Below are positions 1-64,000 of a stretch of DNA of 64,000 nt, piece by piece. Both the position numbers and the translations under genes were made by a program. The notes under the pieces are model-generated. The model did not search any database. It saw only the letters and a list, made by a program, of their open reading frames with translations, and was not told where the DNA came from. This stretch comes from Gammaproteobacteria bacterium (GTDB lineage Bacteria > Pseudomonadota > Gammaproteobacteria > Eutrophobiales > Eutrophobiaceae). Positions within the stretch are counted from its first letter, which is position 1; every line of letters begins with the position of its first letter. The DNA lies in assembly GCA_965116495.1 (NCBI GenBank), contig OZ220696.1:2144001-2208000 (forward strand), read 5' to 3'.

Positions 1-3
1 CAG

Positions 4-3000
4 CTAGGTGTATCCATTGCGCTCACCCCATTCCAGCCAGGCCTCTTGCATGGCCGGGACATTGCCGCGCTCGGTGTGTTTTACGGGGTTGGCGCCAGTG
101 ATGTCGCGCAGCGCGTGGAACCAGTGGCCACCCGTTTCTCGCTTCCCTTCCAGTGTCTCTCGCATCCTTTCCAGTATCAGGGGCACTGTCGGCTCGCCCA
201 TGCTGATGATTTCCATGTGAGCCGGGTGTTCGGCGGCGCGGTCTGAGTTAGATAGAAATATGGTTTCTTTCTCCCATTGGTCGGCGAGTTCTGCGAAGCG
301 TTGACGGTCGGCAGGTTCGACCTCTACTGCGTCGGCGTACTGCCCGTAGCCCAGGCCGCGCACATGCGGCTCTTGGTGCAACAGCAGACGCAGCCGAGTG
401 AGCTCGGAGGCGTCCCATCCCATCGCCTCGGCCACGGCTTCATCCCAGAGGCGGCGTACTACGCATTCGCCGTCTCGGAATTGCGGCACAACCATATCCT
501 TGGTGCGCTCCCAGCAGTCGGCTAGAGTCTGACGGATACCGTCATTCTTGATGTCGGGTACTCTGAGGTTGTTTGTTGACCGTGGTGAGTAGCTTGGAAA
601 CGACAGTTTTTTACCTGGACTTCGCATAATTTGCAGTCGTCCCAGCGTCGAGTTGACAAAGACAGCGACAGCCTTCGCTTCGTCGATGGACAAGCCGACT
701 ACGGGGAACCAAGTCTGCCCAAGATACTTGGTTTCGCTCGCGGTCGCAGTCAAACGTGCTGTACTGTTGTCTTGTCCCGCGGTTATCAGTAGGTGCGATG
801 ACCATTCCAGATAATGTCTTGCTTGGCGTTCTCGTCCCTTTTTAAAAACCCAATACCCATCGGGCGTGGATTGGATCGTCTTTTGGCCTTCAGCACCTTT
901 CGATTCCAGAATGGGTATACTCTCTTCGTTTTCGTGATTTGATCTGTCGAAATTCTCACGCACCCTTCGGCTCCCGTCGTGAGAAATACAACCGGGTATT
1001 GACCCGAGGGGTAGCAGGTTGGGATCGTTCGCAAATTCCTGGCCTGCTTTCGCTAATATCGGCGAACGCCAGATTGCCGGTGTCCAGTCACCTGCCTTTA
1101 TGCTTCCCGCAGGCCAGTAAGACACTACACCCCAACCATCCTGAAGTTGCCCTTCTTTACACTGCAAGAGAGCTTGGTGCAATTCATGGGCGTGCCTGTC
1201 ATCAGTTGGCAGCCTGTCTAGGTTGACGAACCGCGTTGGCGGCCTTGCACCTTTGCATCGACGCATGACGATGATACTTTCGTTAACGTTGGTGTGCTGG
1301 CTCATATTGATGTTGTTGGGCTGGTGGCAGGTCAGTATGGTGTGGATGTGATAACGCTCAGCCAGTATGCGACGCTCATTCAATCCAGAAGGTGCACACA
1401 GGGCAATAGTGGGATTAATCATTGCCAAAACACCTGCTTGCCTCTGCAAGCACCTGTCAGCCAGAGCTACGAATAAAGGTCTGATAGAGTTCTTGTCCAC
1501 AAAGTTGTCCATGTCGTTGTCGCTGCGGATCAGTATGCGCTCCATATGGTCAACGCTGGAACGAAGTGCTTGTTGTGCCTCTTTGGGGAACTTCTCTCCC
1601 ATATTGGCGCGGTTGGTGAACGGCGGGTTCATAATGACAATGTGCGCATCCTTCACAGCATCCACGGCATCTTCCAGTTCGGCACCGTCCTTCGTCTCCC
1701 ACGTCGCCTGGGAACCGATGGCATCGTCACCAAAGTCCAGCTCGTTCAGCCTTTGAACGACAGCCCGCTGTCCCAACAATTCGAGCGTGCCGGTATATAC
1801 CCTGTCCGGGGCGCGCCTGTCGGGTCCGTATGGCATCAGGTGCAGCCCCATCCTCCGGTAGCTGACTCTCTGGTTGCCCGCGGTTAATTGTGAGGCAGCC
1901 AGTTGCAGTGATACCGGATTGATATCTAACCCTTTGAGGGTGTCTTCGACCGCAATTTTCTGAAGCGAGGTCAGGGCCTCTGTGTCTGCGCCCTCCTCTG
2001 TAGCCCTGCGCTTCATGTCGGAGAGCATGGCGGCAAGCAGGGTCCCGCTGCCGCAGGCAAGATCAACAGTCTTGTGAGCGCGCCATATCTCAGGATCAGA
2101 CCAGTCCTGGGCGCCGCATGCATCAAGCGTCAGACGGGCAGCCAGCGACGCAGCAACGGGCCGGGTAAAGTAAGCGCCGTCCGATGCCTGATTACCCATG
2201 ACACGGTTGAACAGCGGTCCCGCATGGTCAGCGCCCATGTCCGCGTAGGTCTCGGCGATGCGTTCTGCCTCCGCAGCGAGGTGATGCAGCGCGCGTTGCA
2301 GTCCGGCAGTCTTGCCCGTTTCTTCAACGGCATATATTGCCTCCAGCGCGGGTTCAAGCACCGGCCGGAAGTCGTGGCGCATGATGCGTTCCCATTCCCG
2401 GCTCAATTTCTGCACAACATTGGCCTCGTTTTTAATGGACGAGAGATCGCTGACGCCCGGCAGCCAGCCGCCGTTGGCGACGCGCTGGTGCAGCATGGCG
2501 GCGTTCATCAGCAGCAGTGAGGCTGTGGTGCAGCCGTCTGCTTGGTTCTTGTTTGTTTCTCTCAGTTGGTCCAGCCCAAAGTGCCGGTTCAGCGCGGGCT
2601 GCAATTCGTCAGCGCGCAGGTGATGCGCCGCTTCGTTGACGCTGCCTTCCAGTATATTCAGGTCGCGCATTACGCGATTACCGCTCAGTCCGGACTTGGT
2701 CAGCAGGTTCATCTTGATGGCGCTGCCATGATCTTCAAGCCCGCTCAACTTGAGTATCAGTTGCCCCTTTTCCTCCGCTCGTTCCTTGGCGGTTTTGCCG
2801 GGCTCGCGCTGTCTGCCCGGCTGCACACGAATACCACCATCACCGGTATTTATCATTTTCCGAGCTTTGGCTTTGGTTCGCTGTATGTTCACAACGCCCC
2901 GTGCCTCGCCTGCTTTTGGCTTGTCGCGGGTTACGGAGTCCGCGCGCAGTTCAACCGTTCCGTCCTTGTTCTTCTTCCCTGTGAGGACTTGCGTCAGTTC

Positions 3001-5355
3001 CACTGCACCTGTAACGTAACCGGCGGGGGGTTCTTTGATACCCGCGCCGGCACGCGCGTCAAGGAACGGTGTGCTTGTGCCATAATCGGCGCGCAGTTCT
3101 TCGATAGGCCGTATGCCGGCCGCGGCGCGGGGCTTGCCTGCCAATGCCTGCTCAACCGCTTCCTGCGCGGCGCCGGGTGGCCCTTTAACCTCGCCATACT
3201 GTATACGTGTGTCCTCGCCAGTGGCGACCGCCACCAAGGTGCGCTCCAGCGGCGGCGGCTTGGGAATATACAGGTGCAAGAGTTCCTCAAGGTTATCCTC
3301 GATACGCTGGTCATGGGCGCGCAAAGCCAGTAGTATCTGTCCCAACTCCTGCCACCCTTCTTCCGGGCCGCTGGTGCTCAACCACTTCTCGGGGTCGGCA
3401 GTAGGCGGGAACACGATAGGACAGACGATGTAGCCCAGCTCCTTGCCGGGCGCGGTTCGCATCGCACGCCCGACGGCTTGCACAACGTCTATGGGACTCT
3501 TTCGAGCTTCCAGGAACGCTACCGCGCTCAATGACGGCGAATCGGTCCCCTCTCCGAATATGCCCACATTGATAATGCCGTGAGGGCATGCCTCATCAGC
3601 GGCAGCCAACCGTTCCTTCGCGATTTCACGCGCCGCGGCGTTGCTCGAAGCATCCAGGTGTTCGAGGCTGTAATCGGATGCAACCCTGCCGTCTGCGTTC
3701 TCGCTGAGCCATCGTGAGACCCACTCCTTCACATTATCGGTTTGCAGATCCGCCGCCATGTTCTTGGACTTGTCCACCGTGTTCATGAAGGCAATGCACG
3801 ATCTGATGTTCACTTCTTTGCCTTGAGTCGCTCCACCCATCGTGAGAGCAAACGCCAGGCCACGCAGGTAGTCGGAGGTCGTTAGCTGACCGCGTCCTGT
3901 GCTTTTGGTTTCCTTCGCCAGCTCGTTCGCCGTCTTGAACGCCTCAGGGTCGGTGATACCCATGGCGATGATGCGGTAGTCGGACAGCCAACGGTTGCGC
4001 ACGGCTTCCAGGTAGCTCTTGCGGTACAGTTCCACTCCGAAGGTGGTTTCATCGTCCATTGAGCGGACAATCCAGTTCGGGTTGCCTGTAGGACGCTTGC
4101 CGTCGTAGATACGCGGCGTAGCCGTTTGATAGACGCGGTAAGTAGCGGGGAACCTGGCGCTGTCATGGCAGATGGTGAAATCGCGCAGACGCTGTTCCTC
4201 TACGTTCGCGCTGGCGGACTGAACGTTCCTGCGCTTCAGCCCTGCCGTTCTGTGCGCTTCGTCGGCAATCATTACACACGCCCTGACACCGGCGCTCAGC
4301 AGGGCTTCCGATACCTTGGCGCTGCTCTGGTAAGTACCAATGAGAACCTTGATCCCGTTGTCGAAAGCACTCTGGCATATCCAGTCGGCTATTTCACCGG
4401 CATCGGTGGTTACCTTGCCCTTCACTTCGGAAGCACTGACGTTGCTGTTATCGACTGTCGGATCCCGTGTGGCGTTGCGGCTTCCTTCTTTCCTTGGGTC
4501 ATAGCCCGCCGTGGCATCCGAGCAGACTGCCAGCACGTCTATCGAAGCGGAAGCGTTTTGCAGGTATTCTCGCCTTATCTGGGCAACGAGCGCGATGGAC
4601 GGACACAGCACGATGGACAGTTTGCCCGGAGGCGTCAGTTCTTCGATGATCCGGAGCGATATGCGAGTCTTTCCCGTTCCGCAGGGCAGAATGATTCTAC
4701 CTCGGGCCTCACCTATAGGTAGTCCACCGCTTTCCGAGCGTTCCTGTTCCCTGAGTATGCGGACACTGTTGGCGACGGCTTCATTTTGCATGCAGGATTT
4801 TGTCTGCAGCCGTTCGCTGCCGTCTGGATTCGGTTGGCAATGCTCGCACTCCTCGGATGCGACATTCGCCTGCCGCTGCTGGTGAAGGTCGTTTGTGATA
4901 TTGACCAGCTTGAGGGGCTGCGCATGCATCGATGCTGACTGTGCTGCGCCACTGGCAAGTGGATTGTCGCCATTGGTAACGACCCAGCGTTCCGCCCAGA
5001 AGTCTGAAGCGGATGCAGCCGCGAATTTGGCTATCTCGTTGCTATTGATTGAGGCGCCGCGGCCCTCGTCGTCAAGCCGGCGCGACTTGCACTGGATTGC
5101 GATGTATTTCCTGTCGTTGCGACGCACGGCTACGGCGTCTATCCCCACATCCAGCCTGGTAGTTTCCGGGAATCGCATCTCTCTATCAGGCCACTCGTCC
5201 CAATGCCAGCACTCTGCGATGTCCCATTCCTTGATGTATGGACCGGACTCCACTGTGACGACTTCAAGCCATTCGCCATCGGTCTCCTGAGGATTCATCT
5301 CGGCTGTCTTCTTGATCGCTTCTTCGATGATGTCTTGTTCAGTGGAGGTATTCAA
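4..5355 (-). CDS. Type ISP-like (LlaGI/LlaBIII-type) restriction-modification fusion: Mrr-like nuclease, SF2 helicase, N6-adenine MTase, target-recognition region, plus extra C-terminal domain
   Basis: GIDAVA..IAIQCK nuclease motif; Walker A LPCGTGKT; DEAH; QAVGRAMR; MTase motifs DLACGSG and NPPF. Confidence 0.85.
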   Translation of the reverse strand: MNTSTEQDIIEEAIKKTAEMNPQETDGEWLEVVTVESGPYIKEWDIAECWHWDEWPDREMRFPETTRLDVGIDAVAVRRNDRKYIAIQCKSRRLDDEGRGASINSNEIAKFAAASASDFWAERWVVTNGDNPLASGAAQSASMHAQPLKLVNITNDLHQQRQANVASEECEHCQPNPDGSERLQTKSCMQNEAVANSVRILREQERSESGGLPIGEARGRIILPCGTGKTRISLRIIEELTPPGKLSIVLCPSIALVAQIRREYLQNASASIDVLAVCSDATAGYDPRKEGSRNATRDPTVDNSNVSASEVKGKVTTDAGEIADWICQSAFDNGIKVLIGTYQSSAKVSEALLSAGVRACVMIADEAHRTAGLKRRNVQSASANVEEQRLRDFTICHDSARFPATYRVYQTATPRIYDGKRPTGNPNWIVRSMDDETTFGVELYRKSYLEAVRNRWLSDYRIIAMGITDPEAFKTANELAKETKSTGRGQLTTSDYLRGLAFALTMGGATQGKEVNIRSCIAFMNTVDKSKNMAADLQTDNVKEWVSRWLSENADGRVASDYSLEHLDASSNAAAREIAKERLAAADEACPHGIINVGIFGEGTDSPSLSAVAFLEARKSPIDVVQAVGRAMRTAPGKELGYIVCPIVFPPTADPEKWLSTSGPEEGWQELGQILLALRAHDQRIEDNLEELLHLYIPKPPPLERTLVAVATGEDTRIQYGEVKGPPGAAQEAVEQALAGKPRAAAGIRPIEELRADYGTSTPFLDARAGAGIKEPPAGYVTGAVELTQVLTGKKNKDGTVELRADSVTRDKPKAGEARGVVNIQRTKAKARKMINTGDGGIRVQPGRQREPGKTAKERAEEKGQLILKLSGLEDHGSAIKMNLLTKSGLSGNRVMRDLNILEGSVNEAAHHLRADELQPALNRHFGLDQLRETNKNQADGCTTASLLLMNAAMLHQRVANGGWLPGVSDLSSIKNEANVVQKLSREWERIMRHDFRPVLEPALEAIYAVEETGKTAGLQRALHHLAAEAERIAETYADMGADHAGPLFNRVMGNQASDGAYFTRPVAASLAARLTLDACGAQDWSDPEIWRAHKTVDLACGSGTLLAAMLSDMKRRATEEGADTEALTSLQKIAVEDTLKGLDINPVSLQLAASQLTAGNQRVSYRRMGLHLMPYGPDRRAPDRVYTGTLELLGQRAVVQRLNELDFGDDAIGSQATWETKDGAELEDAVDAVKDAHIVIMNPPFTNRANMGEKFPKEAQQALRSSVDHMERILIRSDNDMDNFVDKNSIRPLFVALADRCLQRQAGVLAMINPTIALCAPSGLNERRILAERYHIHTILTCHQPNNINMSQHTNVNESIIVMRRCKGARPPTRFVNLDRLPTDDRHAHELHQALLQCKEGQLQDGWGVVSYWPAGSIKAGDWTPAIWRSPILAKAGQEFANDPNLLPLGSIPGCISHDGSRRVRENFDRSNHENEESIPILESKGAEGQKTIQSTPDGYWVFKKGRERQARHYLEWSSHLLITAGQDNSTARLTATASETKYLGQTWFPVVGLSIDEAKAVAVFVNSTLGRLQIMRSPGKKLSFPSYSPRSTNNLRVPDIKNDGIRQTLADCWERTKDMVVPQFRDGECVVRRLWDEAVAEAMGWDASELTRLRLLLHQEPHVRGLGYGQYADAVEVEPADRQRFAELADQWEKETIFLSNSDRAAEHPAHMEIISMGEPTVPLILERMRETLEGKRETGGHWFHALRDITGANPVKHTERGNVPAMQEAWLEWGERNGYT

Positions 5356-5863
5356 TCGTTTCTTCCTCTTGGGACATGTTTCTTTTCTGATTGCCTTTCA
5401 TTTTATCAGAAGTTCGTGAAGCATCCCCACTCTCGGCGCATTGGCGCCACACAGGAGACTCGTAGACGTGTGGTCGTAATGACGGTCCAACATCTCGGCT
5501 GCCACTGTTTGCACATCTTCATGATCCCCACGTTATAAATCATGCCACCTTCAGCCTTGAAATATCTCTCATGTCTGCTCAATAAAGTTGGTTTTTTTCA
5601 TGACTAAACCCTCCTCATAGTTATGTGATTTTGCCAATAAACCCCTGGTTTTGATTAGTCTGATTTTATGGAAAGAGGTCAAGTCATGCCCTTAGCTACA
5701 ACCCTGTAAATGACCTCGTAAATACTTTTATGTATTTGATATTCTTACTATTTAATGGTATATTGCCAGCTATGTTTTCGAGCATGAAATGTGTTTCTTA
5801 ACATTGCGATATCCTGCTGAAAAGGTCCTTGTGATGGCATTAACCTGTATCAAAAGGTTGCTG

Positions 5864-6403
5864 ATGAAGCTGTTGGGTCTCAGCATGTTGTCGTTGATGG
5901 CGCTGTCAATCCAGGGACATCCCGGACGCACAGACTCCGAGGGCTGTCACGCAGGTAAACTGCCGCGGCATTGCCATGACGGTGCACGGTCCAGCCAGCC
6001 TGCACAGGGCAACCCATTGGCGCCGATGAATGAAACAGGCCGTTCAGCGCCACGCACGACTGCGTCAGAGAATGATTACAATCGCTGGTTTTGTACCCTG
6101 GTCAACGGGGAGACGGAAACCCGTCATGGGTACGCGTCTGCCGACGGCCGCAGTTTCGTGGACGTGGATTGTGAGACCGGCACGATGGTTTACGAGGGCG
6201 GCCTGGATAAGCGCAGCAGTCTGGACAGCGTACAGCAGGCGCTGTTTTTCAGTCACGTGACCGGCAAGCGACCGGCAGTGGTGATTTATGACACGGATGG
6301 CCGGGAAGGCCGGTTTGAGTACCGGATCAGGATCGCCTGCCGGAAAGCCGGGGTGCGTTATGAGGTTTTTCGGAAGGGGCCTGTTGGTCGAAGCGAGACA
6401 TAA
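5864..6403 (+). CDS. Secreted YHYH-like protein with C-terminal PD-(D/E)XK-like domain
   Basis: Signal peptide MKLLGLSMLSLMALSIQG followed by HPGRTDSEGCH..HCH; C-terminal VDVDCET..YEGG..SVQQALFF pattern; start moved to ATG 5864. Confidence 0.55.
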   Translation: MKLLGLSMLSLMALSIQGHPGRTDSEGCHAGKLPRHCHDGARSSQPAQGNPLAPMNETGRSAPRTTASENDYNRWFCTLVNGETETRHGYASADGRSFVDVDCETGTMVYEGGLDKRSSLDSVQQALFFSHVTGKRPAVVIYDTDGREGRFEYRIRIACRKAGVRYEVFRKGPVGRSET

Positions 6404-6672
6404 CGTAGATTCTCAAGAAGCCTGGACAACCATAAAAAAACACCCTGATACTCGTCAGCAACAGGGTGTTATCATGATATAGCCTATGATTGGACAATAG
6501 GAATAAACAAAACTCTGACAGCGCCCAGCCGTGTATCCATACCTGCACCCGCCCGATATTGGAATATGGGTATACCGTCATTAGCTTTGTCGGGTGCAAC
6601 ATTATTGGTGTTTCGCCGTGCATTATGTGACGATCCCTAATTTGTCAAGTACTCTTTATAATTCCTCTTCTA

Positions 6673-7560
6673 ATGAATATCCCGTGGCCTGGAAATAAAT
6701 GCATCCTTTGTTTGAAAGAGTCACCTCTATCAAAGGAGCATATTATTCCTGAGGCGTTCGGCGGCATTCTTACATGTTCGCTTCTCTGTAGAGACTGCAA
6801 TTCTAATCTTGGTTCCTCCGTCGAAGCGGAAGCGAAAACAGATCCCTCAGTTCGGATCGCTGTTGCTAATCTTCAATCGCAGATACCGGGACTGGCTGAC
6901 AGACTCATGGAAAATCAGAATTTTGTTTCCCATGGTCCGGGCGGAACTGAGCAAGGAACAGTTCGTGATGGGGAGTATCGGGTTCGCTCACAAAAGAAGG
7001 AAGATGGCTCACTGATTCAACCAACAGACTGCGCTCGCAAGTCGATTATAACAATTCTGCAGAGAGGTGGTGCTGGTCAGGCTGCCATACGGGAATCGTT
7101 ACGGAAATTTGATGAAGGAGGAGAAAATGAGAGAATCAGACTCGCCCTTGGCGTAGAAACGATCAGATGGGCCGTAGAAAAGATCGACCCCGATTTGAGC
7201 AGTAACAGACTTCTGACTCCACTGGTTCCACTTAAAATCGCCTACGAATTTATTGCATGTCATCTGGGAACTGCTATCTACGGCGAAACTCTACAAATTC
7301 AGGAGATACGAACTGCGTTACTAGATAGCATCAAAGATCATCCATCCTTTGAAGTGGAACGACTGGAAGCGCCGGAATACAAGCCGTTTCATGGAATATG
7401 TTTTGAAGGAAATGACCCACATGGAAAGGTGTTGATCAGGCTATTTGGCCGGCTTGCTTTTCGAGTCCATTTTCGGTGGTTGGCGTTTGGTGGCTCTCGC
7501 TTCGTCTATACGCATTGTCTGGCTACCCATGAAGATAGTTTGGACGAATTGTCAGACTGA
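6673..7560 (+). CDS. HNH endonuclease (HNH_5-like N-terminus)
   Basis: CILC..SKEHIIPEAFGG..LCRDCNSNLG zinc/HNH motif. Confidence 0.75.
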   Translation: MNIPWPGNKCILCLKESPLSKEHIIPEAFGGILTCSLLCRDCNSNLGSSVEAEAKTDPSVRIAVANLQSQIPGLADRLMENQNFVSHGPGGTEQGTVRDGEYRVRSQKKEDGSLIQPTDCARKSIITILQRGGAGQAAIRESLRKFDEGGENERIRLALGVETIRWAVEKIDPDLSSNRLLTPLVPLKIAYEFIACHLGTAIYGETLQIQEIRTALLDSIKDHPSFEVERLEAPEYKPFHGICFEGNDPHGKVLIRLFGRLAFRVHFRWLAFGGSRFVYTHCLATHEDSLDELSD

Positions 7561-7626
7561 CAGCTTGTAGACAGATATTAAACCACTCAACTGAACGGAT
7601 TTGTCAATATCTTAAACTAGGAAAAT

Positions 7627-8733
7627 ATGAATAAAGACATCCTTGCTATCATCCATGAAATAACAGAAAAGTCTGTAGGAGGAAGATATATATTCCGCGG
7701 TGAACCTGAACATTATAACGATGTTTCTTCCAAGGCTTATCAAATATATGGCAGGCATTCAAACTTTGAATTGGTTGAAAACTTAATATTGAATGATGTC
7801 AAACAACATGATCGCAATATTGTAAACACGCCTCCCGAAGCAGTTATAGCCCTACTACAGCATTACGGAGGCGTAACTAACCTGATTGATTTTACAACCG
7901 ATTATCTCATCGCCTTGTTTTTTGCCTGCAACGGCAGTTTTGACAAAGACGGCCGCGTTATTCTGCTGAGGCAACGGCGTTATCATACTCTCGTTCCAAG
8001 TGTACCGGTTCATCGAGTCACCGCGCAAAAGAGCATCTTCGTACGGCCAAAGGAGGGAAACATCAAAATTGACAATGACAATGTCCGTATCGTAAATGTG
8101 CCAGGCAAATCAAAGCTATCAATTCTTGAACACCTGAGAAATTATCACGGACTTAGAAGAGAGACCATCTATAACGACATTCACGGCTTTATTATGCTGC
8201 AAAATCAAAATAGACGTGCCAGGGAAGAATTTAACCAAGGAGTTTTATATTTTAATAGTAAAAATTATATGACATCCATTCAACATTTTAATAAAGCCAT
8301 ACAGTCGGACCCGGAGCATGCCGGCAGTTGGAATAATCGTGGTGCTGCATATATCAAGACGGGTGATATTGACAAGGCCATCAAAGATTTCAAAAAAGCA
8401 ATTGAACTGGATCCGAATCATGCCATTGCCTGGAGCAACCTTGGGGCCTATTATCTCAGGAAAGGGGACATGGATAGCGCAATTAGTAACATAGAAAAAG
8501 CGATTGAACTAGAGGAGATGAACACGGAAAATCATGGCGACAGTCTGTTCAACCGCGCAATGTACAGGCTATACACGGAAGACTGGACAGGCGCTATGTC
8601 TGACTTGGTTGAAGCCCGTAAACATAGAGCTGACATCGCCGATTTGTTTAAGGAAGATTACAAAGACATAAGTACTTTCGAGGCGGATGCAAGGGTTAAA
8701 TTACCAACAGAAATTTCAGAAATGTTGGCATAA
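7627..8733 (+). CDS. FRG-domain protein with C-terminal TPR repeats
   Basis: YIFRGE, LQHYGGVTNLIDFT, ALFFAC, AQKSIF (FRG); TPR-like WNNRGAAY..AIELDPNHAIAWSNLG. Confidence 0.85.
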   Translation: MNKDILAIIHEITEKSVGGRYIFRGEPEHYNDVSSKAYQIYGRHSNFELVENLILNDVKQHDRNIVNTPPEAVIALLQHYGGVTNLIDFTTDYLIALFFACNGSFDKDGRVILLRQRRYHTLVPSVPVHRVTAQKSIFVRPKEGNIKIDNDNVRIVNVPGKSKLSILEHLRNYHGLRRETIYNDIHGFIMLQNQNRRAREEFNQGVLYFNSKNYMTSIQHFNKAIQSDPEHAGSWNNRGAAYIKTGDIDKAIKDFKKAIELDPNHAIAWSNLGAYYLRKGDMDSAISNIEKAIELEEMNTENHGDSLFNRAMYRLYTEDWTGAMSDLVEARKHRADIADLFKEDYKDISTFEADARVKLPTEISEMLA

Positions 8734-8932
8734 TCTCTGTAGGCGTCCCATGTTTCATCTTATTTCTATATTGGGGGCCATCTAGGACCTCGTGAGGCAC
8801 GAATCCAGCAAACTTCATCTACGAAGCTGGGTTGCCAGCATATGTCAACGCTAAGGAGCATCATCATGAAGACTGACAATACACTTTGGCGTTGTTTATA
8901 AATTGATCTGCGCTAACTTAATCTGCGGATAA

Positions 8933-10555
8933 TTATTCCGTATAGCGGGAGGTGATCGGATAACGCCGGTCGCGGCCGAAGGCGCGCTCGGTTATCCTGA
9001 CGCCAGGGGCGGCCTGGCGGCGCTTGTATTCGTTCCTGTCCACCATCCTGACCACCTTGTAGACCGTATCCCGGTCATAACCGTCAGTGATGATCTCAGC
9101 CGGTGTGCGGTCCAGTTCGATGTATTTCTCCAGTATCTGGTCGAGCACGTCGTAGCTGGGCAGGGAATCTTCGTCTTTCTGGTCAAACCGCAACTCCGCG
9201 GTGGGCGGGCGGTCGATGATCCGCTGCGGGATGATCTCCCCGTTCCGGTTGCGCCAGCGGGACAGCTCGTACACCAGTATCTTCGGCACGTCCTTGAGTG
9301 GGGCGAACCCGCCTGCCATGTCTCCGTACAGGGTTGCATAGCCCACCGCCATCTCGCTTTTGTTGCCGGTGGTCAATACCAGTTTCCCGGTCTTGTTGGA
9401 TACAGCCATGAGCAACAGGCCGCGGCAGCGGGCCTGGATGTTTTCTTCCGTTGTGTCTTCGGGGAGATCCTCGAATATCGGCGCGAGGATTTCCGTGAAG
9501 GCCGAGAACGGTTTCTCGATGCCGACGATATGGCAGGATACGCCCAGCCTGTCGGCCATTTCCTGTGCGTCTTCGATACTCATGTCCGCAGTATAGCGGG
9601 ACGGCATAAGCAGCACTTCGACGTTTTCCGGGCCGAGCGCATCCGCGGCGATGGCTAGGGTCAGCGCCGAGTCGATGCCGCCCGATAAACCGATTACCGC
9701 GCCCTTGAAACCGTTTTTCGACACGTAATCCTTAACGCCCAGCACCAATGCCCGGTAGACGCTCTCGGTTAAAGCCGGGGGCGGATGTTGCCCTGATTTG
9801 GATTCCAGGGTGATATTGCCTGCCGCCGCCCGTTTCACTTCCACCAGGAACAGACCCTGTTCAAACTGCGGGGCCTTGAAAATGAATTCACCACGACTGT
9901 CGATCACCAGGGAACCACCGTCGAATACCAGTTCATCCTGGCCGCCGACCAGGTTGACGTAGATGATCGCGATCCGGTGCTCGACTGCGCGCCGCCTCAG
10001 CAATTCTTCCCTGACGGCGGCTTTGTCAGTGTGGTACGGAGAAGCGTTGATATTGATCACCAGTTCTGCCCCCGCGCCGGCAGCTTCACCGGCGTGGTCA
10101 TCGGTCCACAGGTCCTCGCACACGCTCAATGCGACCTTGAAACCGGGGGTTTCAACCAGGTTGAGTTCTTCACCCTCGGTAAAATAACGCTTTTCGTCAA
10201 AGACACCGTAATTGGGCAGGTTTCTTTTATGGTAGGTTGTGACGACGCGGCAGTCCCTGATGAGGCCGCAGGCATTATACAGGCGCGTTCCTTTTTCCTG
10301 GGGATAGCCGAGAATAACGCTGATGCCCTGCGACCCGCGCATAACCCGTTGCAAGGCCTGCTCCACCTGGACATGTAAATGGGGACGCAATAACAGGTCT
10401 TCCGGCGGGTAGCCGGTCAGCGCCAGTTCGGGGAATATGATGGTATCCGCACCGGCACTGTCCCTGGCCCTGGAAATATATTCCAGAACCAGCTCCGTAT
10501 TCCCGTCTATATCACCGACACATAAATCAACCTGTGCAATAGCGACCTTGTTCAC
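8933..10555 (-). CDS. nadE: Glutamine-dependent NAD+ synthetase
   Basis: Nitrilase domain [39 protein letters not shown]. Confidence 0.97.
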
Positions 10556-11424
10556 TTTAATTGCGCCGCAACAGCCTCACCCAGTTCGGCGGGCGACCTG
10601 ACGGTCGTAACGCCGGCGGCATCAAGGGCGCGGTACTTGTCATCTGCGCTTCCCTTGCCGCCTGAGATGATCGCACCGGCATGTCCCATACGCCTTCCGG
10701 GCGGCGCAGTCACGCCGGCAATATAACCTACTACGGGTTTATCGACATGGTGTCCGATAAATTCGGCTGCCGCTTCTTCGGCGCTGCCGCCAATCTCGCC
10801 AACCATGATGATGCCGGTAGTGGCCGGATCCTGTTGAAACAGTTCCAGGCAGTCAATGAAATTCATACCGTGAACCGGGTCGCCGCCGATGCCGATACAG
10901 GTACTCTGGCCAAGCCCGGCCAGTGTGGTCTGGTGTACCGCCTCGTAGGTTAACGTGCCCGAGCGGGAAACGATACCGATACAACCCGGTTTGTGTATAT
11001 GTCCGGGCATGATGCCTATCTTGCATTCACCCGGCGTGATGATGCCGGGGCAGTTCGGGCCGATCAACCTTACGCCAGGAAATAAATCGATGCTGGCCCG
11101 GGCCCTGACCATGTCGATAATCGGGATCCCTTCGGTGATGCAGACTATCGTCCTGATCCCGGCTTCCGCCGCCTCGGTAATTGCCTGTGCCGCATACGCG
11201 GCCGGGACCATAATCATACTGGCGTCCGCCGAGGTTTCCGTGACCGCTTCCTTGGCGGTGTCGAACACGGGCCGGTCCAGGTGAGTCAGACCCCCGCGTC
11301 CCGGGGTTACGCCGCCGACTACCTGCGTCCCGTATTCGAGTGCCTGTTCGGCATGGAAAGTACCCTGGCGGCCGGTAAACCCCTGGACGATGACCTTCGT
11401 ATTCCTGTCAACCAGCACAGCCAT
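10552..11424 (-). CDS. sucD: Succinyl-CoA synthetase alpha subunit
   Basis: [24 protein letters not shown]. Confidence 0.98.
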
Positions 11425-12593
11425 CAGTTTTCTCCCCGGCTCATCGCCACAACCTTGTCTGCAGCATCACTCAGGCCATCAGCCGATGTAATCTTCAGGC
11501 CGCTTTCATTGAGCAGCAACTTTCCTTCTTCCACCCGGGTGCCTTCCAGCCTGACCACGACCGGAATATCCAGCCCCACTTCCCTGACCGCGTTGATGAT
11601 ACCCTCTGCAATCAGGTCGCAACGGACTATGCCGCCGAATATATTGACCAGGATAGCCTTTACTTTCGCGTCCGAGGTAATCAGCTTAAAGGCTTCGGTA
11701 ACACGTTCCGTGGTCGCCCCGCCACCCACGTCCAGAAAATTGGCGGGATCACCGCCATGCAACTTGATGATATCCATGGTTGCCATGGCCAGGCCGGCGC
11801 CGTTCACCATGCAGGCGATATCGCCATCCAGCGCGACATAATTCAGGTCGAACACCTTGGCCTTGTTCTCTTTCTCATCTTCCTGGCTGGGGTCGCGCCA
11901 ACTTTCGAGTTCCGCCTGCCGATATATGGCATTGTCATCCACGGCGACCTTGGCATCCAGGGCTTCCAGATCTCCTTCTTTGGTGATGACGAGAGGGTTT
12001 ATTTCAATCAGGCTGAGGTCCTTGTCGACAAATAGCCGGTACAGGCCCGACAAGATATTTGCCAGTTGTTTGCCCTGATTACCGTTCAGTCCCAGTGACA
12101 TACCCAGGGCCCGGCACTGATAATCCTGTAGTCCCATCACCGGGTCAATGGCGAACGTGAAGATCTTCTCCGGTTGTGTCGCTGCAACTTCCTCGATATC
12201 CACTCCCCCGGCGGCGGAGGCCATCACTGAAATCCGGCGTTTGCTCCTGTCGACCAGTAGTCCCAGGTACAGTTCGGAAGCGATATCCGACAGCGCCGAG
12301 ACCAGCACACAATTCACCGGTTTACCTTCGGCCCCGGATTGTTTCGTAACCAGGTTTGTACCCAGCAGACCTTTAACATATTCTTCCAGTTCCTTTCTAC
12401 CGGTTACCAGTTTTACGCCACCCGCTTTACCGCGCCCCCCGGCGTGGACCTGGGCTTTCACCACCCAACTGTTACCGCCCAGTTCGGCGGCGATTCCGAG
12501 CGCGTCCCCTACGGATTGGGCGGCATCTCCCTTCGGTACGGGAATGCCGTATTCAGAAAAAAGCATTTTTGCCTGGTATTCGTGCAGGTTCAT
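11424..12593 (-). CDS. sucC: Succinyl-CoA synthetase beta subunit
   Basis: [42 protein letters not shown]. Confidence 0.98.
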
Positions 12594-12737
12594 CTCCTAA
12601 ACTCTCTTTATTGTTCCTGTGCAGACAATGCAGTATGGATTCCCGATGGCTGATGCATCAAATATTTTACTGCAATCCATGCGCCGGCGTGTTACAAGAA
12701 AATAGTCGGGAACGCGGATTATACGTCTTTAGAAAAA

Positions 12738-12962
12738 GTGTTACGCCTGTTAATAATAATTGCATTACTGGTTTTGCTGTTCGCCTTGCTCAAGCGGTTT
12801 TTCCCGGGGGATAAACCAGAGGGAGACGAAAACCGCATCGCGAAAATGGTCCAATGCGATTACTGTCGGTTATACATCCCGCACACCTCCGCAATAAAGC
12901 ACGCTACGCGCTATTATTGCTGTGATGAGCACAAAGAGTCGGCAGCAGACAACACATCGTGA
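12738..12962 (+). CDS. PP0621-family small membrane-anchored zinc-binding protein
   Basis: N-terminal TM helix; MVQCDYC..YIP..YYCCDEH. Confidence 0.75.
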   Translation: MLRLLIIIALLVLLFALLKRFFPGDKPEGDENRIAKMVQCDYCRLYIPHTSAIKHATRYYCCDEHKESAADNTS

Positions 12963-13016
12963 GCGGCGACCGCGCTGTCGAACAGTTTATCACCTGTTAA
13001 GGATAACTGTATAACA

Positions 13017-13155
13017 ATCCGCAGATTACGCAGATTTCCGCAGATTAATAATTCTTGTTTATGAGATTCAGAGGCACATGGCATTGAAATGGCGTCATAT
13101 TTACACATTTTATCATCTTATTTTTTATCGGCGAAAATCTGCGTAATCTGCGGAT
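13017..13155. repeat. Inverted pair of 9-bp tandem arrays (CGCAGATTW x3 and its reverse complement)
   Basis: atccgcagattacgcagatttccgcagatt ... atcggcgaaaatctgcgtaatctgcggat; partial copy near 8918-8932. Confidence 0.75.
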
Positions 13156-13162
13156 AAATTTC

Positions 13163-13942
13163 TCACCCAACAGCGCGGATTACTTCCAGCAAGCGGTCAT
13201 GGACGGCGAGATTCCCTGCCACGACGTTGCCGCTATCCGTCCAGGGACTGCCGCTGTCCATGTCACTTATAAATCCACCGGCCTCACGGATCAGCAAAGC
13301 ACCGGCGGCAATGTCCCATTGTTCCAACCCGTATTCCCAGAACCCGTCCAGACGGCCGCTGGCGACGTAGGCCAGGTCCAGCGAGGCTGCTCCCGGTCGT
13401 CTTATACCGGCGGTGACGGCAGTCAGTTCCCTGAATATCCCGATATAGCTATCGAGCCGGTCCAATGACCGAAAGGGAAAACCGGTGCCGATCAGTGCGC
13501 CCTCGAGTGAATTCGACCGGGCAACACGGATACGCCGGCCATCCAGGTGGGCGCCGTCGCCCCTGCTGGCGGTAAACAATTCCTGGCGTAACGGATCATA
13601 AACGATACCCTGGTCCAGGATGCCCTTGTGTTTTAATGCAACGGAGACTGCAAACTGCGGAAATCCATGCAGGAAATTAGTCGTGCCGTCGAGCGGATCT
13701 ATAATCCACTGGTAATCGTCACCCTCCTGCGCACCGCTTTCCTCGGCCAGAATGGCATGGTCCGGATAGGCCTTGCGCAGGATGTCGATAATGATCAACT
13801 CAGCGCGCCTGTCGACTTCACTGACAAAGTCGTTACGGCTTTTTTCCGTGACCTCGATACCCTGCAACTGGTCCATGCAACGGGTGATAAAATCACCAGC
13901 GGAACGGACTGCGCGGATTCCTATATTCAGCATAGGGTGCAT
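13163..13942 (-). CDS. suhB: Inositol-1-monophosphatase SuhB
   Basis: MHPMLNI, WIIDPLDGTTNFLHG, WDIAAG; divergent from trmJ. Confidence 0.95.
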   Translation of the reverse strand: MHPMLNIGIRAVRSAGDFITRCMDQLQGIEVTEKSRNDFVSEVDRRAELIIIDILRKAYPDHAILAEESGAQEGDDYQWIIDPLDGTTNFLHGFPQFAVSVALKHKGILDQGIVYDPLRQELFTASRGDGAHLDGRRIRVARSNSLEGALIGTGFPFRSLDRLDSYIGIFRELTAVTAGIRRPGAASLDLAYVASGRLDGFWEYGLEQWDIAAGALLIREAGGFISDMDSGSPWTDSGNVVAGNLAVHDRLLEVIRAVG

Positions 13943-13969
13943 TTTTTTCTCCAGCGGATGTGATAAATC

Positions 13970-14226
13970 AATTACGAATTAGGAATTAGGAATTACGAAT
14001 TAGGAATTAGGAATTAAATGTTCAGGTGCCACCACATTCTTAATTCTTGATTTTTATTTCCTGAATTACTTCGCCCACCGGCAATATTGTAAACCAGTTA
14101 CAATATGAGAATTAAGATTTAAGAATTAATCGTATATGTGACCCCTATTCCTAATTCCTAATTCGTAATTTGTAATTCCTAATTCGTAATTCCTAATTCG
14201 TAATTTGTAATCCCTACTCCCTAATT
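13970..14226. repeat. Inverted arrays of 7-bp tandem repeats (AATTAGG/AATTACG versus TCCTAAT/TCGTAAT)
   Basis: 13970-14016 aattacgaattaggaattagg...; 14146-14226 attcctaattcctaattcgtaat... Confidence 0.85.
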
Positions 14227-14236
14227 GAATTCAATC

Positions 14237-14965
14237 ATGTTGGAAAACGTAAAGATTGTCCTGGTAAATACGACACACCCGGGAAATATCGGCGCTGCGG
14301 CCCGGGCAATGAAAACCATGGGCATGGAACAACTGGCGCTGGTGTCCCCCGGGAATTTTCCCAGTGCGGAGTGCTCCGCCAGGGCCGCCGGCGCGGATGA
14401 TATTCTTGCCGGCAGCCAGGTATTTTCAGGTCTTGAAGAAGCGGTTGCAGACTGCGAACTGGTTTTCGGGACAAGCGCGCGCGCAAGGAGCATTGCCTGG
14501 CCGGAGGTCACGCCTGAAGCCGCAGCAACGCAGATCATCAGCCGCGTAAATATCTCAACCGGCATGGCTGTCGTTTTCGGGCGGGAAAGTTCCGGCCTGT
14601 CCAATGCAGATCTGGAACTGTGCCATGCCATGATCCGCATACCCACCAATGCGGATTTTTCTTCCCTGAATATTGCCTCGGCGGCACAGATAATCTGCTA
14701 TGAGATCAGCAAGCAGTATCTTGCCCGGGAGGAATCAGGAGTTGAGCCGGATAATCCGGAATCCCCGGTCACAGTCGAACAGATGGAATACCTGTACCAG
14801 CATTTCCAGGAAATGCTGACCGACATCGGTTATCTCGACCCGGAGAAACCGCGCCACCTGATGCGCCGCATCAAACGCCTGTTCAACCGCGCCCGCCTGG
14901 ACGCCAATGAATATAATATCCTGCGCGGCATCCTGACGGCGGTGCAAAAATCAATTAAGAATTAA
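14237..14965 (+). CDS. trmJ: tRNA (cytidine/uridine-2'-O)-methyltransferase TrmJ
   Basis: HPGNIGAAARAMKTMG, VFGRESSGL, SSLNIA, NILRGIL. Confidence 0.92.
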   Translation: MLENVKIVLVNTTHPGNIGAAARAMKTMGMEQLALVSPGNFPSAECSARAAGADDILAGSQVFSGLEEAVADCELVFGTSARARSIAWPEVTPEAAATQIISRVNISTGMAVVFGRESSGLSNADLELCHAMIRIPTNADFSSLNIASAAQIICYEISKQYLAREESGVEPDNPESPVTVEQMEYLYQHFQEMLTDIGYLDPEKPRHLMRRIKRLFNRARLDANEYNILRGILTAVQKSIKN

Positions 14966-14975
14966 GAATTAGAAA

Positions 14976-15244
14976 CTAGTACCCTTTCCAGTTAATATTG
15001 ACGTGTTCAGAGCTACACAGCAACGCCAAGACAAGGCGCAGCCCGCAGAGAATGGCGCGCCCTTGTCAAGGGCTGCAACGCCGTATTGGCGTTGCTGTGT
15101 AGCTCCCTGCGGGCGGGCCGGGAAGCGGTCGCCCGCGGCGTTACGCCGCTTGGCAAGGACGCGCCATTCCCGGCGCGGCGTGCCTTGCGCTCAACCGCTT
15201 CCCGACCCGCTGAACATGTCAATATTAACTGGAAAGGGTACTAG
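14976..15244. mobile_element. MITE with ~31-bp terminal inverted repeats flanked by CTAG
   Basis: ctagtaccctttccagttaatattgacgtgttcag (14976-15010) versus ctgaacatgtcaatattaactggaaagggtactag (15210-15244), one mismatch; internal hairpins; no transposase. Confidence 0.85.
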
Positions 15245-15300
15245 GAATGAATGTGCCGCCTGCGGCGGCTGTTCATCAGTGAATACTCCAACTACCATCC

Positions 15301-15334
15301 AATTCTTAATTCCTAATTCCTAATTCCTAATTCC
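15301..15334. repeat. 7-bp tandem repeat arm (TCCTAAT), partner of the AATTAAG arm at 14952-14975
   Basis: aattcttaattcctaattcctaattcctaattcc. Confidence 0.75.
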
Positions 15335-15391
15335 AGCTTGCCAGAGTTTCCCAAGAGATTAAAATAACAAAAACTCCAAGGAGACCCTGAT

Positions 15392-16846
15392 ATGTCAAAC
15401 ATGGGCATACGAGATGCCAGACGGCCTCCGGCCGATTCGCTGTTGCAGGAAATTGCCGATTATGTCTTGAATGGCGAGGCGGCAAGCGAGGCGGCGCGCA
15501 GTACTGCGTTTTACTGCCTGCTGGATACCCTGGCCTGCGCTATGATGGCCCTGAAATTCCCGGCTTGCGCCAAGCTGCTGGGACCGGTGGTGCCCGGGGC
15601 CGAAATGGTGAACGGTACACGTGTACCCGGTACAAACTACCGGTTGGACCCGGTTCAGGCGGCATTCAATATCGGCGCCATGGTGCGCTGGCTGGATTTC
15701 AACGATACCTGGCTGGCAGCCGAATGGGGACATCCATCCGATAATCTCGGCGGCATTCTTGCGGTTGCCGATTACCTGAGCCTGGAAAATAACGCCGCGG
15801 GGAAACACCCGCTGACTGTCGCGGACGTTCTCGACGGCATGATCCGGGCCCATGAAATCCAGGGCGTACTCGCCCTGAAAAACAGCTTTAACGGTGTCGG
15901 CCTGGACCATGTCCTGCTGGTTCGCATCGCCAGCACAGCCGTGGTCACAAAAATGCTGGGAGGCAATCGGGAACAGGTCATCAATGCCGTTTCCAATGCC
16001 TGGATCGACGGCGGCGCGTTACGCACCTACCGTCATGCACCCAACACGGGTTCCAGGAAAAGCTGGGCGGCAGGCGATGCAACCAGCCGCGCGGTACGCC
16101 ATGCGCTGATTGCGCTGGCCGGTGAGATGGGTTATCCGTCGGCGCTGAGCGCCGAGCACTGGGGCTTTCAGGATGTGTTGTTCAAGGGAAACGAGGTGAT
16201 CATGGAACGTCCCTTGGGCTGTTACGTCATGGAAAACGTCCTGTTCAAGATCTCCTTTCCGGCAGAGTTTCATGCCCAGACCGCGGTTGAAGCGGCCATG
16301 TCACTGCACGAACAGGTGAAAGAGCGCCTGGAGGAAATAGAAAAAGTGAGCGTGGAAACACAGGAAGCCGGGGCGCGCATTATCGATAAATCCGGCCCCC
16401 TGGATAATCCGGCCGACCGCGATCACTGCATTCAATACATGACGGCAATACCCTTGATCTTCGGCCGGCTGGTCGCAGAGGATTACGAGGATGACGTTGC
16501 TGCGGACCCGCGTATCGATACACTCAGGGGCAGGATGGAGGTAACGGAAAACAAGCGGTTCACCATCGACTATCATGACCCGGATAAACGCGCTATCGGT
16601 AATTCGGTACAGGTTTTTTTCCGTGACGGGTCCAGTACGGATAAAGTCAGCGTCGATTATCCGGTCGGCCATCGGCGCCGGCGCAGTGAAGGCATTCCTC
16701 TGCTGCTGGATAAATTCAACCGTGCCGTCGCCGGGCACTTCTCCCAGGACCGGAAACAGGCCATCCTCGCGGCCTGCGCCGACCGGCCCGTGCTTGAAGC
16801 CATGCCGGTGAATGTCTTCATGGACCTGTGGGCGGGTACCGGATAA
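15392..16846 (+). CDS. prpD: 2-methylcitrate dehydratase
   Basis: [39 protein letters not shown]. Confidence 0.95.
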
Positions 16847-16885
16847 GCATGGCAGGCATGTTCCTCATTGCAAGGAATGTTTGCT

Positions 16886-16911
16886 CACTGGATTCCCGCG
16901 TGCGCGGGAAC
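16886..16911. repeat. REP-like palindrome (CTGGATTCCCGC..GCGGGAA)
   Basis: Same family as copies at 57230, 61886, 62001, 63243. Confidence 0.7.
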
Positions 16912-16925
16912 AAGGCTGAAACGAC

Positions 16926-19589
16926 ATGACCGGCAGGCAGGACAGCATAAAACGCACCTATTATTTCGGCGGCCAGTTATCCGAGGGTAGCCGCAGTGAC
17001 GTGAATTTACTCGGCGGCAAGGGTGCCAACCTGGCTGAGATGACCAGCATCGGTCTGCCTGTCCCACCGGGGTTCACCATTACCACCACCACGTGCGCCG
17101 AGTATTACCAGAGTGGCGGCAAACTCCCGAAGGGACTGCAGAGCAGTATCCGGTTGAACATGACCCGCCTTGAGAAGGAGACTGGAAAGCGGTTCGGTGA
17201 CGACGATAACCCGTTACTGGTCTCCGTCAGGAGCGGCGCAGCCGTGAGTATGCCGGGCATGCTGGATACGATCCTGAACCTGGGCCTGACAGATCGCTCC
17301 GTTATCGGACTTGGGCGGCAAACGGGCAACAGGCGCTTCGCGCTGGATGCCTACCGGCGCCTGATCAATATGTTCGGCAACGTAGTCATGGGTATCGAAC
17401 ATGACCATTTCGAAACCATTTTCACCCGGATCAAACAACAGTACGGGGTCAGTGAGGATGCCGACCTGAATGAAGACGGCCTGGAAAACCTTATCGGCGC
17501 CTATAAGAAGGCCTATAAGCAGCACAGCGGTGAAACATTTCCCCAGGCGCCCCATGAGCAACTCGAGAAGGCCGTTGAAGCCGTGTTTGAAAGCTGGAAC
17601 ACCCCCCGGGCGCAGGCTTATCGCAAGATCAACAACATCCGCGGACTGATCGGTACCGCGGCCAATATCCAGTCCATGGTATTCGGCAACATGGGCAACG
17701 ATTCAGGTACCGGCGTCGCCTTTACCCGGGATCCGACCACGGGGAAAAACCAGTTTTACGGGGAGTTCCTGATCAACGCCCAGGGAGAAGACGTGGTTGC
17801 AGGCATACGTACGCCGCAACCGGTGGCAAAGATGAAAAAGTGGCGCCCGGAGATCTATGAGCAACTGCTCAAGGTGAAACGTATCCTGGAAACCCATTAC
17901 AAGGATATGCAGGATATCGAATTCACCATCGAAAAAAGCGTGTTGTACATGTTACAGACGCGTACCGGGAAACGGACGGGCGCAGCGGCGATAAAAATTG
18001 CGGTGGATATGGTCAAGGAGACCCTGATAAACCAGAAGGACGCGCTGTTGCGAGTCCCCGCCAATGACCTGAACCAGGTGTTACTGCCCTCCTTCGACCA
18101 CAAGGCAAAGCGGAACGTACTGGCTACCGGCCTGCCGGCATCGCCCGGGGCCGCGTCGGGTTACCCTGTTTTCAGCGCCGATGAGGCGGTTAAACAGAGT
18201 GAAAACGGTCGCCCCGTCATTCTCGTCAGGCGGGAGACCAGCCCCGAGGATATTCACGGCATGCATGTCGCCGAGGCGATATTGACCTCCACAGGCGGCT
18301 CGACCAGTCATGCGGCGGTCGTGGCGCGGGGCTGGGGAAAGTGTTGCGTGACCGGCGCAAGCAACCTGATCATCGACGCCAAACGCAAAACCCTGACAAT
18401 CAGGAACAGGGTAATCACCCAGGAGGATATCATCAGCATAGACGGCAGCAATGGTGAAATTATGCTGGGCGACGTGGCCAAGCAGCCGCCTGTCTTCACA
18501 AATGAATTCAAGACGCTGATGGGCTGGGCCGACAGGACCCGGAAACTGGTGATACGCACCAACGCAGATACCCCTATGGATGCAGCCACGGCCCTGGAGT
18601 TCGGCGCCGAAGGTATCGGACTTTGCCGCACCGAACACATGTTCTTCGGCGACAATCGCATCGCCGCCATGCGTGAGATGATCCTCGCTGATAACGAGCC
18701 CGCGCGGCGCGCGGCGCTGAAGAAACTGTTGCCTTTCCAACGCCGGGATTTCGAGGGCATATTCAGCACCATGCGCGGCCTGCCGGTCACGATACGGTTG
18801 CTGGACCCGCCCCTGCACGAATTCCTCCCGGAGGAGGAAAAGTTGCAGCGTCAACTGGCCCGCACCATGAAGCTGAGTATCAGCAGGGTGAACCACCGGA
18901 TCAACCAGTTGCACGAAGTCAATCCCATGCTGGGCCACCGTGGTTGCCGTTTGACCGTGACCTACCCGGAGATCCTGGAAATGCAGGTAACTGCCATCAT
19001 CGAGGCGACCATCAACTGCAGGCGGAAACGCATCAATGCACAGCCGGAGATCATGATCCCGCTGGTGGGACTGGAGAGCGAACTGTCCATGCTGAGAGAT
19101 AAAGTGGAGCAGGTCATCAGTATGGTGAAACACAAGAAAAAGTTCACCGGCAAACTGGATATCCCCATCGGCACCATGATAGAAGTCCCAAGAGCCGCCA
19201 TCACCGCAGACGACATCGCCGTGCACGCCGACTTCTTCAGCTTCGGCACCAACGACCTGACCCAGATGACCCTGGGCTACAGCAGGGATGACATCGGCAG
19301 TTTCATGCCCGAATACCTGGCAAAAAACCTGCTGGAGGAGAATCCGTTCCAGACTATTGACGTGGCCGGTGTCGGCCAACTGGTCGAACAGGCCGTGCAC
19401 AGGGGCAGGTCGGTAAAACGGGAATTGAAATGCGGGATCTGCGGCGAGCACGGGGGCGATCCGGATTCAATCAATTTCTTCCAGTCGGTACAACTGGACT
19501 ATATTTCCTGCTCCCCGTTCCGCGTCCCCATCGCCCGCCTGGCCGCGGCCCAGGCAGCCCTCAGGAACCAGCTGGAACTGTTCAGTTAA
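16926..19589 (+). CDS. ppdK: Pyruvate, phosphate dikinase
   Basis: LLGGKGANLAEM, TSHAAVVARG, GIGLCRTEHMF, FSFGTNDLTQ, CGEHGGDP. Confidence 0.98.
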   Translation: MTGRQDSIKRTYYFGGQLSEGSRSDVNLLGGKGANLAEMTSIGLPVPPGFTITTTTCAEYYQSGGKLPKGLQSSIRLNMTRLEKETGKRFGDDDNPLLVSVRSGAAVSMPGMLDTILNLGLTDRSVIGLGRQTGNRRFALDAYRRLINMFGNVVMGIEHDHFETIFTRIKQQYGVSEDADLNEDGLENLIGAYKKAYKQHSGETFPQAPHEQLEKAVEAVFESWNTPRAQAYRKINNIRGLIGTAANIQSMVFGNMGNDSGTGVAFTRDPTTGKNQFYGEFLINAQGEDVVAGIRTPQPVAKMKKWRPEIYEQLLKVKRILETHYKDMQDIEFTIEKSVLYMLQTRTGKRTGAAAIKIAVDMVKETLINQKDALLRVPANDLNQVLLPSFDHKAKRNVLATGLPASPGAASGYPVFSADEAVKQSENGRPVILVRRETSPEDIHGMHVAEAILTSTGGSTSHAAVVARGWGKCCVTGASNLIIDAKRKTLTIRNRVITQEDIISIDGSNGEIMLGDVAKQPPVFTNEFKTLMGWADRTRKLVIRTNADTPMDAATALEFGAEGIGLCRTEHMFFGDNRIAAMREMILADNEPARRAALKKLLPFQRRDFEGIFSTMRGLPVTIRLLDPPLHEFLPEEEKLQRQLARTMKLSISRVNHRINQLHEVNPMLGHRGCRLTVTYPEILEMQVTAIIEATINCRRKRINAQPEIMIPLVGLESELSMLRDKVEQVISMVKHKKKFTGKLDIPIGTMIEVPRAAITADDIAVHADFFSFGTNDLTQMTLGYSRDDIGSFMPEYLAKNLLEENPFQTIDVAGVGQLVEQAVHRGRSVKRELKCGICGEHGGDPDSINFFQSVQLDYISCSPFRVPIARLAAAQAALRNQLELFS

Positions 19590-19659
19590 GCGGGTGATGG
19601 GAATCGAACCCACGTTCTCAGCTTGGGAAGCTGATGTTCTACCATTGAACTACACCCGC
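19589..19659 (-). tRNA. tRNA-Gly (CCC), CCA not encoded
   Basis: Minus strand GCGGGTGTAGTTCAATGGTAGAAC..CTTCCCAAG..GGTTCGATTCCCATCACCCGCT cloverleaf. Confidence 0.95.
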
Positions 19660-19726
19660 ATTGATCAATCATCATATCTTACAATGAGCCGCACTGGCAG
19701 GTAAAAGATTTTGTATAATAGCGCCC

Positions 19727-19924
19727 ATGAATTTACTTGTTAATGGTGAAACAACGTCCCTGGCAAACGCGGCAACGGTTTCCGACTTGATTGCCGCACT
19801 GGAAATTGAGGGCAATGTCGCAGTGGAGATCAACAGGGAGATCGTCTCGCGCAGCACTTTCGATCACCACCAACTTGCGGACGGTGACCAAGTGGAAATC
19901 GTCACCGCAATCGGTGGAGGCTGA
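19727..19924 (+). CDS. thiS: Sulfur carrier protein ThiS
   Basis: 65 aa ending VTAIGGG; upstream of thiG. Confidence 0.93.
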
Positions 19925-19970
19925 GTCCGAACCTGTCACTAAACCAAATAGGTTAATACACTTTACAATC

Positions 19971-20756
19971 ATGCAAGAAGATGCGTTAATCATCGCCGGC
20001 AAGGTTTACTCGTCACGCCTGCTGGTCGGCACCGGCAAATACAAGGACCTGGAAGAAACCGGCAAAGCGATAGAGGCCAGCGGCGCTGAAATCGTCACCG
20101 TTGCTATCCGCCGCACCAATATCGGCCAGTCAAAAGACGAACCCAACCTGCTTGACTACGTCAGCCCGGAAAAATTTACCATCCTTCCAAACACCGCGGG
20201 TTGTTTCGACTCTGACTCCGCGGTGCGTACCTGCCGCCTGGCGCGTGAATTGCTTAACGGTCATGACCTGGTGAAACTGGAGGTGCTGGGCGACAAGAAA
20301 ACCCTGTTTCCGGATATCCCCCAAACCCTGGAAGCGGCGCAGATACTTGTCAGGGAAAACTTCAGGGTGATGGTTTACACCAACGATGACCCGATTATGG
20401 CGTTGCGGTTCGAACAAATGGGGTGTATTGCAGTGATGCCGCTGGCCGCTCCTATCGGTTCCGGGCTGGGTATTCGCAACCCCTACAACATAAGGACCAT
20501 CGTAGAGAACGCCAGCGTGCCTATCCTGGTGGACGCCGGTGTCGGTACGGCCTCGGATGCGTCGATCGCCATGGAACTCGGCTGTGACGGTGTATTGATG
20601 AACACGGCAATCGCTGAGGCCAAAAATCCGGTATTAATGGCATCGGCAATGAAAAAGGCCATAGAGGCGGGACGCGAGGCCTACCTGGCCGGACGCATGC
20701 CAAGACGGGCCTACGCCAGCGCGTCATCACCAATCGATGGAACCTTCTTCAGCTAA
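19971..20756 (+). CDS. thiG: Thiazole synthase
   Basis: [40 protein letters not shown]; start ATG 19971. Confidence 0.97.
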
Positions 20757-20757
20757 C

Positions 20758-20918
20758 TAATTTGGGACACCCATAAATTGGGGGCGGAATTAATTTGGGA
20801 CAGCCATAAATTGGGAAGCGCTAACTTCCCGTGCGCGCAAGAAAGTATTACTTTTGCGTGCCCATTTATGGGTGTCCCAAATTGCGTTTACGTGCCAATT
20901 TGTGGGTGTCCCAAATTA
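20758..20918. repeat. Nested inverted repeat of ~24-bp unit TAATTTGGGACACCCATAAATTGG (two forward, two reverse)
   Basis: Copies at 20758, 20791 (forward) and 20861, 20895 (reverse); solo copy at 26536. Confidence 0.8.
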
Positions 20919-20950
20919 CGCTGAATTACGCGGTAAACAATGGGCGGGAA

Positions 20951-21625
20951 ATGCGGGTTAAGAGTTATGTATTGAGACAGGGCCGGCTCACCAAAGCGCA
21001 GGCGAACGCAATAGAGCTACACTGGGCTGAATTCGGCATTGATTACCGGGATGAGCTGCTGGACCTGGATGCGCTGTTTAACCGTGTTGCGCCCCGGGTA
21101 CTGGATATAGGTACCGGCATGGGTGAGACGACGCTCAAGCTGGCGCAGGAGCATCCCGAAAACGATTACCTGGCCGTTGAAGTGCACCGTCCCGGTATCG
21201 GACGCCTGTTATACGGCATAGCCGAATACGGGCTTACTAATGTCCGTGTCATCAACCATGACGCAGTCGACGTCGTCAATTGGCAGATACCTGAAGAGTC
21301 AATGACGTCCATCTACATCAATTTCCCCGACCCATGGCCCAAGAAACGCCACCACAAGCGCCGTCTCGTGCAACCCGGTTTTATCAACAGGCTCACAAGC
21401 CGCATGAAACTCGAGGGGCAATTATACCTTGCCACCGATTCCCGGAATTTGGCAGAATACATGCTGGCCGTATGTGACGCCGAAACCGGCCTGATCAACC
21501 TGGCAGGTTTCGGCAACTTTAGCCCGCGGCCTCTGTGGCGACCCCTGACAAAGTTCGAACAGCGGGGATTGGACTTAAACAACCAGGGTTGGGAAATGAT
21601 TTATTGCCGGCGCCTTGAACAATAA
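20951..21625 (+). CDS. trmB: tRNA (guanine-N7)-methyltransferase
   Basis: DIGTGMG, EVHRPG, FPDPWPKKRHHKRR, TKFEQRG. Confidence 0.95.
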   Translation: MRVKSYVLRQGRLTKAQANAIELHWAEFGIDYRDELLDLDALFNRVAPRVLDIGTGMGETTLKLAQEHPENDYLAVEVHRPGIGRLLYGIAEYGLTNVRVINHDAVDVVNWQIPEESMTSIYINFPDPWPKKRHHKRRLVQPGFINRLTSRMKLEGQLYLATDSRNLAEYMLAVCDAETGLINLAGFGNFSPRPLWRPLTKFEQRGLDLNNQGWEMIYCRRLEQ

Positions 21626-21643
21626 TAATCACAAACCATCAAC

Positions 21644-22432
21644 ATGTCAGAGTTAACCGAAGCGGCAACGGCAATCACACAGGAAGCGGCGGAAAAAATC
21701 CTGGCAGTCTATGCGACTGACTTCGAGGTTCGGAATAAAACCGACAGATCCCCCCTCACCAGGGCGGACATGGCCTCCCATGACGTGATCTGCAGCAGGC
21801 TCGCGCGGCTGACTCCGGATATACCGGTGTTGTCCGAGGAATCTGCACATATCCCTTTCTCTACCAGGAAGACCTGGGATCAATACTGGCTGGTGGACCC
21901 CCTTGACGGTACCCGCGAGTTCATTAAACGTAACGGCGAGTTCACCGTGAATATCGCCCTGATCCGGGATAATTATCCTGTCCTGGGCGTCATATATGCA
22001 CCGGTCAAGGGCCTTTGTTATTACGCAGCCAGAAACGAGGGCGCCTACAGGCTGGGCAACGGCGCTGCGGACCTCAGACTCAGGACAAAGACCAGCCGGG
22101 CCGACTCCCTGGTCATCGCCGGCAGCCGTTCCCACGGCAACGACCGCCAGCAGGCATTCATCAGGAAGATGGGAGACCGGGTTGAAACCATAGCAATCGG
22201 CAGTTCGCTGAAATTCTGCCTGGTGGCCGATGGAAGCGCCGACATATACGCACGCTTCGGCCCCACCTCGGAATGGGACAGCGCCGCCGGCCAGTGCATC
22301 GTCGAGGAGGCGGGCGGCAGGGTGACGGACACCGGTTTCAGCCGCCTGCGCTACAATGCAAAGGACTCCTTGATCAACCCGGATTTCGTAGTGTTTGCTG
22401 ACCCGGGGTTCGGCTGGGAACGACGTTTGTGA
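21644..22432 (+). CDS. cysQ: 3'(2'),5'-bisphosphate nucleotidase CysQ
   Basis: SPLTRAD, WLVDPLDGTREF, GSSLKFC, TSEWDSAAG. Confidence 0.93.
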   Translation: MSELTEAATAITQEAAEKILAVYATDFEVRNKTDRSPLTRADMASHDVICSRLARLTPDIPVLSEESAHIPFSTRKTWDQYWLVDPLDGTREFIKRNGEFTVNIALIRDNYPVLGVIYAPVKGLCYYAARNEGAYRLGNGAADLRLRTKTSRADSLVIAGSRSHGNDRQQAFIRKMGDRVETIAIGSSLKFCLVADGSADIYARFGPTSEWDSAAGQCIVEEAGGRVTDTGFSRLRYNAKDSLINPDFVVFADPGFGWERRL

Positions 22433-22448
22433 ACATGCATCAAGTAAT

Positions 22449-22892
22449 GTGAAAACGGCGCTCATCATATCGGCCTGCCTGGCTGCCGGGCTCGGAGGTT
22501 TCCTGGCCGGTGATTACCTCGGCCTGTGGAAGCGTACTCAAGTCAGCCGGCTGGAGATCATTCCCATCCGCTTCCAGGCCGTCGACGCCGTCACTGGTGA
22601 GTCCGTCGAAAATTTCCACGTACGGTGCAGCGCCCCGGGCAGCTTTAACCTGTGCCTGCCGGTCGCCGGCGCCGGCACAGCGGGCGTGAAGACCTACAGG
22701 ATCGCCGGGCGGCGTAACTTTGAGACCGGCCTGCTATTCAACCACGACAGGGGACTGGTCCAGGAAGGACCCGAATCCATACAGATATGGGTTATCCACC
22801 CGAACTACCGAACCCACAGCCAGGCATCAAGCTATGCGGAACTGGTATCAGTGGGCAGCGGCACGAAGAAAATCATTATGACCCGAAGGTGA
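22449..22892 (+). CDS. Hypothetical membrane-anchored protein
   Basis: ORF with N-terminal hydrophobic helix, co-oriented after cysQ. Confidence 0.55.
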   Translation: MKTALIISACLAAGLGGFLAGDYLGLWKRTQVSRLEIIPIRFQAVDAVTGESVENFHVRCSAPGSFNLCLPVAGAGTAGVKTYRIAGRRNFETGLLFNHDRGLVQEGPESIQIWVIHPNYRTHSQASSYAELVSVGSGTKKIIMTRR

Positions 22893-22926
22893 TGCAGGAA
22901 AACAGGTGACTCACCGGCGTTGTGAA

Positions 22927-23144
22927 CTAAATAACTGTTCCTAACCCTCGTTCACTTTCAAGGATGAACAGAGATGACATTCAATGCCAGGCGCAGGCTT
23001 TGGCGTCATACTGGCGGATGCCAGTATCCAGAGAGCTTATTATGAACGCACTGCTTAACTGGATGCTGGCATTCGCCAGCATGACGGATTGTCGTTTTTT
23101 TTGTTCATAACGAAACTGTAGCAGGGTTAGGAACAGTTATTTAG
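22927..23144. mobile_element. MITE with perfect 22-bp terminal inverted repeats enclosing a REP-like doublet
   Basis: ctaaataactgttcctaaccct (22927-22948) / agggttaggaacagttatttag (23123-23144). Confidence 0.8.
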
Positions 23145-23216
23145 TCAGGAAAGCCGGTGGGTGTTGGTCTACAATGTAAGTTCATAGTAACAGCCACTAC
23201 TTATGGGGGCGGATCA

Positions 23217-23627
23217 ATGAGCACAAATCATGGGCGTTGCGATTGCGGAGACATCGAGTATGAATTTGATGATGAGCCCGTAAATACCGTCTTCTGTTAT
23301 TGCAGAACTTGCCAGTTACATACGAATTCCGACAAGTGGTTCGGTGTATGGGTGCCGTTCGACAGGTTCAGATTGGTAAAGGGCGCCCCGTCAAGCTTCA
23401 CGGCGCTGGGCGATTCAGGGAGTGAGACACACCGTCTGTTTTGTGGTAGTTGCTCGACAGTTCTAGGTCTCAAGTGTGACGGTTTTGACTTATACTCGTT
23501 ATCGGCCAGCACGATTGGCGGTGGAGACAGGTTAAGGCCGAAAATGCTCATCTACACCAAATTTGCTCCCGCCTGGGCCACTTTCCCTGAAGGATTACCA
23601 AAATACGATATCCTTCCTCCAGGTTAA
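23217..23627 (+). CDS. GFA (glutathione-dependent formaldehyde-activating) family protein
   Basis: GRCDCG, CYCRTCQ, RLFCGSCST zinc ligands. Confidence 0.85.
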   Translation: MSTNHGRCDCGDIEYEFDDEPVNTVFCYCRTCQLHTNSDKWFGVWVPFDRFRLVKGAPSSFTALGDSGSETHRLFCGSCSTVLGLKCDGFDLYSLSASTIGGGDRLRPKMLIYTKFAPAWATFPEGLPKYDILPPG

Positions 23628-23633
23628 CCCGGG

Positions 23634-23909
23634 CTAGAAATCCCCCCGGAGCATCAGAATACCTGTCAGGTAATTTTCGAAGTCGTCTGCAATTGCGTGT
23701 TGATAGGTAACCATGGGTGTCAGGGTGAAGCGGCCTGCCGGTACTGTCATCGACAGGCTCAGGTCGAAATGGCTTATGTTGGATCCGATACGATAGTAAT
23801 TATCGTTGTATACGATATTACCTGAACCTGTGAAACTAACTGCGCTGAACAGCTGCTCTACTGTCTGGGCGTTGACTGCACTCATGACAGCCAGCAGACC
23901 GGCTGACAT
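23634..23909 (-). pseudogene. Probable internally deleted outer-membrane beta-barrel remnant
   Basis: Signal peptide joined to a few alternating beta-strand segments ending in C-terminal Phe; too short for a barrel. Confidence 0.35.
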
Positions 23910-23954
23910 CAACAATCCGCGTGGTTGCACGGTTACTCCATCACATGGAAATTC

Positions 23955-25469
23955 CTACATAGTCTTCCAGTCACCAATCCTTTCAAATGCAGCCGCGGCT
24001 GTTAACACGGTGGCTTCGTCGAAATGCCGTCCCACCAGCATCATGCCCACCGGCAAACCATCGGCCATGCCGCAGGGCACATTCATGGCCGGATGATGGG
24101 TGACATCTGTCGGGCAGGTGTTGCCCAACATCTCGAAAGCCCTGCCAATGTACTCAATTGGCGCAGCATCGGCCGACCCAAGCGGTTGCGCCCGCATGGC
24201 GGTGGTAGGCATGACGATGAGATCGACATCAGCCAGCGCCTCATCGTATTTGGCGCGCAGTACATTCCCCAGGTTCTGGGCCCTGGCATAGTAGACGCCG
24301 GGTTGCTGTCTTAGTATGTATTCACCGGCCAGCATGACTAACTTGGTGGTTTTGGATAATTCATCCACCCGCTCACGCCATTGCCTGCCGTAGTACTCCG
24401 CCAGGCTCGACAGGTAGTGGCCGTTCCAGCTGGTGCCCTGCGATCCGGCTTTCATCATCAGGGTGGCGCCTTCAAAACCGATGCCGTTCCAGATATGCGG
24501 CCCATCCAGGTGCATGGGGATGGATATCTCCTGTGTAATGGCGCCTAGCGCTTCAAGTTTCGCTACGGCTTCACACACTTTGGCATCGACGACGGCCTCA
24601 CTTTCCGGCCGCGCGAAACCTTCTTTCAACACGCCGACCCTGAGACCTTCCATTCCCCGATCAAGGGCCGCCGTGTAATCCTGCTTCACCACGTTTACCT
24701 GGCGCGGATCATGACCGTCTTCTCCTGCGATCACGGAAAGCAGCAATGCAACATCCTCGACCGTGCCTGCCATCGGGCCGCAGTGATCCAGTGTCAATTC
24801 GATCGGGAAGACACCGGTATAGGGGACCAGGCCATGGGTAGGTTTGAGGCCGTAAACACCCGTCCAGGATGCCGGCATACGTATGGAACCCCCCTGGTCG
24901 CCGCCGAGCGCCATGTCCACCGCACCGATAGATACCAGGACAGCACTGCCACTGGATGATCCGCCGGCTGCACGTTGCGGGTCATGGGGATTGGTTACGG
25001 GATGAGGCATAGAAGTAAAACTGGACCCGGACAGGCAAAGATCCTCACAGGTTGCCTTGCCCAGGATGGTACCGCCCGCATCGAGAATACGGGTAACGAC
25101 TGTGGCATCATTGTCAGGTATGTAGCCTTCCACGGAGCGGGAACCATTCATCATCGGCACACCCGCAATACAAACGTTGTCTTTAATCGCAATTGATTTT
25201 CCTTGCAACGGCCCTTCTGCCGAACCCTCGATCGTGGTCTTCCAATACCAGGCGTTGTGCGGGTTGTCCTGCGGGTCGGCTGCATGGCCCTTGTCCCGTT
25301 TATAATCGCTGACCAATACAGGCGCTTCCAGTTCATCGATCCTGTCGAAGGAAGCCAAAGTCTCTGTCAATAATTGTTGATACTCTCCCAACTCCGAATC
25401 ACTGATGCTCATCCCATAGGATTCAGCTATATCAACCATGTCTTGTTTACTGGGTCGTTTAACGGTCAT
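23955..25469 (-). CDS. Amidase-signature family amidase
   Basis: IKDN, GGSSSGS, GGDQGGSIRMP. Confidence 0.92.
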   Translation of the reverse strand: MTVKRPSKQDMVDIAESYGMSISDSELGEYQQLLTETLASFDRIDELEAPVLVSDYKRDKGHAADPQDNPHNAWYWKTTIEGSAEGPLQGKSIAIKDNVCIAGVPMMNGSRSVEGYIPDNDATVVTRILDAGGTILGKATCEDLCLSGSSFTSMPHPVTNPHDPQRAAGGSSSGSAVLVSIGAVDMALGGDQGGSIRMPASWTGVYGLKPTHGLVPYTGVFPIELTLDHCGPMAGTVEDVALLLSVIAGEDGHDPRQVNVVKQDYTAALDRGMEGLRVGVLKEGFARPESEAVVDAKVCEAVAKLEALGAITQEISIPMHLDGPHIWNGIGFEGATLMMKAGSQGTSWNGHYLSSLAEYYGRQWRERVDELSKTTKLVMLAGEYILRQQPGVYYARAQNLGNVLRAKYDEALADVDLIVMPTTAMRAQPLGSADAAPIEYIGRAFEMLGNTCPTDVTHHPAMNVPCGMADGLPVGMMLVGRHFDEATVLTAAAAFERIGDWKTM

Positions 25470-25575
25470 GTTTGCACCTGATGTTATTTCGTGAATTGTT
25501 TCATGTTGTAATAGTGGTGACGCAACACATCAATATCGAAACCCCAGTCTTCAATTCTGTCCAGGTTATTATAGA

Positions 25576-26331
25576 TCATTGCGCGTCACGCCCCTTGAAA
25601 GGCACAAACTGTGCCCCTCCATAGGTTTGCTCCGTAGGCACTATCTCCATCTGACTGACATTCACCCGCCAGGGTACGTCTACGCAGTAGACGACTGCAT
25701 CGGCGATGTCTGTTGCGAGCAAGTCTTCGCAGTGGGTCTCGGTGATTTTTTGCCGTTGTTCGTCGTCGTCGACCGCCACGTTGTAGAACTCGCTCACCAC
25801 CCTCCCGGGGTTGATCTCGGTGACACGTATGCCGGTACCCTGCAACTCCTGGCGCAGGTCGCGACATAACTTGTGCATAGCCCCTTTAGTGGCGCCATAC
25901 AGGGCCATCGGCAACGGGTATAACGCCGTTACCGAACTCATGTTCACGATATGTCCCCGGCCCCGTTCAATCATGCCCGGTAAAACCGCCTTGATCATGA
26001 TGAGGGATGCAGTGACGTTGGTGTCCACTGTGATTTCGATGTCCTCGACCTCGGCTTTCCACATTGAACCGAGCGCGCGGCCAAGACCTGCGTTATTCAC
26101 CAGGATATCGACCGGTTGTTCCTTACCGAAGGCCATAACGGCCGCACGATCACGTACGTCGAGTTGTACGGGTATGCAGCCGGTGTCCCCGGCCAGCTTC
26201 TGAAGTCGATCAAGTCTTCGTGCTGCGGCAAACACCGTGACACCTCTGGCTCGAAGTGCACGCGCGGTGGCTTCACCGATCCCGCTCGAGGCCCCCGTTA
26301 CCAGTGCCTTTGTATTCCGGTCAAGTGGCAT
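25576..26331 (-). CDS. Short-chain dehydrogenase/reductase (YdfG-like)
   Basis: TGASSGIG, NNAG, YGATK. Confidence 0.9.
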   Translation of the reverse strand: MPLDRNTKALVTGASSGIGEATARALRARGVTVFAAARRLDRLQKLAGDTGCIPVQLDVRDRAAVMAFGKEQPVDILVNNAGLGRALGSMWKAEVEDIEITVDTNVTASLIMIKAVLPGMIERGRGHIVNMSSVTALYPLPMALYGATKGAMHKLCRDLRQELQGTGIRVTEINPGRVVSEFYNVAVDDDEQRQKITETHCEDLLATDIADAVVYCVDVPWRVNVSQMEIVPTEQTYGGAQFVPFKGRDAQ

Positions 26332-26577
26332 GATTCATACTCCATATACATAGTATCTGTTTTTCAACATCTCTGTTTGTGCCTGTCACTGCCAAGAAAT
26401 TTACGGAATATCATTAACCAACCCATATTGTTTTATCCTCTTTTTGGAATACGGCGCAGCAAGTTTTCCGGGTAACGTAGTTTCATTATACGACCATTTC
26501 ATCTACAACAGATGTTAAGTCAGGATTATCGGTACTAATTTTGGACACCCATGAATTGGCGATAGCAGCTAATTCAG

Positions 26578-26618
26578 TATGTGACCATTTTATTGATTGT
26601 CGAAAAAATGGTCACATA
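26578..26618. promoter_or_regulatory. Perfect 14-bp inverted repeat with 13-bp spacer (operator-like)
   Basis: tatgtgaccatttt-N13-aaaatggtcacata; related motifs at 48494 and 48545. Confidence 0.55.
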
Positions 26619-26728
26619 TTTGTAGCCGCTGAAAGAAGTCATCGATGTAAACCTGACCGATTGCATCTACAATTGACTCAAGCCGAAAACCTCTAGTACT
26701 CTTTCAACTATAAGGGCTAAATTGACGG

Positions 26729-27730
26729 ATGAATACAAAAATCAGCATGATGACCCCCGGCACATATCCTATGCGGGATTACGTTCCGCTGGCACAACAA
26801 ATCGAGAATTATGGTTTTGATGAGCTACATGTAGCCGATGATTTGATCATGAAACCAGCCTGGCCAATCCTGACTCTGATAGGCCAGCACACAAATCGTA
26901 TCAATTTGGGTCCTGCTATCGTTACCCCGATGATCGCCCATCCGGTTTACCATGCGGCGAATCTGGTCGCCCTGGATGAACTTACTGGTGGCCGCGCTAT
27001 TTGTGGTGTAGGGAGAGGAGGTCTAAATCCTATGGTTGGCCTGAAAAAACCCAAAAGCACCATCAATATGTTACGCGAGACAGTACAGTTAATGCGTAAG
27101 GTAATCGCACGGGATACCAGCCCTTTTGCAGGTGAGTATTTCCACGCAACTCCTGAACTGCTATTTCATCATGAACCGGTACGTGACGATATTCCGATAT
27201 TTATCGGAAGCTGGGGGCCGAAGGTGTCCCAGTTGGGCGGTGAAGTGGCGATTGGGACGAAAGCGGATTGTGTCGCCGATCCTGCTTATCTAAGGAAGCT
27301 TCGGGATAATGTCAGAATCGGTGCAGAGCGTGCCGGCAGAGACCCGGACGAGACAGAAATGATTGTGGGACCTCTATGTTCAATATCAACGGATCGTGCC
27401 GCCGCCACCAGAAACATGAAAGAATTGCTTGCCATTTATCTACCCTTCCTCAGCCCAACGAAAGAGGAAGTAGGCATTGATGAAGAAGCGATTAAAAAGG
27501 CCAATGCGGCGTATCTTGCCGGCGAACACGAGAAGGCGGCATCTTTTGTTCCTGATGAAGCGGTAAAGAGTTTCTCTCTCACAGGTACACCGGAAGACGT
27601 CATTCCGCAGATAGAAGCACTAATCGAGGCGGGCGCCACAAATGTTGCTTTCGGTCCGCCTCACGGTCCCGATGCGATGGAAGCGATTAAACTTCTCGGA
27701 GAAGAGGTCTTGCCCAATATTCAAAGATAA
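26729..27730 (+). CDS. LLM-class flavin/F420-dependent oxidoreductase (Mer-like)
   Basis: LGPAIVTP, LDELTGGRAICGVGRG, GTPEDV. Confidence 0.85.
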   Translation: MNTKISMMTPGTYPMRDYVPLAQQIENYGFDELHVADDLIMKPAWPILTLIGQHTNRINLGPAIVTPMIAHPVYHAANLVALDELTGGRAICGVGRGGLNPMVGLKKPKSTINMLRETVQLMRKVIARDTSPFAGEYFHATPELLFHHEPVRDDIPIFIGSWGPKVSQLGGEVAIGTKADCVADPAYLRKLRDNVRIGAERAGRDPDETEMIVGPLCSISTDRAAATRNMKELLAIYLPFLSPTKEEVGIDEEAIKKANAAYLAGEHEKAASFVPDEAVKSFSLTGTPEDVIPQIEALIEAGATNVAFGPPHGPDAMEAIKLLGEEVLPNIQR

Positions 27731-27764
27731 ACGACGATATGAGGCATTTACAGGAGGATTAATC

Positions 27765-28196
27765 ATGACCAACGATAACGAAAAACTACTCGCCGAGTAC
27801 CCGGCTGCCTGGTCAGCTCATGACATAGAAAAAATCCAGACATTTTTTACTGACGATTGTGTTTACTCTGATCCGACCCTGGGTGTAGAAAAACATGGTA
27901 AAGCGGGCTTGCTGGAATTTATAGGGGAGGTACTGAGCATGCAACCTGATTTTCATCTTGAGTATTCAGAATATTTCGCGACCGAAACCCATGGTGCTTC
28001 AGTATGGACCATTACCAATACCTGGAATGGAGAATTTCATGGCGTTGATGTGACAGGTAAAAAGGTCAGCTTTACCGGTACCACTATATTTGAATTCAAA
28101 AACGGAAAAATCAGCAAAAATACAGATTACTGGGATCTCTCCCCATTGATGTTGCAACTGGGAGTGTTAAAAACTGAGCTTAGAGCTTGCAAGTAA
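27765..28196 (+). CDS. SnoaL-like/ester cyclase (NTF2 fold) protein
   Basis: AWSAHD..FTDDCVYSD..TGKKVSFTG..GKISKNTDYWD; AGGAGG RBS. Confidence 0.85.
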   Translation: MTNDNEKLLAEYPAAWSAHDIEKIQTFFTDDCVYSDPTLGVEKHGKAGLLEFIGEVLSMQPDFHLEYSEYFATETHGASVWTITNTWNGEFHGVDVTGKKVSFTGTTIFEFKNGKISKNTDYWDLSPLMLQLGVLKTELRACK

Positions 28197-28243
28197 CCTG
28201 TATTATTTTTCGCTGACAAGCGGATTTTTCGCTTGACCAAATA

Positions 28244-28954
28244 TTGAGGAGCAACTGTGTGAAAATAACATTACCCCTGCTTCTTTTATTACTGGGTTTG
28301 CAATCATTTGTTTATGCAGAATCCGGCAATACCAGGATCTTATCCGGTTTATGGGAATATGAGGAGATTTCACACAGTGGTGATGCGGCGTTGCCTAACA
28401 AGGGATTATTCTTATTTTACGATGGGCGATTTTTTCAACAAACGATCGATGATGATATGGGACAAGCCCATACGGGCAGCTACAAAATAGTTGGTGATAT
28501 TGTTTCCTTTGATGTTGAGATGGGCGTATTGGTCAGGGAAAACTCCGAACCCCCACTGGCTGTAAGGCAGAACGCTGAAAACCAGGCAAAAATCAGTGTC
28601 AAAGGTGACCTGCTCATCCTGGGGTTTGAAGAAAACACCGTACAAACTTTGACAAAGCTTGCTCACGTGGAAAATGCAAAAATATATCCCCTGATCGGTG
28701 GATACTTGGTGTTTACGGACAACAATTTTATCTATATGAGTCTGCAAGACGATAATTTTGCAGCTGGTTCAGGTAAATATTTGAAGGCAGGCAATAGTTT
28801 GTCCTTATATGCAAATCCCTGGATATCCGTATCGGGCAGACGGGTAACTTATTCTCACAATGAAGATATTAATTTGAATTTGGAACAGAAAGTTTTTCGT
28901 TTCTCTGACGGGAGAAAATTCGACCTGAATGTGTCAGCAGGAGAGGCCGAATAG
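28244..28954 (+). CDS. Hypothetical secreted beta-rich (lipocalin-like) protein
   Basis: Signal peptide; LSGLWEY motif. Confidence 0.5.
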   Translation: MRSNCVKITLPLLLLLLGLQSFVYAESGNTRILSGLWEYEEISHSGDAALPNKGLFLFYDGRFFQQTIDDDMGQAHTGSYKIVGDIVSFDVEMGVLVRENSEPPLAVRQNAENQAKISVKGDLLILGFEENTVQTLTKLAHVENAKIYPLIGGYLVFTDNNFIYMSLQDDNFAAGSGKYLKAGNSLSLYANPWISVSGRRVTYSHNEDINLNLEQKVFRFSDGRKFDLNVSAGEAE

Positions 28955-31026
28955 TGATGGCTCCGGAACAACGCCGGCAGCATTGCTGCCTTCTCTCTAT
29001 TGTATTAGTCCTGGCCGTATTCTGTGGCAGTACTGCAGTCTATGGGGAGATTGTGGATTTTTCAGTGACGAGTGTCGAAACCGCTTTTGGCGGAAAGACG
29101 TTCGGAAAATCGGGGCGGTACCTGAGAGTAGAGGGTGTCGCGACCGGCTTGCTTGATCCCTCTGACCCGCGCAATACCGTCATAGTTGACCTGGACAAAG
29201 CGCCTGTCGATCACAATGGTCTGGTCAAATACAAGGTGGATGTTGTCATTATGAGGCCGGAGCAGGGTGGTAACGGTTCGCTGGTCTATTCAGTGACCAA
29301 CCGCAGCCGTTTTCTGGACCTTTATTTTTTCAACTGGAACCCGGAATACCGTATTGCTTCCAATCAACTGGCTGTTGAAGACGCCGGCGATGGCCTGGTG
29401 ATGCAAGAGGGTTTTACGTTCGTCTGGAGTGCCTGGGACGGCGGTATTCAGCCGGGTGATGGGATTCTTGTGGCAGACTTTCCTGTCGCATTGGCAGATG
29501 GCAAACCTCTCGAAGGTATGAACCTTGTTGAATTTTCCGATACCGGGACAGACGCTGTTTTTACAGCGAAGCTGTCGCACCCTGTCGCCGATCAGCATAC
29601 CAGCCGGGCGACACTGACGGTACGTCAGTTTGAAGCAGATGCCAGGGATATACCGGGGGATTTGTACTTCTCCTATGAAAACGATGAAACCTTGAAAATT
29701 AACCGGCCTGCGGGTTTTGATTCCGGCGCAATTTATGAATTTATTTATCCTGCGTTCGACATTACCAGGATAAAAGGGAGTGACGGTACGGTCATAGACG
29801 AGAACGGTATCTTCGGTATTGGTTTTGCCGGCATAAGAGACCTGGTTTCCTTCCTGCGTCATGATGAAACTCAAAAGAACCCGGTGAGTGAAGCGGGGAT
29901 AAACCGGGCATTGATTTTTGGTTACTCACAATCCGGCAGGATGATAAAGGATTTTATTTATGAAGGTTTCAATGAAGATGAAAAGGGCCGGATTGTATTT
30001 GAAGGAGCCATGCCCTCTGCATCGGGCGCGGCCAGGAGTTATATTAACTGGCGTTTTGCCAAACCCGGAAACTATACAACTCAACATCGCTGGCACCTGC
30101 AACCGGGTGACCAGTTTCCTTTTACCTATGGCGTCATCCATGATCCGGTTACCGGCAAATCAGACGGTATCCTCAACAGGTGCAGCATAAGTGAAACATG
30201 CCCGAAAATCATGCATGTGGATACAGGCACGGAAATCAGGGGTAGGCGAGCGTCACTGGTCGTCACAGATCCGCTGGGCCAGGACGACCTTGTTTTGCCG
30301 GATAATGTCCGTGTTTACTGGCTGGCCTCATCGACGCACATCCCTTTCAACTTCAGGGATCTCAGCACTGCTTCGACACGGCGCCCGGGACAGCACGGGG
30401 TCGAAGTCAAGAACCTTACCAGCCCGGTGGATATCCGCCCGGTGCAGAGAGCCTTGTTCCTGGCACTTGATCACTGGATTGCGGCCGGCAGGCGCCCCCC
30501 TGAATCCAGTTACGGAAAGATCAGCGACAACACCCTGGCGCCGATGAGTCATATCGTCGAGGGTTTTCCATCACCTGTCCCCGGTTTCACCTTCACCGCA
30601 AACTATAATGCAATTCGGCAAACCGATTATGTCCTGGGCGATGATCCGTTAAACCCTTACAGGCTGGGAAAGAGTTATAAGGTGTTATTTTCTGCAATTG
30701 ACGAGATCGGTAATGAAATCCCCGGTATCCAGTTGCCGAGAGTGGCCAATCCAATCGGTACCTACACCGGTTGGAACCCGAGGGCAACCGGGCACGCAGA
30801 GAATGATCTCGCCGAATCCTTTGGTTCATGGGCCCCCTTGTCGGATACCAGAGAGTCACGTCTGGAGACGGGCGATCCACGGCTTTCACTGGAGGAACGC
30901 TATGGAGGCCATGCCGAATGGGTGGCCGGGGTGAAGCACAGTGCAGATGAACTTGTCAGAAAAGGCTATCTGTTGCCACGCGACAGGGATACTATTATTG
31001 CGCAGGCTGTACAGCAGGAGTTTTAA
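28954..31026 (+). CDS. Secreted alpha/beta-hydrolase-domain protein
   Basis: Signal peptide; GYSQSG nucleophile elbow; GIGFAGIRD; DPRLSLEERY. Confidence 0.8.
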   Translation: MMAPEQRRQHCCLLSIVLVLAVFCGSTAVYGEIVDFSVTSVETAFGGKTFGKSGRYLRVEGVATGLLDPSDPRNTVIVDLDKAPVDHNGLVKYKVDVVIMRPEQGGNGSLVYSVTNRSRFLDLYFFNWNPEYRIASNQLAVEDAGDGLVMQEGFTFVWSAWDGGIQPGDGILVADFPVALADGKPLEGMNLVEFSDTGTDAVFTAKLSHPVADQHTSRATLTVRQFEADARDIPGDLYFSYENDETLKINRPAGFDSGAIYEFIYPAFDITRIKGSDGTVIDENGIFGIGFAGIRDLVSFLRHDETQKNPVSEAGINRALIFGYSQSGRMIKDFIYEGFNEDEKGRIVFEGAMPSASGAARSYINWRFAKPGNYTTQHRWHLQPGDQFPFTYGVIHDPVTGKSDGILNRCSISETCPKIMHVDTGTEIRGRRASLVVTDPLGQDDLVLPDNVRVYWLASSTHIPFNFRDLSTASTRRPGQHGVEVKNLTSPVDIRPVQRALFLALDHWIAAGRRPPESSYGKISDNTLAPMSHIVEGFPSPVPGFTFTANYNAIRQTDYVLGDDPLNPYRLGKSYKVLFSAIDEIGNEIPGIQLPRVANPIGTYTGWNPRATGHAENDLAESFGSWAPLSDTRESRLETGDPRLSLEERYGGHAEWVAGVKHSADELVRKGYLLPRDRDTIIAQAVQQEF

Positions 31027-31091
31027 ACTGTCAAGGCGATATAATTCTATTCTTCTCTGCACAAAATGTTTGATAAAAATCGAGGTTAGGA

Positions 31092-31235
31092 ATGGAGTGG
31101 GATCGTGTTAAAAATGCCCTTTACAGAATGACTGCCTTTATTTTTGGTTTCACTCTCCTTTTTGCTGGTTCCATAGTTAGCGCCGCGTCAGAAAGACCCA
31201 ATATTGTTTTTATGATGACTGATAACTTTGGATAT
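31092..31235 (+). pseudogene. N-terminal remnant of an arylsulfatase
   Basis: Signal peptide then ERPNIVFMMTDNFGY, similarity ending abruptly at the next gene. Confidence 0.6.
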
Positions 31236-31263
31236 TGTCACTGGATTGGTGTTGTTAACGGCA

Positions 31264-32415
31264 ATGGCAAATACACACAATAACCGTAACAGAGCCCGTG
31301 ATCTTGGATTGCCTTTTAAAGGAGAAACAGGTAGCTGGAATTCCATTACCGATATCAGCGGCGTAGAGGTTGGATACACAACTCTTATTGAAGGTGAAGG
31401 TGAAGGTGAAGTGATAGTCGGGGAGGGGCCGATACGGACTGGAGTAACAGCCATTTTGCCGCGTGGGAAACAGAAAGAACCAGGTATTGTTTGGGCCGGA
31501 CAATACAATCTCAATGGCAATGGGGAGATGACAGGCACTCACTGGATAAATGAAGCTGGATATTTTGTAGGGCCAATTTGCATCACCAATACCCATTCGG
31601 TAGGAATGGTCCATCACGCCACGGTTGGCTGGATGATTGAACAATATCAGAGTTATCTTGTTGAGGGTCATGCATGGCCCATGCCGGTAGTAGCAGAAAC
31701 ATATGATGGAATGCTTAATGATGCGTGTGGTCGCCACATAAAGGAAGTCCATGTACTAAACGCCCTGAATTCCGCGCAGAACGGTCCTGTTGAAGAGGGA
31801 AATGTCGGTGGAGGAACGGGCATGATGTCCTACGAGTTCAAAGGTGGAACGGGCACCTCCTCACGCAAGATACAGATAGCAGAAAAGGATTATATTGTTG
31901 CGAGTCTTGTACAGTCTAATTTCGGCCTCAGAGATGAGTTAAATGTTCTTGGCGTACCTGTAGGCGAGCATATTACGCAAAACGCTTTTGTTTCAGAATT
32001 GATTGGCCATGAACAGGGGTCAATTATTGTAATTCTAGGCACCGATCTGCCGATGTTGCCTATACAACTTCATCGGATGGCCAAACGGGCTGCTATTGGA
32101 CTGGGGCGAACCGGAACCTGTGGTGGCCAGTATTCCGGTGATATTTTTCTTGCTTTCTCTACCGCAAACGAACTGCGTTTCCCGGGGATGCAGGATATGC
32201 AGCCGGGCGAATATAATATAGATTTTATCAATAATCATCATCTTGATATCGTATTTGAAGCAGCAGTGCAGTCAATTGAAGAGGCAATCATCAACGCAAT
32301 GATAGCTGCAAAATCAATGACGACGGTAAAACCGCCAGGATACACACTTGATGCAATTGACCATGATATTTTAAAAGATATCATGGGCAAGTACGGCCGG
32401 CTGGATAGATTGTAA
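31264..32415 (+). CDS. P1/S58 family peptidase (DmpA-like aminopeptidase/amidase)
   Basis: NSITDISGVEVG, NGNGEMTG, GNVGGGTGM, G-S autocleavage site QGSIIV. Confidence 0.9.
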   Translation: MANTHNNRNRARDLGLPFKGETGSWNSITDISGVEVGYTTLIEGEGEGEVIVGEGPIRTGVTAILPRGKQKEPGIVWAGQYNLNGNGEMTGTHWINEAGYFVGPICITNTHSVGMVHHATVGWMIEQYQSYLVEGHAWPMPVVAETYDGMLNDACGRHIKEVHVLNALNSAQNGPVEEGNVGGGTGMMSYEFKGGTGTSSRKIQIAEKDYIVASLVQSNFGLRDELNVLGVPVGEHITQNAFVSELIGHEQGSIIVILGTDLPMLPIQLHRMAKRAAIGLGRTGTCGGQYSGDIFLAFSTANELRFPGMQDMQPGEYNIDFINNHHLDIVFEAAVQSIEEAIINAMIAAKSMTTVKPPGYTLDAIDHDILKDIMGKYGRLDRL

Positions 32416-32463
32416 GGATGTCACCCAAGGCACATCTGAGTTATCAGGAATATTCCTGACATG

Positions 32464-33606
32464 TTATGCGCTGGAGGTATTTGATAGCGATAATCGAAAG
32501 ATCAGGGCCAAACTTATGCCGACGCAGGCACAGCATAACCATAGTGCTGGGGCAATATTGCCTGATGAATAGACAGTTGCAACAACTGCCGGGCCGATGG
32601 CCAGCCCGATACCGACGAAACCATTGGTGCTTGCAACGAGACGACCGGTATTATCAGCGGATGCTATACATGCCAGCATGTAGGGCAACACAAAATTCCA
32701 GGCAAAATTAAACATGCACGCAGCAACCAGGTAGTCAAAGTAGGTCAGCGATGCTGTTAATAGTGCTATACCAAGAAACGTGAGAAAATGGCCGGCAATT
32801 ATCGGAAGCATTCTTCCAAACCTGGATGTCAATGCGGCTGCAAGGCCCGCGCCTGCCAAGCCTAAAAGAGAAGAAATGGCAAGTGCTGTTCCTATGCTGG
32901 CGCCACTGAACCCCGCATTGTCGCCGATTCGTTCTATGTATGCCCATACACCTGTAACGCCAATGTAGTAAACAAGCATTGCAAGCAAACCAAGTACTGC
33001 CCAGAAAAGTCGCCAGTGTTCAACAGATAAATTATTTCTGCTTTTAATGACGTGTTTTCCCTGGGCAGGAAGATATTTGACGAAAAACAGAAAAATTAAC
33101 ATTGCGAGTGCAATAGTGATGTACGCAAAACCTATCCCGAATACGGGCAGTAACCGGGAAAGTACCATTATGGATAGTGTTTGAAATAACAGGTTTCCCA
33201 TAATCAAAAATCCGAATACACGATCCGGGTCCTTCATTAAATGAATTGATACGACACATAACACCATACATGTGCCGGCACACGTGCCGGTAAATAATCT
33301 AAGCAGAAAAAATATTTCGAAATTGGTCGCAAAAACTGTACCTATATTGCCCGCGATGACACAAATCATTGCAATCCGGGCAACTGTTCGCCAGTTTACA
33401 TTCCTGACCCACCATAGCGCTGGAAGGCTGGCGAGGCCCATACCCCCAAGATCTGCAGACATTAAATAGCCAGCCTGGGCCTCGGTAAAACCCAGTTGAG
33501 ATACTAACGCGCCAACAAGTACCGGTGCCTCCAGGAGAACAGCCGCACCAAATGCACCCAGGAGCACGATAAGCACGACCGTTTTTATGCTGTTCACGTC
33601 ACTCAT
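32464..33606 (-). CDS. MFS transporter
   Basis: About 12 hydrophobic helices; WAYIERIG motif. Confidence 0.85.
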   Translation of the reverse strand: MSDVNSIKTVVLIVLLGAFGAAVLLEAPVLVGALVSQLGFTEAQAGYLMSADLGGMGLASLPALWWVRNVNWRTVARIAMICVIAGNIGTVFATNFEIFFLLRLFTGTCAGTCMVLCVVSIHLMKDPDRVFGFLIMGNLLFQTLSIMVLSRLLPVFGIGFAYITIALAMLIFLFFVKYLPAQGKHVIKSRNNLSVEHWRLFWAVLGLLAMLVYYIGVTGVWAYIERIGDNAGFSGASIGTALAISSLLGLAGAGLAAALTSRFGRMLPIIAGHFLTFLGIALLTASLTYFDYLVAACMFNFAWNFVLPYMLACIASADNTGRLVASTNGFVGIGLAIGPAVVATVYSSGNIAPALWLCCACVGISLALIFRLSLSNTSSA

Positions 33607-33693
33607 AGTTGTATTGCTTTTTGTTAATGGAAAAAGCGCATAGACGTTGTAGCCGGTTTCTATTGAGCGCCTGAATATTTCTCGAATCAGGCG

Positions 33694-35793
33694 TTAATTC
33701 CCAATGAAACGGTGCAACACGTTCCGGGTAATGCGGGCAATATCATTGTTACCATCATCAACCATCAGGCAGGGACTCCATGCCATGGAACCGGAAGAAA
33801 ATACTGCGCCGCCATTTGGCACTTCGTAGTAAGCGATATCGCAGCGAACCTCACCCAGTACCTCACCGGTACTCGGCAGGTCCTCGGGCAAATTCAAGGA
33901 AAAGCCTTCGAACTCTCTGGCGCTTGCCAGGCATACAGTAGACATCGGAGAGCCACGGCGGTAATCAACGCGATCGAATTCAAAACCGGCAGGGCCGCCC
34001 ATCAGGTCGCCGTCGGCGTAAATTCTATCGCTTTTAACACCGTCAAATATCCAGGCAAACTCCGGAAGCCTGCTTTCTTCAGTGCGGTAATAAGCTGCTG
34101 CGGGGCCGAAAACAACGCCGGAGGCGCCAACGCCCAGGAGCGCGTGGGGCTCTCTGCCCCGTGCGGCCCAGGGTCCGCAGAGACCGGCATCGGCAGCGTG
34201 AAAATACTCTCCCGGATTAGAATACCAGGGGATGATACCGGATTTCCCGCGGCGAACTTCAATCACGTTGGGGTCGAAAGGAAGTATGGATGCTACAAAG
34301 TAATACCCTTGCCCACCAAGATACATCAAACGACCACCTTCGTGTGTATAACGGGTGAGAGCATCCAGCATCTCGCGACTGCAGTATTCCGGGTGCTGGC
34401 CGGTAAGCACAACATTGTATGGTTCAAGTGCGCTCACACCTTCCCGGTGCAGATCATGGTCAGTAATGACGTCGAAGTCGATGTTGATGTGATTCAACCA
34501 ATCGGTAATGTACAGATCTGCACCCAGCTGGTGGGGGCCCTGCAGCAGCGGATGGATGTAACCAGGCCGCATGTTGACCAGGGGCCTGGACCAGCTGGAG
34601 TGGCAGCATCCCGTGCGGTCTTTGTGGATGTCATAAACACTGAGTAAACCCTGTTCAGCGGTCCATAAATCAGTTTCGCCAACAATTTCCTCAAAGGTTT
34701 TCCCGGCAATGTCTTTGATGGCGGGGTTTGGCCACCAGTGGCGTTCATTGGCGTAAGCCAGGTGGCTGAATGTAGGTAATAAAAACGCTACTTTGGCTTC
34801 AGGGCGGGCGCTGGCAGGTCGAATGACAAAGGGGATGCAGTCATAGCCGCCATTACCCTCCAGTTCTACGCCGTACATCCCCGGTGTTAAATCGTTTGGT
34901 ACTTCCCAGGTAATGAAGGGTTCCCAGTCTGCGTCGGTTAAATCATCCGAGTGAAAGGCAATGGCGCCATATTGTTCAAGTGCGTCCGTAAAGCGAATAT
35001 TGCCGCCATCCCAGTTATGCCCGGTCATCGCGCGTTGAGGGCAGTTAACCAGCTTGCCATGAAACGCATTTTTTCCGCTATCGAATACGGTATCGGAGCT
35101 TTGCGCCCGGGAAAAATCCCAGTCCGCCACCACTTCACTCTGGTTAGCGATGATCCTGGGCCGCTCAATTTTGCCGTCGAAACACGCGCTGACAGAGTCG
35201 CCTGTTAAGCATGCGGCAATACAAAAAGCAGAGCCGGGCGCAACTGGGTGACCAGCGCCGGAAAACGCCGTTTGAAAATGCTCAAGCTGATCAAATTCCA
35301 GGCTGCGCAGTACCAAATTCAACGTATTGCTATCGGCCTCGAGAAATGCTGTAACTTCAAACCACCTCAAGTCATCTACGGGCGATCGGCTACTGACAAT
35401 TACGCCTCCCCATCGAAACTCCACCAGGCCTGTTGGATTGACAAACAAACCATGGTTTCCATCCCAACACATAAGTGCTTGATCTTCACCACGCTGTGAG
35501 CCCGTTGGGCGAAAAAACAGGCTTAGTGACGGACATTCGGGTCGGGGAATAAAGTCATCAAAGCGAAGATAGCTGCCCAGGACTAAAGATTGTTCGCGCC
35601 CCGGGTAGTCGCCATTGAGACTGCTCTTAACAGGCTGGTGCAGTGTACGGGTGCGTGCCAGTTTCACCAGATGTGCAGCGAAGGTATCGGCTGGGGTGCT
35701 TGCCATAAACTGCAAGGTTCCGCCCTGTCGGACACTTGGCTTGCTACAGTAGCCGACGATTTTATCCGGGTTAATCACGGATTGTTTTAACAC
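33694..35793 (-). CDS. N,N-dimethylformamidase beta-subunit family protein
   Basis: LPTFSHLAYANE, LSVYD, DVITDHDLH, HPEY, GGRLMYLGG. Confidence 0.85.
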   Translation of the reverse strand: MLKQSVINPDKIVGYCSKPSVRQGGTLQFMASTPADTFAAHLVKLARTRTLHQPVKSSLNGDYPGREQSLVLGSYLRFDDFIPRPECPSLSLFFRPTGSQRGEDQALMCWDGNHGLFVNPTGLVEFRWGGVIVSSRSPVDDLRWFEVTAFLEADSNTLNLVLRSLEFDQLEHFQTAFSGAGHPVAPGSAFCIAACLTGDSVSACFDGKIERPRIIANQSEVVADWDFSRAQSSDTVFDSGKNAFHGKLVNCPQRAMTGHNWDGGNIRFTDALEQYGAIAFHSDDLTDADWEPFITWEVPNDLTPGMYGVELEGNGGYDCIPFVIRPASARPEAKVAFLLPTFSHLAYANERHWWPNPAIKDIAGKTFEEIVGETDLWTAEQGLLSVYDIHKDRTGCCHSSWSRPLVNMRPGYIHPLLQGPHQLGADLYITDWLNHINIDFDVITDHDLHREGVSALEPYNVVLTGQHPEYCSREMLDALTRYTHEGGRLMYLGGQGYYFVASILPFDPNVIEVRRGKSGIIPWYSNPGEYFHAADAGLCGPWAARGREPHALLGVGASGVVFGPAAAYYRTEESRLPEFAWIFDGVKSDRIYADGDLMGGPAGFEFDRVDYRRGSPMSTVCLASAREFEGFSLNLPEDLPSTGEVLGEVRCDIAYYEVPNGGAVFSSGSMAWSPCLMVDDGNNDIARITRNVLHRFIGN

Positions 35794-35846
35794 GAAATAG
35801 AAGCACTTCCCTGTGCTCGCACGTTCTCAGAACAAGTCAAATTCCG

Positions 35847-38225
35847 CTAAAAGTTATACTTTAACCGCAGGTACCACTCTGCTGGGCGGGATGCTGTAGC
35901 GATAACGGTAGCAGGGTCAGCTACGGTGGAAATACTGTAAATTTTATCAGTCAAGTTGGTGCCGCCCAGGCTGACAAGCCACTTATCGTCAGCACTGGTG
36001 TAGGTCAGACTGGCATCGAGGATGCCATAACTTTTCTGAAATGCTCTCGGGTCGTTAGCAAAATCTTTCTGCTGATCATCTGTCCAGCTGTAATCACTGC
36101 GTAAATAAAGTCGACCAGAATCATTATCAAAGAAGGTGACTGTCCCGCCTAGATGCAGAGTCATTTCTGGCGTTTGTTGAAATATAAAAGTATCTGCATT
36201 AGGGAATTCGCTAAGCATTTCAGGCGTAAAAGTTTTGTATTCCGCATCCATATATCCCAGGCTTGCCTGAATATCCAACCAATCTGTGGGCACAGCAACG
36301 ACCTCCAGTTCAACACCTTCAATCGTCGCAGTTCCGGCATTGGACAGTGTGGGAACCGTCAGCGGACCTCCCACGTCAACGTTCAGAGTTGTCTGAAAAT
36401 CTTCGTAATCAACATAGAACAGCGAGGTGTTCAGCCGCAACCTGTTGTCGAAAAACTCACCCTTCATGCCGATTTCATACGAATTTGCCGTTTCAGGGTC
36501 CGCATAACCAATAATATCGTCGCCGGTTAAACCCGGTGGTGGAACTATTGCAGGGAAGTATCGCATGGAAAAGCCGCCACCTTTGAAACCTTCCGCATAT
36601 AAGGCATACACCATCAGATCATCCGTAAATTGATAGCTCAAGCTGGCCATGGGCGTAACGCCGTCACTGGTACGCTTGTACTTGCCCGGTGGGAAAAGAT
36701 TAGTACCCAGAGGACCAAAAGCGCCGTCGAGGACATTTGTATACCCTGGAACAGGCCGCGCATCTGGGTTGGTATACCTATGTAGATGTTGCAAGGTAGG
36801 ATCAAAGCGTCGGGTTTCATCTGTGTAGCGTACGCCAGCGGTTAACGCGAGCTTATCCGTAATATCATAGGTACCCTGAGCAAACACTGCCCAACTGTTG
36901 TCGTCTATGAGACCACCGCTGTCAAAACCAAAGTCTCTGAACAAGACCGGGAAAACCTGGCGACCTTCCTCTGAACTATAATAGAAACCTGCCAGGTAAG
37001 AGAGCCGTCCAGCAAAGGCCGTGCTGGAAACCTGCAGCTCCTGGCTAAAGTTTTCCAACTCGATATCCTGTGCGATTGTGGAGAACCAGTAGGGATGTAT
37101 AGAAAGATTCTGATTCACGTCAACGTCTACCTCTCGATACGAGGTAATGGACTTCAGGTCAAAATCCCCAACGTTCCAGTCCAGGGTTAGCCCCAGGCCG
37201 CGAACGTCTGCATCCGACTGGTTCGGTCCTGACTGGGTAGTTTTTAAATCGTCAAGTCCAAATTCGTATTGCTCATTCATGCAAATCGGGTTTGAAAGCC
37301 GCGCCGCGCCTGCTGTTAACGCGCACTCACCAGTGGTAACGGAGGTGTTATTAAAAAGGCCTACTAGGGATGCGGTCTCGTCCGTTGCCAGCAGGAATTG
37401 CCCCGGTGTTTCTTCTCTGATTACAGACAGGTCAGCTGTTACTGTTGCCATCAAATCACTGGTGATATCCCACTCCAGTGCTAAACGGCCACTCATACGA
37501 TCAACATTGCCCTGGGTTTCCCCGGTGTTGGCTGCGATTTGAGGACTAACGTCAAAGCCAACGCGATCGACATGACCGTCGCGGTTTTGAGTTGACAAGG
37601 ATAAGCGGCCACGGAGAGTGTCAGTCATGGGACCCGAAACAAACAGCTTTCCATCTATACGATCATAATCGCCAAGGGTCACTTCAACGCCCCCTTCAAA
37701 CTCCTCTGTGGGTCGCTTGGAAGTAATTGAAATCGCACCACCGATCGTATTCCTGCCAAAAAGTGTCCCCTGGGGCCCGCGTAATACTTCGACCTGCTCG
37801 ACATCGACCGTATCCAGCAGAGAACCCACAGATTTACCTATGTAAACACCATCAAGGTAAACACCGACACCGGGCTCTACCGTAATAACATGGTCTGATT
37901 GACCAATGCCCCGAATATAAACCTGTGTCGATGCGCCGCCGCCAGATTCAGTTGCTACAGAGTCAAATTGTACGTTTGGCGTATATTTACCCACATCAGT
38001 TGTCCGCAGGATGCCACGTGTCTCTATTTGCTGGGCACTAAATGCAGACACAGAGATTGGTGTCTCTTGTAAGGATTCCTCCCGTCGCCTGGCGGTCACG
38101 GTTATTTCCTCTAGACCTGCTTCGCTGCCCTGGGATTGTGCGTATACGACAACGGGATACGTTCCTGGTATCGAAACGATGAACGCAACGATACCTGCGA
38201 GTGTTATCTTTTGTCGGGGTAACAT
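35847..38225 (-). CDS. TonB-dependent receptor
   Basis: EEITVTARRREESLQETP, VEVLRGPQGTLFGRN, C-terminal YNF. Confidence 0.95.
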   Translation of the reverse strand: MLPRQKITLAGIVAFIVSIPGTYPVVVYAQSQGSEAGLEEITVTARRREESLQETPISVSAFSAQQIETRGILRTTDVGKYTPNVQFDSVATESGGGASTQVYIRGIGQSDHVITVEPGVGVYLDGVYIGKSVGSLLDTVDVEQVEVLRGPQGTLFGRNTIGGAISITSKRPTEEFEGGVEVTLGDYDRIDGKLFVSGPMTDTLRGRLSLSTQNRDGHVDRVGFDVSPQIAANTGETQGNVDRMSGRLALEWDITSDLMATVTADLSVIREETPGQFLLATDETASLVGLFNNTSVTTGECALTAGAARLSNPICMNEQYEFGLDDLKTTQSGPNQSDADVRGLGLTLDWNVGDFDLKSITSYREVDVDVNQNLSIHPYWFSTIAQDIELENFSQELQVSSTAFAGRLSYLAGFYYSSEEGRQVFPVLFRDFGFDSGGLIDDNSWAVFAQGTYDITDKLALTAGVRYTDETRRFDPTLQHLHRYTNPDARPVPGYTNVLDGAFGPLGTNLFPPGKYKRTSDGVTPMASLSYQFTDDLMVYALYAEGFKGGGFSMRYFPAIVPPPGLTGDDIIGYADPETANSYEIGMKGEFFDNRLRLNTSLFYVDYEDFQTTLNVDVGGPLTVPTLSNAGTATIEGVELEVVAVPTDWLDIQASLGYMDAEYKTFTPEMLSEFPNADTFIFQQTPEMTLHLGGTVTFFDNDSGRLYLRSDYSWTDDQQKDFANDPRAFQKSYGILDASLTYTSADDKWLVSLGGTNLTDKIYSISTVADPATVIATASRPAEWYLRLKYNF

Positions 38226-38293
38226 GGTTTTGTCCTCCTCTAATAAGCTGGTTAATCTGTTAATGGCCGAATACCAATGTAAAACGCGCCGGG

Positions 38294-38572
38294 TTAGTTA
38301 CTCTGGGTTATATGATGACCATAGGGTTCGGACACCGTTACGGGCTCCCGGGACTTTTGCATCAATTTACCATCCTCGACGTCGAAGTATTCCGTCTTCG
38401 GTTCCTCCAGGGCGTCCCGGTTTTCTTCTCTGTCCACGCTATAGATGTCCCCATTCGGGCCGGTGCTTTTCGTTATGATATCATTGATTTTCCGGTAGTC
38501 TTCCCCATCAAGTGAAAAGTCGAAGACCCGCAGGTTTTCCTTGAGGCGAAGGGCATGTTGCGGTGTTTTCAC
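38294..38572 (-). pseudogene. C-terminal remnant of aldo/keto reductase
   Basis: ENLRVFDFSLDGEDYRKI..GDIYS; catalytic N-terminal part absent. Confidence 0.6.
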
Positions 38573-38742
38573 TATGCCGGTAGGTTTTTTTCTCTCCCCG
38601 GGTAATCAGGAAACGGCCGCCGCAATTAATATCGGGACAGGCGATGATGGCGTCGTGCTCATCCAGTCGTACTTGGTCGTTTCCCGGCATCACCGGCAAT
38701 AACTTCCACCTTCAGGTCATAGAGTTCATATTCGTCTTTCAA
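38570..38742 (-). pseudogene. TIGR04076-family remnant (internal deletion plus frameshift)
   Basis: YELYDLKVEV then, in shifted frames, DWMST / DAIIACPDINCGGRFLITR. Confidence 0.6.
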
Positions 38743-38939
38743 GATTGTCCCCGATTTTTAGTCTCACCGGATGGCCTTACTGATCGAATGGCCGGAACAC
38801 TTGTATGTCCACTGCTAAAAGCGTCACTTGACCAATATTAGTCATACGACACCTATTTTGCAACATAATATTACCAACCATAGTTCGCCCACAGGGCAAA
38901 GAGCTTTATCTCGGTTGAATAACGGGGGTACTTTGGGGA

Positions 38940-39578
38940 TCAGGAGGCGAGAATGGTAAGGGCTTCACGCTTGATTTTTGCAGCAATATCCTTGATCTGA
39001 TACTTCTTTTCCACACCAGGGCTGTGGACGAGAGGGGTGCCCTGCAACATGGCCAGGATCAGGGCGGATTTGTCACGCTGTTCCTTCGGCGAAAGACCCG
39101 GTGTCAGGGGTTTTACCAGGGTATAAATATAGTCACAGTAGGCGGACGTCATTTTGTCACGGCATTCCGCCGCGAATTCATCCCTTGTGGCCAGAGCCCA
39201 GAGTTCAAACTGGAAGCCCCGCACGAAGGGTGTCTCATTGTCGTGGACACTGTATTCAATAAATGCGGCGAAGCGCTCTTCTGCAGTCATATCGGGTAAA
39301 TCCACTGCTGCTTTCGCCGTCTCCAGCTCCATATCTGTCATCTGTTCAACGACGGCCAGGAACAGATCTCTTTTGGTCGGAAAATAATATTGCAGGTTTC
39401 GCAGCGTGATCCCCAGTTTTGAGGCAATATTGCGCATTGTGAAGGCGCTGTAGCCATCATAGGCAAGGACTTCCGCCGCCGTGGTGAGTATATCCTGTAA
39501 TTTTTGTCGCCCCTTTGGATATATCGCGGTCCCGGGTGACAAAGCGGATAATTTTGAAGGATCGACACGTACATTCAT
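38940..39578 (-). CDS. TetR/AcrR family regulator
   Basis: GYSAFTMRNIASKLGITLRNLQYYFPTK HTH. Confidence 0.92.
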   Translation of the reverse strand: MNVRVDPSKLSALSPGTAIYPKGRQKLQDILTTAAEVLAYDGYSAFTMRNIASKLGITLRNLQYYFPTKRDLFLAVVEQMTDMELETAKAAVDLPDMTAEERFAAFIEYSVHDNETPFVRGFQFELWALATRDEFAAECRDKMTSAYCDYIYTLVKPLTPGLSPKEQRDKSALILAMLQGTPLVHSPGVEKKYQIKDIAAKIKREALTILAS

Positions 39579-39633
39579 CGAACGATATGCTTACTTTAGC
39601 GAGACCCGCGCAGCGACGAGGCACTGGTGGACA

Positions 39634-40032
39634 TCATAGACGCCCGGAAATTGTTGTGTTATCGGTTTTGAAACCGGGAGGCTGCTTGATTAGTGACTCG
39701 GCGGGGATGCCGAGTTGCTCGTGCAGGCGCCAAATCATTTTAAGTGTGAGTGAGCGTTTACGATTCAATATCTCATAAACACGATTTCTCCTGCCGATCA
39801 TCGGCTCAAGGTCTTTTGCCGTTAATCCCTTCTGTTCCATTTCAAACCTGATGGCGGCAACTGGGTCGGGTAAGTCAAGCGGATAATGCTTATGTTCATA
39901 CGCTTCGACCAGGGTCGCCAGTACATCCAGTTTTTCACCTTCAGGTGAATCCGGTTGCGCTGACATCAGCGTTTCTATCTGTTTCAGCGCCGCCCGATAG
40001 TCGGCATCTGTTTTGATGGGTTTGACTTCCAT
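39634..40032 (-). CDS. higA: HigA-type HTH antitoxin
   Basis: PIKTDADY..YEHKHYP..PDPVAAIRF..EILNRKRSLT. Confidence 0.85.
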   Translation of the reverse strand: MEVKPIKTDADYRAALKQIETLMSAQPDSPEGEKLDVLATLVEAYEHKHYPLDLPDPVAAIRFEMEQKGLTAKDLEPMIGRRNRVYEILNRKRSLTLKMIWRLHEQLGIPAESLIKQPPGFKTDNTTISGRL

Positions 40033-40050
40033 CAGTTGTTCCTCCAGGGA

Positions 40051-40353
40051 CTAAATGATTTGTGCATCAATCCGGTTATATTGGGCATGTGTCCCGATAA
40101 ACCGTATGTAAACCACTCGGTAAGCATAATTAACCCAGACAACCAGCCGATACTTGTTGCCGGCTATATTAAACACCACTCGTCCATCCTTGAGGATACT
40201 GGCATTGCTGAAATCCTGTTTGACATCAGCCGGCGAAGTCCAATCAGCTCGTAACGCTCGTCGATACCAGGCCCTGACCGGCTCTGCCGCATCTTTGTAT
40301 GCAGGGTTTTGCTCCCAGAGCCGTTCGAGCATAGAGAGCGCTATGATCCTCAT
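40051..40353 (-). CDS. higB: HigB-type mRNA interferase toxin
   Basis: RVVFNIAGNKYRLVV..FIGTHAQY; palindrome gtcctaaattgggac upstream. Confidence 0.88.
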   Translation of the reverse strand: MRIIALSMLERLWEQNPAYKDAAEPVRAWYRRALRADWTSPADVKQDFSNASILKDGRVVFNIAGNKYRLVVWVNYAYRVVYIRFIGTHAQYNRIDAQII

Positions 40354-40413
40354 TATCCGACACCATGTCCTAAATTGGGACTATTATAATCGGTTATTCT
40401 ACATACTGCAATG

Positions 40414-40454
40414 GTTAACGGAAATCCTGTTAACGGAAATCCCTGTTAACCGAA
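40414..40454. repeat. Three direct repeats GTTAACGGAAATCC(C)T
   Basis: gttaacggaaatcct gttaacggaaatccct gttaaccgaa. Confidence 0.6.
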
Positions 40455-40526
40455 CAAGCGGTAAAACGTGTCCTGGCCTGGCAACTTTCTGAAACAATGA
40501 AACAGCAAGGCATCAGAAAAGTGGAA

Positions 40527-40547
40527 ATGGCCGGGGACGCAATAGTA
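40527..40547 (-). repeat. Degenerate tRNA-Phe 3'-end copy (att-like junction 4)
   Basis: atggccggggacgcaatagta versus tRNA end atggccagggacagaatcgaa. Confidence 0.6.
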
Positions 40548-40584
40548 AAAACTCTGATGCCACAGTGCTCCGACCCCGGAACTT

Positions 40585-41763
40585 TTAAGTGATGTGCTCG
40601 CTCATCCATTCCTTCAGCAAAGACACTGCCTGCGCCTGGTGTGCGGGCTGCTCGCGGTAGTAGTGAGTCGCGCCGTCAATCCGTTCAAAGCGCTTGTTTG
40701 GACTCCCCAGGAGTTCAAAAATTTTTCGCGGGTGTGATGCCGGCACTGCATCGTCGGCCCCATTTTCAATGACCAGGGCCGGCACGCTGATCGCAGGTGC
40801 ATTGTCTGCGCTGCGTGCGCGGCTTTTATCAAAAGACCATTGCGACATCCACGACCGCAAGGTGGTAAAGCGGGCAAGACCCACGGGTCCCGAGTTGACT
40901 GCGCGCGGGTCACCGAGGTAGCAGTGATTGGGTTCGCGCTGGTTCGGATCGACTGCAGGGTCAATCCAGCGCGGGTCGCACATCGTCCGGTGAACAATGA
41001 ATGGGCGTTCAATCGCGCCGTCGTCAGCATAGGCAAGACGATCAAGCTGTTGTTTCACGCAGGTCGTGATGCGCCGGTTGCGCGCGATCTGCGCTGATCT
41101 GAATCTGTCGAGAAACTCCGCATTGAAAGGTGGCGTGTGAGTTGTTTCCTGTGCGTAAATATCAAGCTCGGGATCGCGCGTATCCGGGTCGGATTCAATC
41201 ATGACCGAAGGGTCGAGCCACTCGGTCAACGTTTCCGCGCGGCTGAGGTGCGCGGCGATACTGAGTATCCCGTCGGCCGCCGGCAGGCCGGCTGAAGACA
41301 GATCGACAGGGTCACCCGCAGGCGTGGCGGTGACGCTGGGCGTTTCGGCCTGTGCCTGGTAGTAGATAGATAAAGAGCCGCCGCCGCTCCAACCGGCGAG
41401 TATCACGTTCTCGTAGTTCAGTTCGTCGCGTGCGAAGGTGATATGCGCGCCCAGGTCGAGCAACACCTTCTCGATTATTAGCGGCGTGTCGTTACGCAGG
41501 TAGCGGCTGTTGCAACACATGACGTGTACGCCGGCTTCAGCGAGTGCCCTGGGTAAGGGCAGGAGAGACAGCGACGACGACGGATGCATGAACAGCAACA
41601 CCGATTTGGCGGGCGCAGCGCTACGCCGCAACAGTTGACCCTCGAGGAATATGCGGCCGGCTTGACCAACGAAGCCGTAAACTTCCGTGAACAGACTCTG
41701 CTCGTTGTATGAAATCGTATAGCCGTCGCGGGCGAACGGTTCGCGCAGTACTTCTATTTGCAT
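40585..41763 (-). CDS. Alpha/beta hydrolase
   Basis: GWSGGG elbow, ADDAV, GATHYY. Confidence 0.85.
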   Translation of the reverse strand: MQIEVLREPFARDGYTISYNEQSLFTEVYGFVGQAGRIFLEGQLLRRSAAPAKSVLLFMHPSSSLSLLPLPRALAEAGVHVMCCNSRYLRNDTPLIIEKVLLDLGAHITFARDELNYENVILAGWSGGGSLSIYYQAQAETPSVTATPAGDPVDLSSAGLPAADGILSIAAHLSRAETLTEWLDPSVMIESDPDTRDPELDIYAQETTHTPPFNAEFLDRFRSAQIARNRRITTCVKQQLDRLAYADDGAIERPFIVHRTMCDPRWIDPAVDPNQREPNHCYLGDPRAVNSGPVGLARFTTLRSWMSQWSFDKSRARSADNAPAISVPALVIENGADDAVPASHPRKIFELLGSPNKRFERIDGATHYYREQPAHQAQAVSLLKEWMSEHIT

Positions 41764-41773
41764 GGACGCTTCG

Positions 41774-42274
41774 CTAAGCGGATTTAGTGCCGGCTTTGCG
41801 TGCGTTCCACTTGTCCATTTCCACTACCGCGTCCTGTGCCATCTGCGACCACATCGCCTTGGTGTCGGTGCGAACGGAAACTTCGAGGCGATGGCCGTTC
41901 GGATCGTAGAAGTACCAACTGTCGCACATGCCATGTTCCACCGGTCCCAGTACGTCGGTACCCATATCACGCAATCGCTGTGCCAGGGACGCCGCTTCCT
42001 CGTGGGAGTCGATCTCGAGAGCCAGGTGCTGCGCCCAATCCTGTTCAACTCGCGCCGCCGGACCGGCGTCTTCGAGGATGTCAAAGAAGGCGATGAAACT
42101 GCCGTCTTTCATCTCGAAGAAAATGTGGTTGTGCGGCTCGTTGCGTTGCAGTGACGGCACGTGTTCCTGGACCAGCGCGGCGGCGAACTTCAGGCCCAGG
42201 CCATCGACATAAAATTGCCGCGTCGCTTCAGCGTCGAGACAGCGATAGGCAACATGGTGAAGTTTCTTGAGCAT
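41774..42274 (-). CDS. VOC/glyoxalase family protein
   Basis: LHHVAYRC, HLAL, YFYDPNGHRLE. Confidence 0.9.
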   Translation of the reverse strand: MLKKLHHVAYRCLDAEATRQFYVDGLGLKFAAALVQEHVPSLQRNEPHNHIFFEMKDGSFIAFFDILEDAGPAARVEQDWAQHLALEIDSHEEAASLAQRLRDMGTDVLGPVEHGMCDSWYFYDPNGHRLEVSVRTDTKAMWSQMAQDAVVEMDKWNARKAGTKSA

Positions 42275-42367
42275 CCGCTTGCCTCGTCTCCAGGGTAGCT
42301 TGATAATAATGTATAAAGAGATAAATTATACAAAAATATTATCGACGGTGTGAGGATTTGACGGCAC

Positions 42368-43612
42368 ATGACCATGGCACAAACTAAAAGCCCATCAACG
42401 GCGCGCTTTGCGCGCGACCTCGGCGAGGTACGCAAGGAAGTTCTGGCCAGGGTAGAAGCGATACTGCCGGCGCTGGCGGACGCGGCCGCAGACGCGGAAG
42501 CAGAACGTGATCTGACGCCGGAATCCTTCGCTGCCCTGGTCGAATCCGGTGCGCTGCGGCTGTTCGCGCCGCAACGAGCGGGCGGATACGAGGCCGGTTA
42601 CCGGACTTACGTTGACTCGACCGTCCTGTTGGCGCGCGCATGCGGTTCATCGGCGTGGTTTTCCTTCATTCTCAATCATGGGGACTGGCAGACCGGGCAG
42701 ATGAGCGCTGCGGTTCAGGAGCGTGTGTGGGCCGGCAATTCGGCTTCGGCGAAGGTTGCGGTGCCGCTCGCGCCGATGCCTGGCTGGCGCGCCGAGCGAC
42801 ATGACGGCGGCACAACGGTCTCGGGCGACTGGCCGTACTCGTCAGGTAGCTCGCACGTCAGTTGGGCGCTGATCGGTTTTCCGCTGCTGGACGATGACGG
42901 GTCGCAGACAGACAACATGATCGGGCTGGTCAAGACCAGCGGGATCCCGGTCCGCGACACCTGGCATGTTGCCGGTATGGCTGCGACCGGCAGCAACACC
43001 TTTGAAATACAGGATGTTTTTATACCGGACGAGGAAACGACCACCTTGTCCGCAATGATGAGCCACCGGTTTGAAACGCCCCACACCGCTGAAGCGCAAT
43101 ACCAGATGGATTCCGTCGTGGTCTTTCACATCGCGACCCTGGTGCCAGTGGTCAGCCTCGCGAAAGCCGCTCTGGATTTGACCATGGAACGCATCACGAC
43201 GCGTCCTAAACCGATGACTTATACGTTTTATACGGATACCACCAAGTCGGCCGCGACCCAGTTTGCGATGGCGCGCGCAACCTGGTTGATCGAGACGGCA
43301 TTGGAGCAGACGCGCGCCACCGCCGACGCCATCGATGCGCAAGCACTGACGGCGCGTCCGTTCCCGGCGATCGACCGCGCAACGTTTGCCATGCGTTCGG
43401 CACAGGCACATCGCATGTGCCGCGAAGGCGTGGACTTATTACTTGATGTACAGGGCGCAGGCTCTTTCGCTCTTAATAATCCGCTGCAGAGGATCTGGCG
43501 CGACATGCATGTAGCCAGCCGCCACGGTATGTCGGTGCCTGGCATGAAGCAGGAGATGTACGGCCGCGCGTTGCTGGGCGCCGATGAACAGCAGATGACG
43601 CCGATTCGCTAA
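42368..43612 (+). CDS. Acyl-CoA dehydrogenase-like flavin-dependent monooxygenase (HsaA-like)
   Basis: SGDWPYSSG, DTWHVAGMAATGS, NPLQRIWRD. Confidence 0.85.
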   Translation: MTMAQTKSPSTARFARDLGEVRKEVLARVEAILPALADAAADAEAERDLTPESFAALVESGALRLFAPQRAGGYEAGYRTYVDSTVLLARACGSSAWFSFILNHGDWQTGQMSAAVQERVWAGNSASAKVAVPLAPMPGWRAERHDGGTTVSGDWPYSSGSSHVSWALIGFPLLDDDGSQTDNMIGLVKTSGIPVRDTWHVAGMAATGSNTFEIQDVFIPDEETTTLSAMMSHRFETPHTAEAQYQMDSVVVFHIATLVPVVSLAKAALDLTMERITTRPKPMTYTFYTDTTKSAATQFAMARATWLIETALEQTRATADAIDAQALTARPFPAIDRATFAMRSAQAHRMCREGVDLLLDVQGAGSFALNNPLQRIWRDMHVASRHGMSVPGMKQEMYGRALLGADEQQMTPIR

Positions 43613-43972
43613 TCGCGATTTAACGCAGGTATTCACCCAGCTTAAACAGGTCTACGAGTAAAGCAACCTGCCCCGGGACTTGCTGTAACTACACAGATTT
43701 CTCCGTCTCACGCTGGTTGAACAGAAAAAAATTTCGGTCAGGAGACGCACAAACTACCCACTGTCCAGTTATAATGATAACTGCATCAGGTCATCCACTT
43801 GGACGCGACTTTAAGATAGCCCTGGGATACAGCTTGAGCGTGTTTCAATATGTGGTAATACAACTCAGGAATATTATCTTTCCTGCCGGTACTTTAATTG
43901 ATTAAAGGAGGCAATGGCTCGACGCCTATTGTCGGTATTTCAATTATTGTTGTTTTGTCTATAGGGGTTGAT

Positions 43973-44266
43973 ATGAAATATCTCATTCTACTGATGCTTC
44001 TGTATATTCCACTCGTTCATTCGGCTGATTATCGCAAAGAAATTATGGATTATATGATTAATCCTTGCTTCAAACAAACCATGAAAAGAGAAGGACTGGA
44101 TCCAAATAATCCACAATTATTGAATTCATATATTGACACATATGGGAAGCGTATTATGGATAATGTTGAGATATTACAACTAACTTTAGAACAATATCAT
44201 CCGTCTTATCCAGAACGCCAAGAATTATATCAAATTGGATTACGCAGTTGTCTAGATGGGTTTTAA
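43973..44266 (+). CDS. Small secreted hypothetical protein
   Basis: Signal peptide MKYLILLMLLYIPLVHS; two Cys. Confidence 0.55.
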   Translation: MKYLILLMLLYIPLVHSADYRKEIMDYMINPCFKQTMKREGLDPNNPQLLNSYIDTYGKRIMDNVEILQLTLEQYHPSYPERQELYQIGLRSCLDGF

Positions 44267-44389
44267 TGGAAGTATGGCCGAAAGAAAACCCGGCTAAACT
44301 ACACCTGACTGATATGGCCCACTACCTTGGCTAGAGGTTTGAATCTGACGAGAAGGATGTTCGCGTGATTGACAACAAAAGAACCACAA

Positions 44390-44956
44390 ATGAATAGAAA
44401 TATCATAGGAATAATTATAGCGCTGGTTGCTATATACATCTTTGCTACACCTTATATCACTGTGTACCGGATGGATATCGCCAACCAGAATCATGATGGA
44501 GATGCGCTATCCAAGTATATTGATTTCCCAGCATTGCGGCAAAGCATGAAAGACCAGATAAACGCGCAGCTACCAATCCTAATGACAAAAGAGGGGTTGG
44601 ACGATAATCCATTCACTCCTTTAGGAATCCTGTTGGCGAGCACGTTGATAGAAAAAATAATTGACACACGCATTACTTCGTCCGGAATTGTGGAGTCAAT
44701 GAAAAATATCCCTGACACATATGATGGTATTCTAAATGTTGACATTGACCTTTCAGATGCGTCTGCAGATGTTTTAAAGTCGTACGAATCTTTCAGCAAA
44801 TTTTCTGTAACCAGAACCGTTAAGGATACTGAATTGAACGATGATATAGTAATAAAATATTATTTAAGCCGTAGAGGATTAAACTGGAAATTAACTGAGA
44901 TTATACTCCCCCTGGCAGAATGGCAATCAGCGCTTGAACCAGTTCTCAGATTTTAA
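44390..44956 (+). CDS. DUF2939-like membrane-anchored protein
   Basis: TPYIT..DALSKYIDFPALRQSMKDQ..RRGLNWKLTEI. Confidence 0.7.
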   Translation: MNRNIIGIIIALVAIYIFATPYITVYRMDIANQNHDGDALSKYIDFPALRQSMKDQINAQLPILMTKEGLDDNPFTPLGILLASTLIEKIIDTRITSSGIVESMKNIPDTYDGILNVDIDLSDASADVLKSYESFSKFSVTRTVKDTELNDDIVIKYYLSRRGLNWKLTEIILPLAEWQSALEPVLRF

Positions 44957-45035
44957 AGCAGAAAAAAAGAAAAGAAGATATTGAACATTTAAATGTTGTT
45001 TCTGGTCTCTATAATAAGAAAAAAGGGTAACCATC

Positions 45036-45278
45036 ATGAATCGAATATTTCTGATTATTGGGCTTTTATTGACTCCACCACATATATTGGCCGATCCGGA
45101 TGACAAGGCCGATATTCCTGTTGACCTGATTGTCAAAGACCGTTCACAATTGACAATAACCAAAATGCGGGGTGGCTCTGATACCAGAAAAACCTACAGA
45201 GCTTGTGACCGGGATAAATGTTCGTATTTCACTGTACGGACGTACAGTGACGGAACCCAAGCCGTATATCCTCATTAA
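45036..45278 (+). CDS. Small secreted hypothetical protein
   Basis: Signal-peptide-like N-terminus, CDRDKC. Confidence 0.45.
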   Translation: MNRIFLIIGLLLTPPHILADPDDKADIPVDLIVKDRSQLTITKMRGGSDTRKTYRACDRDKCSYFTVRTYSDGTQAVYPH

Positions 45279-45349
45279 TTTTACATTTATTTCTAAACCG
45301 CACTCCAATCCATTCATTGGCGCCGATTACACACACATCAGGAAATAGC

Positions 45350-45751
45350 ATGTTTAATCGTATTAAGTACGAAGATTTAAATTCTCGACAGAAGAAGAAA
45401 GACTACAATTTTCAAAAACTCGCATCCAGACTCGTCGATTACGGTTTCAACTGTTTACGACTCAGCGAGCAGGGAGCAGACTTTATCGCTCATCATATAG
45501 ATGGTAGTACTTTTATCAGAGGCACACTAACAGGGCGGTTAAGTATTGATAAGAAATACAACGGGAAAGATATCTATATTGCCTTTAATGAGAACAGCCG
45601 ATGGTATATTTATCCCCATGATAAATTACAGGATGAACTGCTTGATATGGGCTACATGTCCGGGACTGTATCGTGGGATATCCGTGGTATATACAACTGG
45701 CCAGGGCTTACTAAAAGACTGGTAGAACACATGGAGCAGTATGCAATTTAG
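45350..45751 (+). CDS. PD-(D/E)XK-fold hypothetical protein, possibly inactivated
   Basis: LNSRQ..YNFQK..DYGFNCLRL..GADFIA pattern. Confidence 0.5.
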   Translation: MFNRIKYEDLNSRQKKKDYNFQKLASRLVDYGFNCLRLSEQGADFIAHHIDGSTFIRGTLTGRLSIDKKYNGKDIYIAFNENSRWYIYPHDKLQDELLDMGYMSGTVSWDIRGIYNWPGLTKRLVEHMEQYAI

Positions 45752-45775
45752 AAGGTATCCGGGTTGGCGTTGAAA

Positions 45776-45800
45776 ATACGGCCAGGGACGTAATAGTACT
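45776..45800 (-). repeat. tRNA-Phe 3'-end copy (att-like junction 3)
   Basis: atacggccagggacgtaatagtact. Confidence 0.7.
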
Positions 45801-46055
45801 GCTTTTATAACTTAGGAAGCTCTGTTTTTGTCAGAGGTTCCCTTGTTGACTTATCGAATTCCTTATTATCGTTAACCTGCTTACCCAACAATTTAACCAA
45901 GAAAATATCCAGATGTATTGCTGGTCTCATGCCGCACTTGTACGGCGGGTTGCTCGCCAGAGTTATTGTTTGGGCAGAGTCTCACTATTACTTGATTTTT
46001 ACGGTCATATCAGCTATTTTTACATTATACTGCGTCATAAATATTGAGGTTCTAT

Positions 46056-46406
46056 ATGAAATTTCAGGAATTCGTTGAAGATCAGGTTTTCTCACCCACG
46101 CTCGTCGCCACCGCGTTGCGTACAACCAGGAGTGAGATTGCCCATACACTGGGGCTGGGTCAGGACGCGTTCTCGCGCAGTTCCCGCATCCGGGCGAGGA
46201 AGACACAGACACGGTTGCGTCAGATGCTCGAAATTCTCCATCGGGTATCGACCCATACAGGTTCCGACCTGGCGGCCTATGCCTGGTTTCGCGCAGAGCC
46301 ATTATCCGGCTTTGGTGGTATGACCCCCGACCAACTGGTGCGGGAAGGCAAGGCTGATGATGTCCACGCTCATCTCGACCGAATCATGGCCGGCGGTTAC
46401 GCTTGA
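46056..46406 (+). CDS. Xre/MbcA/ParS-type antitoxin
   Basis: AYAWFRAEPLSGFGGMTPDQLV; upstream of RES gene. Confidence 0.85.
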   Translation: MKFQEFVEDQVFSPTLVATALRTTRSEIAHTLGLGQDAFSRSSRIRARKTQTRLRQMLEILHRVSTHTGSDLAAYAWFRAEPLSGFGGMTPDQLVREGKADDVHAHLDRIMAGGYA

Positions 46407-46421
46407 TACGTCGTCCTGCTG

Positions 46422-46934
46422 ATGCGTTTTTGCGGCCTCGTCTATCGCGCGCATAACCCGCGGTGGACCTGGGACGCGACTTCCGGAGAAGGGGCGCGCC
46501 GCCATGGGGGGCGCTTTAACCGAATAGGGGTCCCGGCACTTTATACGTCCCTGTCACCTGTCACAGCCATGAGAGAGGCCAGCCAGATAGGGCGGCCATT
46601 GCAGCCGATCACGCTGTGCGCCTACGAGGTCGATGCAGAGCCTGTATTCGATGTGTTGGACCCGTCAGAGCGGGAGGCACTGGGAGTAAAGACAGATGAC
46701 TTTTGTTGCCAATACTGGGAACGGGAAATGCTGGCGGGTATCTTACCGGCGTCGCAGCTTCTCGCCGACCGGCTGATTGCAGCCGGCTATATGGGTATGC
46801 GTGTTCAAAGTTTCGTACCGGGAGCCGGAACGGATGATCTCAACCTGGTATTCTGGCGCTGGGGCGACCACGGACCAGGCAAAGTGGTCCTCATAGATGA
46901 CGAGGAGCGTCTCCCAAAAAATACAGATGGGTGA
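46422..46934 (+). CDS. RES-domain toxin
   Basis: VYRAH, GGRFN, ALYTS, AMRE, VQSF. Confidence 0.88.
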   Translation: MRFCGLVYRAHNPRWTWDATSGEGARRHGGRFNRIGVPALYTSLSPVTAMREASQIGRPLQPITLCAYEVDAEPVFDVLDPSEREALGVKTDDFCCQYWEREMLAGILPASQLLADRLIAAGYMGMRVQSFVPGAGTDDLNLVFWRWGDHGPGKVVLIDDEERLPKNTDG

Positions 46935-46949
46935 CTCGGAGTTTCGCAC

Positions 46950-47172
46950 TGCTTCCCGTTCATCCCGTCTCAACCTTCAATATCGGGTAATTTACGGAAT
47001 CGAAGGCGAGAACCTTATGGTCCAGGTGGTGGAAGTGACTGCCCATGATTACAGGAAAAAGGGCGCTCCGCTGCCATCCCGCAGCGCTGGTATTTCCTAA
47101 TTGGGATATAGAATCGGAAATTGCCGCATAGCCGCTTTATCCTAATTCGCGGTACAGCATCGGGTCAAACAG
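46950..47172 (+). pseudogene. Decayed, internally deleted duplicate of the RelE-like/XRE pair at 53391-53935
   Basis: Near-identical to 53560-53668 joined directly to 53864-53977. Confidence 0.85.
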
Positions 47173-47218
47173 CGCTGCCTGACGGAACCTCCTGATAATG
47201 GCGCAGTACAGGGCCAGA

Positions 47219-47244
47219 AAGTATGGCCAGGGGCAGAATAGTAC
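47219..47244 (-). repeat. tRNA-Phe 3'-end copy (att-like junction 2)
   Basis: aagtatggccaggggcagaatagtac. Confidence 0.7.
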
Positions 47245-47259
47245 CGAGCATAAATAGGG

Positions 47260-48489
47260 TTATACCAGGTAGCGCAGAAACTCCTCCGCACTGATTATCA
47301 GCACTTTATAGTTTCCCAACTTAACGATATCAAATACATTCGGTTTTTTCACAACCTGAAACGCGTACGGGCATTTGAGTTGCGGCAAAAACACTTTCCA
47401 GTTTTGCGATAATTTTTCCTGGTTCAGTTTTACTTCCACCGGAAACCAGGGCTTGTTGTTCCTTAACAGGAGAAAATCGATTTCCTTCTTTTCCTTGTTC
47501 CTGAGATAGCGCAGTTCATAGCTGCCAACACCTGTATCAGTCAGGTAATCACAATATTTCAACAGGTGCAATGCAACCAGGTTTTCAAAGCGGGATGCCT
47601 CATTTTCCACCTCGCTCCAATCCCAGAGGTACAGTTTTCCCTCTTTTTTTATGGAGCGGGACAGGGATTTTGAATAGGGCTTGACCTCAAAGAAATAATA
47701 CAATTCGTTCAGATACTGCAACCAGCGCCTGACCGTGGTATAGGCTACCTCAAGGTCTTCACTCAATGAGGTTATGCTCAACGGGTTAGCTGCTCGCTCC
47801 GGCAACAGACTAGCCAGCATTTCCACCTGGCTTAACTCCGGCAGCCGGCTCAGGTCGCGCAAGTCCTCCCTGATTATTCTCTCAACCCGGTTACGCCGCC
47901 ACAGGTTCAGGGTTCTATCCGTTCCGGCCAACAAAGGCTCTGGAAACGGTCCAAACCGAAGCAACAAAGGCAGGTAATCCTTGGCTCTCCCGCTGATTTT
48001 AATGGAACGTTCGAACACTGCATGCACCAGGTCAGGAGCGGCAATCCCGGGCTTCCTGCGAAGCATTTCATGCATTGAGAATGGATGCAGGCGCAGGTGA
48101 TAATATCTCCCCAGCAAGCTGTCACTACCCTTCCGGTAGATATTCAGGCGCGCGCTGCCGGTCACCAGTATATCGCAGGGCATGTCCAGGGTATCGTAAA
48201 CGCCTTTGAGGTTTTTCTTCCAGAATTTTGCCTTGTGCAGTTCATCGAGAACGATTAACGGTCTGGCATCATCCTGCACGGCAGGCGGGATTATGCCGCT
48301 CGGATCTTTGGTCCAAAGACGGCGGAACTTAATCTCGTCCCAGTTGTAATAAGCGCCGGTTTTGTACTGTTTTAAAATGCGCTTGGCCAATGTGGTCTTG
48401 CCACATTGCCTGGCGCCGGACATGAAGGCCATTTTCCCGGTTTGAAAACAGACCTCATTGAGTATATTTTCCAGGTAACGCTCTTTCAT
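47260..48489 (-). CDS. AAA_14/DUF4143 ATPase with C-terminal nuclease-like motif
   Basis: GARQCGKT, LDELHK, VTGSA, KLYLWD, EIDF..VEVK. Confidence 0.85.
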   Translation of the reverse strand: MKERYLENILNEVCFQTGKMAFMSGARQCGKTTLAKRILKQYKTGAYYNWDEIKFRRLWTKDPSGIIPPAVQDDARPLIVLDELHKAKFWKKNLKGVYDTLDMPCDILVTGSARLNIYRKGSDSLLGRYYHLRLHPFSMHEMLRRKPGIAAPDLVHAVFERSIKISGRAKDYLPLLLRFGPFPEPLLAGTDRTLNLWRRNRVERIIREDLRDLSRLPELSQVEMLASLLPERAANPLSITSLSEDLEVAYTTVRRWLQYLNELYYFFEVKPYSKSLSRSIKKEGKLYLWDWSEVENEASRFENLVALHLLKYCDYLTDTGVGSYELRYLRNKEKKEIDFLLLRNNKPWFPVEVKLNQEKLSQNWKVFLPQLKCPYAFQVVKKPNVFDIVKLGNYKVLIISAEEFLRYLV

Positions 48490-48493
48490 TATA

Positions 48494-48575
48494 TGACTAT
48501 TTTAGCGACTGACGCCAAAATGGTCAACTCCTGCCGGGGCATCTGGCCATTTTATTGATTGCCGAGAAAATAGTC
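48494..48575. promoter_or_regulatory. Two GAC(C/T)ATTTT-N13-AAAAT(G/A)GTC-type inverted repeats over the ATPase promoter
   Basis: 48494-48526 and 48545-48575; minus-strand TTGACC-17-TAAAAT. Confidence 0.55.
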
Positions 48576-48579
48576 GTCT

Positions 48580-48790
48580 GTATTCCTTTGTCACCGATGC
48601 CTTGGAAACCGGGGATGCTGTGTACATAGCCAAGGCGATGGGGGTGGCAACTCGCGCCAAGGGCATGACGGAAATTGCCCGGGAGATAGGACTGTCACGC
48701 GAACAGCTTTACCGCTCTTTCAGTGAGAAAGGGAATCCAAGACTGAAAACCATGCTTGCCCTTAACATATCCTTCAAACTGGTGATGCCA
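48580..48790 (+). pseudogene. Truncated addiction-module antidote (HI1420-like)
   Basis: ALETGD..RAKGMTEIAREIGLSREQLYRSFSEKGNP; no N-terminus or partner toxin. Confidence 0.65.
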
Positions 48791-48852
48791 CGACTTCTGA
48801 CGAATCTTTACAAATCCATTAGCTTGAAGAATTTTCAAAAAGTCACGGTATT

Positions 48853-49182
48853 TCAAGCCTCACAATGAATCAGGAATCCGGCACAATCCCTGTCATTTCC
48901 CCTGTTTTTGAAGAGCGTTGTTATCAGCAATATCAGAATAAACTTCATGCGAAGATTGAAAGGGACTTTGCGCGTTAAAAACCGGCGCTGTTCCTCTTTC
49001 GGTAAATTCCTGACATAATCCAGATACATTGAGATAGCTTCATTCAGTTCCTTGTAAACTTCATCAAAGCTCCCTCCCTGAACTGCCAAATCAAAATCCA
49101 GACAGAACGCTTCCCAATGTCCCAGTCTGCCTTCTGCATAACACCAGATGGCTTTGTTCATGTTAATCCCGGATTCTGTCAT
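48853..49182 (-). CDS. HicB-like orphan antitoxin-fold protein
   Basis: WEAFCLDFDLAVQGGSFDEV..LNEAISMY; GGAGG RBS. Confidence 0.6.
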   Translation of the reverse strand: MTESGINMNKAIWCYAEGRLGHWEAFCLDFDLAVQGGSFDEVYKELNEAISMYLDYVRNLPKEEQRRFLTRKVPFNLRMKFILILLITTLFKNRGNDRDCAGFLIHCEA

Positions 49183-49448
49183 TTCATCACCTCCCCGTTC
49201 ACCAGGCCAGCTAGCCACACATCTTGTGCGTTATATTATCAGCGTAATGGCTAAATGGGCATATGTGATGAATAATTTATTGACAAACCCCATTACAATC
49301 TGGCGTGAGCGGCGCCATACTCCCGGACTTATCCATTTTATTGACAAACCCTCTTACGACTTGGTGTGAGGGGAGGCTGTTTCAGGGCTTAGGACACGCT
49401 TTTGACGACGAAAATCATCGATCCGTATATTGCGCCTTCTTCATGCAG

Positions 49449-49745
49449 TTAATTTGCAGCCTGTACGTGTAATTTTACTCCCAGGGCCTTGATGATCTTT
49501 ATCACTGTCGTAAAGGACGGATTGCCCTCCGATGACAACGCCTTGTACAACCCCTGCCGTGTCATCCCGGCGCTTTCTGCCAACCTGCCCATGCCTTTTG
49601 CGCGGGCAATATTATTCAACGCGGTACGGATCAGGGCGCCATCACCGCTGTCTTCTTCCATACACGCGTCAAGATACAAGGCCATATCTTCTTCGGTATC
49701 AAGATAATCGATCACATCCCATCGGGTCAGTTTTACCTCAGCCAT
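49449..49745 (-). CDS. Addiction module antidote protein (HI1420 family)
   Basis: WDVIDYLDTEED..ARAKGM..GLYKALSSEGNPSF. Confidence 0.88.
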   Translation of the reverse strand: MAEVKLTRWDVIDYLDTEEDMALYLDACMEEDSGDGALIRTALNNIARAKGMGRLAESAGMTRQGLYKALSSEGNPSFTTVIKIIKALGVKLHVQAAN

Positions 49746-50035
49746 GTTTGTACCTCCTCGGCTGTTTCAAGCGCGTGTTCAATGTCTTTGTTTTGTGTTT
49801 TTTTTGTGCCGCCACCCAACAGGACGATAATTTCAGTCCCTGATCGGATAAAATATATACGGTATCCGGGACCATAGTGGATGCGCATTTCAGCAACACC
49901 TTTACCTACCGCTCGGCAATCACCCAGGTTACCTTGTTGGACATTTTCCAGACGCGCCGCGATTTTCGCTTTTGCTCGCCTGTCCCGCAATCCTCTGAGC
50001 CATTTGCCAAAGACTTCCGTTGTCTGAATCAACAT
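49733..50035 (-). CDS. Addiction module killer protein (HI1419/RelE family)
   Basis: WLRGLRD..GNLGD..EMRIHYGPGYRIYF..LLGGG; palindrome gtaaactatagttgac upstream. Confidence 0.88.
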   Translation of the reverse strand: MLIQTTEVFGKWLRGLRDRRAKAKIAARLENVQQGNLGDCRAVGKGVAEMRIHYGPGYRIYFIRSGTEIIVLLGGGTKKTQNKDIEHALETAEEVQTWLR

Positions 50036-50218
50036 GGCGCTATAGTAAACTATAGTTGACACTAACGCCAATGCTTTTCTGGGGGCAGTGTGGGGTCAGA
50101 CCAGACCTGATTAGATAGTAATGTCGTCGTACAAGCATGAGAATCTTAAAACCCCGATTTTGATTGCAAAATGGGGAGTCTAAGGGGCAATATCAGGCGT
50201 GGGCGGTCATGGGGAAGT

Positions 50219-51097
50219 TTAGGAGTAAAATTCAGCGGGGTTTAACAACCTGCCCCAGCAGGGACATGGCGGATTCAGATGCCGACCAGTGTTTACCATA
50301 ATTTTGCCAATAGTCATACGCCTGGTCGGGGCCTCCAAGACTTGCTGTGACAGTCTGTGACCCCATAACCGGCGCAGCCGATCTTCTTTTACAACGACGT
50401 TCTGCATTACGTCTTCTATTGTGCGATGCCGGAATGCCAGCTTGGATTCCAGTTCCGGCATTATGTCTGCAAGTTCAGAGTCATGGTGATTCAGCAAATA
50501 CCACAGATCGTACAGGTCTCTGGGTTCATTGCGGGCACGGTCACTCAGCGCCACAATTTTCTCGACCATTATTTCATTGAGGCTATAGGTCAAAATGGTA
50601 GCCCCCTCCGGCAGATCATTGAACATATCGTATTGACGGAGAATTGGTCTTTCCTGTAATGGGAAACAGATTTTTTCGGTTAATGTGAAATCGACTTTCA
50701 CACTGTTCTTTGCGGGCAAGGGGCCTTGGTACTGCAGATAAAAGGTATAGTTGTTCCTGCCTGGTCGGCTGTCTTTTTGATCAAATTCAATATGCACGCC
50801 ACTGGCTGCTCTTACAGCATTATGAATATCCCCGAACCCTGTCATGATATCTTCAATGCCGAGGGGTTCAATCAGGGTAAAATCCATGTCCTCTGAAAAC
50901 CGGTAACCATCAAACCAGCAACGCCTTAACGCCGTCCCGCCCTTGAATGCCAGTTTTTCACGCAATGGGTGATTGCTCAAGCCGGACAGAAACCATGCCA
51001 GCACATAGTCTCGTTCAATGACGGCCTCAGGCAATCGCCTTTTGTTGTCTGTTACCAACGAATTTGTGATGAGCGAAATATTTCGTTGCGGAATCAT
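50219..51097 (-). CDS. AbiEii-family nucleotidyltransferase toxin (type IV TA)
   Basis: IERDY, FKGGTAL, RFSEDMDF, EKIVAL..RDLYD; TGATG coupling with abiEi. Confidence 0.88.
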   Translation of the reverse strand: MIPQRNISLITNSLVTDNKRRLPEAVIERDYVLAWFLSGLSNHPLREKLAFKGGTALRRCWFDGYRFSEDMDFTLIEPLGIEDIMTGFGDIHNAVRAASGVHIEFDQKDSRPGRNNYTFYLQYQGPLPAKNSVKVDFTLTEKICFPLQERPILRQYDMFNDLPEGATILTYSLNEIMVEKIVALSDRARNEPRDLYDLWYLLNHHDSELADIMPELESKLAFRHRTIEDVMQNVVVKEDRLRRLWGHRLSQQVLEAPTRRMTIGKIMVNTGRHLNPPCPCWGRLLNPAEFYS

Positions 51098-51933
51098 CAG
51101 CCAAACCTCACGGCATCTATCTCTTCGGGCGGCACGTTCAGTTGCAGGCGCCAACGAGCCAGGTGTTTTCCTTCGGCCGGCAGCAACGGGTCAAGGCGCT
51201 GGTACGTGTTCGTCAACAGGCTGCGCAGGTACTCAAGCGTACTGGCATTCGCCATCTCATAACGCTCAAGCAGGTAGCCGAGTCGACGAACGACGACGCC
51301 CGCGCCCAGACGGGAGGCATACTCCACCAGACGCTCCACATTCAATGCTTCACGCTGCATCCACATGCCTTTGCCGACTTCCGTGATGCCGCCCACATGG
51401 GCCGGGTGCCGTAAACCGTCAATAATGGTCCGCTCCATATCACTGACAATCACATGGCGATGCTTGTCCACCCAGTGCTTCGTTGTACCGAAAAACTGCT
51501 CGTCGGTGATATGAATGAATTTGAACGGGAACCCGCCAACAGTCTGGGGGCGCAGCCGTTTCGTACATGACACATGCAAGGTCAGGACCGGTTGCGTCAC
51601 CATGCGATGGATCTCAAGCGCGGAGCCGTGTGAGATGAAGTAACTGTTTGGCTGCACTATTTCCTGTGCGATGATATAGGGGTTGTCAACATGCTCACTG
51701 GCCCGACCCAGTTGAAACGGGACCAGATTGTACAGCCCGGGTTTCAGACGCGTCACCAGGCCGCGCTGGACCGCCTTGTGCACCAGGTTGCTGGCCGCCT
51801 GTGGAGACAAACCGGTGATGGATATCACATCATCAAGCGCAAACGTTGATCTGTCCCGCTCATTCAACTCAGTGATCATCTGAGCAGCCCGAGGTCCAAG
51901 TGTCTTGAATTTTGAATTATATCGAGAGTTCAT
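51097..51933 (-). CDS. AbiEi-family antitoxin/regulator
   Basis: wHTH N-terminus RLKPGLY, YFISHGSAL, SDMERTIID, RRLGYL. Confidence 0.85.
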   Translation of the reverse strand: MNSRYNSKFKTLGPRAAQMITELNERDRSTFALDDVISITGLSPQAASNLVHKAVQRGLVTRLKPGLYNLVPFQLGRASEHVDNPYIIAQEIVQPNSYFISHGSALEIHRMVTQPVLTLHVSCTKRLRPQTVGGFPFKFIHITDEQFFGTTKHWVDKHRHVIVSDMERTIIDGLRHPAHVGGITEVGKGMWMQREALNVERLVEYASRLGAGVVVRRLGYLLERYEMANASTLEYLRSLLTNTYQRLDPLLPAEGKHLARWRLQLNVPPEEIDAVRFG

Positions 51934-52345
51934 ATTCTATCCCAAAGAAGATATATTATGCGTATATAATATAATAATAATTATATAAATTGTCAATAAT
52001 ATTACCTTTTAGATAATATATGCACCATATATTATAACTTATACCTGTCGTGTGCGTGTGCCAGGCGGTTGAAGCGCTGACACGGTATTGAAAAAAGCAG
52101 GCCCGGCCAATTTTTCGAGGACTTCCTGAAAGAACAAAGATTAATGCCGTTTACTATTTCATTGTCCCAACATCTGTCCCAACATTTTTTCCGATATGAA
52201 ACTGCATCTCTGCGGAGGCGATATGTAATCTTCGTGAGGATTTGTAACTCATTGTATTAATGGTAATTATCGAATTTTTCGATGTTTCCTGATACTACTC
52301 AGACCCTGGCTTGATCCCAATCAGGAATCATCTATAATGACTCCT

Positions 52346-52672
52346 GTGCGGGTAATCGCAAAAAGGTCATTAAGGAAGGTCTGGGAGTCGGTGCCTGAAT
52401 ATGCTGATGCGAAGGAGCCATTGGAGGCCTGGTATTTTGAAGTAATCAGGGCCTCATGGACTACTCCCCAGGAGTTGAAAGCACAGTTTGGATCGGCCAG
52501 TATCCTCAAAAACAGCCGGGTTGTTTTCAATATAGCGGGGAATAAGTACCGGCTCGTTGTTGCCGTCGATTACCGGAGACAGGCCTGTTTTGTGAAGTTT
52601 GTCGGCATTCACAAGCAATATGACACTATTGATGCGGAGACGTATGATGGATATTCAGCCCATAAAAAATGA
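52346..52672 (+). CDS. higB: HigB-type toxin
   Basis: RVVFNIAGNKYRL; GTG start 7 nt after TATAAT. Confidence 0.85.
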   Translation: MRVIAKRSLRKVWESVPEYADAKEPLEAWYFEVIRASWTTPQELKAQFGSASILKNSRVVFNIAGNKYRLVVAVDYRRQACFVKFVGIHKQYDTIDAETYDGYSAHKK

Positions 52673-53003
52673 ACGGGATTACGACCAGGCCCTTGCAGCA
52701 GTCGAAAGGCTGTGGGGAGCCGAAGAAGGGACGGAAGCGGGTGACAAACTGGATATCCTGTTAATCCTCGTTGAAGATTACGAAGACAAGCACCACCGGA
52801 TTTCACCACCGGACCCCGTGGATGCCATCAAATTCAGGATGGAACAAATGAACCTGACGAGAAAGGACCTGGAGCCCTGTATCGGCAACCGGGGCAGGGT
52901 TTCGGACATCCTGAACCGGCGCCGTGAACTCTCGTTGGCCATGATAAGAAACCTTCATTCCAGGCTGTCCATTCCGTTGGAGAGTCTTATCGGCGAGGCC
53001 TGA
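52644..53003 (+). CDS. higA: HigA-type antitoxin
   Basis: PIKNERDY..PDPVDAIKFRMEQ..DILNRRRELS. Confidence 0.85.
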   Translation: MMDIQPIKNERDYDQALAAVERLWGAEEGTEAGDKLDILLILVEDYEDKHHRISPPDPVDAIKFRMEQMNLTRKDLEPCIGNRGRVSDILNRRRELSLAMIRNLHSRLSIPLESLIGEA

Positions 53004-53067
53004 AAGAAGGACCCGTACACCCGCCCTTCGACATTTCACCCGGCCCGCAGCTTGTCCCATCCATAAG

Positions 53068-53112
53068 GTTGTGCTGATTGACGATGAGGATCGTCTATCA
53101 AAGAATACACAG
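53068..53112 (+). pseudogene. C-terminal remnant of RES toxin gene
   Basis: VVLIDDEDRLSKNT versus VVLIDDEERLPKNT at the end of 46422-46934. Confidence 0.65.
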
Positions 53113-53124
53113 CAGTATACACGG

Positions 53125-53169
53125 CCGGTTCGATTCAGGCGAAAGTATGGCCAGGGACGTAATAGTACT
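53125..53169 (-). repeat. tRNA-Phe 3'-end copy with flank (att-like junction 1)
   Basis: ccggttcgattcaggcgaaagtatggccagggac versus ccggttctattcagacgataagtatggccagggac at 55028. Confidence 0.8.
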
Positions 53170-53390
53170 AAACTGATAAGATACTGTTATAAAAGCTTTT
53201 TTATTGGTTTAATAAATTCCATTGTAACATTTATTACAACATTTTGTCTTGTAAGGATTTGATGCCCTGCAGGTGGATCAGGGTACGGGTAGGAGGTCAT
53301 CCTCCACACGAAGCATTTTGATCTGCAATTTTATCGATGTGCCACCAAAATGTTTGACATATCTTATATGGTATATATACTCTTTTTAGT

Positions 53391-53672
53391 ATGTGGGCCG
53401 TTTATGAACATCGCCGGGTTGACAAACAGCTCACTAAGGCTCCGATTGAAGTACAGAAACGTTATGAGAAATGGAAGGATATTGTCAGTATTTCGGGTCC
53501 TGCCGGATTGAAGCTGATACGCGGTTTTCATGATGAGGCGCTTCGTGGTGAGTGGCAAGGCTTCCGTTCATCCCGCCTCAACCTACAATATCGGGTAATT
53601 TACGGAATCGAAGGTGAGAACCTTATGGTCCAGGTGGTGGAAGTGACTGCCCATGATTACAGGAAAAAATGA
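53391..53672 (+). CDS. RelE/YafQ-like mRNA interferase toxin
   Basis: GFHDEALRGEWQGFRSSRLNLQYRVIY; TTGACA-16-TATACT promoter. Confidence 0.85.
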   Translation: MWAVYEHRRVDKQLTKAPIEVQKRYEKWKDIVSISGPAGLKLIRGFHDEALRGEWQGFRSSRLNLQYRVIYGIEGENLMVQVVEVTAHDYRKK

Positions 53673-53935
53673 TTATGAAAGAATTTCGAGAAGCAAAATC
53701 CCGTATTCAAATTTCAACCGGGGAATCCGTCAGAATTATCAGGGAATTGCAGGAACTCAGCCAGAATGAACTTGCCGCTGTCACGGGTATCCCTCAATCG
53801 ACCATCTCCGCAATTGAGCGAGACAGGATCAACCTGGGAGTTGAACGGGCCAAGGTCCTTGCCAGGGCGCTCAGGTGCCATCCCGCAGCGCTGGTATTTC
53901 CTAATTGGGATATAGAATCGGAAATTGCCGCATAG
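53669..53935 (+). CDS. XRE-family HTH antitoxin
   Basis: LSQNELAAVTGIPQSTISAIE. Confidence 0.85.
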   Translation: MIMKEFREAKSRIQISTGESVRIIRELQELSQNELAAVTGIPQSTISAIERDRINLGVERAKVLARALRCHPAALVFPNWDIESEIAA

Positions 53936-54081
53936 TCGCTTTATCCTAATTCTCGATACAGCATCGGGTCAAACAGCATAGTCTTCCGATCAGGATTTGC
54001 GCAATTCGCCATAATTTTACCTCTAACCAGTATTCCGTTGTTTCTACCAGGAATGTTGCGCGGGATTTAAGGTCAAGCGCT

Positions 54082-54352
54082 TCAGAACGCCACCCTGTCC
54101 CCTCCCTTGAGCAGCAGAATCTCCCGCGCTTCATCTGGCGTCGCCACCTGCAGCCCCAGCCCTTCAATGATCTTGCGCACACGGGATACCTGATCGGCGT
54201 TGGATGTGGCCAGTTCACCCTTGCCCAGCCACAGCGAATCCTCAAGGCCGACCCGTACATGCCCACCCATGGAGGCGGCCATCGCGGCAACCCGCATCTG
54301 GTTGGCACCCGCGGCGAGCACCGACCAGCGGTAGTTATCGCCGAATAGGCGA
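54082..54352 (-). pseudogene. C-terminal remnant of 3-keto-5-aminohexanoate cleavage enzyme (DUF849/BKACE)
   Basis: GGHVRVGLEDSLW..SNADQV..ATPDEAREIL; N-terminal two thirds absent. Confidence 0.75.
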
Positions 54353-54427
54353 ATTCTCCAGCTGGCCCGACGCACACATTAAATAATATTCATTGCATAG
54401 TGTAATCATATTGATTACAATTCATGA

Positions 54428-54715
54428 ATGATAAGGAAGTTTCACCATAAGGGACTCAAGCGGTTTTTTGCCGACCCGCGGTACAGTGACAAGCGTGGAA
54501 TCAACCCGGACACGGCGTCACGCCTCATCGTCATTCTTGATGCGCTTGACGTTATTGAGAAAGCGGAAGAGATGGATATCTCAGGCCTGTATTTTCACAA
54601 ACTGAAAGGTGTGAGAAAAGGTGTATACAGCGTTCGCGTTACGGGCAACTGGCGAATCACCTGGAAGATGGCTGGTGAAGATGTTACCGATGTAAACCTG
54701 GAGGATTATCACTGA
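54428..54715 (+). CDS. HigB-like (plasmid maintenance killer) toxin
   Basis: HKGLKRFF..HKLKG..YSVRVTGNWRITW; palindrome gtaatcatattgattac upstream. Confidence 0.87.
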   Translation: MIRKFHHKGLKRFFADPRYSDKRGINPDTASRLIVILDALDVIEKAEEMDISGLYFHKLKGVRKGVYSVRVTGNWRITWKMAGEDVTDVNLEDYH

Positions 54716-55005
54716 TGAACCGTAAACCCTCACACCCGGGCGCGTTGATTAGAAACGTCATCCTGCCTGAGACCGGATTATCCGTCAGTTCACTCGCCGA
54801 GCGCTGTGGTGTTGCGCGCAATACCATGTCGAAGCTCATAAACGAGCGTGGTGACGTCACCGAGGACCTGGCCATTCGTCTGAGTTGTGTGCTGGGCAGC
54901 ACACCCGGGTTCTGGCTGGCCATGCAGTCGAAACTGAACTTATGGAAACTGGAGCGCAAGAACAGGCAAATCTACAGCCGTATGGAGCGCGTTCAGACAG
55001 GCTGA
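54715..55005 (+). CDS. HigA/VapI-type antidote
   Basis: HPGALI..LAIRL..TPGFWLAMQ. Confidence 0.87.
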   Translation: MNRKPSHPGALIRNVILPETGLSVSSLAERCGVARNTMSKLINERGDVTEDLAIRLSCVLGSTPGFWLAMQSKLNLWKLERKNRQIYSRMERVQTG

Positions 55006-55051
55006 ATAGCATAATCGCGCACAATGTCCGGTTCTATTCAGACGATAAGTA

Positions 55052-55124
55052 TGGCCAGGGACAGAATCGAACTGCCGACACAGGGATTTTCAGTCCCCTG
55101 CTCTACCTACTGAGCTACCTGGCC
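55052..55124 (-). tRNA. tRNA-Phe (GAA), CCA not encoded; probable island anchor
   Basis: GGCCAGGTAGCTCAGTAGGTAGAGC..CTGAAAA..GTTCGATTCTGTCCCTGGCCA. Confidence 0.96.
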
Positions 55125-55248
55125 AAATCGATGCGGGCGCCACTGAAGAGGTGACGTCGAAGAAAGGGAGGTATTAAATCTTACTCCGGGTTTTCCGTCA
55201 AGCGGGAGATTTATTATGCGCAGTTTCCGCTTACAGAGTGTTTACAGG

Positions 55249-55521
55249 CTATTCGGTTGGGGAAACAAACTCCTTCGGTCTTTCGGAACCTTCGCCGAAG
55301 AAAAATTTCTCCATTTCCTCTTCGAGAAATGCCCGCGCTTTCGCTTCGAACGGGGTCAGGCGGTATTCGTTGATCAGCATGGTCTGGTGTGACAGCCACA
55401 TCTGCCACGCCTCCTTCGACACGTTTTCATAGATGCGGACCCCCAGCTGGCCGGGGTATGGCGGGGCGACCAGTCCTTCCGCTTCCCGGTTCAGTTTTAT
55501 GCAAGTGACTGTATGTGCCAT
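55249..55521 (-). CDS. yggX: Fe(II)-trafficking/oxidative damage protection protein
   Basis: [21 protein letters not shown]; downstream of mutY. Confidence 0.93.
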
Positions 55522-55549
55522 GGTGTTCTCTCCTGTGTGTCGTTCGATA

Positions 55550-56587
55550 TTAGACCTTCTCCATCAGCGCTTTCACCGGAGCGGCCATGCCAATTTCCGG
55601 CCCGTGTTCCGGCGCATACCAGAGGTAGGCTTCATTATCCCCTATTGTATCCGCCTTGTCCCTGATTACGGCTTTGACCGGGGTAATATCCAGGTAAAAG
55701 TGACTGAAGCTGTGGCGGATTTGCGGTAGTGTGGTGAGCGCCCCGGATACCAGGACAGCGCGGGTCTTTATCCAGTCGGCCAGTTCCGTGCCGGAGTTGT
55801 ATTCAGGGAAACTCCATAACCCTCCCCATACACCGGCTGGAGGACGTTTTTCCAGCAGGATTTCCCCCTGTTCGTTTTCCAGCAGGGCGAATACAATCCG
55901 GCGCACCGGCAATGAAGTCTTTGTTCTCCCGGTCGGTAATTCCTTCTGCTCGCCGTGGCGGAATGCATAGCAACCTGATGCGAGGGGACAAGCGTCGCAG
56001 CGCGGCCGGGACCGGGTACAGACCGTGGCGCCCAGGTCCATGACGGCCTGGGTGTAGGCGGCCGTTTCCTGTTGCGGCGTTTCCCTTTCGGCCAGTTCCC
56101 ACAAGCGCTTCTCTACCTCCCCGTGGCCGGGCCATCCGTATATTCCATAGAAGCGGGCCAGCACCCGTTTTACGTTACCGTCGAGGATGGGAGCGCGGCG
56201 GCCATGGCCCAGGGTCATTATGGCCCCGGCGGTGGAACGTCCGATGCCGGGCAATGCCATCAAAGCCTCCGGATCATCGGGCAGGCGGCCGGCGAAATCT
56301 CGGGAGATAAGCTGTGCGGCCCGGTGCATATTCCTTGCCCTGGCATAATATCCCAGCCCCGTCCAGAGATGCAGCACCCGGTCCAAGGGGGCAGCGGCCA
56401 GGGGGACAGCGTCCGGAAACCGTTCAACAAAGCGGATGAAATACGGTATAACGGTCTTCACCTGGGTCTGCTGCAGCATGATTTCGGATACCCAGACGCG
56501 ATAAGGTCCGGGGTCCTGCTGCCAGGGGAGATCATGCCGGCCATGTTGTCTGAACCAGGGCAGTAATGCTGCAGCAAGCTCCGGCAT
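55550..56587 (-). CDS. mutY: A/G-specific adenine glycosylase
   Basis: [43 protein letters not shown]. Confidence 0.96.
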
Positions 56588-56616
56588 CAGTAATCAGCCT
56601 GAATATTTGATATCTA

Positions 56617-57183
56617 TCACGTCTCGTCGCTATGGGCGCCGGCGACCATGCTCTCCATCCTGAGGATGCTGTCACGCGCTTCCGTGACCATTTTGCGTTT
56701 CAGAAAAAACGGGCCGATGCCGGGCGGGACCCAGAAATCAGGCTGGAGTCGGAAACGATAGTTGATTTTACACCGGTCCGGGCCGAGCGGTTCGATCTGC
56801 CATTCCGTCCTGCCGTATTTGAAATCGCTTTGTTCCGGGACCATGATTGCCAGGAGCCTGCCGTCGGAGTACTGTTCCAGGTCCTCGACCATCACGACCT
56901 TGAAACAGAAGAATATGATACAGGTTTTGACGACGAGCCGGCGCCGGGTCTTATCCTCAGGCGCGTCCGGCACAAGACCCGATTCGATCATCACGTCGCT
57001 GAGTTCCTTGAAATTATCGTGGTCCATCAGGAGCGCTATCAGACCATCCCGTCCGGCCTCGACCTGCATCGTGAGGTCCAGTTGGTAATCGTTGCCCTCA
57101 TGCTCGACTTGGGCATACTGTATCTCTCCGGCGCTTGACAGCACACTGAAACAAACCAGAGCAGCAATTACCAGTTGTCGCAT
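56617..57183 (-). CDS. Secreted START/SRPBCC-fold protein
   Basis: Signal peptide; SDFKYG..W..PDFWVPP. Confidence 0.6.
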   Translation of the reverse strand: MRQLVIAALVCFSVLSSAGEIQYAQVEHEGNDYQLDLTMQVEAGRDGLIALLMDHDNFKELSDVMIESGLVPDAPEDKTRRRLVVKTCIIFFCFKVVMVEDLEQYSDGRLLAIMVPEQSDFKYGRTEWQIEPLGPDRCKINYRFRLQPDFWVPPGIGPFFLKRKMVTEARDSILRMESMVAGAHSDET

Positions 57184-57229
57184 TGTTCCTGTGTCATAAA
57201 TTGTTACCTGATCCGCGCCGTTTATTATA

Positions 57230-57285
57230 CTGGATTCCGGCTTGGGCTGGAATATCAGGTGGGGACGGACTTAAGTCCGTCCCCG
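57230..57285. repeat. REP-like palindromes
   Basis: ctggattccggcttgggctggaat and ggggacggacttaagtccgtcccc. Confidence 0.6.
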
Positions 57286-57307
57286 GACAGGCCGTATTAA
57301 TCAGTGC

Positions 57308-60298
57308 TCAGTTCTTTTTGAAAATTCCCTTCAAACCTTCTTTCAGGCCCTCTTTCAGTAACTCCTTTACCGGGTCGAATTCGGAGTCCTCATCCGTTTC
57401 CTCCTCCTTTTCCCTAGCGTCGGGCTCTCCTGCCCCGGGAAGCGGCAAATCGAGAACGTCAAAGACTTTATTCAACAGTAATCCGGACACTATATCTTCC
57501 CAGTCAAGCCTTATTTTCGGATTATCCAGCGGGCCGGAGACCTTCAGGGGCAATTCCAGCCCTTCCAGTTCGGCCAGTTCTTTTCCGCCCGCGCCTTTTG
57601 CGGTATTGGCGACAGTCGCCCGGGCCTGGTAGTCGATGGTACCGGTGTGCAGGTCCGCCAGCACGCCGGCGCCCTGCAGGCGAAATGCCGGCGCTTTCAG
57701 GACCAGGTCATCCATTCGGATTATACCGTCTTTTGCTATGGGATTACCGGTGAATTCGGTAAAATCGGTCGCCGCAGTTTCCTCCACGTCGACGCTCCCG
57801 CCCCGTTTGAACTGTTTCCACCGGCGCAACGTCCGGCCCAGGTTGAAGCCGGTAATGGCGCCCTCGGTGAAGCTCATACTCATCCGGCCGTCCAGGCTAC
57901 GCTTCATGGCGGCAATGCCGGTACCCTCGGCGGTCAATACAGCAGTGAAATTACCCCTGCCGCGCAGGCGCGCCTTGTTCTTAATGTCCATCAGCAACGG
58001 TTCGGCCTGGATACCCGCCAGGTTTGCATTGAGCGTAAGCACCGGGATCCGGGAGTTCATGTCGAGGTTGATACCGGCAGCTAACCGGCCTTCATACAGG
58101 GCAGCCGTTACCGGGTCTGCCCGCAATACACCGTCCTGCGCCTTCAGTTGTAATGTAAAACCATCCAGGCGCGCCTTCGAAACAATCAGCCTGTCTATTC
58201 TCAGATCTCCCTCCATATCCGTGGCAGCCAGGAAAGCTATGGGAAGAGCGGCGAGCTCACCGGCTTTCCTGTTTGTCCGCGGGCTTCCCTGCCCGTTGTT
58301 CGGACCGGGAGGCAGATAGCGATCCAGGTCCAGTTGATCCACATCCAGGTCGAACTGTGAAACCGCTTCGTCCCGCATTCTGATCTCACCGCTGAGGCGC
58401 GTGTCATCCAGTTGCAACACCACATGCTCCAGGTCCAGGCCTGTTGCGGACCGGTCGAACCGGCCGGCCATGGAAACCTCGGTAAAGGTCTTATCGTCCT
58501 TCGTTTCGGGAAGTTCCTGCTTGAGTTGCCGGGCCATCCGGCGCAGGTTGAACGGTGAGATCTCCAGTTGTCCGCGGGCGGCAGGCTCATCGAAGATATC
58601 GGCGAACTCGACGTGGCCGGTGGTCCTGAGCCCAAGTCCATCCAGGGTAAATTCGTCGAGCACAAGCGTCTCCTTATCCAGGTTGAGCCAGGTATTTGCA
58701 TTGAGAGTCATGGTTGCGGGAGAACCGGGAATATCCGGCCCGGCGAATACGGCTGCAAGGGACATCATCTCCAGGGAAATCCCCGATCCTTTCCCCTCTA
58801 CGCGGGTATCAAGCTCCACGGATTGCAGGACCTGGGCCAGACCGGCCTGGTCCAGCGCCGTGAGCAGCCCCGCAATTCGGCTGCCCTTTATATTCAGGTT
58901 GCCCTCTACCTCACCCCTCCTGCTATTCATGTTCCTGGCGTCCAGCGCGCCCGATGCATCGAGACCCAGGGCTTCCAGCGACAGCGCCGGCACGGAGATG
59001 TCGCCGCTTTTCAGGTCGGCATCGAAGGCGGTCGTTACCCGGAATGCCCGGGCCGGGATACCCGCCAGTTTCCTGCCGTAACGGGCCAGCGCGGCGTCCT
59101 GTCCCCCCTGCAACTGACCCAGGACCTGCATCAGGGCAGGCAGGTCCGGCCCGCCGGCGTTCAATTCTCCCTGATAGCCTGGAGTCTCGGAGTGAATGTT
59201 ACGGGCCTTCACCGCGCCGTTGATGACCGCGCCCAGCAGGTTCGCCGACAGTTCGGACAAATCGATATCACCCCTTTCCAGGTCCGCATCCACCGTGGCG
59301 CTAACCTGGAAACTACGGTCCGCCAGCCGGGCCAGTTGTGACGCCAGCGCCTCTATCTCAGCCACCTTGAACAACAGACCCAGGTCCGGGCCCTGTGCGT
59401 CCAGGGTCGCGGCAATGGCAGGCGCGGTCGAATCGAGCCGTTGCGCGCTGAGATTGCCCCTGATCGAGGCATCCAGGACACTGAGGGTGAAATCGGAAAG
59501 CGCCGCCGTTGCCTCGTCCAGGTTCATATCAAGCGCGGCGGACAGCTTCGCCGCAGTCTCCCCGCCAGGTATATTCGCGCCGCTGATCACAGCATTAATA
59601 TCCAGGGGGGCAATGGCGATGCGCTGTTCATCCGTGGCGTAGTTAATGATACCGGCCAGGGACACGGTCGCGCCAAGCGCCGGCTTGGCGCTGTTGCCGC
59701 GAAAACTCAGATTGATATCGACGGGTTCGCCGTATTTCAGTTCCGCGGTCGAAATATCGAGACCGGAGACCTCGTAGCGTACCTTTTCGCGCCGGTCGTG
59801 CAGGGTGATCCTGGCGTCCTCGATGGCTACACCGCCCAGGGCAATTGCAGCCAAGGGCAGCAACGGTTTATCTCGTGCGGCGTCAGCCACGTCGTCGAGG
59901 ACGTCCCAGTTGGCAAGGCCCTGCTCATTGCGCACCAGGTTGATAACGGCGCCCCTGACGGCAACCGTATCCACTTCGTATTCTTCCCGTAGCAAGGGGA
60001 GTAATTTGACACGCAGCTTGACGTAATCCAGGGAAGCGAACGGTTCGGCGCCGAACACTTCGGTATTGGCGACGCTGATATTACCGGCTTCCACACCCAG
60101 CCAGGGATAAAAGGTAAAAGCGACAGGCCCGTCAAGGGAGATATTCCGGCCTGTCTCCTTGTGGAACCTTGCCTCTATCCAGTCCTTGTGTTCGTTGGGA
60201 TCGATTGTGCTGACCAGGATGACCACAGCCGCTATCGTGATAACGCTGAGTCCTGCCAGCCAGAACAGGAGTTTGATCAGCTTCTTCAGGAGATTCAT
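57308..60298 (-). CDS. asmA: AsmA family protein, elongated by internal repeats
   Basis: N-terminal TM, TGRNISLDG..YPWLG, LDLDRYLP, LPLKVSGPLDNP; upstream of mutY. Confidence 0.88.
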   Translation of the reverse strand: MNLLKKLIKLLFWLAGLSVITIAAVVILVSTIDPNEHKDWIEARFHKETGRNISLDGPVAFTFYPWLGVEAGNISVANTEVFGAEPFASLDYVKLRVKLLPLLREEYEVDTVAVRGAVINLVRNEQGLANWDVLDDVADAARDKPLLPLAAIALGGVAIEDARITLHDRREKVRYEVSGLDISTAELKYGEPVDINLSFRGNSAKPALGATVSLAGIINYATDEQRIAIAPLDINAVISGANIPGGETAAKLSAALDMNLDEATAALSDFTLSVLDASIRGNLSAQRLDSTAPAIAATLDAQGPDLGLLFKVAEIEALASQLARLADRSFQVSATVDADLERGDIDLSELSANLLGAVINGAVKARNIHSETPGYQGELNAGGPDLPALMQVLGQLQGGQDAALARYGRKLAGIPARAFRVTTAFDADLKSGDISVPALSLEALGLDASGALDARNMNSRRGEVEGNLNIKGSRIAGLLTALDQAGLAQVLQSVELDTRVEGKGSGISLEMMSLAAVFAGPDIPGSPATMTLNANTWLNLDKETLVLDEFTLDGLGLRTTGHVEFADIFDEPAARGQLEISPFNLRRMARQLKQELPETKDDKTFTEVSMAGRFDRSATGLDLEHVVLQLDDTRLSGEIRMRDEAVSQFDLDVDQLDLDRYLPPGPNNGQGSPRTNRKAGELAALPIAFLAATDMEGDLRIDRLIVSKARLDGFTLQLKAQDGVLRADPVTAALYEGRLAAGINLDMNSRIPVLTLNANLAGIQAEPLLMDIKNKARLRGRGNFTAVLTAEGTGIAAMKRSLDGRMSMSFTEGAITGFNLGRTLRRWKQFKRGGSVDVEETAATDFTEFTGNPIAKDGIIRMDDLVLKAPAFRLQGAGVLADLHTGTIDYQARATVANTAKGAGGKELAELEGLELPLKVSGPLDNPKIRLDWEDIVSGLLLNKVFDVLDLPLPGAGEPDAREKEEETDEDSEFDPVKELLKEGLKEGLKGIFKKN

Positions 60299-60363
60299 TG
60301 ATCCGCCAGCTATATCAACTGTGCAGCCGGTTGACCTCGACGAGACATTAAACGGACCGAGCC

Positions 60364-61776
60364 TCAACCGTCATCGGCGTTAAGGGTTGCCAGGTAGCGG
60401 CGCGCCTCGGCAACCGCCTTCTTAACCGTATCGGGGGCAGTCCCGCCTGAAATATCCCGGGCGGATACGGAGCCTTGCAGCGTCAGGTATTCGTAAACGT
60501 CAGCTTCAATTCCATCGTGGAATTGCTGCAATTCATGCAGTTCCAGGTGTTCCAGTTCACGGCCCTGCCGTATGGCAAGTTTCACGATGTTGCCGGCGAT
60601 AGTGTGGGCATTCCGGAACGCCATCCCTTTCACGACCAGGTAATCAGCCAGGTCGGTGGCCGTCAGGTAACCTTCCTGCGAGGCAGCCAACATGGCGCTG
60701 CGGTTGACCTGTATCGAGGGAACCAGCTTGAGGTAGGCCTCAAGACACAGCTTCACCGTATCCACTGCATCGAATACGCATTCCTTGTCCTCCTGGTTAT
60801 CCCGGTTGTATGCCAGCGGTTGCCCCTTCATGATAGTCAGCATGGCCATCAGGTCGCCATAAACCCGGCCTGTCTTGCCGCGCACCAGTTCTGCCACGTC
60901 GGGGTTCTTCTTTTGCGGCATGATGGAGGAACCGGTGCAGAGCGCATCGTCGATGTCGATGAAACCGAATGCCGGCGACAACCACAGGATAAGTTCCTCG
61001 GAAAACCGTGATAAGTGCAGCATGACCAGCGCCGCGGCGGCGCAGGACTCGATTATGAAGTCCCGGTCACTCACGGCGTCCAGCGAATTCTCCGCCACGG
61101 CGGAAAACCCCAGCAACCCGGCGCTCAACGACCGGTCGACGGGGTAACGCGTGCCGGCCAATGCCGCAGCCCCCAGCGGCATTACGTTGATTCGTTCGAG
61201 GCAATCACCGAAACGTTGCCGGTCCCGCTTCAACATTTCATACCAGGCCAGCATATGGTGACCGAACGTGACCGGCTGCGCCGGCTGCAAGTGGGTATAG
61301 CCCGGCATCAGGGTCGCGGCTTCCTGCTCGGCCAGTGCCACCAGCGCCTGCATGTTATGCAGCAATAACGACCTGATTTGCCCTGTTTCCGCGCGCAGGT
61401 AAAGGCGCAGGTCGGTAGCGACCTGGTCGTTACGCGAACGGCCGGTATGCACTTTTTTTCCCACCTCACCGACCCGTTCAACCAGGGCAGCCTCAATATT
61501 CATGTGGACGTCTTCCAGTTCCTGCTTCCAGGTGAACCTGCCTGCCTCGATCTCGGCCAGGATGGCATTCAGCCCATCGGTGATCTGCTCACATTCGGCC
61601 TGCGCCAGCACACCGGCGCGCGCCAGCGTCGCCACGTGGGCGATCGACCCCCGGATATCATACGGGGCCAGTCTCTGGTCGAAAGACACGGATTGGGTAA
61701 ACTCCTCCACGAACCGGTCCGTGGCCCCGGTAAACCGGCCACCCCAGGGCTTTTCTGTTTTGTTCTCGGTTGCCAT
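60364..61776 (-). CDS. argH: Argininosuccinate lyase
   Basis: [27 protein letters not shown]. Confidence 0.98.
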
Positions 61777-61885
61777 CGGCAAGAATTAACGTTATCAGCA
61801 GGGCGGATAGTATACCGCAGTAAAGAAAAAGGTGGCAGACTAACCGTACGCCGGGTGTGACTGAAAGTGTGGTCAAACGCCTTAC

Positions 61886-62056
61886 TGTCATTCCCGCGAA
61901 GGCGGGAATCCAGTGAAAAAAACGTCCTCAAGGGACACCTTGTAATGTGTCCCCCGCTTACAACATGCGGGGGGCAGGCTCCAGTGACATGTTTAACAGA
62001 CTGGATTCCTGCCCCTGCTCAACGCCATACAGGGACAGGCTTTCGCAGGAATGACG
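61886..62056. repeat. REP-like doublet with nested hairpins
   Basis: gtcattcccgcgaaggcgggaatccag ... ctggattcctgc[insert]tttcgcaggaatgac. Confidence 0.7.
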
Positions 62057-62066
62057 TCTCTTCTGC

Positions 62067-63065
62067 TTACTGCTCTGACCAGGCATCGTCATCAGGACTG
62101 TAGATATAACACGGCTTAAACTTTCCCGCCTCCACGACGCAGATCTCCGTCAACCGCCTGACCCTCATGCTTTCCACGTAATCCATGTGCAAGAACAGGT
62201 CCAGGTTGTGCAGGTATTCGGCTTCAATAACCTTGAACGGCAGTGTTGAACGGCCCATGGTCAGGCTGACCAGGCGTTTGAGCGCCGATCCGGCATCGTT
62301 CGCGTGCAACGTCGTGTATACACCGCGATGTCCCGTATTCAACGCCTGGAAGAATACTTCTGCGGCATCCGGCTCCCTGATCTCCCCGACGATGATCCGG
62401 TCGGGCCGCTGGCGCAGGGACGTCGCCAGAAGTGTTGCCAGGGTCAGTGCCGGAGTATCCTCGGAATCATGCCGTTGCGCCTCCATGTGTATGACATTGG
62501 GGGCGTTCATCCTGATCTCCGCCACGTCTTCACAGACCACGATCCGCTCACGCTTCGGAATGGCAAAAGACAATGCATTCAGCAACGTGGTCTTGCCGCT
62601 GTTGGTGGCGCCCGATACCAGCAGGTTATCGCCGCGTTCCACGGCATCGAGCAACAAGTCCTTCATCGCCGTATTGATGGTATGGCTCTCCACCAGGTGT
62701 TCGAGGTCCAAACCGCGGCGCCGGTGCAGGCGAATCGACAGGGTGCAACCGCCAGGCGTGGCCGCCGGCAAGGTCGCACATAACCGGCTGCCGTCAGGCA
62801 GGCGCGCATTGATGACAGGCGTTGTCACCGGATCGAAGTATTGCGACAAGGCATTGGCAACCTGTTCAATCAGGGTAGCGACGGCAGCGTCATCACGGAA
62901 TAAAAACGCGGTTTTATACATGCCCTGATCCAGGTCGTCCGCCCAGATGTCGTCATAGCGGTTGACCATGACATTCGTCACCCGGTCGTTGTCCAGAAGG
63001 GGTTGGATGGGCGAGAGGTAGAACCTGACCAGTTCCCAATCAGCGCTGGTTAATGCGGTCAACAT
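62067..63065 (-). CDS. VirB11/TrbB/CpaF-family secretion ATPase
   Basis: GATNSGKT, EDVAEI, RQRPDRIIVGEIR, NTGH..TLHAN. Confidence 0.88.
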   Translation of the reverse strand: MLTALTSADWELVRFYLSPIQPLLDNDRVTNVMVNRYDDIWADDLDQGMYKTAFLFRDDAAVATLIEQVANALSQYFDPVTTPVINARLPDGSRLCATLPAATPGGCTLSIRLHRRRGLDLEHLVESHTINTAMKDLLLDAVERGDNLLVSGATNSGKTTLLNALSFAIPKRERIVVCEDVAEIRMNAPNVIHMEAQRHDSEDTPALTLATLLATSLRQRPDRIIVGEIREPDAAEVFFQALNTGHRGVYTTLHANDAGSALKRLVSLTMGRSTLPFKVIEAEYLHNLDLFLHMDYVESMRVRRLTEICVVEAGKFKPCYIYSPDDDAWSEQ

Positions 63066-63160
63066 GATGATCCTTTATCCATATCCATACCTGTTTCCGT
63101 CAGTTCCCGCGTTAAGGTTTACGGGAACTTTTTCGTTATTGTAATCGATTCCGTCCATCC

Positions 63161-63270
63161 GTCATAGTGGACAGGGATTGTCCACTATCCAGCCACATAG
63201 ATGTGATTAGATGAGCCGCCCTCTGGGCGACATAGTATTTCACTGGATTCCCGCATGCGCGGGAATGACG
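63161..63270. repeat. REP-like doublet
   Basis: gtcatagtggac..gtccactatccag ... ctggattcccgcatgcgcgggaatgac. Confidence 0.7.
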
Positions 63271-63353
63271 AATGAGAATGTTTTCTGCTAGAATGCAAGA
63301 CTGATGGAAATAACTGGAGGAGACCGGCGTACGGAGTGCCGGCACACAGGAAT

Positions 63354-64000
63354 ATGGACGATTATCTACCCCGACTGGCAAGCTGGAGCGACCCCTGGTT
63401 CTGGCTGTGTTTTACCACCCTTCTTTATACGAATACCGTCATCGGCTTCTTCCCTCTCGCGTCGGACAGGGAGTTGACCGCGGCAGAGCACTTTTTAATG
63501 CACGCGCGGCGGCTCCTGCTGCTCATGTTCCTTGTTCTGTTCCCGGGCTTCCCATTGATCCTGTGGTTCCTGGCGACAAGCGTCACAGGCAGTGTCGCGG
63601 CCGCCAATAATATTGTGGATATAGTCATCATCAGCCGGGCCGGAAGGATGTGGGGGCTGGTAGCCGGCGGCCTGCTAGCCGGTCTGCTGACCCGGATCGT
63701 TTTCCTGCGCTACCTGTATCCGCGCTTCTCGTCCTGGTACATTTTCAGGCGGGTCTCGCAACGGGGCGACCAGGTATCCGATATACGGACCGAGGCCGAC
63801 CGCTACCGGGAAAAGAATTTTCGGCCCGGGAAATACTACAAGGCCGGGAAAATGTTTATCGGATTACGCCAGGATGACAAACCCCTGTACGTCGCAACGG
63901 AAGACTGGAAAAACTGGAACCAACGGATGGTAGGCGCTACCCAGACCGGCAAGGGTATCCTGTTCGGCGTGCAACTGGACCAGTCCGTACGTCAGGGGTT
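63354..64000 (+). CDS. Type IV coupling protein (VirD4/TraD/TrwB)-like ATPase, runs off the window
   Basis: Not in the ORF track. Open frame from ATG 63354 (MDDYLPRLASW..) with about 3 TM segments, then Walker A GATQTGKG near 63933. Confidence 0.65.
   Translation, partial: MDDYLPRLASWSDPWFWLCFTTLLYTNTVIGFFPLASDRELTAAEHFLMHARRLLLLMFLVLFPGFPLILWFLATSVTGSVAAANNIVDIVIISRAGRMWGLVAGGLLAGLLTRIVFLRYLYPRFSSWYIFRRVSQRGDQVSDIRTEADRYREKNFRPGKYYKAGKMFIGLRQDDKPLYVATEDWKNWNQRMVGATQTGKGILFGVQLDQSVRQG

What the first reader, a model, noticed from the sequence alone, without database searches (positions are those of the whole stretch)
40527..55124. Tandem array of integrase-less islets delimited by tRNA-Phe 3'-end copies with conserved non-tRNA flanks
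Seen: the tRNA-Phe 3' end (TGGCCAGGGAC on +) recurs at 53143, 47219, 45776 and 40527, with a weak AAGTATGGCC at ~44270. On the high-coordinate side the copies converge on AATAGTA(C), whereas the tRNA has AATCGAAC. On the low side three share AAGTA/AAATA, and 53125 shares ~25 bp with the flank of the real tRNA. Established: tandem integration at a tRNA attB leaves attP-like internal junctions with this hybrid form. Inference: at least four small units (about 1.9, 5.9, 1.4 and 5.2 kb) were stacked at one site. They carry mostly TA/defence genes and no integrase, which would make this a tRNA-anchored, integron-like cassette accumulator served in trans, or the eroded remains of serial islands.
Basis: partly seen in the sequence, partly recalled or inferred. 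Interest (0 to 1): 0.8.

Follow-up and report, generated by a model that had tools for sequence, protein, structure and literature searches.

The report
Hitch-hiking gene cassettes stacked at tRNA-Phe
Behind this bacterium's phenylalanine tRNA gene lies a row of small, integrase-less packets of mostly toxin-antitoxin genes, parted by copies of the tRNA's end that keep at most the far half of an integrase docking site; they are likely stripped-down mobile islands that would move only by riding along with an intact island visiting the same site.

Summary
The array is real. Three junctions (53148, 47224, 45779) are the best non-tRNA matches in the 4.3-Mb genome, 40528 is degenerate, and 44270 is unsupported. 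No integrase lies in the array. The junctions are not attP-like but one-armed (attR-like). A paired integrase arm repeat sits upstream at 17 of 26 junctions across the genus (82-83 bp away when intact) and downstream at 0 of 26. The same repeat precedes the integrase in intact P4-family islands. Eight of 20 relatives carry such junctions at tRNA-Phe. Only one has an integrase there: a tRNA-proximal P4-family island with a relaxase, its cassettes behind it. One 1.06-kb HigBA unit has different neighbours in different species, switching at the cores, and is 96% identical between hosts with 81-87% identical core genes. At a tRNA-Leu-type site a unit keeps just 24 bases of an island's left arm. 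Best reading: decayed islands accreted at one site and likely moved in cis (CIME-like), not an integron served in trans. The window's array is partly eroded. No excision was seen in public contigs. The scan noted similar stacks in many other genomes. Variant of a known kind.

The parts
55051..55125 (-). tRNA-Phe(GAA), the target gene; ends without an encoded CCA here (CCA follows the core in 8 of 20 relatives)
55052..55062 (-). 11-bp att core within the tRNA 3' end
55028..55051 (-). short conserved left end of unit 1 (family shared with 53124-53147 and with units of G001, G014, G016, G020, G022); no arm repeat follows
54428..55005 (+). unit 1: HigB-like toxin (PF05015) and HigA antitoxin (TIGR02607)
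54082..54375 (-). unit 1: 3' fragment of a BKACE (PF05853) gene that is whole in G022
53391..53935 (+). unit 1: RelE/StbE toxin (TIGR02385) and HTH_3 antitoxin; unit 1 reads as a hybrid of two units that are separate in G022
53148..53243 (-). intact junction: paired arm repeat (53221-53243), IHF-like site, T-loop-like GTACTATT, core 53148-53158; arm 83 bp from core
52337..53003 (+). HigB toxin (PF09907) and partner; the 1.06-kb cassette also found in G016, G022, G001
52164..52186 (-). orphan paired arm repeat, the true distal end of the HigBA cassette; its core is displaced to 47224
47249..52135 (.). 4.9 kb inserted into that arm: HTH fragment, AbiEi/AbiEii (51097-51933, 50219-51154), RelE/ParE plus HI1420 pair (49449-50071), second HI1420 piece, AAA_14/DUF4143 ATPase (47260-48489); insertion inferred
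47224..47248 (-). junction core with its T-loop-like flank but no adjacent arm
46044..47173 (+). unit 3: Xre/RES TA pair (46044-46934) and an internally deleted 96% copy of the unit-1 RelE pair (46951-47173)
45779..45904 (-). junction with paired arm repeat displaced by about 30 extra bases (113 bp instead of 83)
40539..45778 (.). doubtful unit 4: four low-GC ORFs (one DUF2939/PDC-S55), flavin monooxygenase, glyoxalase-family protein, alpha/beta hydrolase; no distal arm
40448..40548 (-). degenerate junction (core 40528-40538) fused to the middle of an HTH antitoxin gene (40448-40532), likely a secondary crossover site
39634..40353 (-). further HigB/HTH pair just beyond the last junction

Best explanation
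The array is a stack of integrase-less units at the tRNA-Phe 3' end whose intact junctions carry the integrase arm on one side only; the units are likely decayed P4-family integrative mobilisable elements (IMEs) that would move in cis with an intact IME visiting the same site. Step 1 (inferred from G022's anatomy): an IME with a P4-type tyrosine integrase and a relaxase inserts at the core. Step 2 (inferred; directly visible at a tRNA-Leu-type junction): a deletion removes the left arm, integrase and backbone. It spares the core, a few bases beyond it, an addictive TA pair and the whole right end (attR). Step 3 (inferred): the next IME inserts at the restored tRNA and pushes older units outward. 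Its attL can pair with any downstream attR, so IME plus one or more units would leave as a circle with a complete attP and transfer. Later excision of the IME alone would leave the units behind. Step 4 (shown as anatomy, cause inferred): between visits the units erode and recombine by hybrid formation, insertion into an arm and use of a secondary site. This genome has no Phe-targeting integrase next to the site, so its array is likely dormant now.
For: One-sided arms: 17 of 26 junctions score above the 99th background percentile upstream, 18 of 26 have their best site at 82-83 bp, and 0 of 26 have one downstream. The same repeat lies 122-125 bp behind the tRNA, just before int, at 9 of 16 tRNA-adjacent P4-type integrase loci. 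The right end of an intact-looking tRNA-Leu island of G014 has the cassette-type arm and TTCTATT core flank. The only integrase found at the locus in 20 relatives is tRNA-proximal in G022: PF13356+PF22022+PF00589, followed by a PF03432 relaxase, with 0.9-2.2-kb TA units behind it. At a tRNA-Leu(GAG)-type junction in G018, a TA unit's left end equals the first 24 bases of an IME left end of the same genome, then diverges. Blocks cross junctions between species: 1849 bp at 95.9% with G022 spanning 53148, against 82-87% in core genes. In the window the most decayed junction is the farthest from the tRNA, as reported for CIMEs (PMC7563491).
Against: No excision or transfer was observed; contigs of the source-like runs cross all junctions intact. 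An IME at tRNA-Phe is seen once only (1 of 20). Its left end continues CCA-TACTG whereas most units begin TACTT, so the units' exact parent is not in hand. The ~25-bp left end shared by units with unrelated cargo, and the fixed 82-83-bp spacing in integrase-less units, look more conserved than plain decay needs. G001 holds a 99.2% duplicate starting exactly at a core, which single-unit re-entry would explain equally well.
Confidence: 0.65

Rival explanations
1. The units are dedicated minimal cassettes excised and re-inserted singly by a P4-type integrase acting in trans on one-armed sites, an integron-like platform built on a tRNA end.
For: There are runs of near-uniform 1.06-1.10-kb one-operon units in G022. 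The HigBA unit has different neighbours on both sides in G016 and G022, switching within 11 bp of the cores. G001 has a core-anchored duplicate. The left end is conserved across cargo.
Against: There is no left arm at any of 26 junctions, while P4-family excision as studied uses attL and attR with arm sites on attL (PMC2951348 passages). Neighbours also travel as blocks. The genome's two long P4-type integrases are 61% and 50% identical to the Phe-site one, and the better one sits at tRNA-Lys. Many units are long or broken.
Confidence: 0.18
2. The junctions are inert scars. The region is a tolerant landing zone, and TA modules arrive by homologous recombination or other elements using the shared flanks.
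For: Three of four window junctions are damaged. The same HigBA operon occurs without the ends at other loci of G014, G018, G001 and G003. Modules inside units are mosaic and not bounded by cores.
Against: Arms and the IHF-like site stand out as conserved columns at fixed spacing among 11 otherwise divergent right ends. Unit switches fall at the cores. Cross-species blocks include junctions while the flanking chromosome stays about 81-87% identical.
Confidence: 0.15

Closest known systems
CIMEs (cis-mobilizable elements) and site-specific accretion in streptococci (PMC7563491: passages and Discussion part 1; PMC5704250: passages)
   Same: Integrase-less, cargo-bearing units of about 1-13 kb with att sites, in tandem behind an intact ICE/IME; the most decayed lie farthest from the target gene.
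   Different: Gammaproteobacterial host and P4-family integrase. Up to six internal junctions, against two or three elements in the S. salivarius composites. Cargo dominated by TA pairs. The tRNA-side att is cut back to the core plus a short conserved stub.
P4-family tyrosine-integrase islands at tRNA 3' ends, e.g. KplE1/IntS (PMC2951348 passages)
   Same: Arm sites on attL overlapping the region before int, use of IHF, tRNA 3' target. The G022 element has this layout.
   Different: The window's units have no int and no attL arm.
Tycheposon islands of Prochlorococcus (bioRxiv 10.1101/2020.12.28.424599, passages)
   Same: Serial integration at a tRNA pushes older elements outward and leaves partial tRNA copies.
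   Different: Tycheposons encode integrases, often with replication modules; these units do not.
Integrons (recalled, not tested against a model)
   Same: Row of small TA-rich units parted by recombination sites; order differs between genomes.
   Different: No intI next to the array and no attC-type hairpin was recognised; the sites are tRNA-end cores with arm and IHF-like sites.

Membership tests
CIME / accretion array | No integrase, relaxase or conjugation gene in the unit | tested here: met
   all such hits lie outside the array
CIME / accretion array | Retains att sites at both ends | tested here: inconclusive
   Core at both ends of every unit; a full arm only at the distal end, and intact at one of four window junctions
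CIME / accretion array | Derived by deletion from an ICE/IME | tested here: inconclusive
   Right ends match IME right ends; 24-base IME left-end stub seen at a tRNA-Leu-type unit; exact parent of the Phe units not found
CIME / accretion array | Found in tandem with, and distal to, an intact element at the same site | tested here: met
   G022 only, 1 of 20 relatives; not in the window's genome
CIME / accretion array | Co-excision and transfer with the helper | not testable with these tools
   No circle in the contigs laid; contigs drop rare forms
Integron | Integron integrase with attI beside the array | tested here: not met
   No PF00589 hit in the window
Integron | attC sites (single-strand hairpins, GTTRRRY ends; consensus recalled) | tested here: inconclusive
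   Judged by eye only; the junctions are tRNA cores with arms, and no attC model was run
Autonomous P4-family IME | int behind an attL with arm sites | tested here: not met
   0 of 26 junctions and 1 of 21 tRNA-Phe sites (G022) have a downstream arm
   a true two-armed junction with a truncated int exists elsewhere in the genome (C1:1221294-1221076)

The most novel reading that the evidence does not exclude
One-armed attR plus a 25-base stub is a complete, selected cassette format. A passing P4-family integrase cuts single ~1-kb toxin-antitoxin cassettes out and re-inserts them at the tRNA end, giving this genus a double-stranded, tRNA-anchored analogue of an integron at several tRNAs (Phe, Leu, Arg) that trades TA modules between species.
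Probability: 0.18. Interest if true: 0.75.

Novelty: new variant of a known kind. Interest (0 to 1): 0.4.

Why it matters
It gives a base-level, testable account of how integrase-less cargo keeps moving. If only attR is needed, any visiting P4-family IME can pick up whole stacks of TA and defence genes and drop them in another species. Surveys that require an integrase would miss these units. The G022 integrase and its five downstream junctions are a ready test set for whether one-armed sites recombine with each other. Accretion and cis-mobilisation themselves are published, so the surprise is moderate.

Tried and rejected
The 11-mer alone as evidence: too common genome-wide. 44270 as a junction: -28 bits; it is only a 10-base match (my arithmetic gives about a 1-2% chance in 15 kb), so it may be a scrap. 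Two low-scoring sites (G002 C47:21297, G020 C1:313214) were left out of the 26-junction count as doubtful. Junctions outside the genus: a 101-genome family sample gave only scattered single one-mismatch hits there. In genome contigs, 13 of 18 stretches were this genus; of the other 5, one was a tRNA, one a tRNA-Phe with a copy 230 bp downstream (L124), two lacked a tRNA, and one was not examined. The 3 viral hits are one unrelated sequence. Of 11 metagenome hits, 4 were examined and 1 (L136) is the G016 array. Rfam found only tRNAs. A serine resolvase helper was not found. Excision in reads: none among the joints shown (10 and 14 further joints were not shown); the one raw-read run, X21, did not cover the array. 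Runs with small word shares were not used for habitat. L098 (G008) was fetched but not analysed. Literature: eight searches listed no description of this array or of P4-family TA-cassette stacks at tRNA-Phe; most subscription papers, including the primary CIME papers, are not in the library. No complex or structure prediction was run, as none was needed.
Full report
OBSERVATION. tRNA-Phe(GAA) lies at 55051-55125 on the minus strand, behind mutY and yggX. Its last 11 bases recur at 53148, 47224, 45779 and 40528, 1904, 5924, 1445 and 5251 bp apart. The 11-mer is common in the 4.34-Mb genome. A 33-bp matrix trained only on 12 junctions of relatives ranks 53148 (55 bits), 45779 (41), the tRNA (39) and 47224 (30) first, and the best chance site scores 14. 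40528 scores 11, and the 44270 candidate -28. The genome's 9 PF00589, 3 PF13356 and 1 PF03432 hits lie outside the window, and PF00239 has none. Contigs of runs X17, X19 and X20 (two samples) cross all four junctions without a difference. Relatives' record titles read 'MAG: Gammaproteobacteria bacterium'. A 4-kb contig of a relative's array lies in run X2, labelled sponge metagenome.

CARGO. From the tRNA outward: a HigB-like/HigA pair, a BKACE fragment and a RelE/HTH pair. Then a HigB pair, AbiEi/AbiEii, RelE-ParE/HI1420 and an AAA_14-DUF4143 ATPase. Then a deleted copy of the RelE pair and Xre/RES. Last come four low-GC ORFs, a flavin monooxygenase, a glyoxalase-family protein and a hydrolase.

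RELATIVES. I fetched the tRNA-Phe downstream region of 20 relatives (19 same genus, 1 same family). It was covered through to cysQ in 15; G002, G016 and G021 end at contig ends. Eight of 20 (G001, G002, G003, G014, G015, G016, G019, G022) have clear internal junctions, up to six in G022, and G018 has a degenerate one. G007 has one on a separate contig. CCA follows the core at the tRNA in 8 of 20, and ends the array in G002, G003, G015 and G022. tblastn with seven integrases found one integrase at the locus, in G022. It is a 399-aa P4-type protein (PF13356, PF22022, PF00589) directly behind the tRNA, followed by a PF03432 relaxase and restriction-modification-like cargo. Behind it come units of 1059, 1098, 1057 and 2249 bp with BrnTA, RelE/HTH, HigBA and HigBA-BKACE.

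JUNCTION ANATOMY. Read in tRNA sense, an intact junction is: a paired 12-bp-period repeat TGT(T/G)GG, an AT-rich stretch with ATCA-N4-GTTA (IHF-like; consensus recalled), a T-loop-like GT(A/T)CTATT, the core, and TACTT. The repeat also lies 122-125 bp behind the tRNA, just before int, at 9 of 16 tRNA-adjacent P4-type integrase loci, so it is likely the integrase arm site. I retrained the matrix on 13 of those left ends (L067, L071 and L080 dropped; sites were picked in a fixed window with the first matrix, so independence is partial). With it, 17 of 26 junctions exceed the 99th background percentile upstream, 18 of 26 have their best site at 82-83 bp, and 0 of 26 exceed it downstream. The right end of G014's tRNA-Leu integrase island has the same build. 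The junctions are therefore attR-like. A two-armed junction with a truncated int does exist elsewhere in this genome, at a tRNA-Thr-type core.

STATE OF THE WINDOW'S ARRAY. Only 53148 is intact, and 45779 has about 30 extra bases between arm and core. An orphan arm lies at 52164-52186. In run X5 a contig joins a core through 29 other letters to 52136. By arithmetic this restores the 83-bp spacing, and its first 9 letters equal 47240-47248, so 47249-52135 was likely inserted into that arm (one contig, depth 2.6). The low side of 40528 is the middle of an HTH antitoxin gene that is whole in G014, G015 and L136, likely a secondary crossover; unit 4 is doubtful as a unit. Unit 1 starts like G022's fourth unit and ends like its second, through a 227-bp shared stretch.

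MOBILITY. Window 52158-54004, which spans a junction, is 95.9% identical to G022, 52179-53169 is 95.8% identical to G016, and 49337-50114 is 98.2% identical to L136 (the G016 array). Core genes of those hosts are 81-87% identical; the closer G001 shares the cassette at 88%. This points to recent transfer between species (inference). G016 and G022 are close (97% in the flank), so their shared unit may be inherited, but both its neighbours differ and similarity stops within 11 bp of the cores. G001 has a 1155-bp, 99.2% duplicate starting at a core. Against strict modularity: modules inside units are mosaic, and the HigBA operon also occurs without ends elsewhere. No core-to-core joint appeared in eight runs laid (contigs hide rare forms, some joints were not shown, and X21 did not cover the array).

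ORIGIN. The format recurs at other targets. This genome has a 1.4-kb integrase-less two-gene unit at tRNA-Arg(CCT). G018 and G020 have three and two junctions of tRNA-Leu(GAG) type, 1.1-2.0 kb apart. In G018 one unit's left end equals the first 24 bases of an integrase island's left end and then runs into a TA-like pair. That is the footprint expected of deleting arm, int and backbone.

MECHANISM. Shown: the anatomy, the asymmetry, a helper-like IME in one relative, and sharing across species. Inferred: decay from IMEs, retention by TA addiction, co-excision from a visitor's attL to any downstream attR, transfer, and drop-off. This needs only the canonical attL x attR reaction and explains why the distal arm alone is kept (0.65). 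Rivals are single-cassette shuffling in trans (0.18) and inert scars (0.15). The conserved left stub, which contains an inverted T-loop-like sequence, is unexplained.

KNOWN SYSTEMS. It works like CIME accretion, defined as decayed elements that keep att sites and move when an ICE or IME integrates beside them (PMC7563491, passages and Discussion part 1; PMC5704250, passages). Membership is partly met; co-transfer is untested. KplE1 gives the P4-family att layout (PMC2951348, passages). Tycheposon islands show serial push-out at tRNAs (bioRxiv 2020.12.28.424599, passages). It fails the integron test. Eight literature searches listed no account of this array. The scan's own unchecked notes list 84 findings in at least 81 genomes under similar words, several filed near CIMEs; these are leads, not support.

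VERDICT. Real, partly eroded, a new variant of a known kind. Interest 0.4.

Noticed in passing
G000 C1:3732673-3734072: 1.4-kb integrase-less unit at tRNA-Arg(CCT) with a nucleotidyltransferase-like pair, ending in the same arm, IHF-like site and core; a similar first gene sits in G019's tRNA-Phe unit.
   Followed up: partly
G000 C1:1217030-1221294: Two tRNA-Thr(CGT)-type junctions 83-87 kb from the tRNA; one has arms on both sides and a 72-aa integrase stump, an eroded island with TA cargo.
   Followed up: partly
L143:8007-11057 (G018), L144:8679-10009 (G020): Small tRNA-Leu(GAG)-type junction arrays with TA-like cargo, 97-99% identical between the two species; in G018 about 740 kb from the tRNA and inverted.
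   Followed up: partly
window 50090-50210: ~150-bp repeat ending GGTCCGACCC, degenerate here, also near TA genes in G001, G015, G018, G019 and G022; MITE-like, no Rfam match.
   Followed up: partly
window 40448-40532 and 52082-52136: Two adjacent pieces of one HTH antitoxin gene lie 11.7 kb apart in permuted order; other organisms' contigs join them through 18 letters.
   Followed up: partly
window 55028-55051 and 53124-53147: The units' left stub holds an inverted copy of the tRNA T-loop sequence that could pair with the tRNA transcript; function unexplained.
   Followed up: no
G000 C1:4032834 and 2478464: Two arm-plus-core sites sharing a non-tRNA core, also seen in G022; target unidentified.
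   Followed up: no
G000 C1:1008451-1011900: Three adjacent tyrosine-recombinase domains beside tRNA-Leu(TAA); resembles three-integrase islands (recalled).
   Followed up: no
G022: 28 matches to the P4-type integrase in one 4.5-Mb genome, many not next to tRNAs in the loci checked.
   Followed up: no
window 49276-49373: Two 37-bp direct repeats 61 bp apart (81% alike) upstream of the 121-aa ORF.
   Followed up: no
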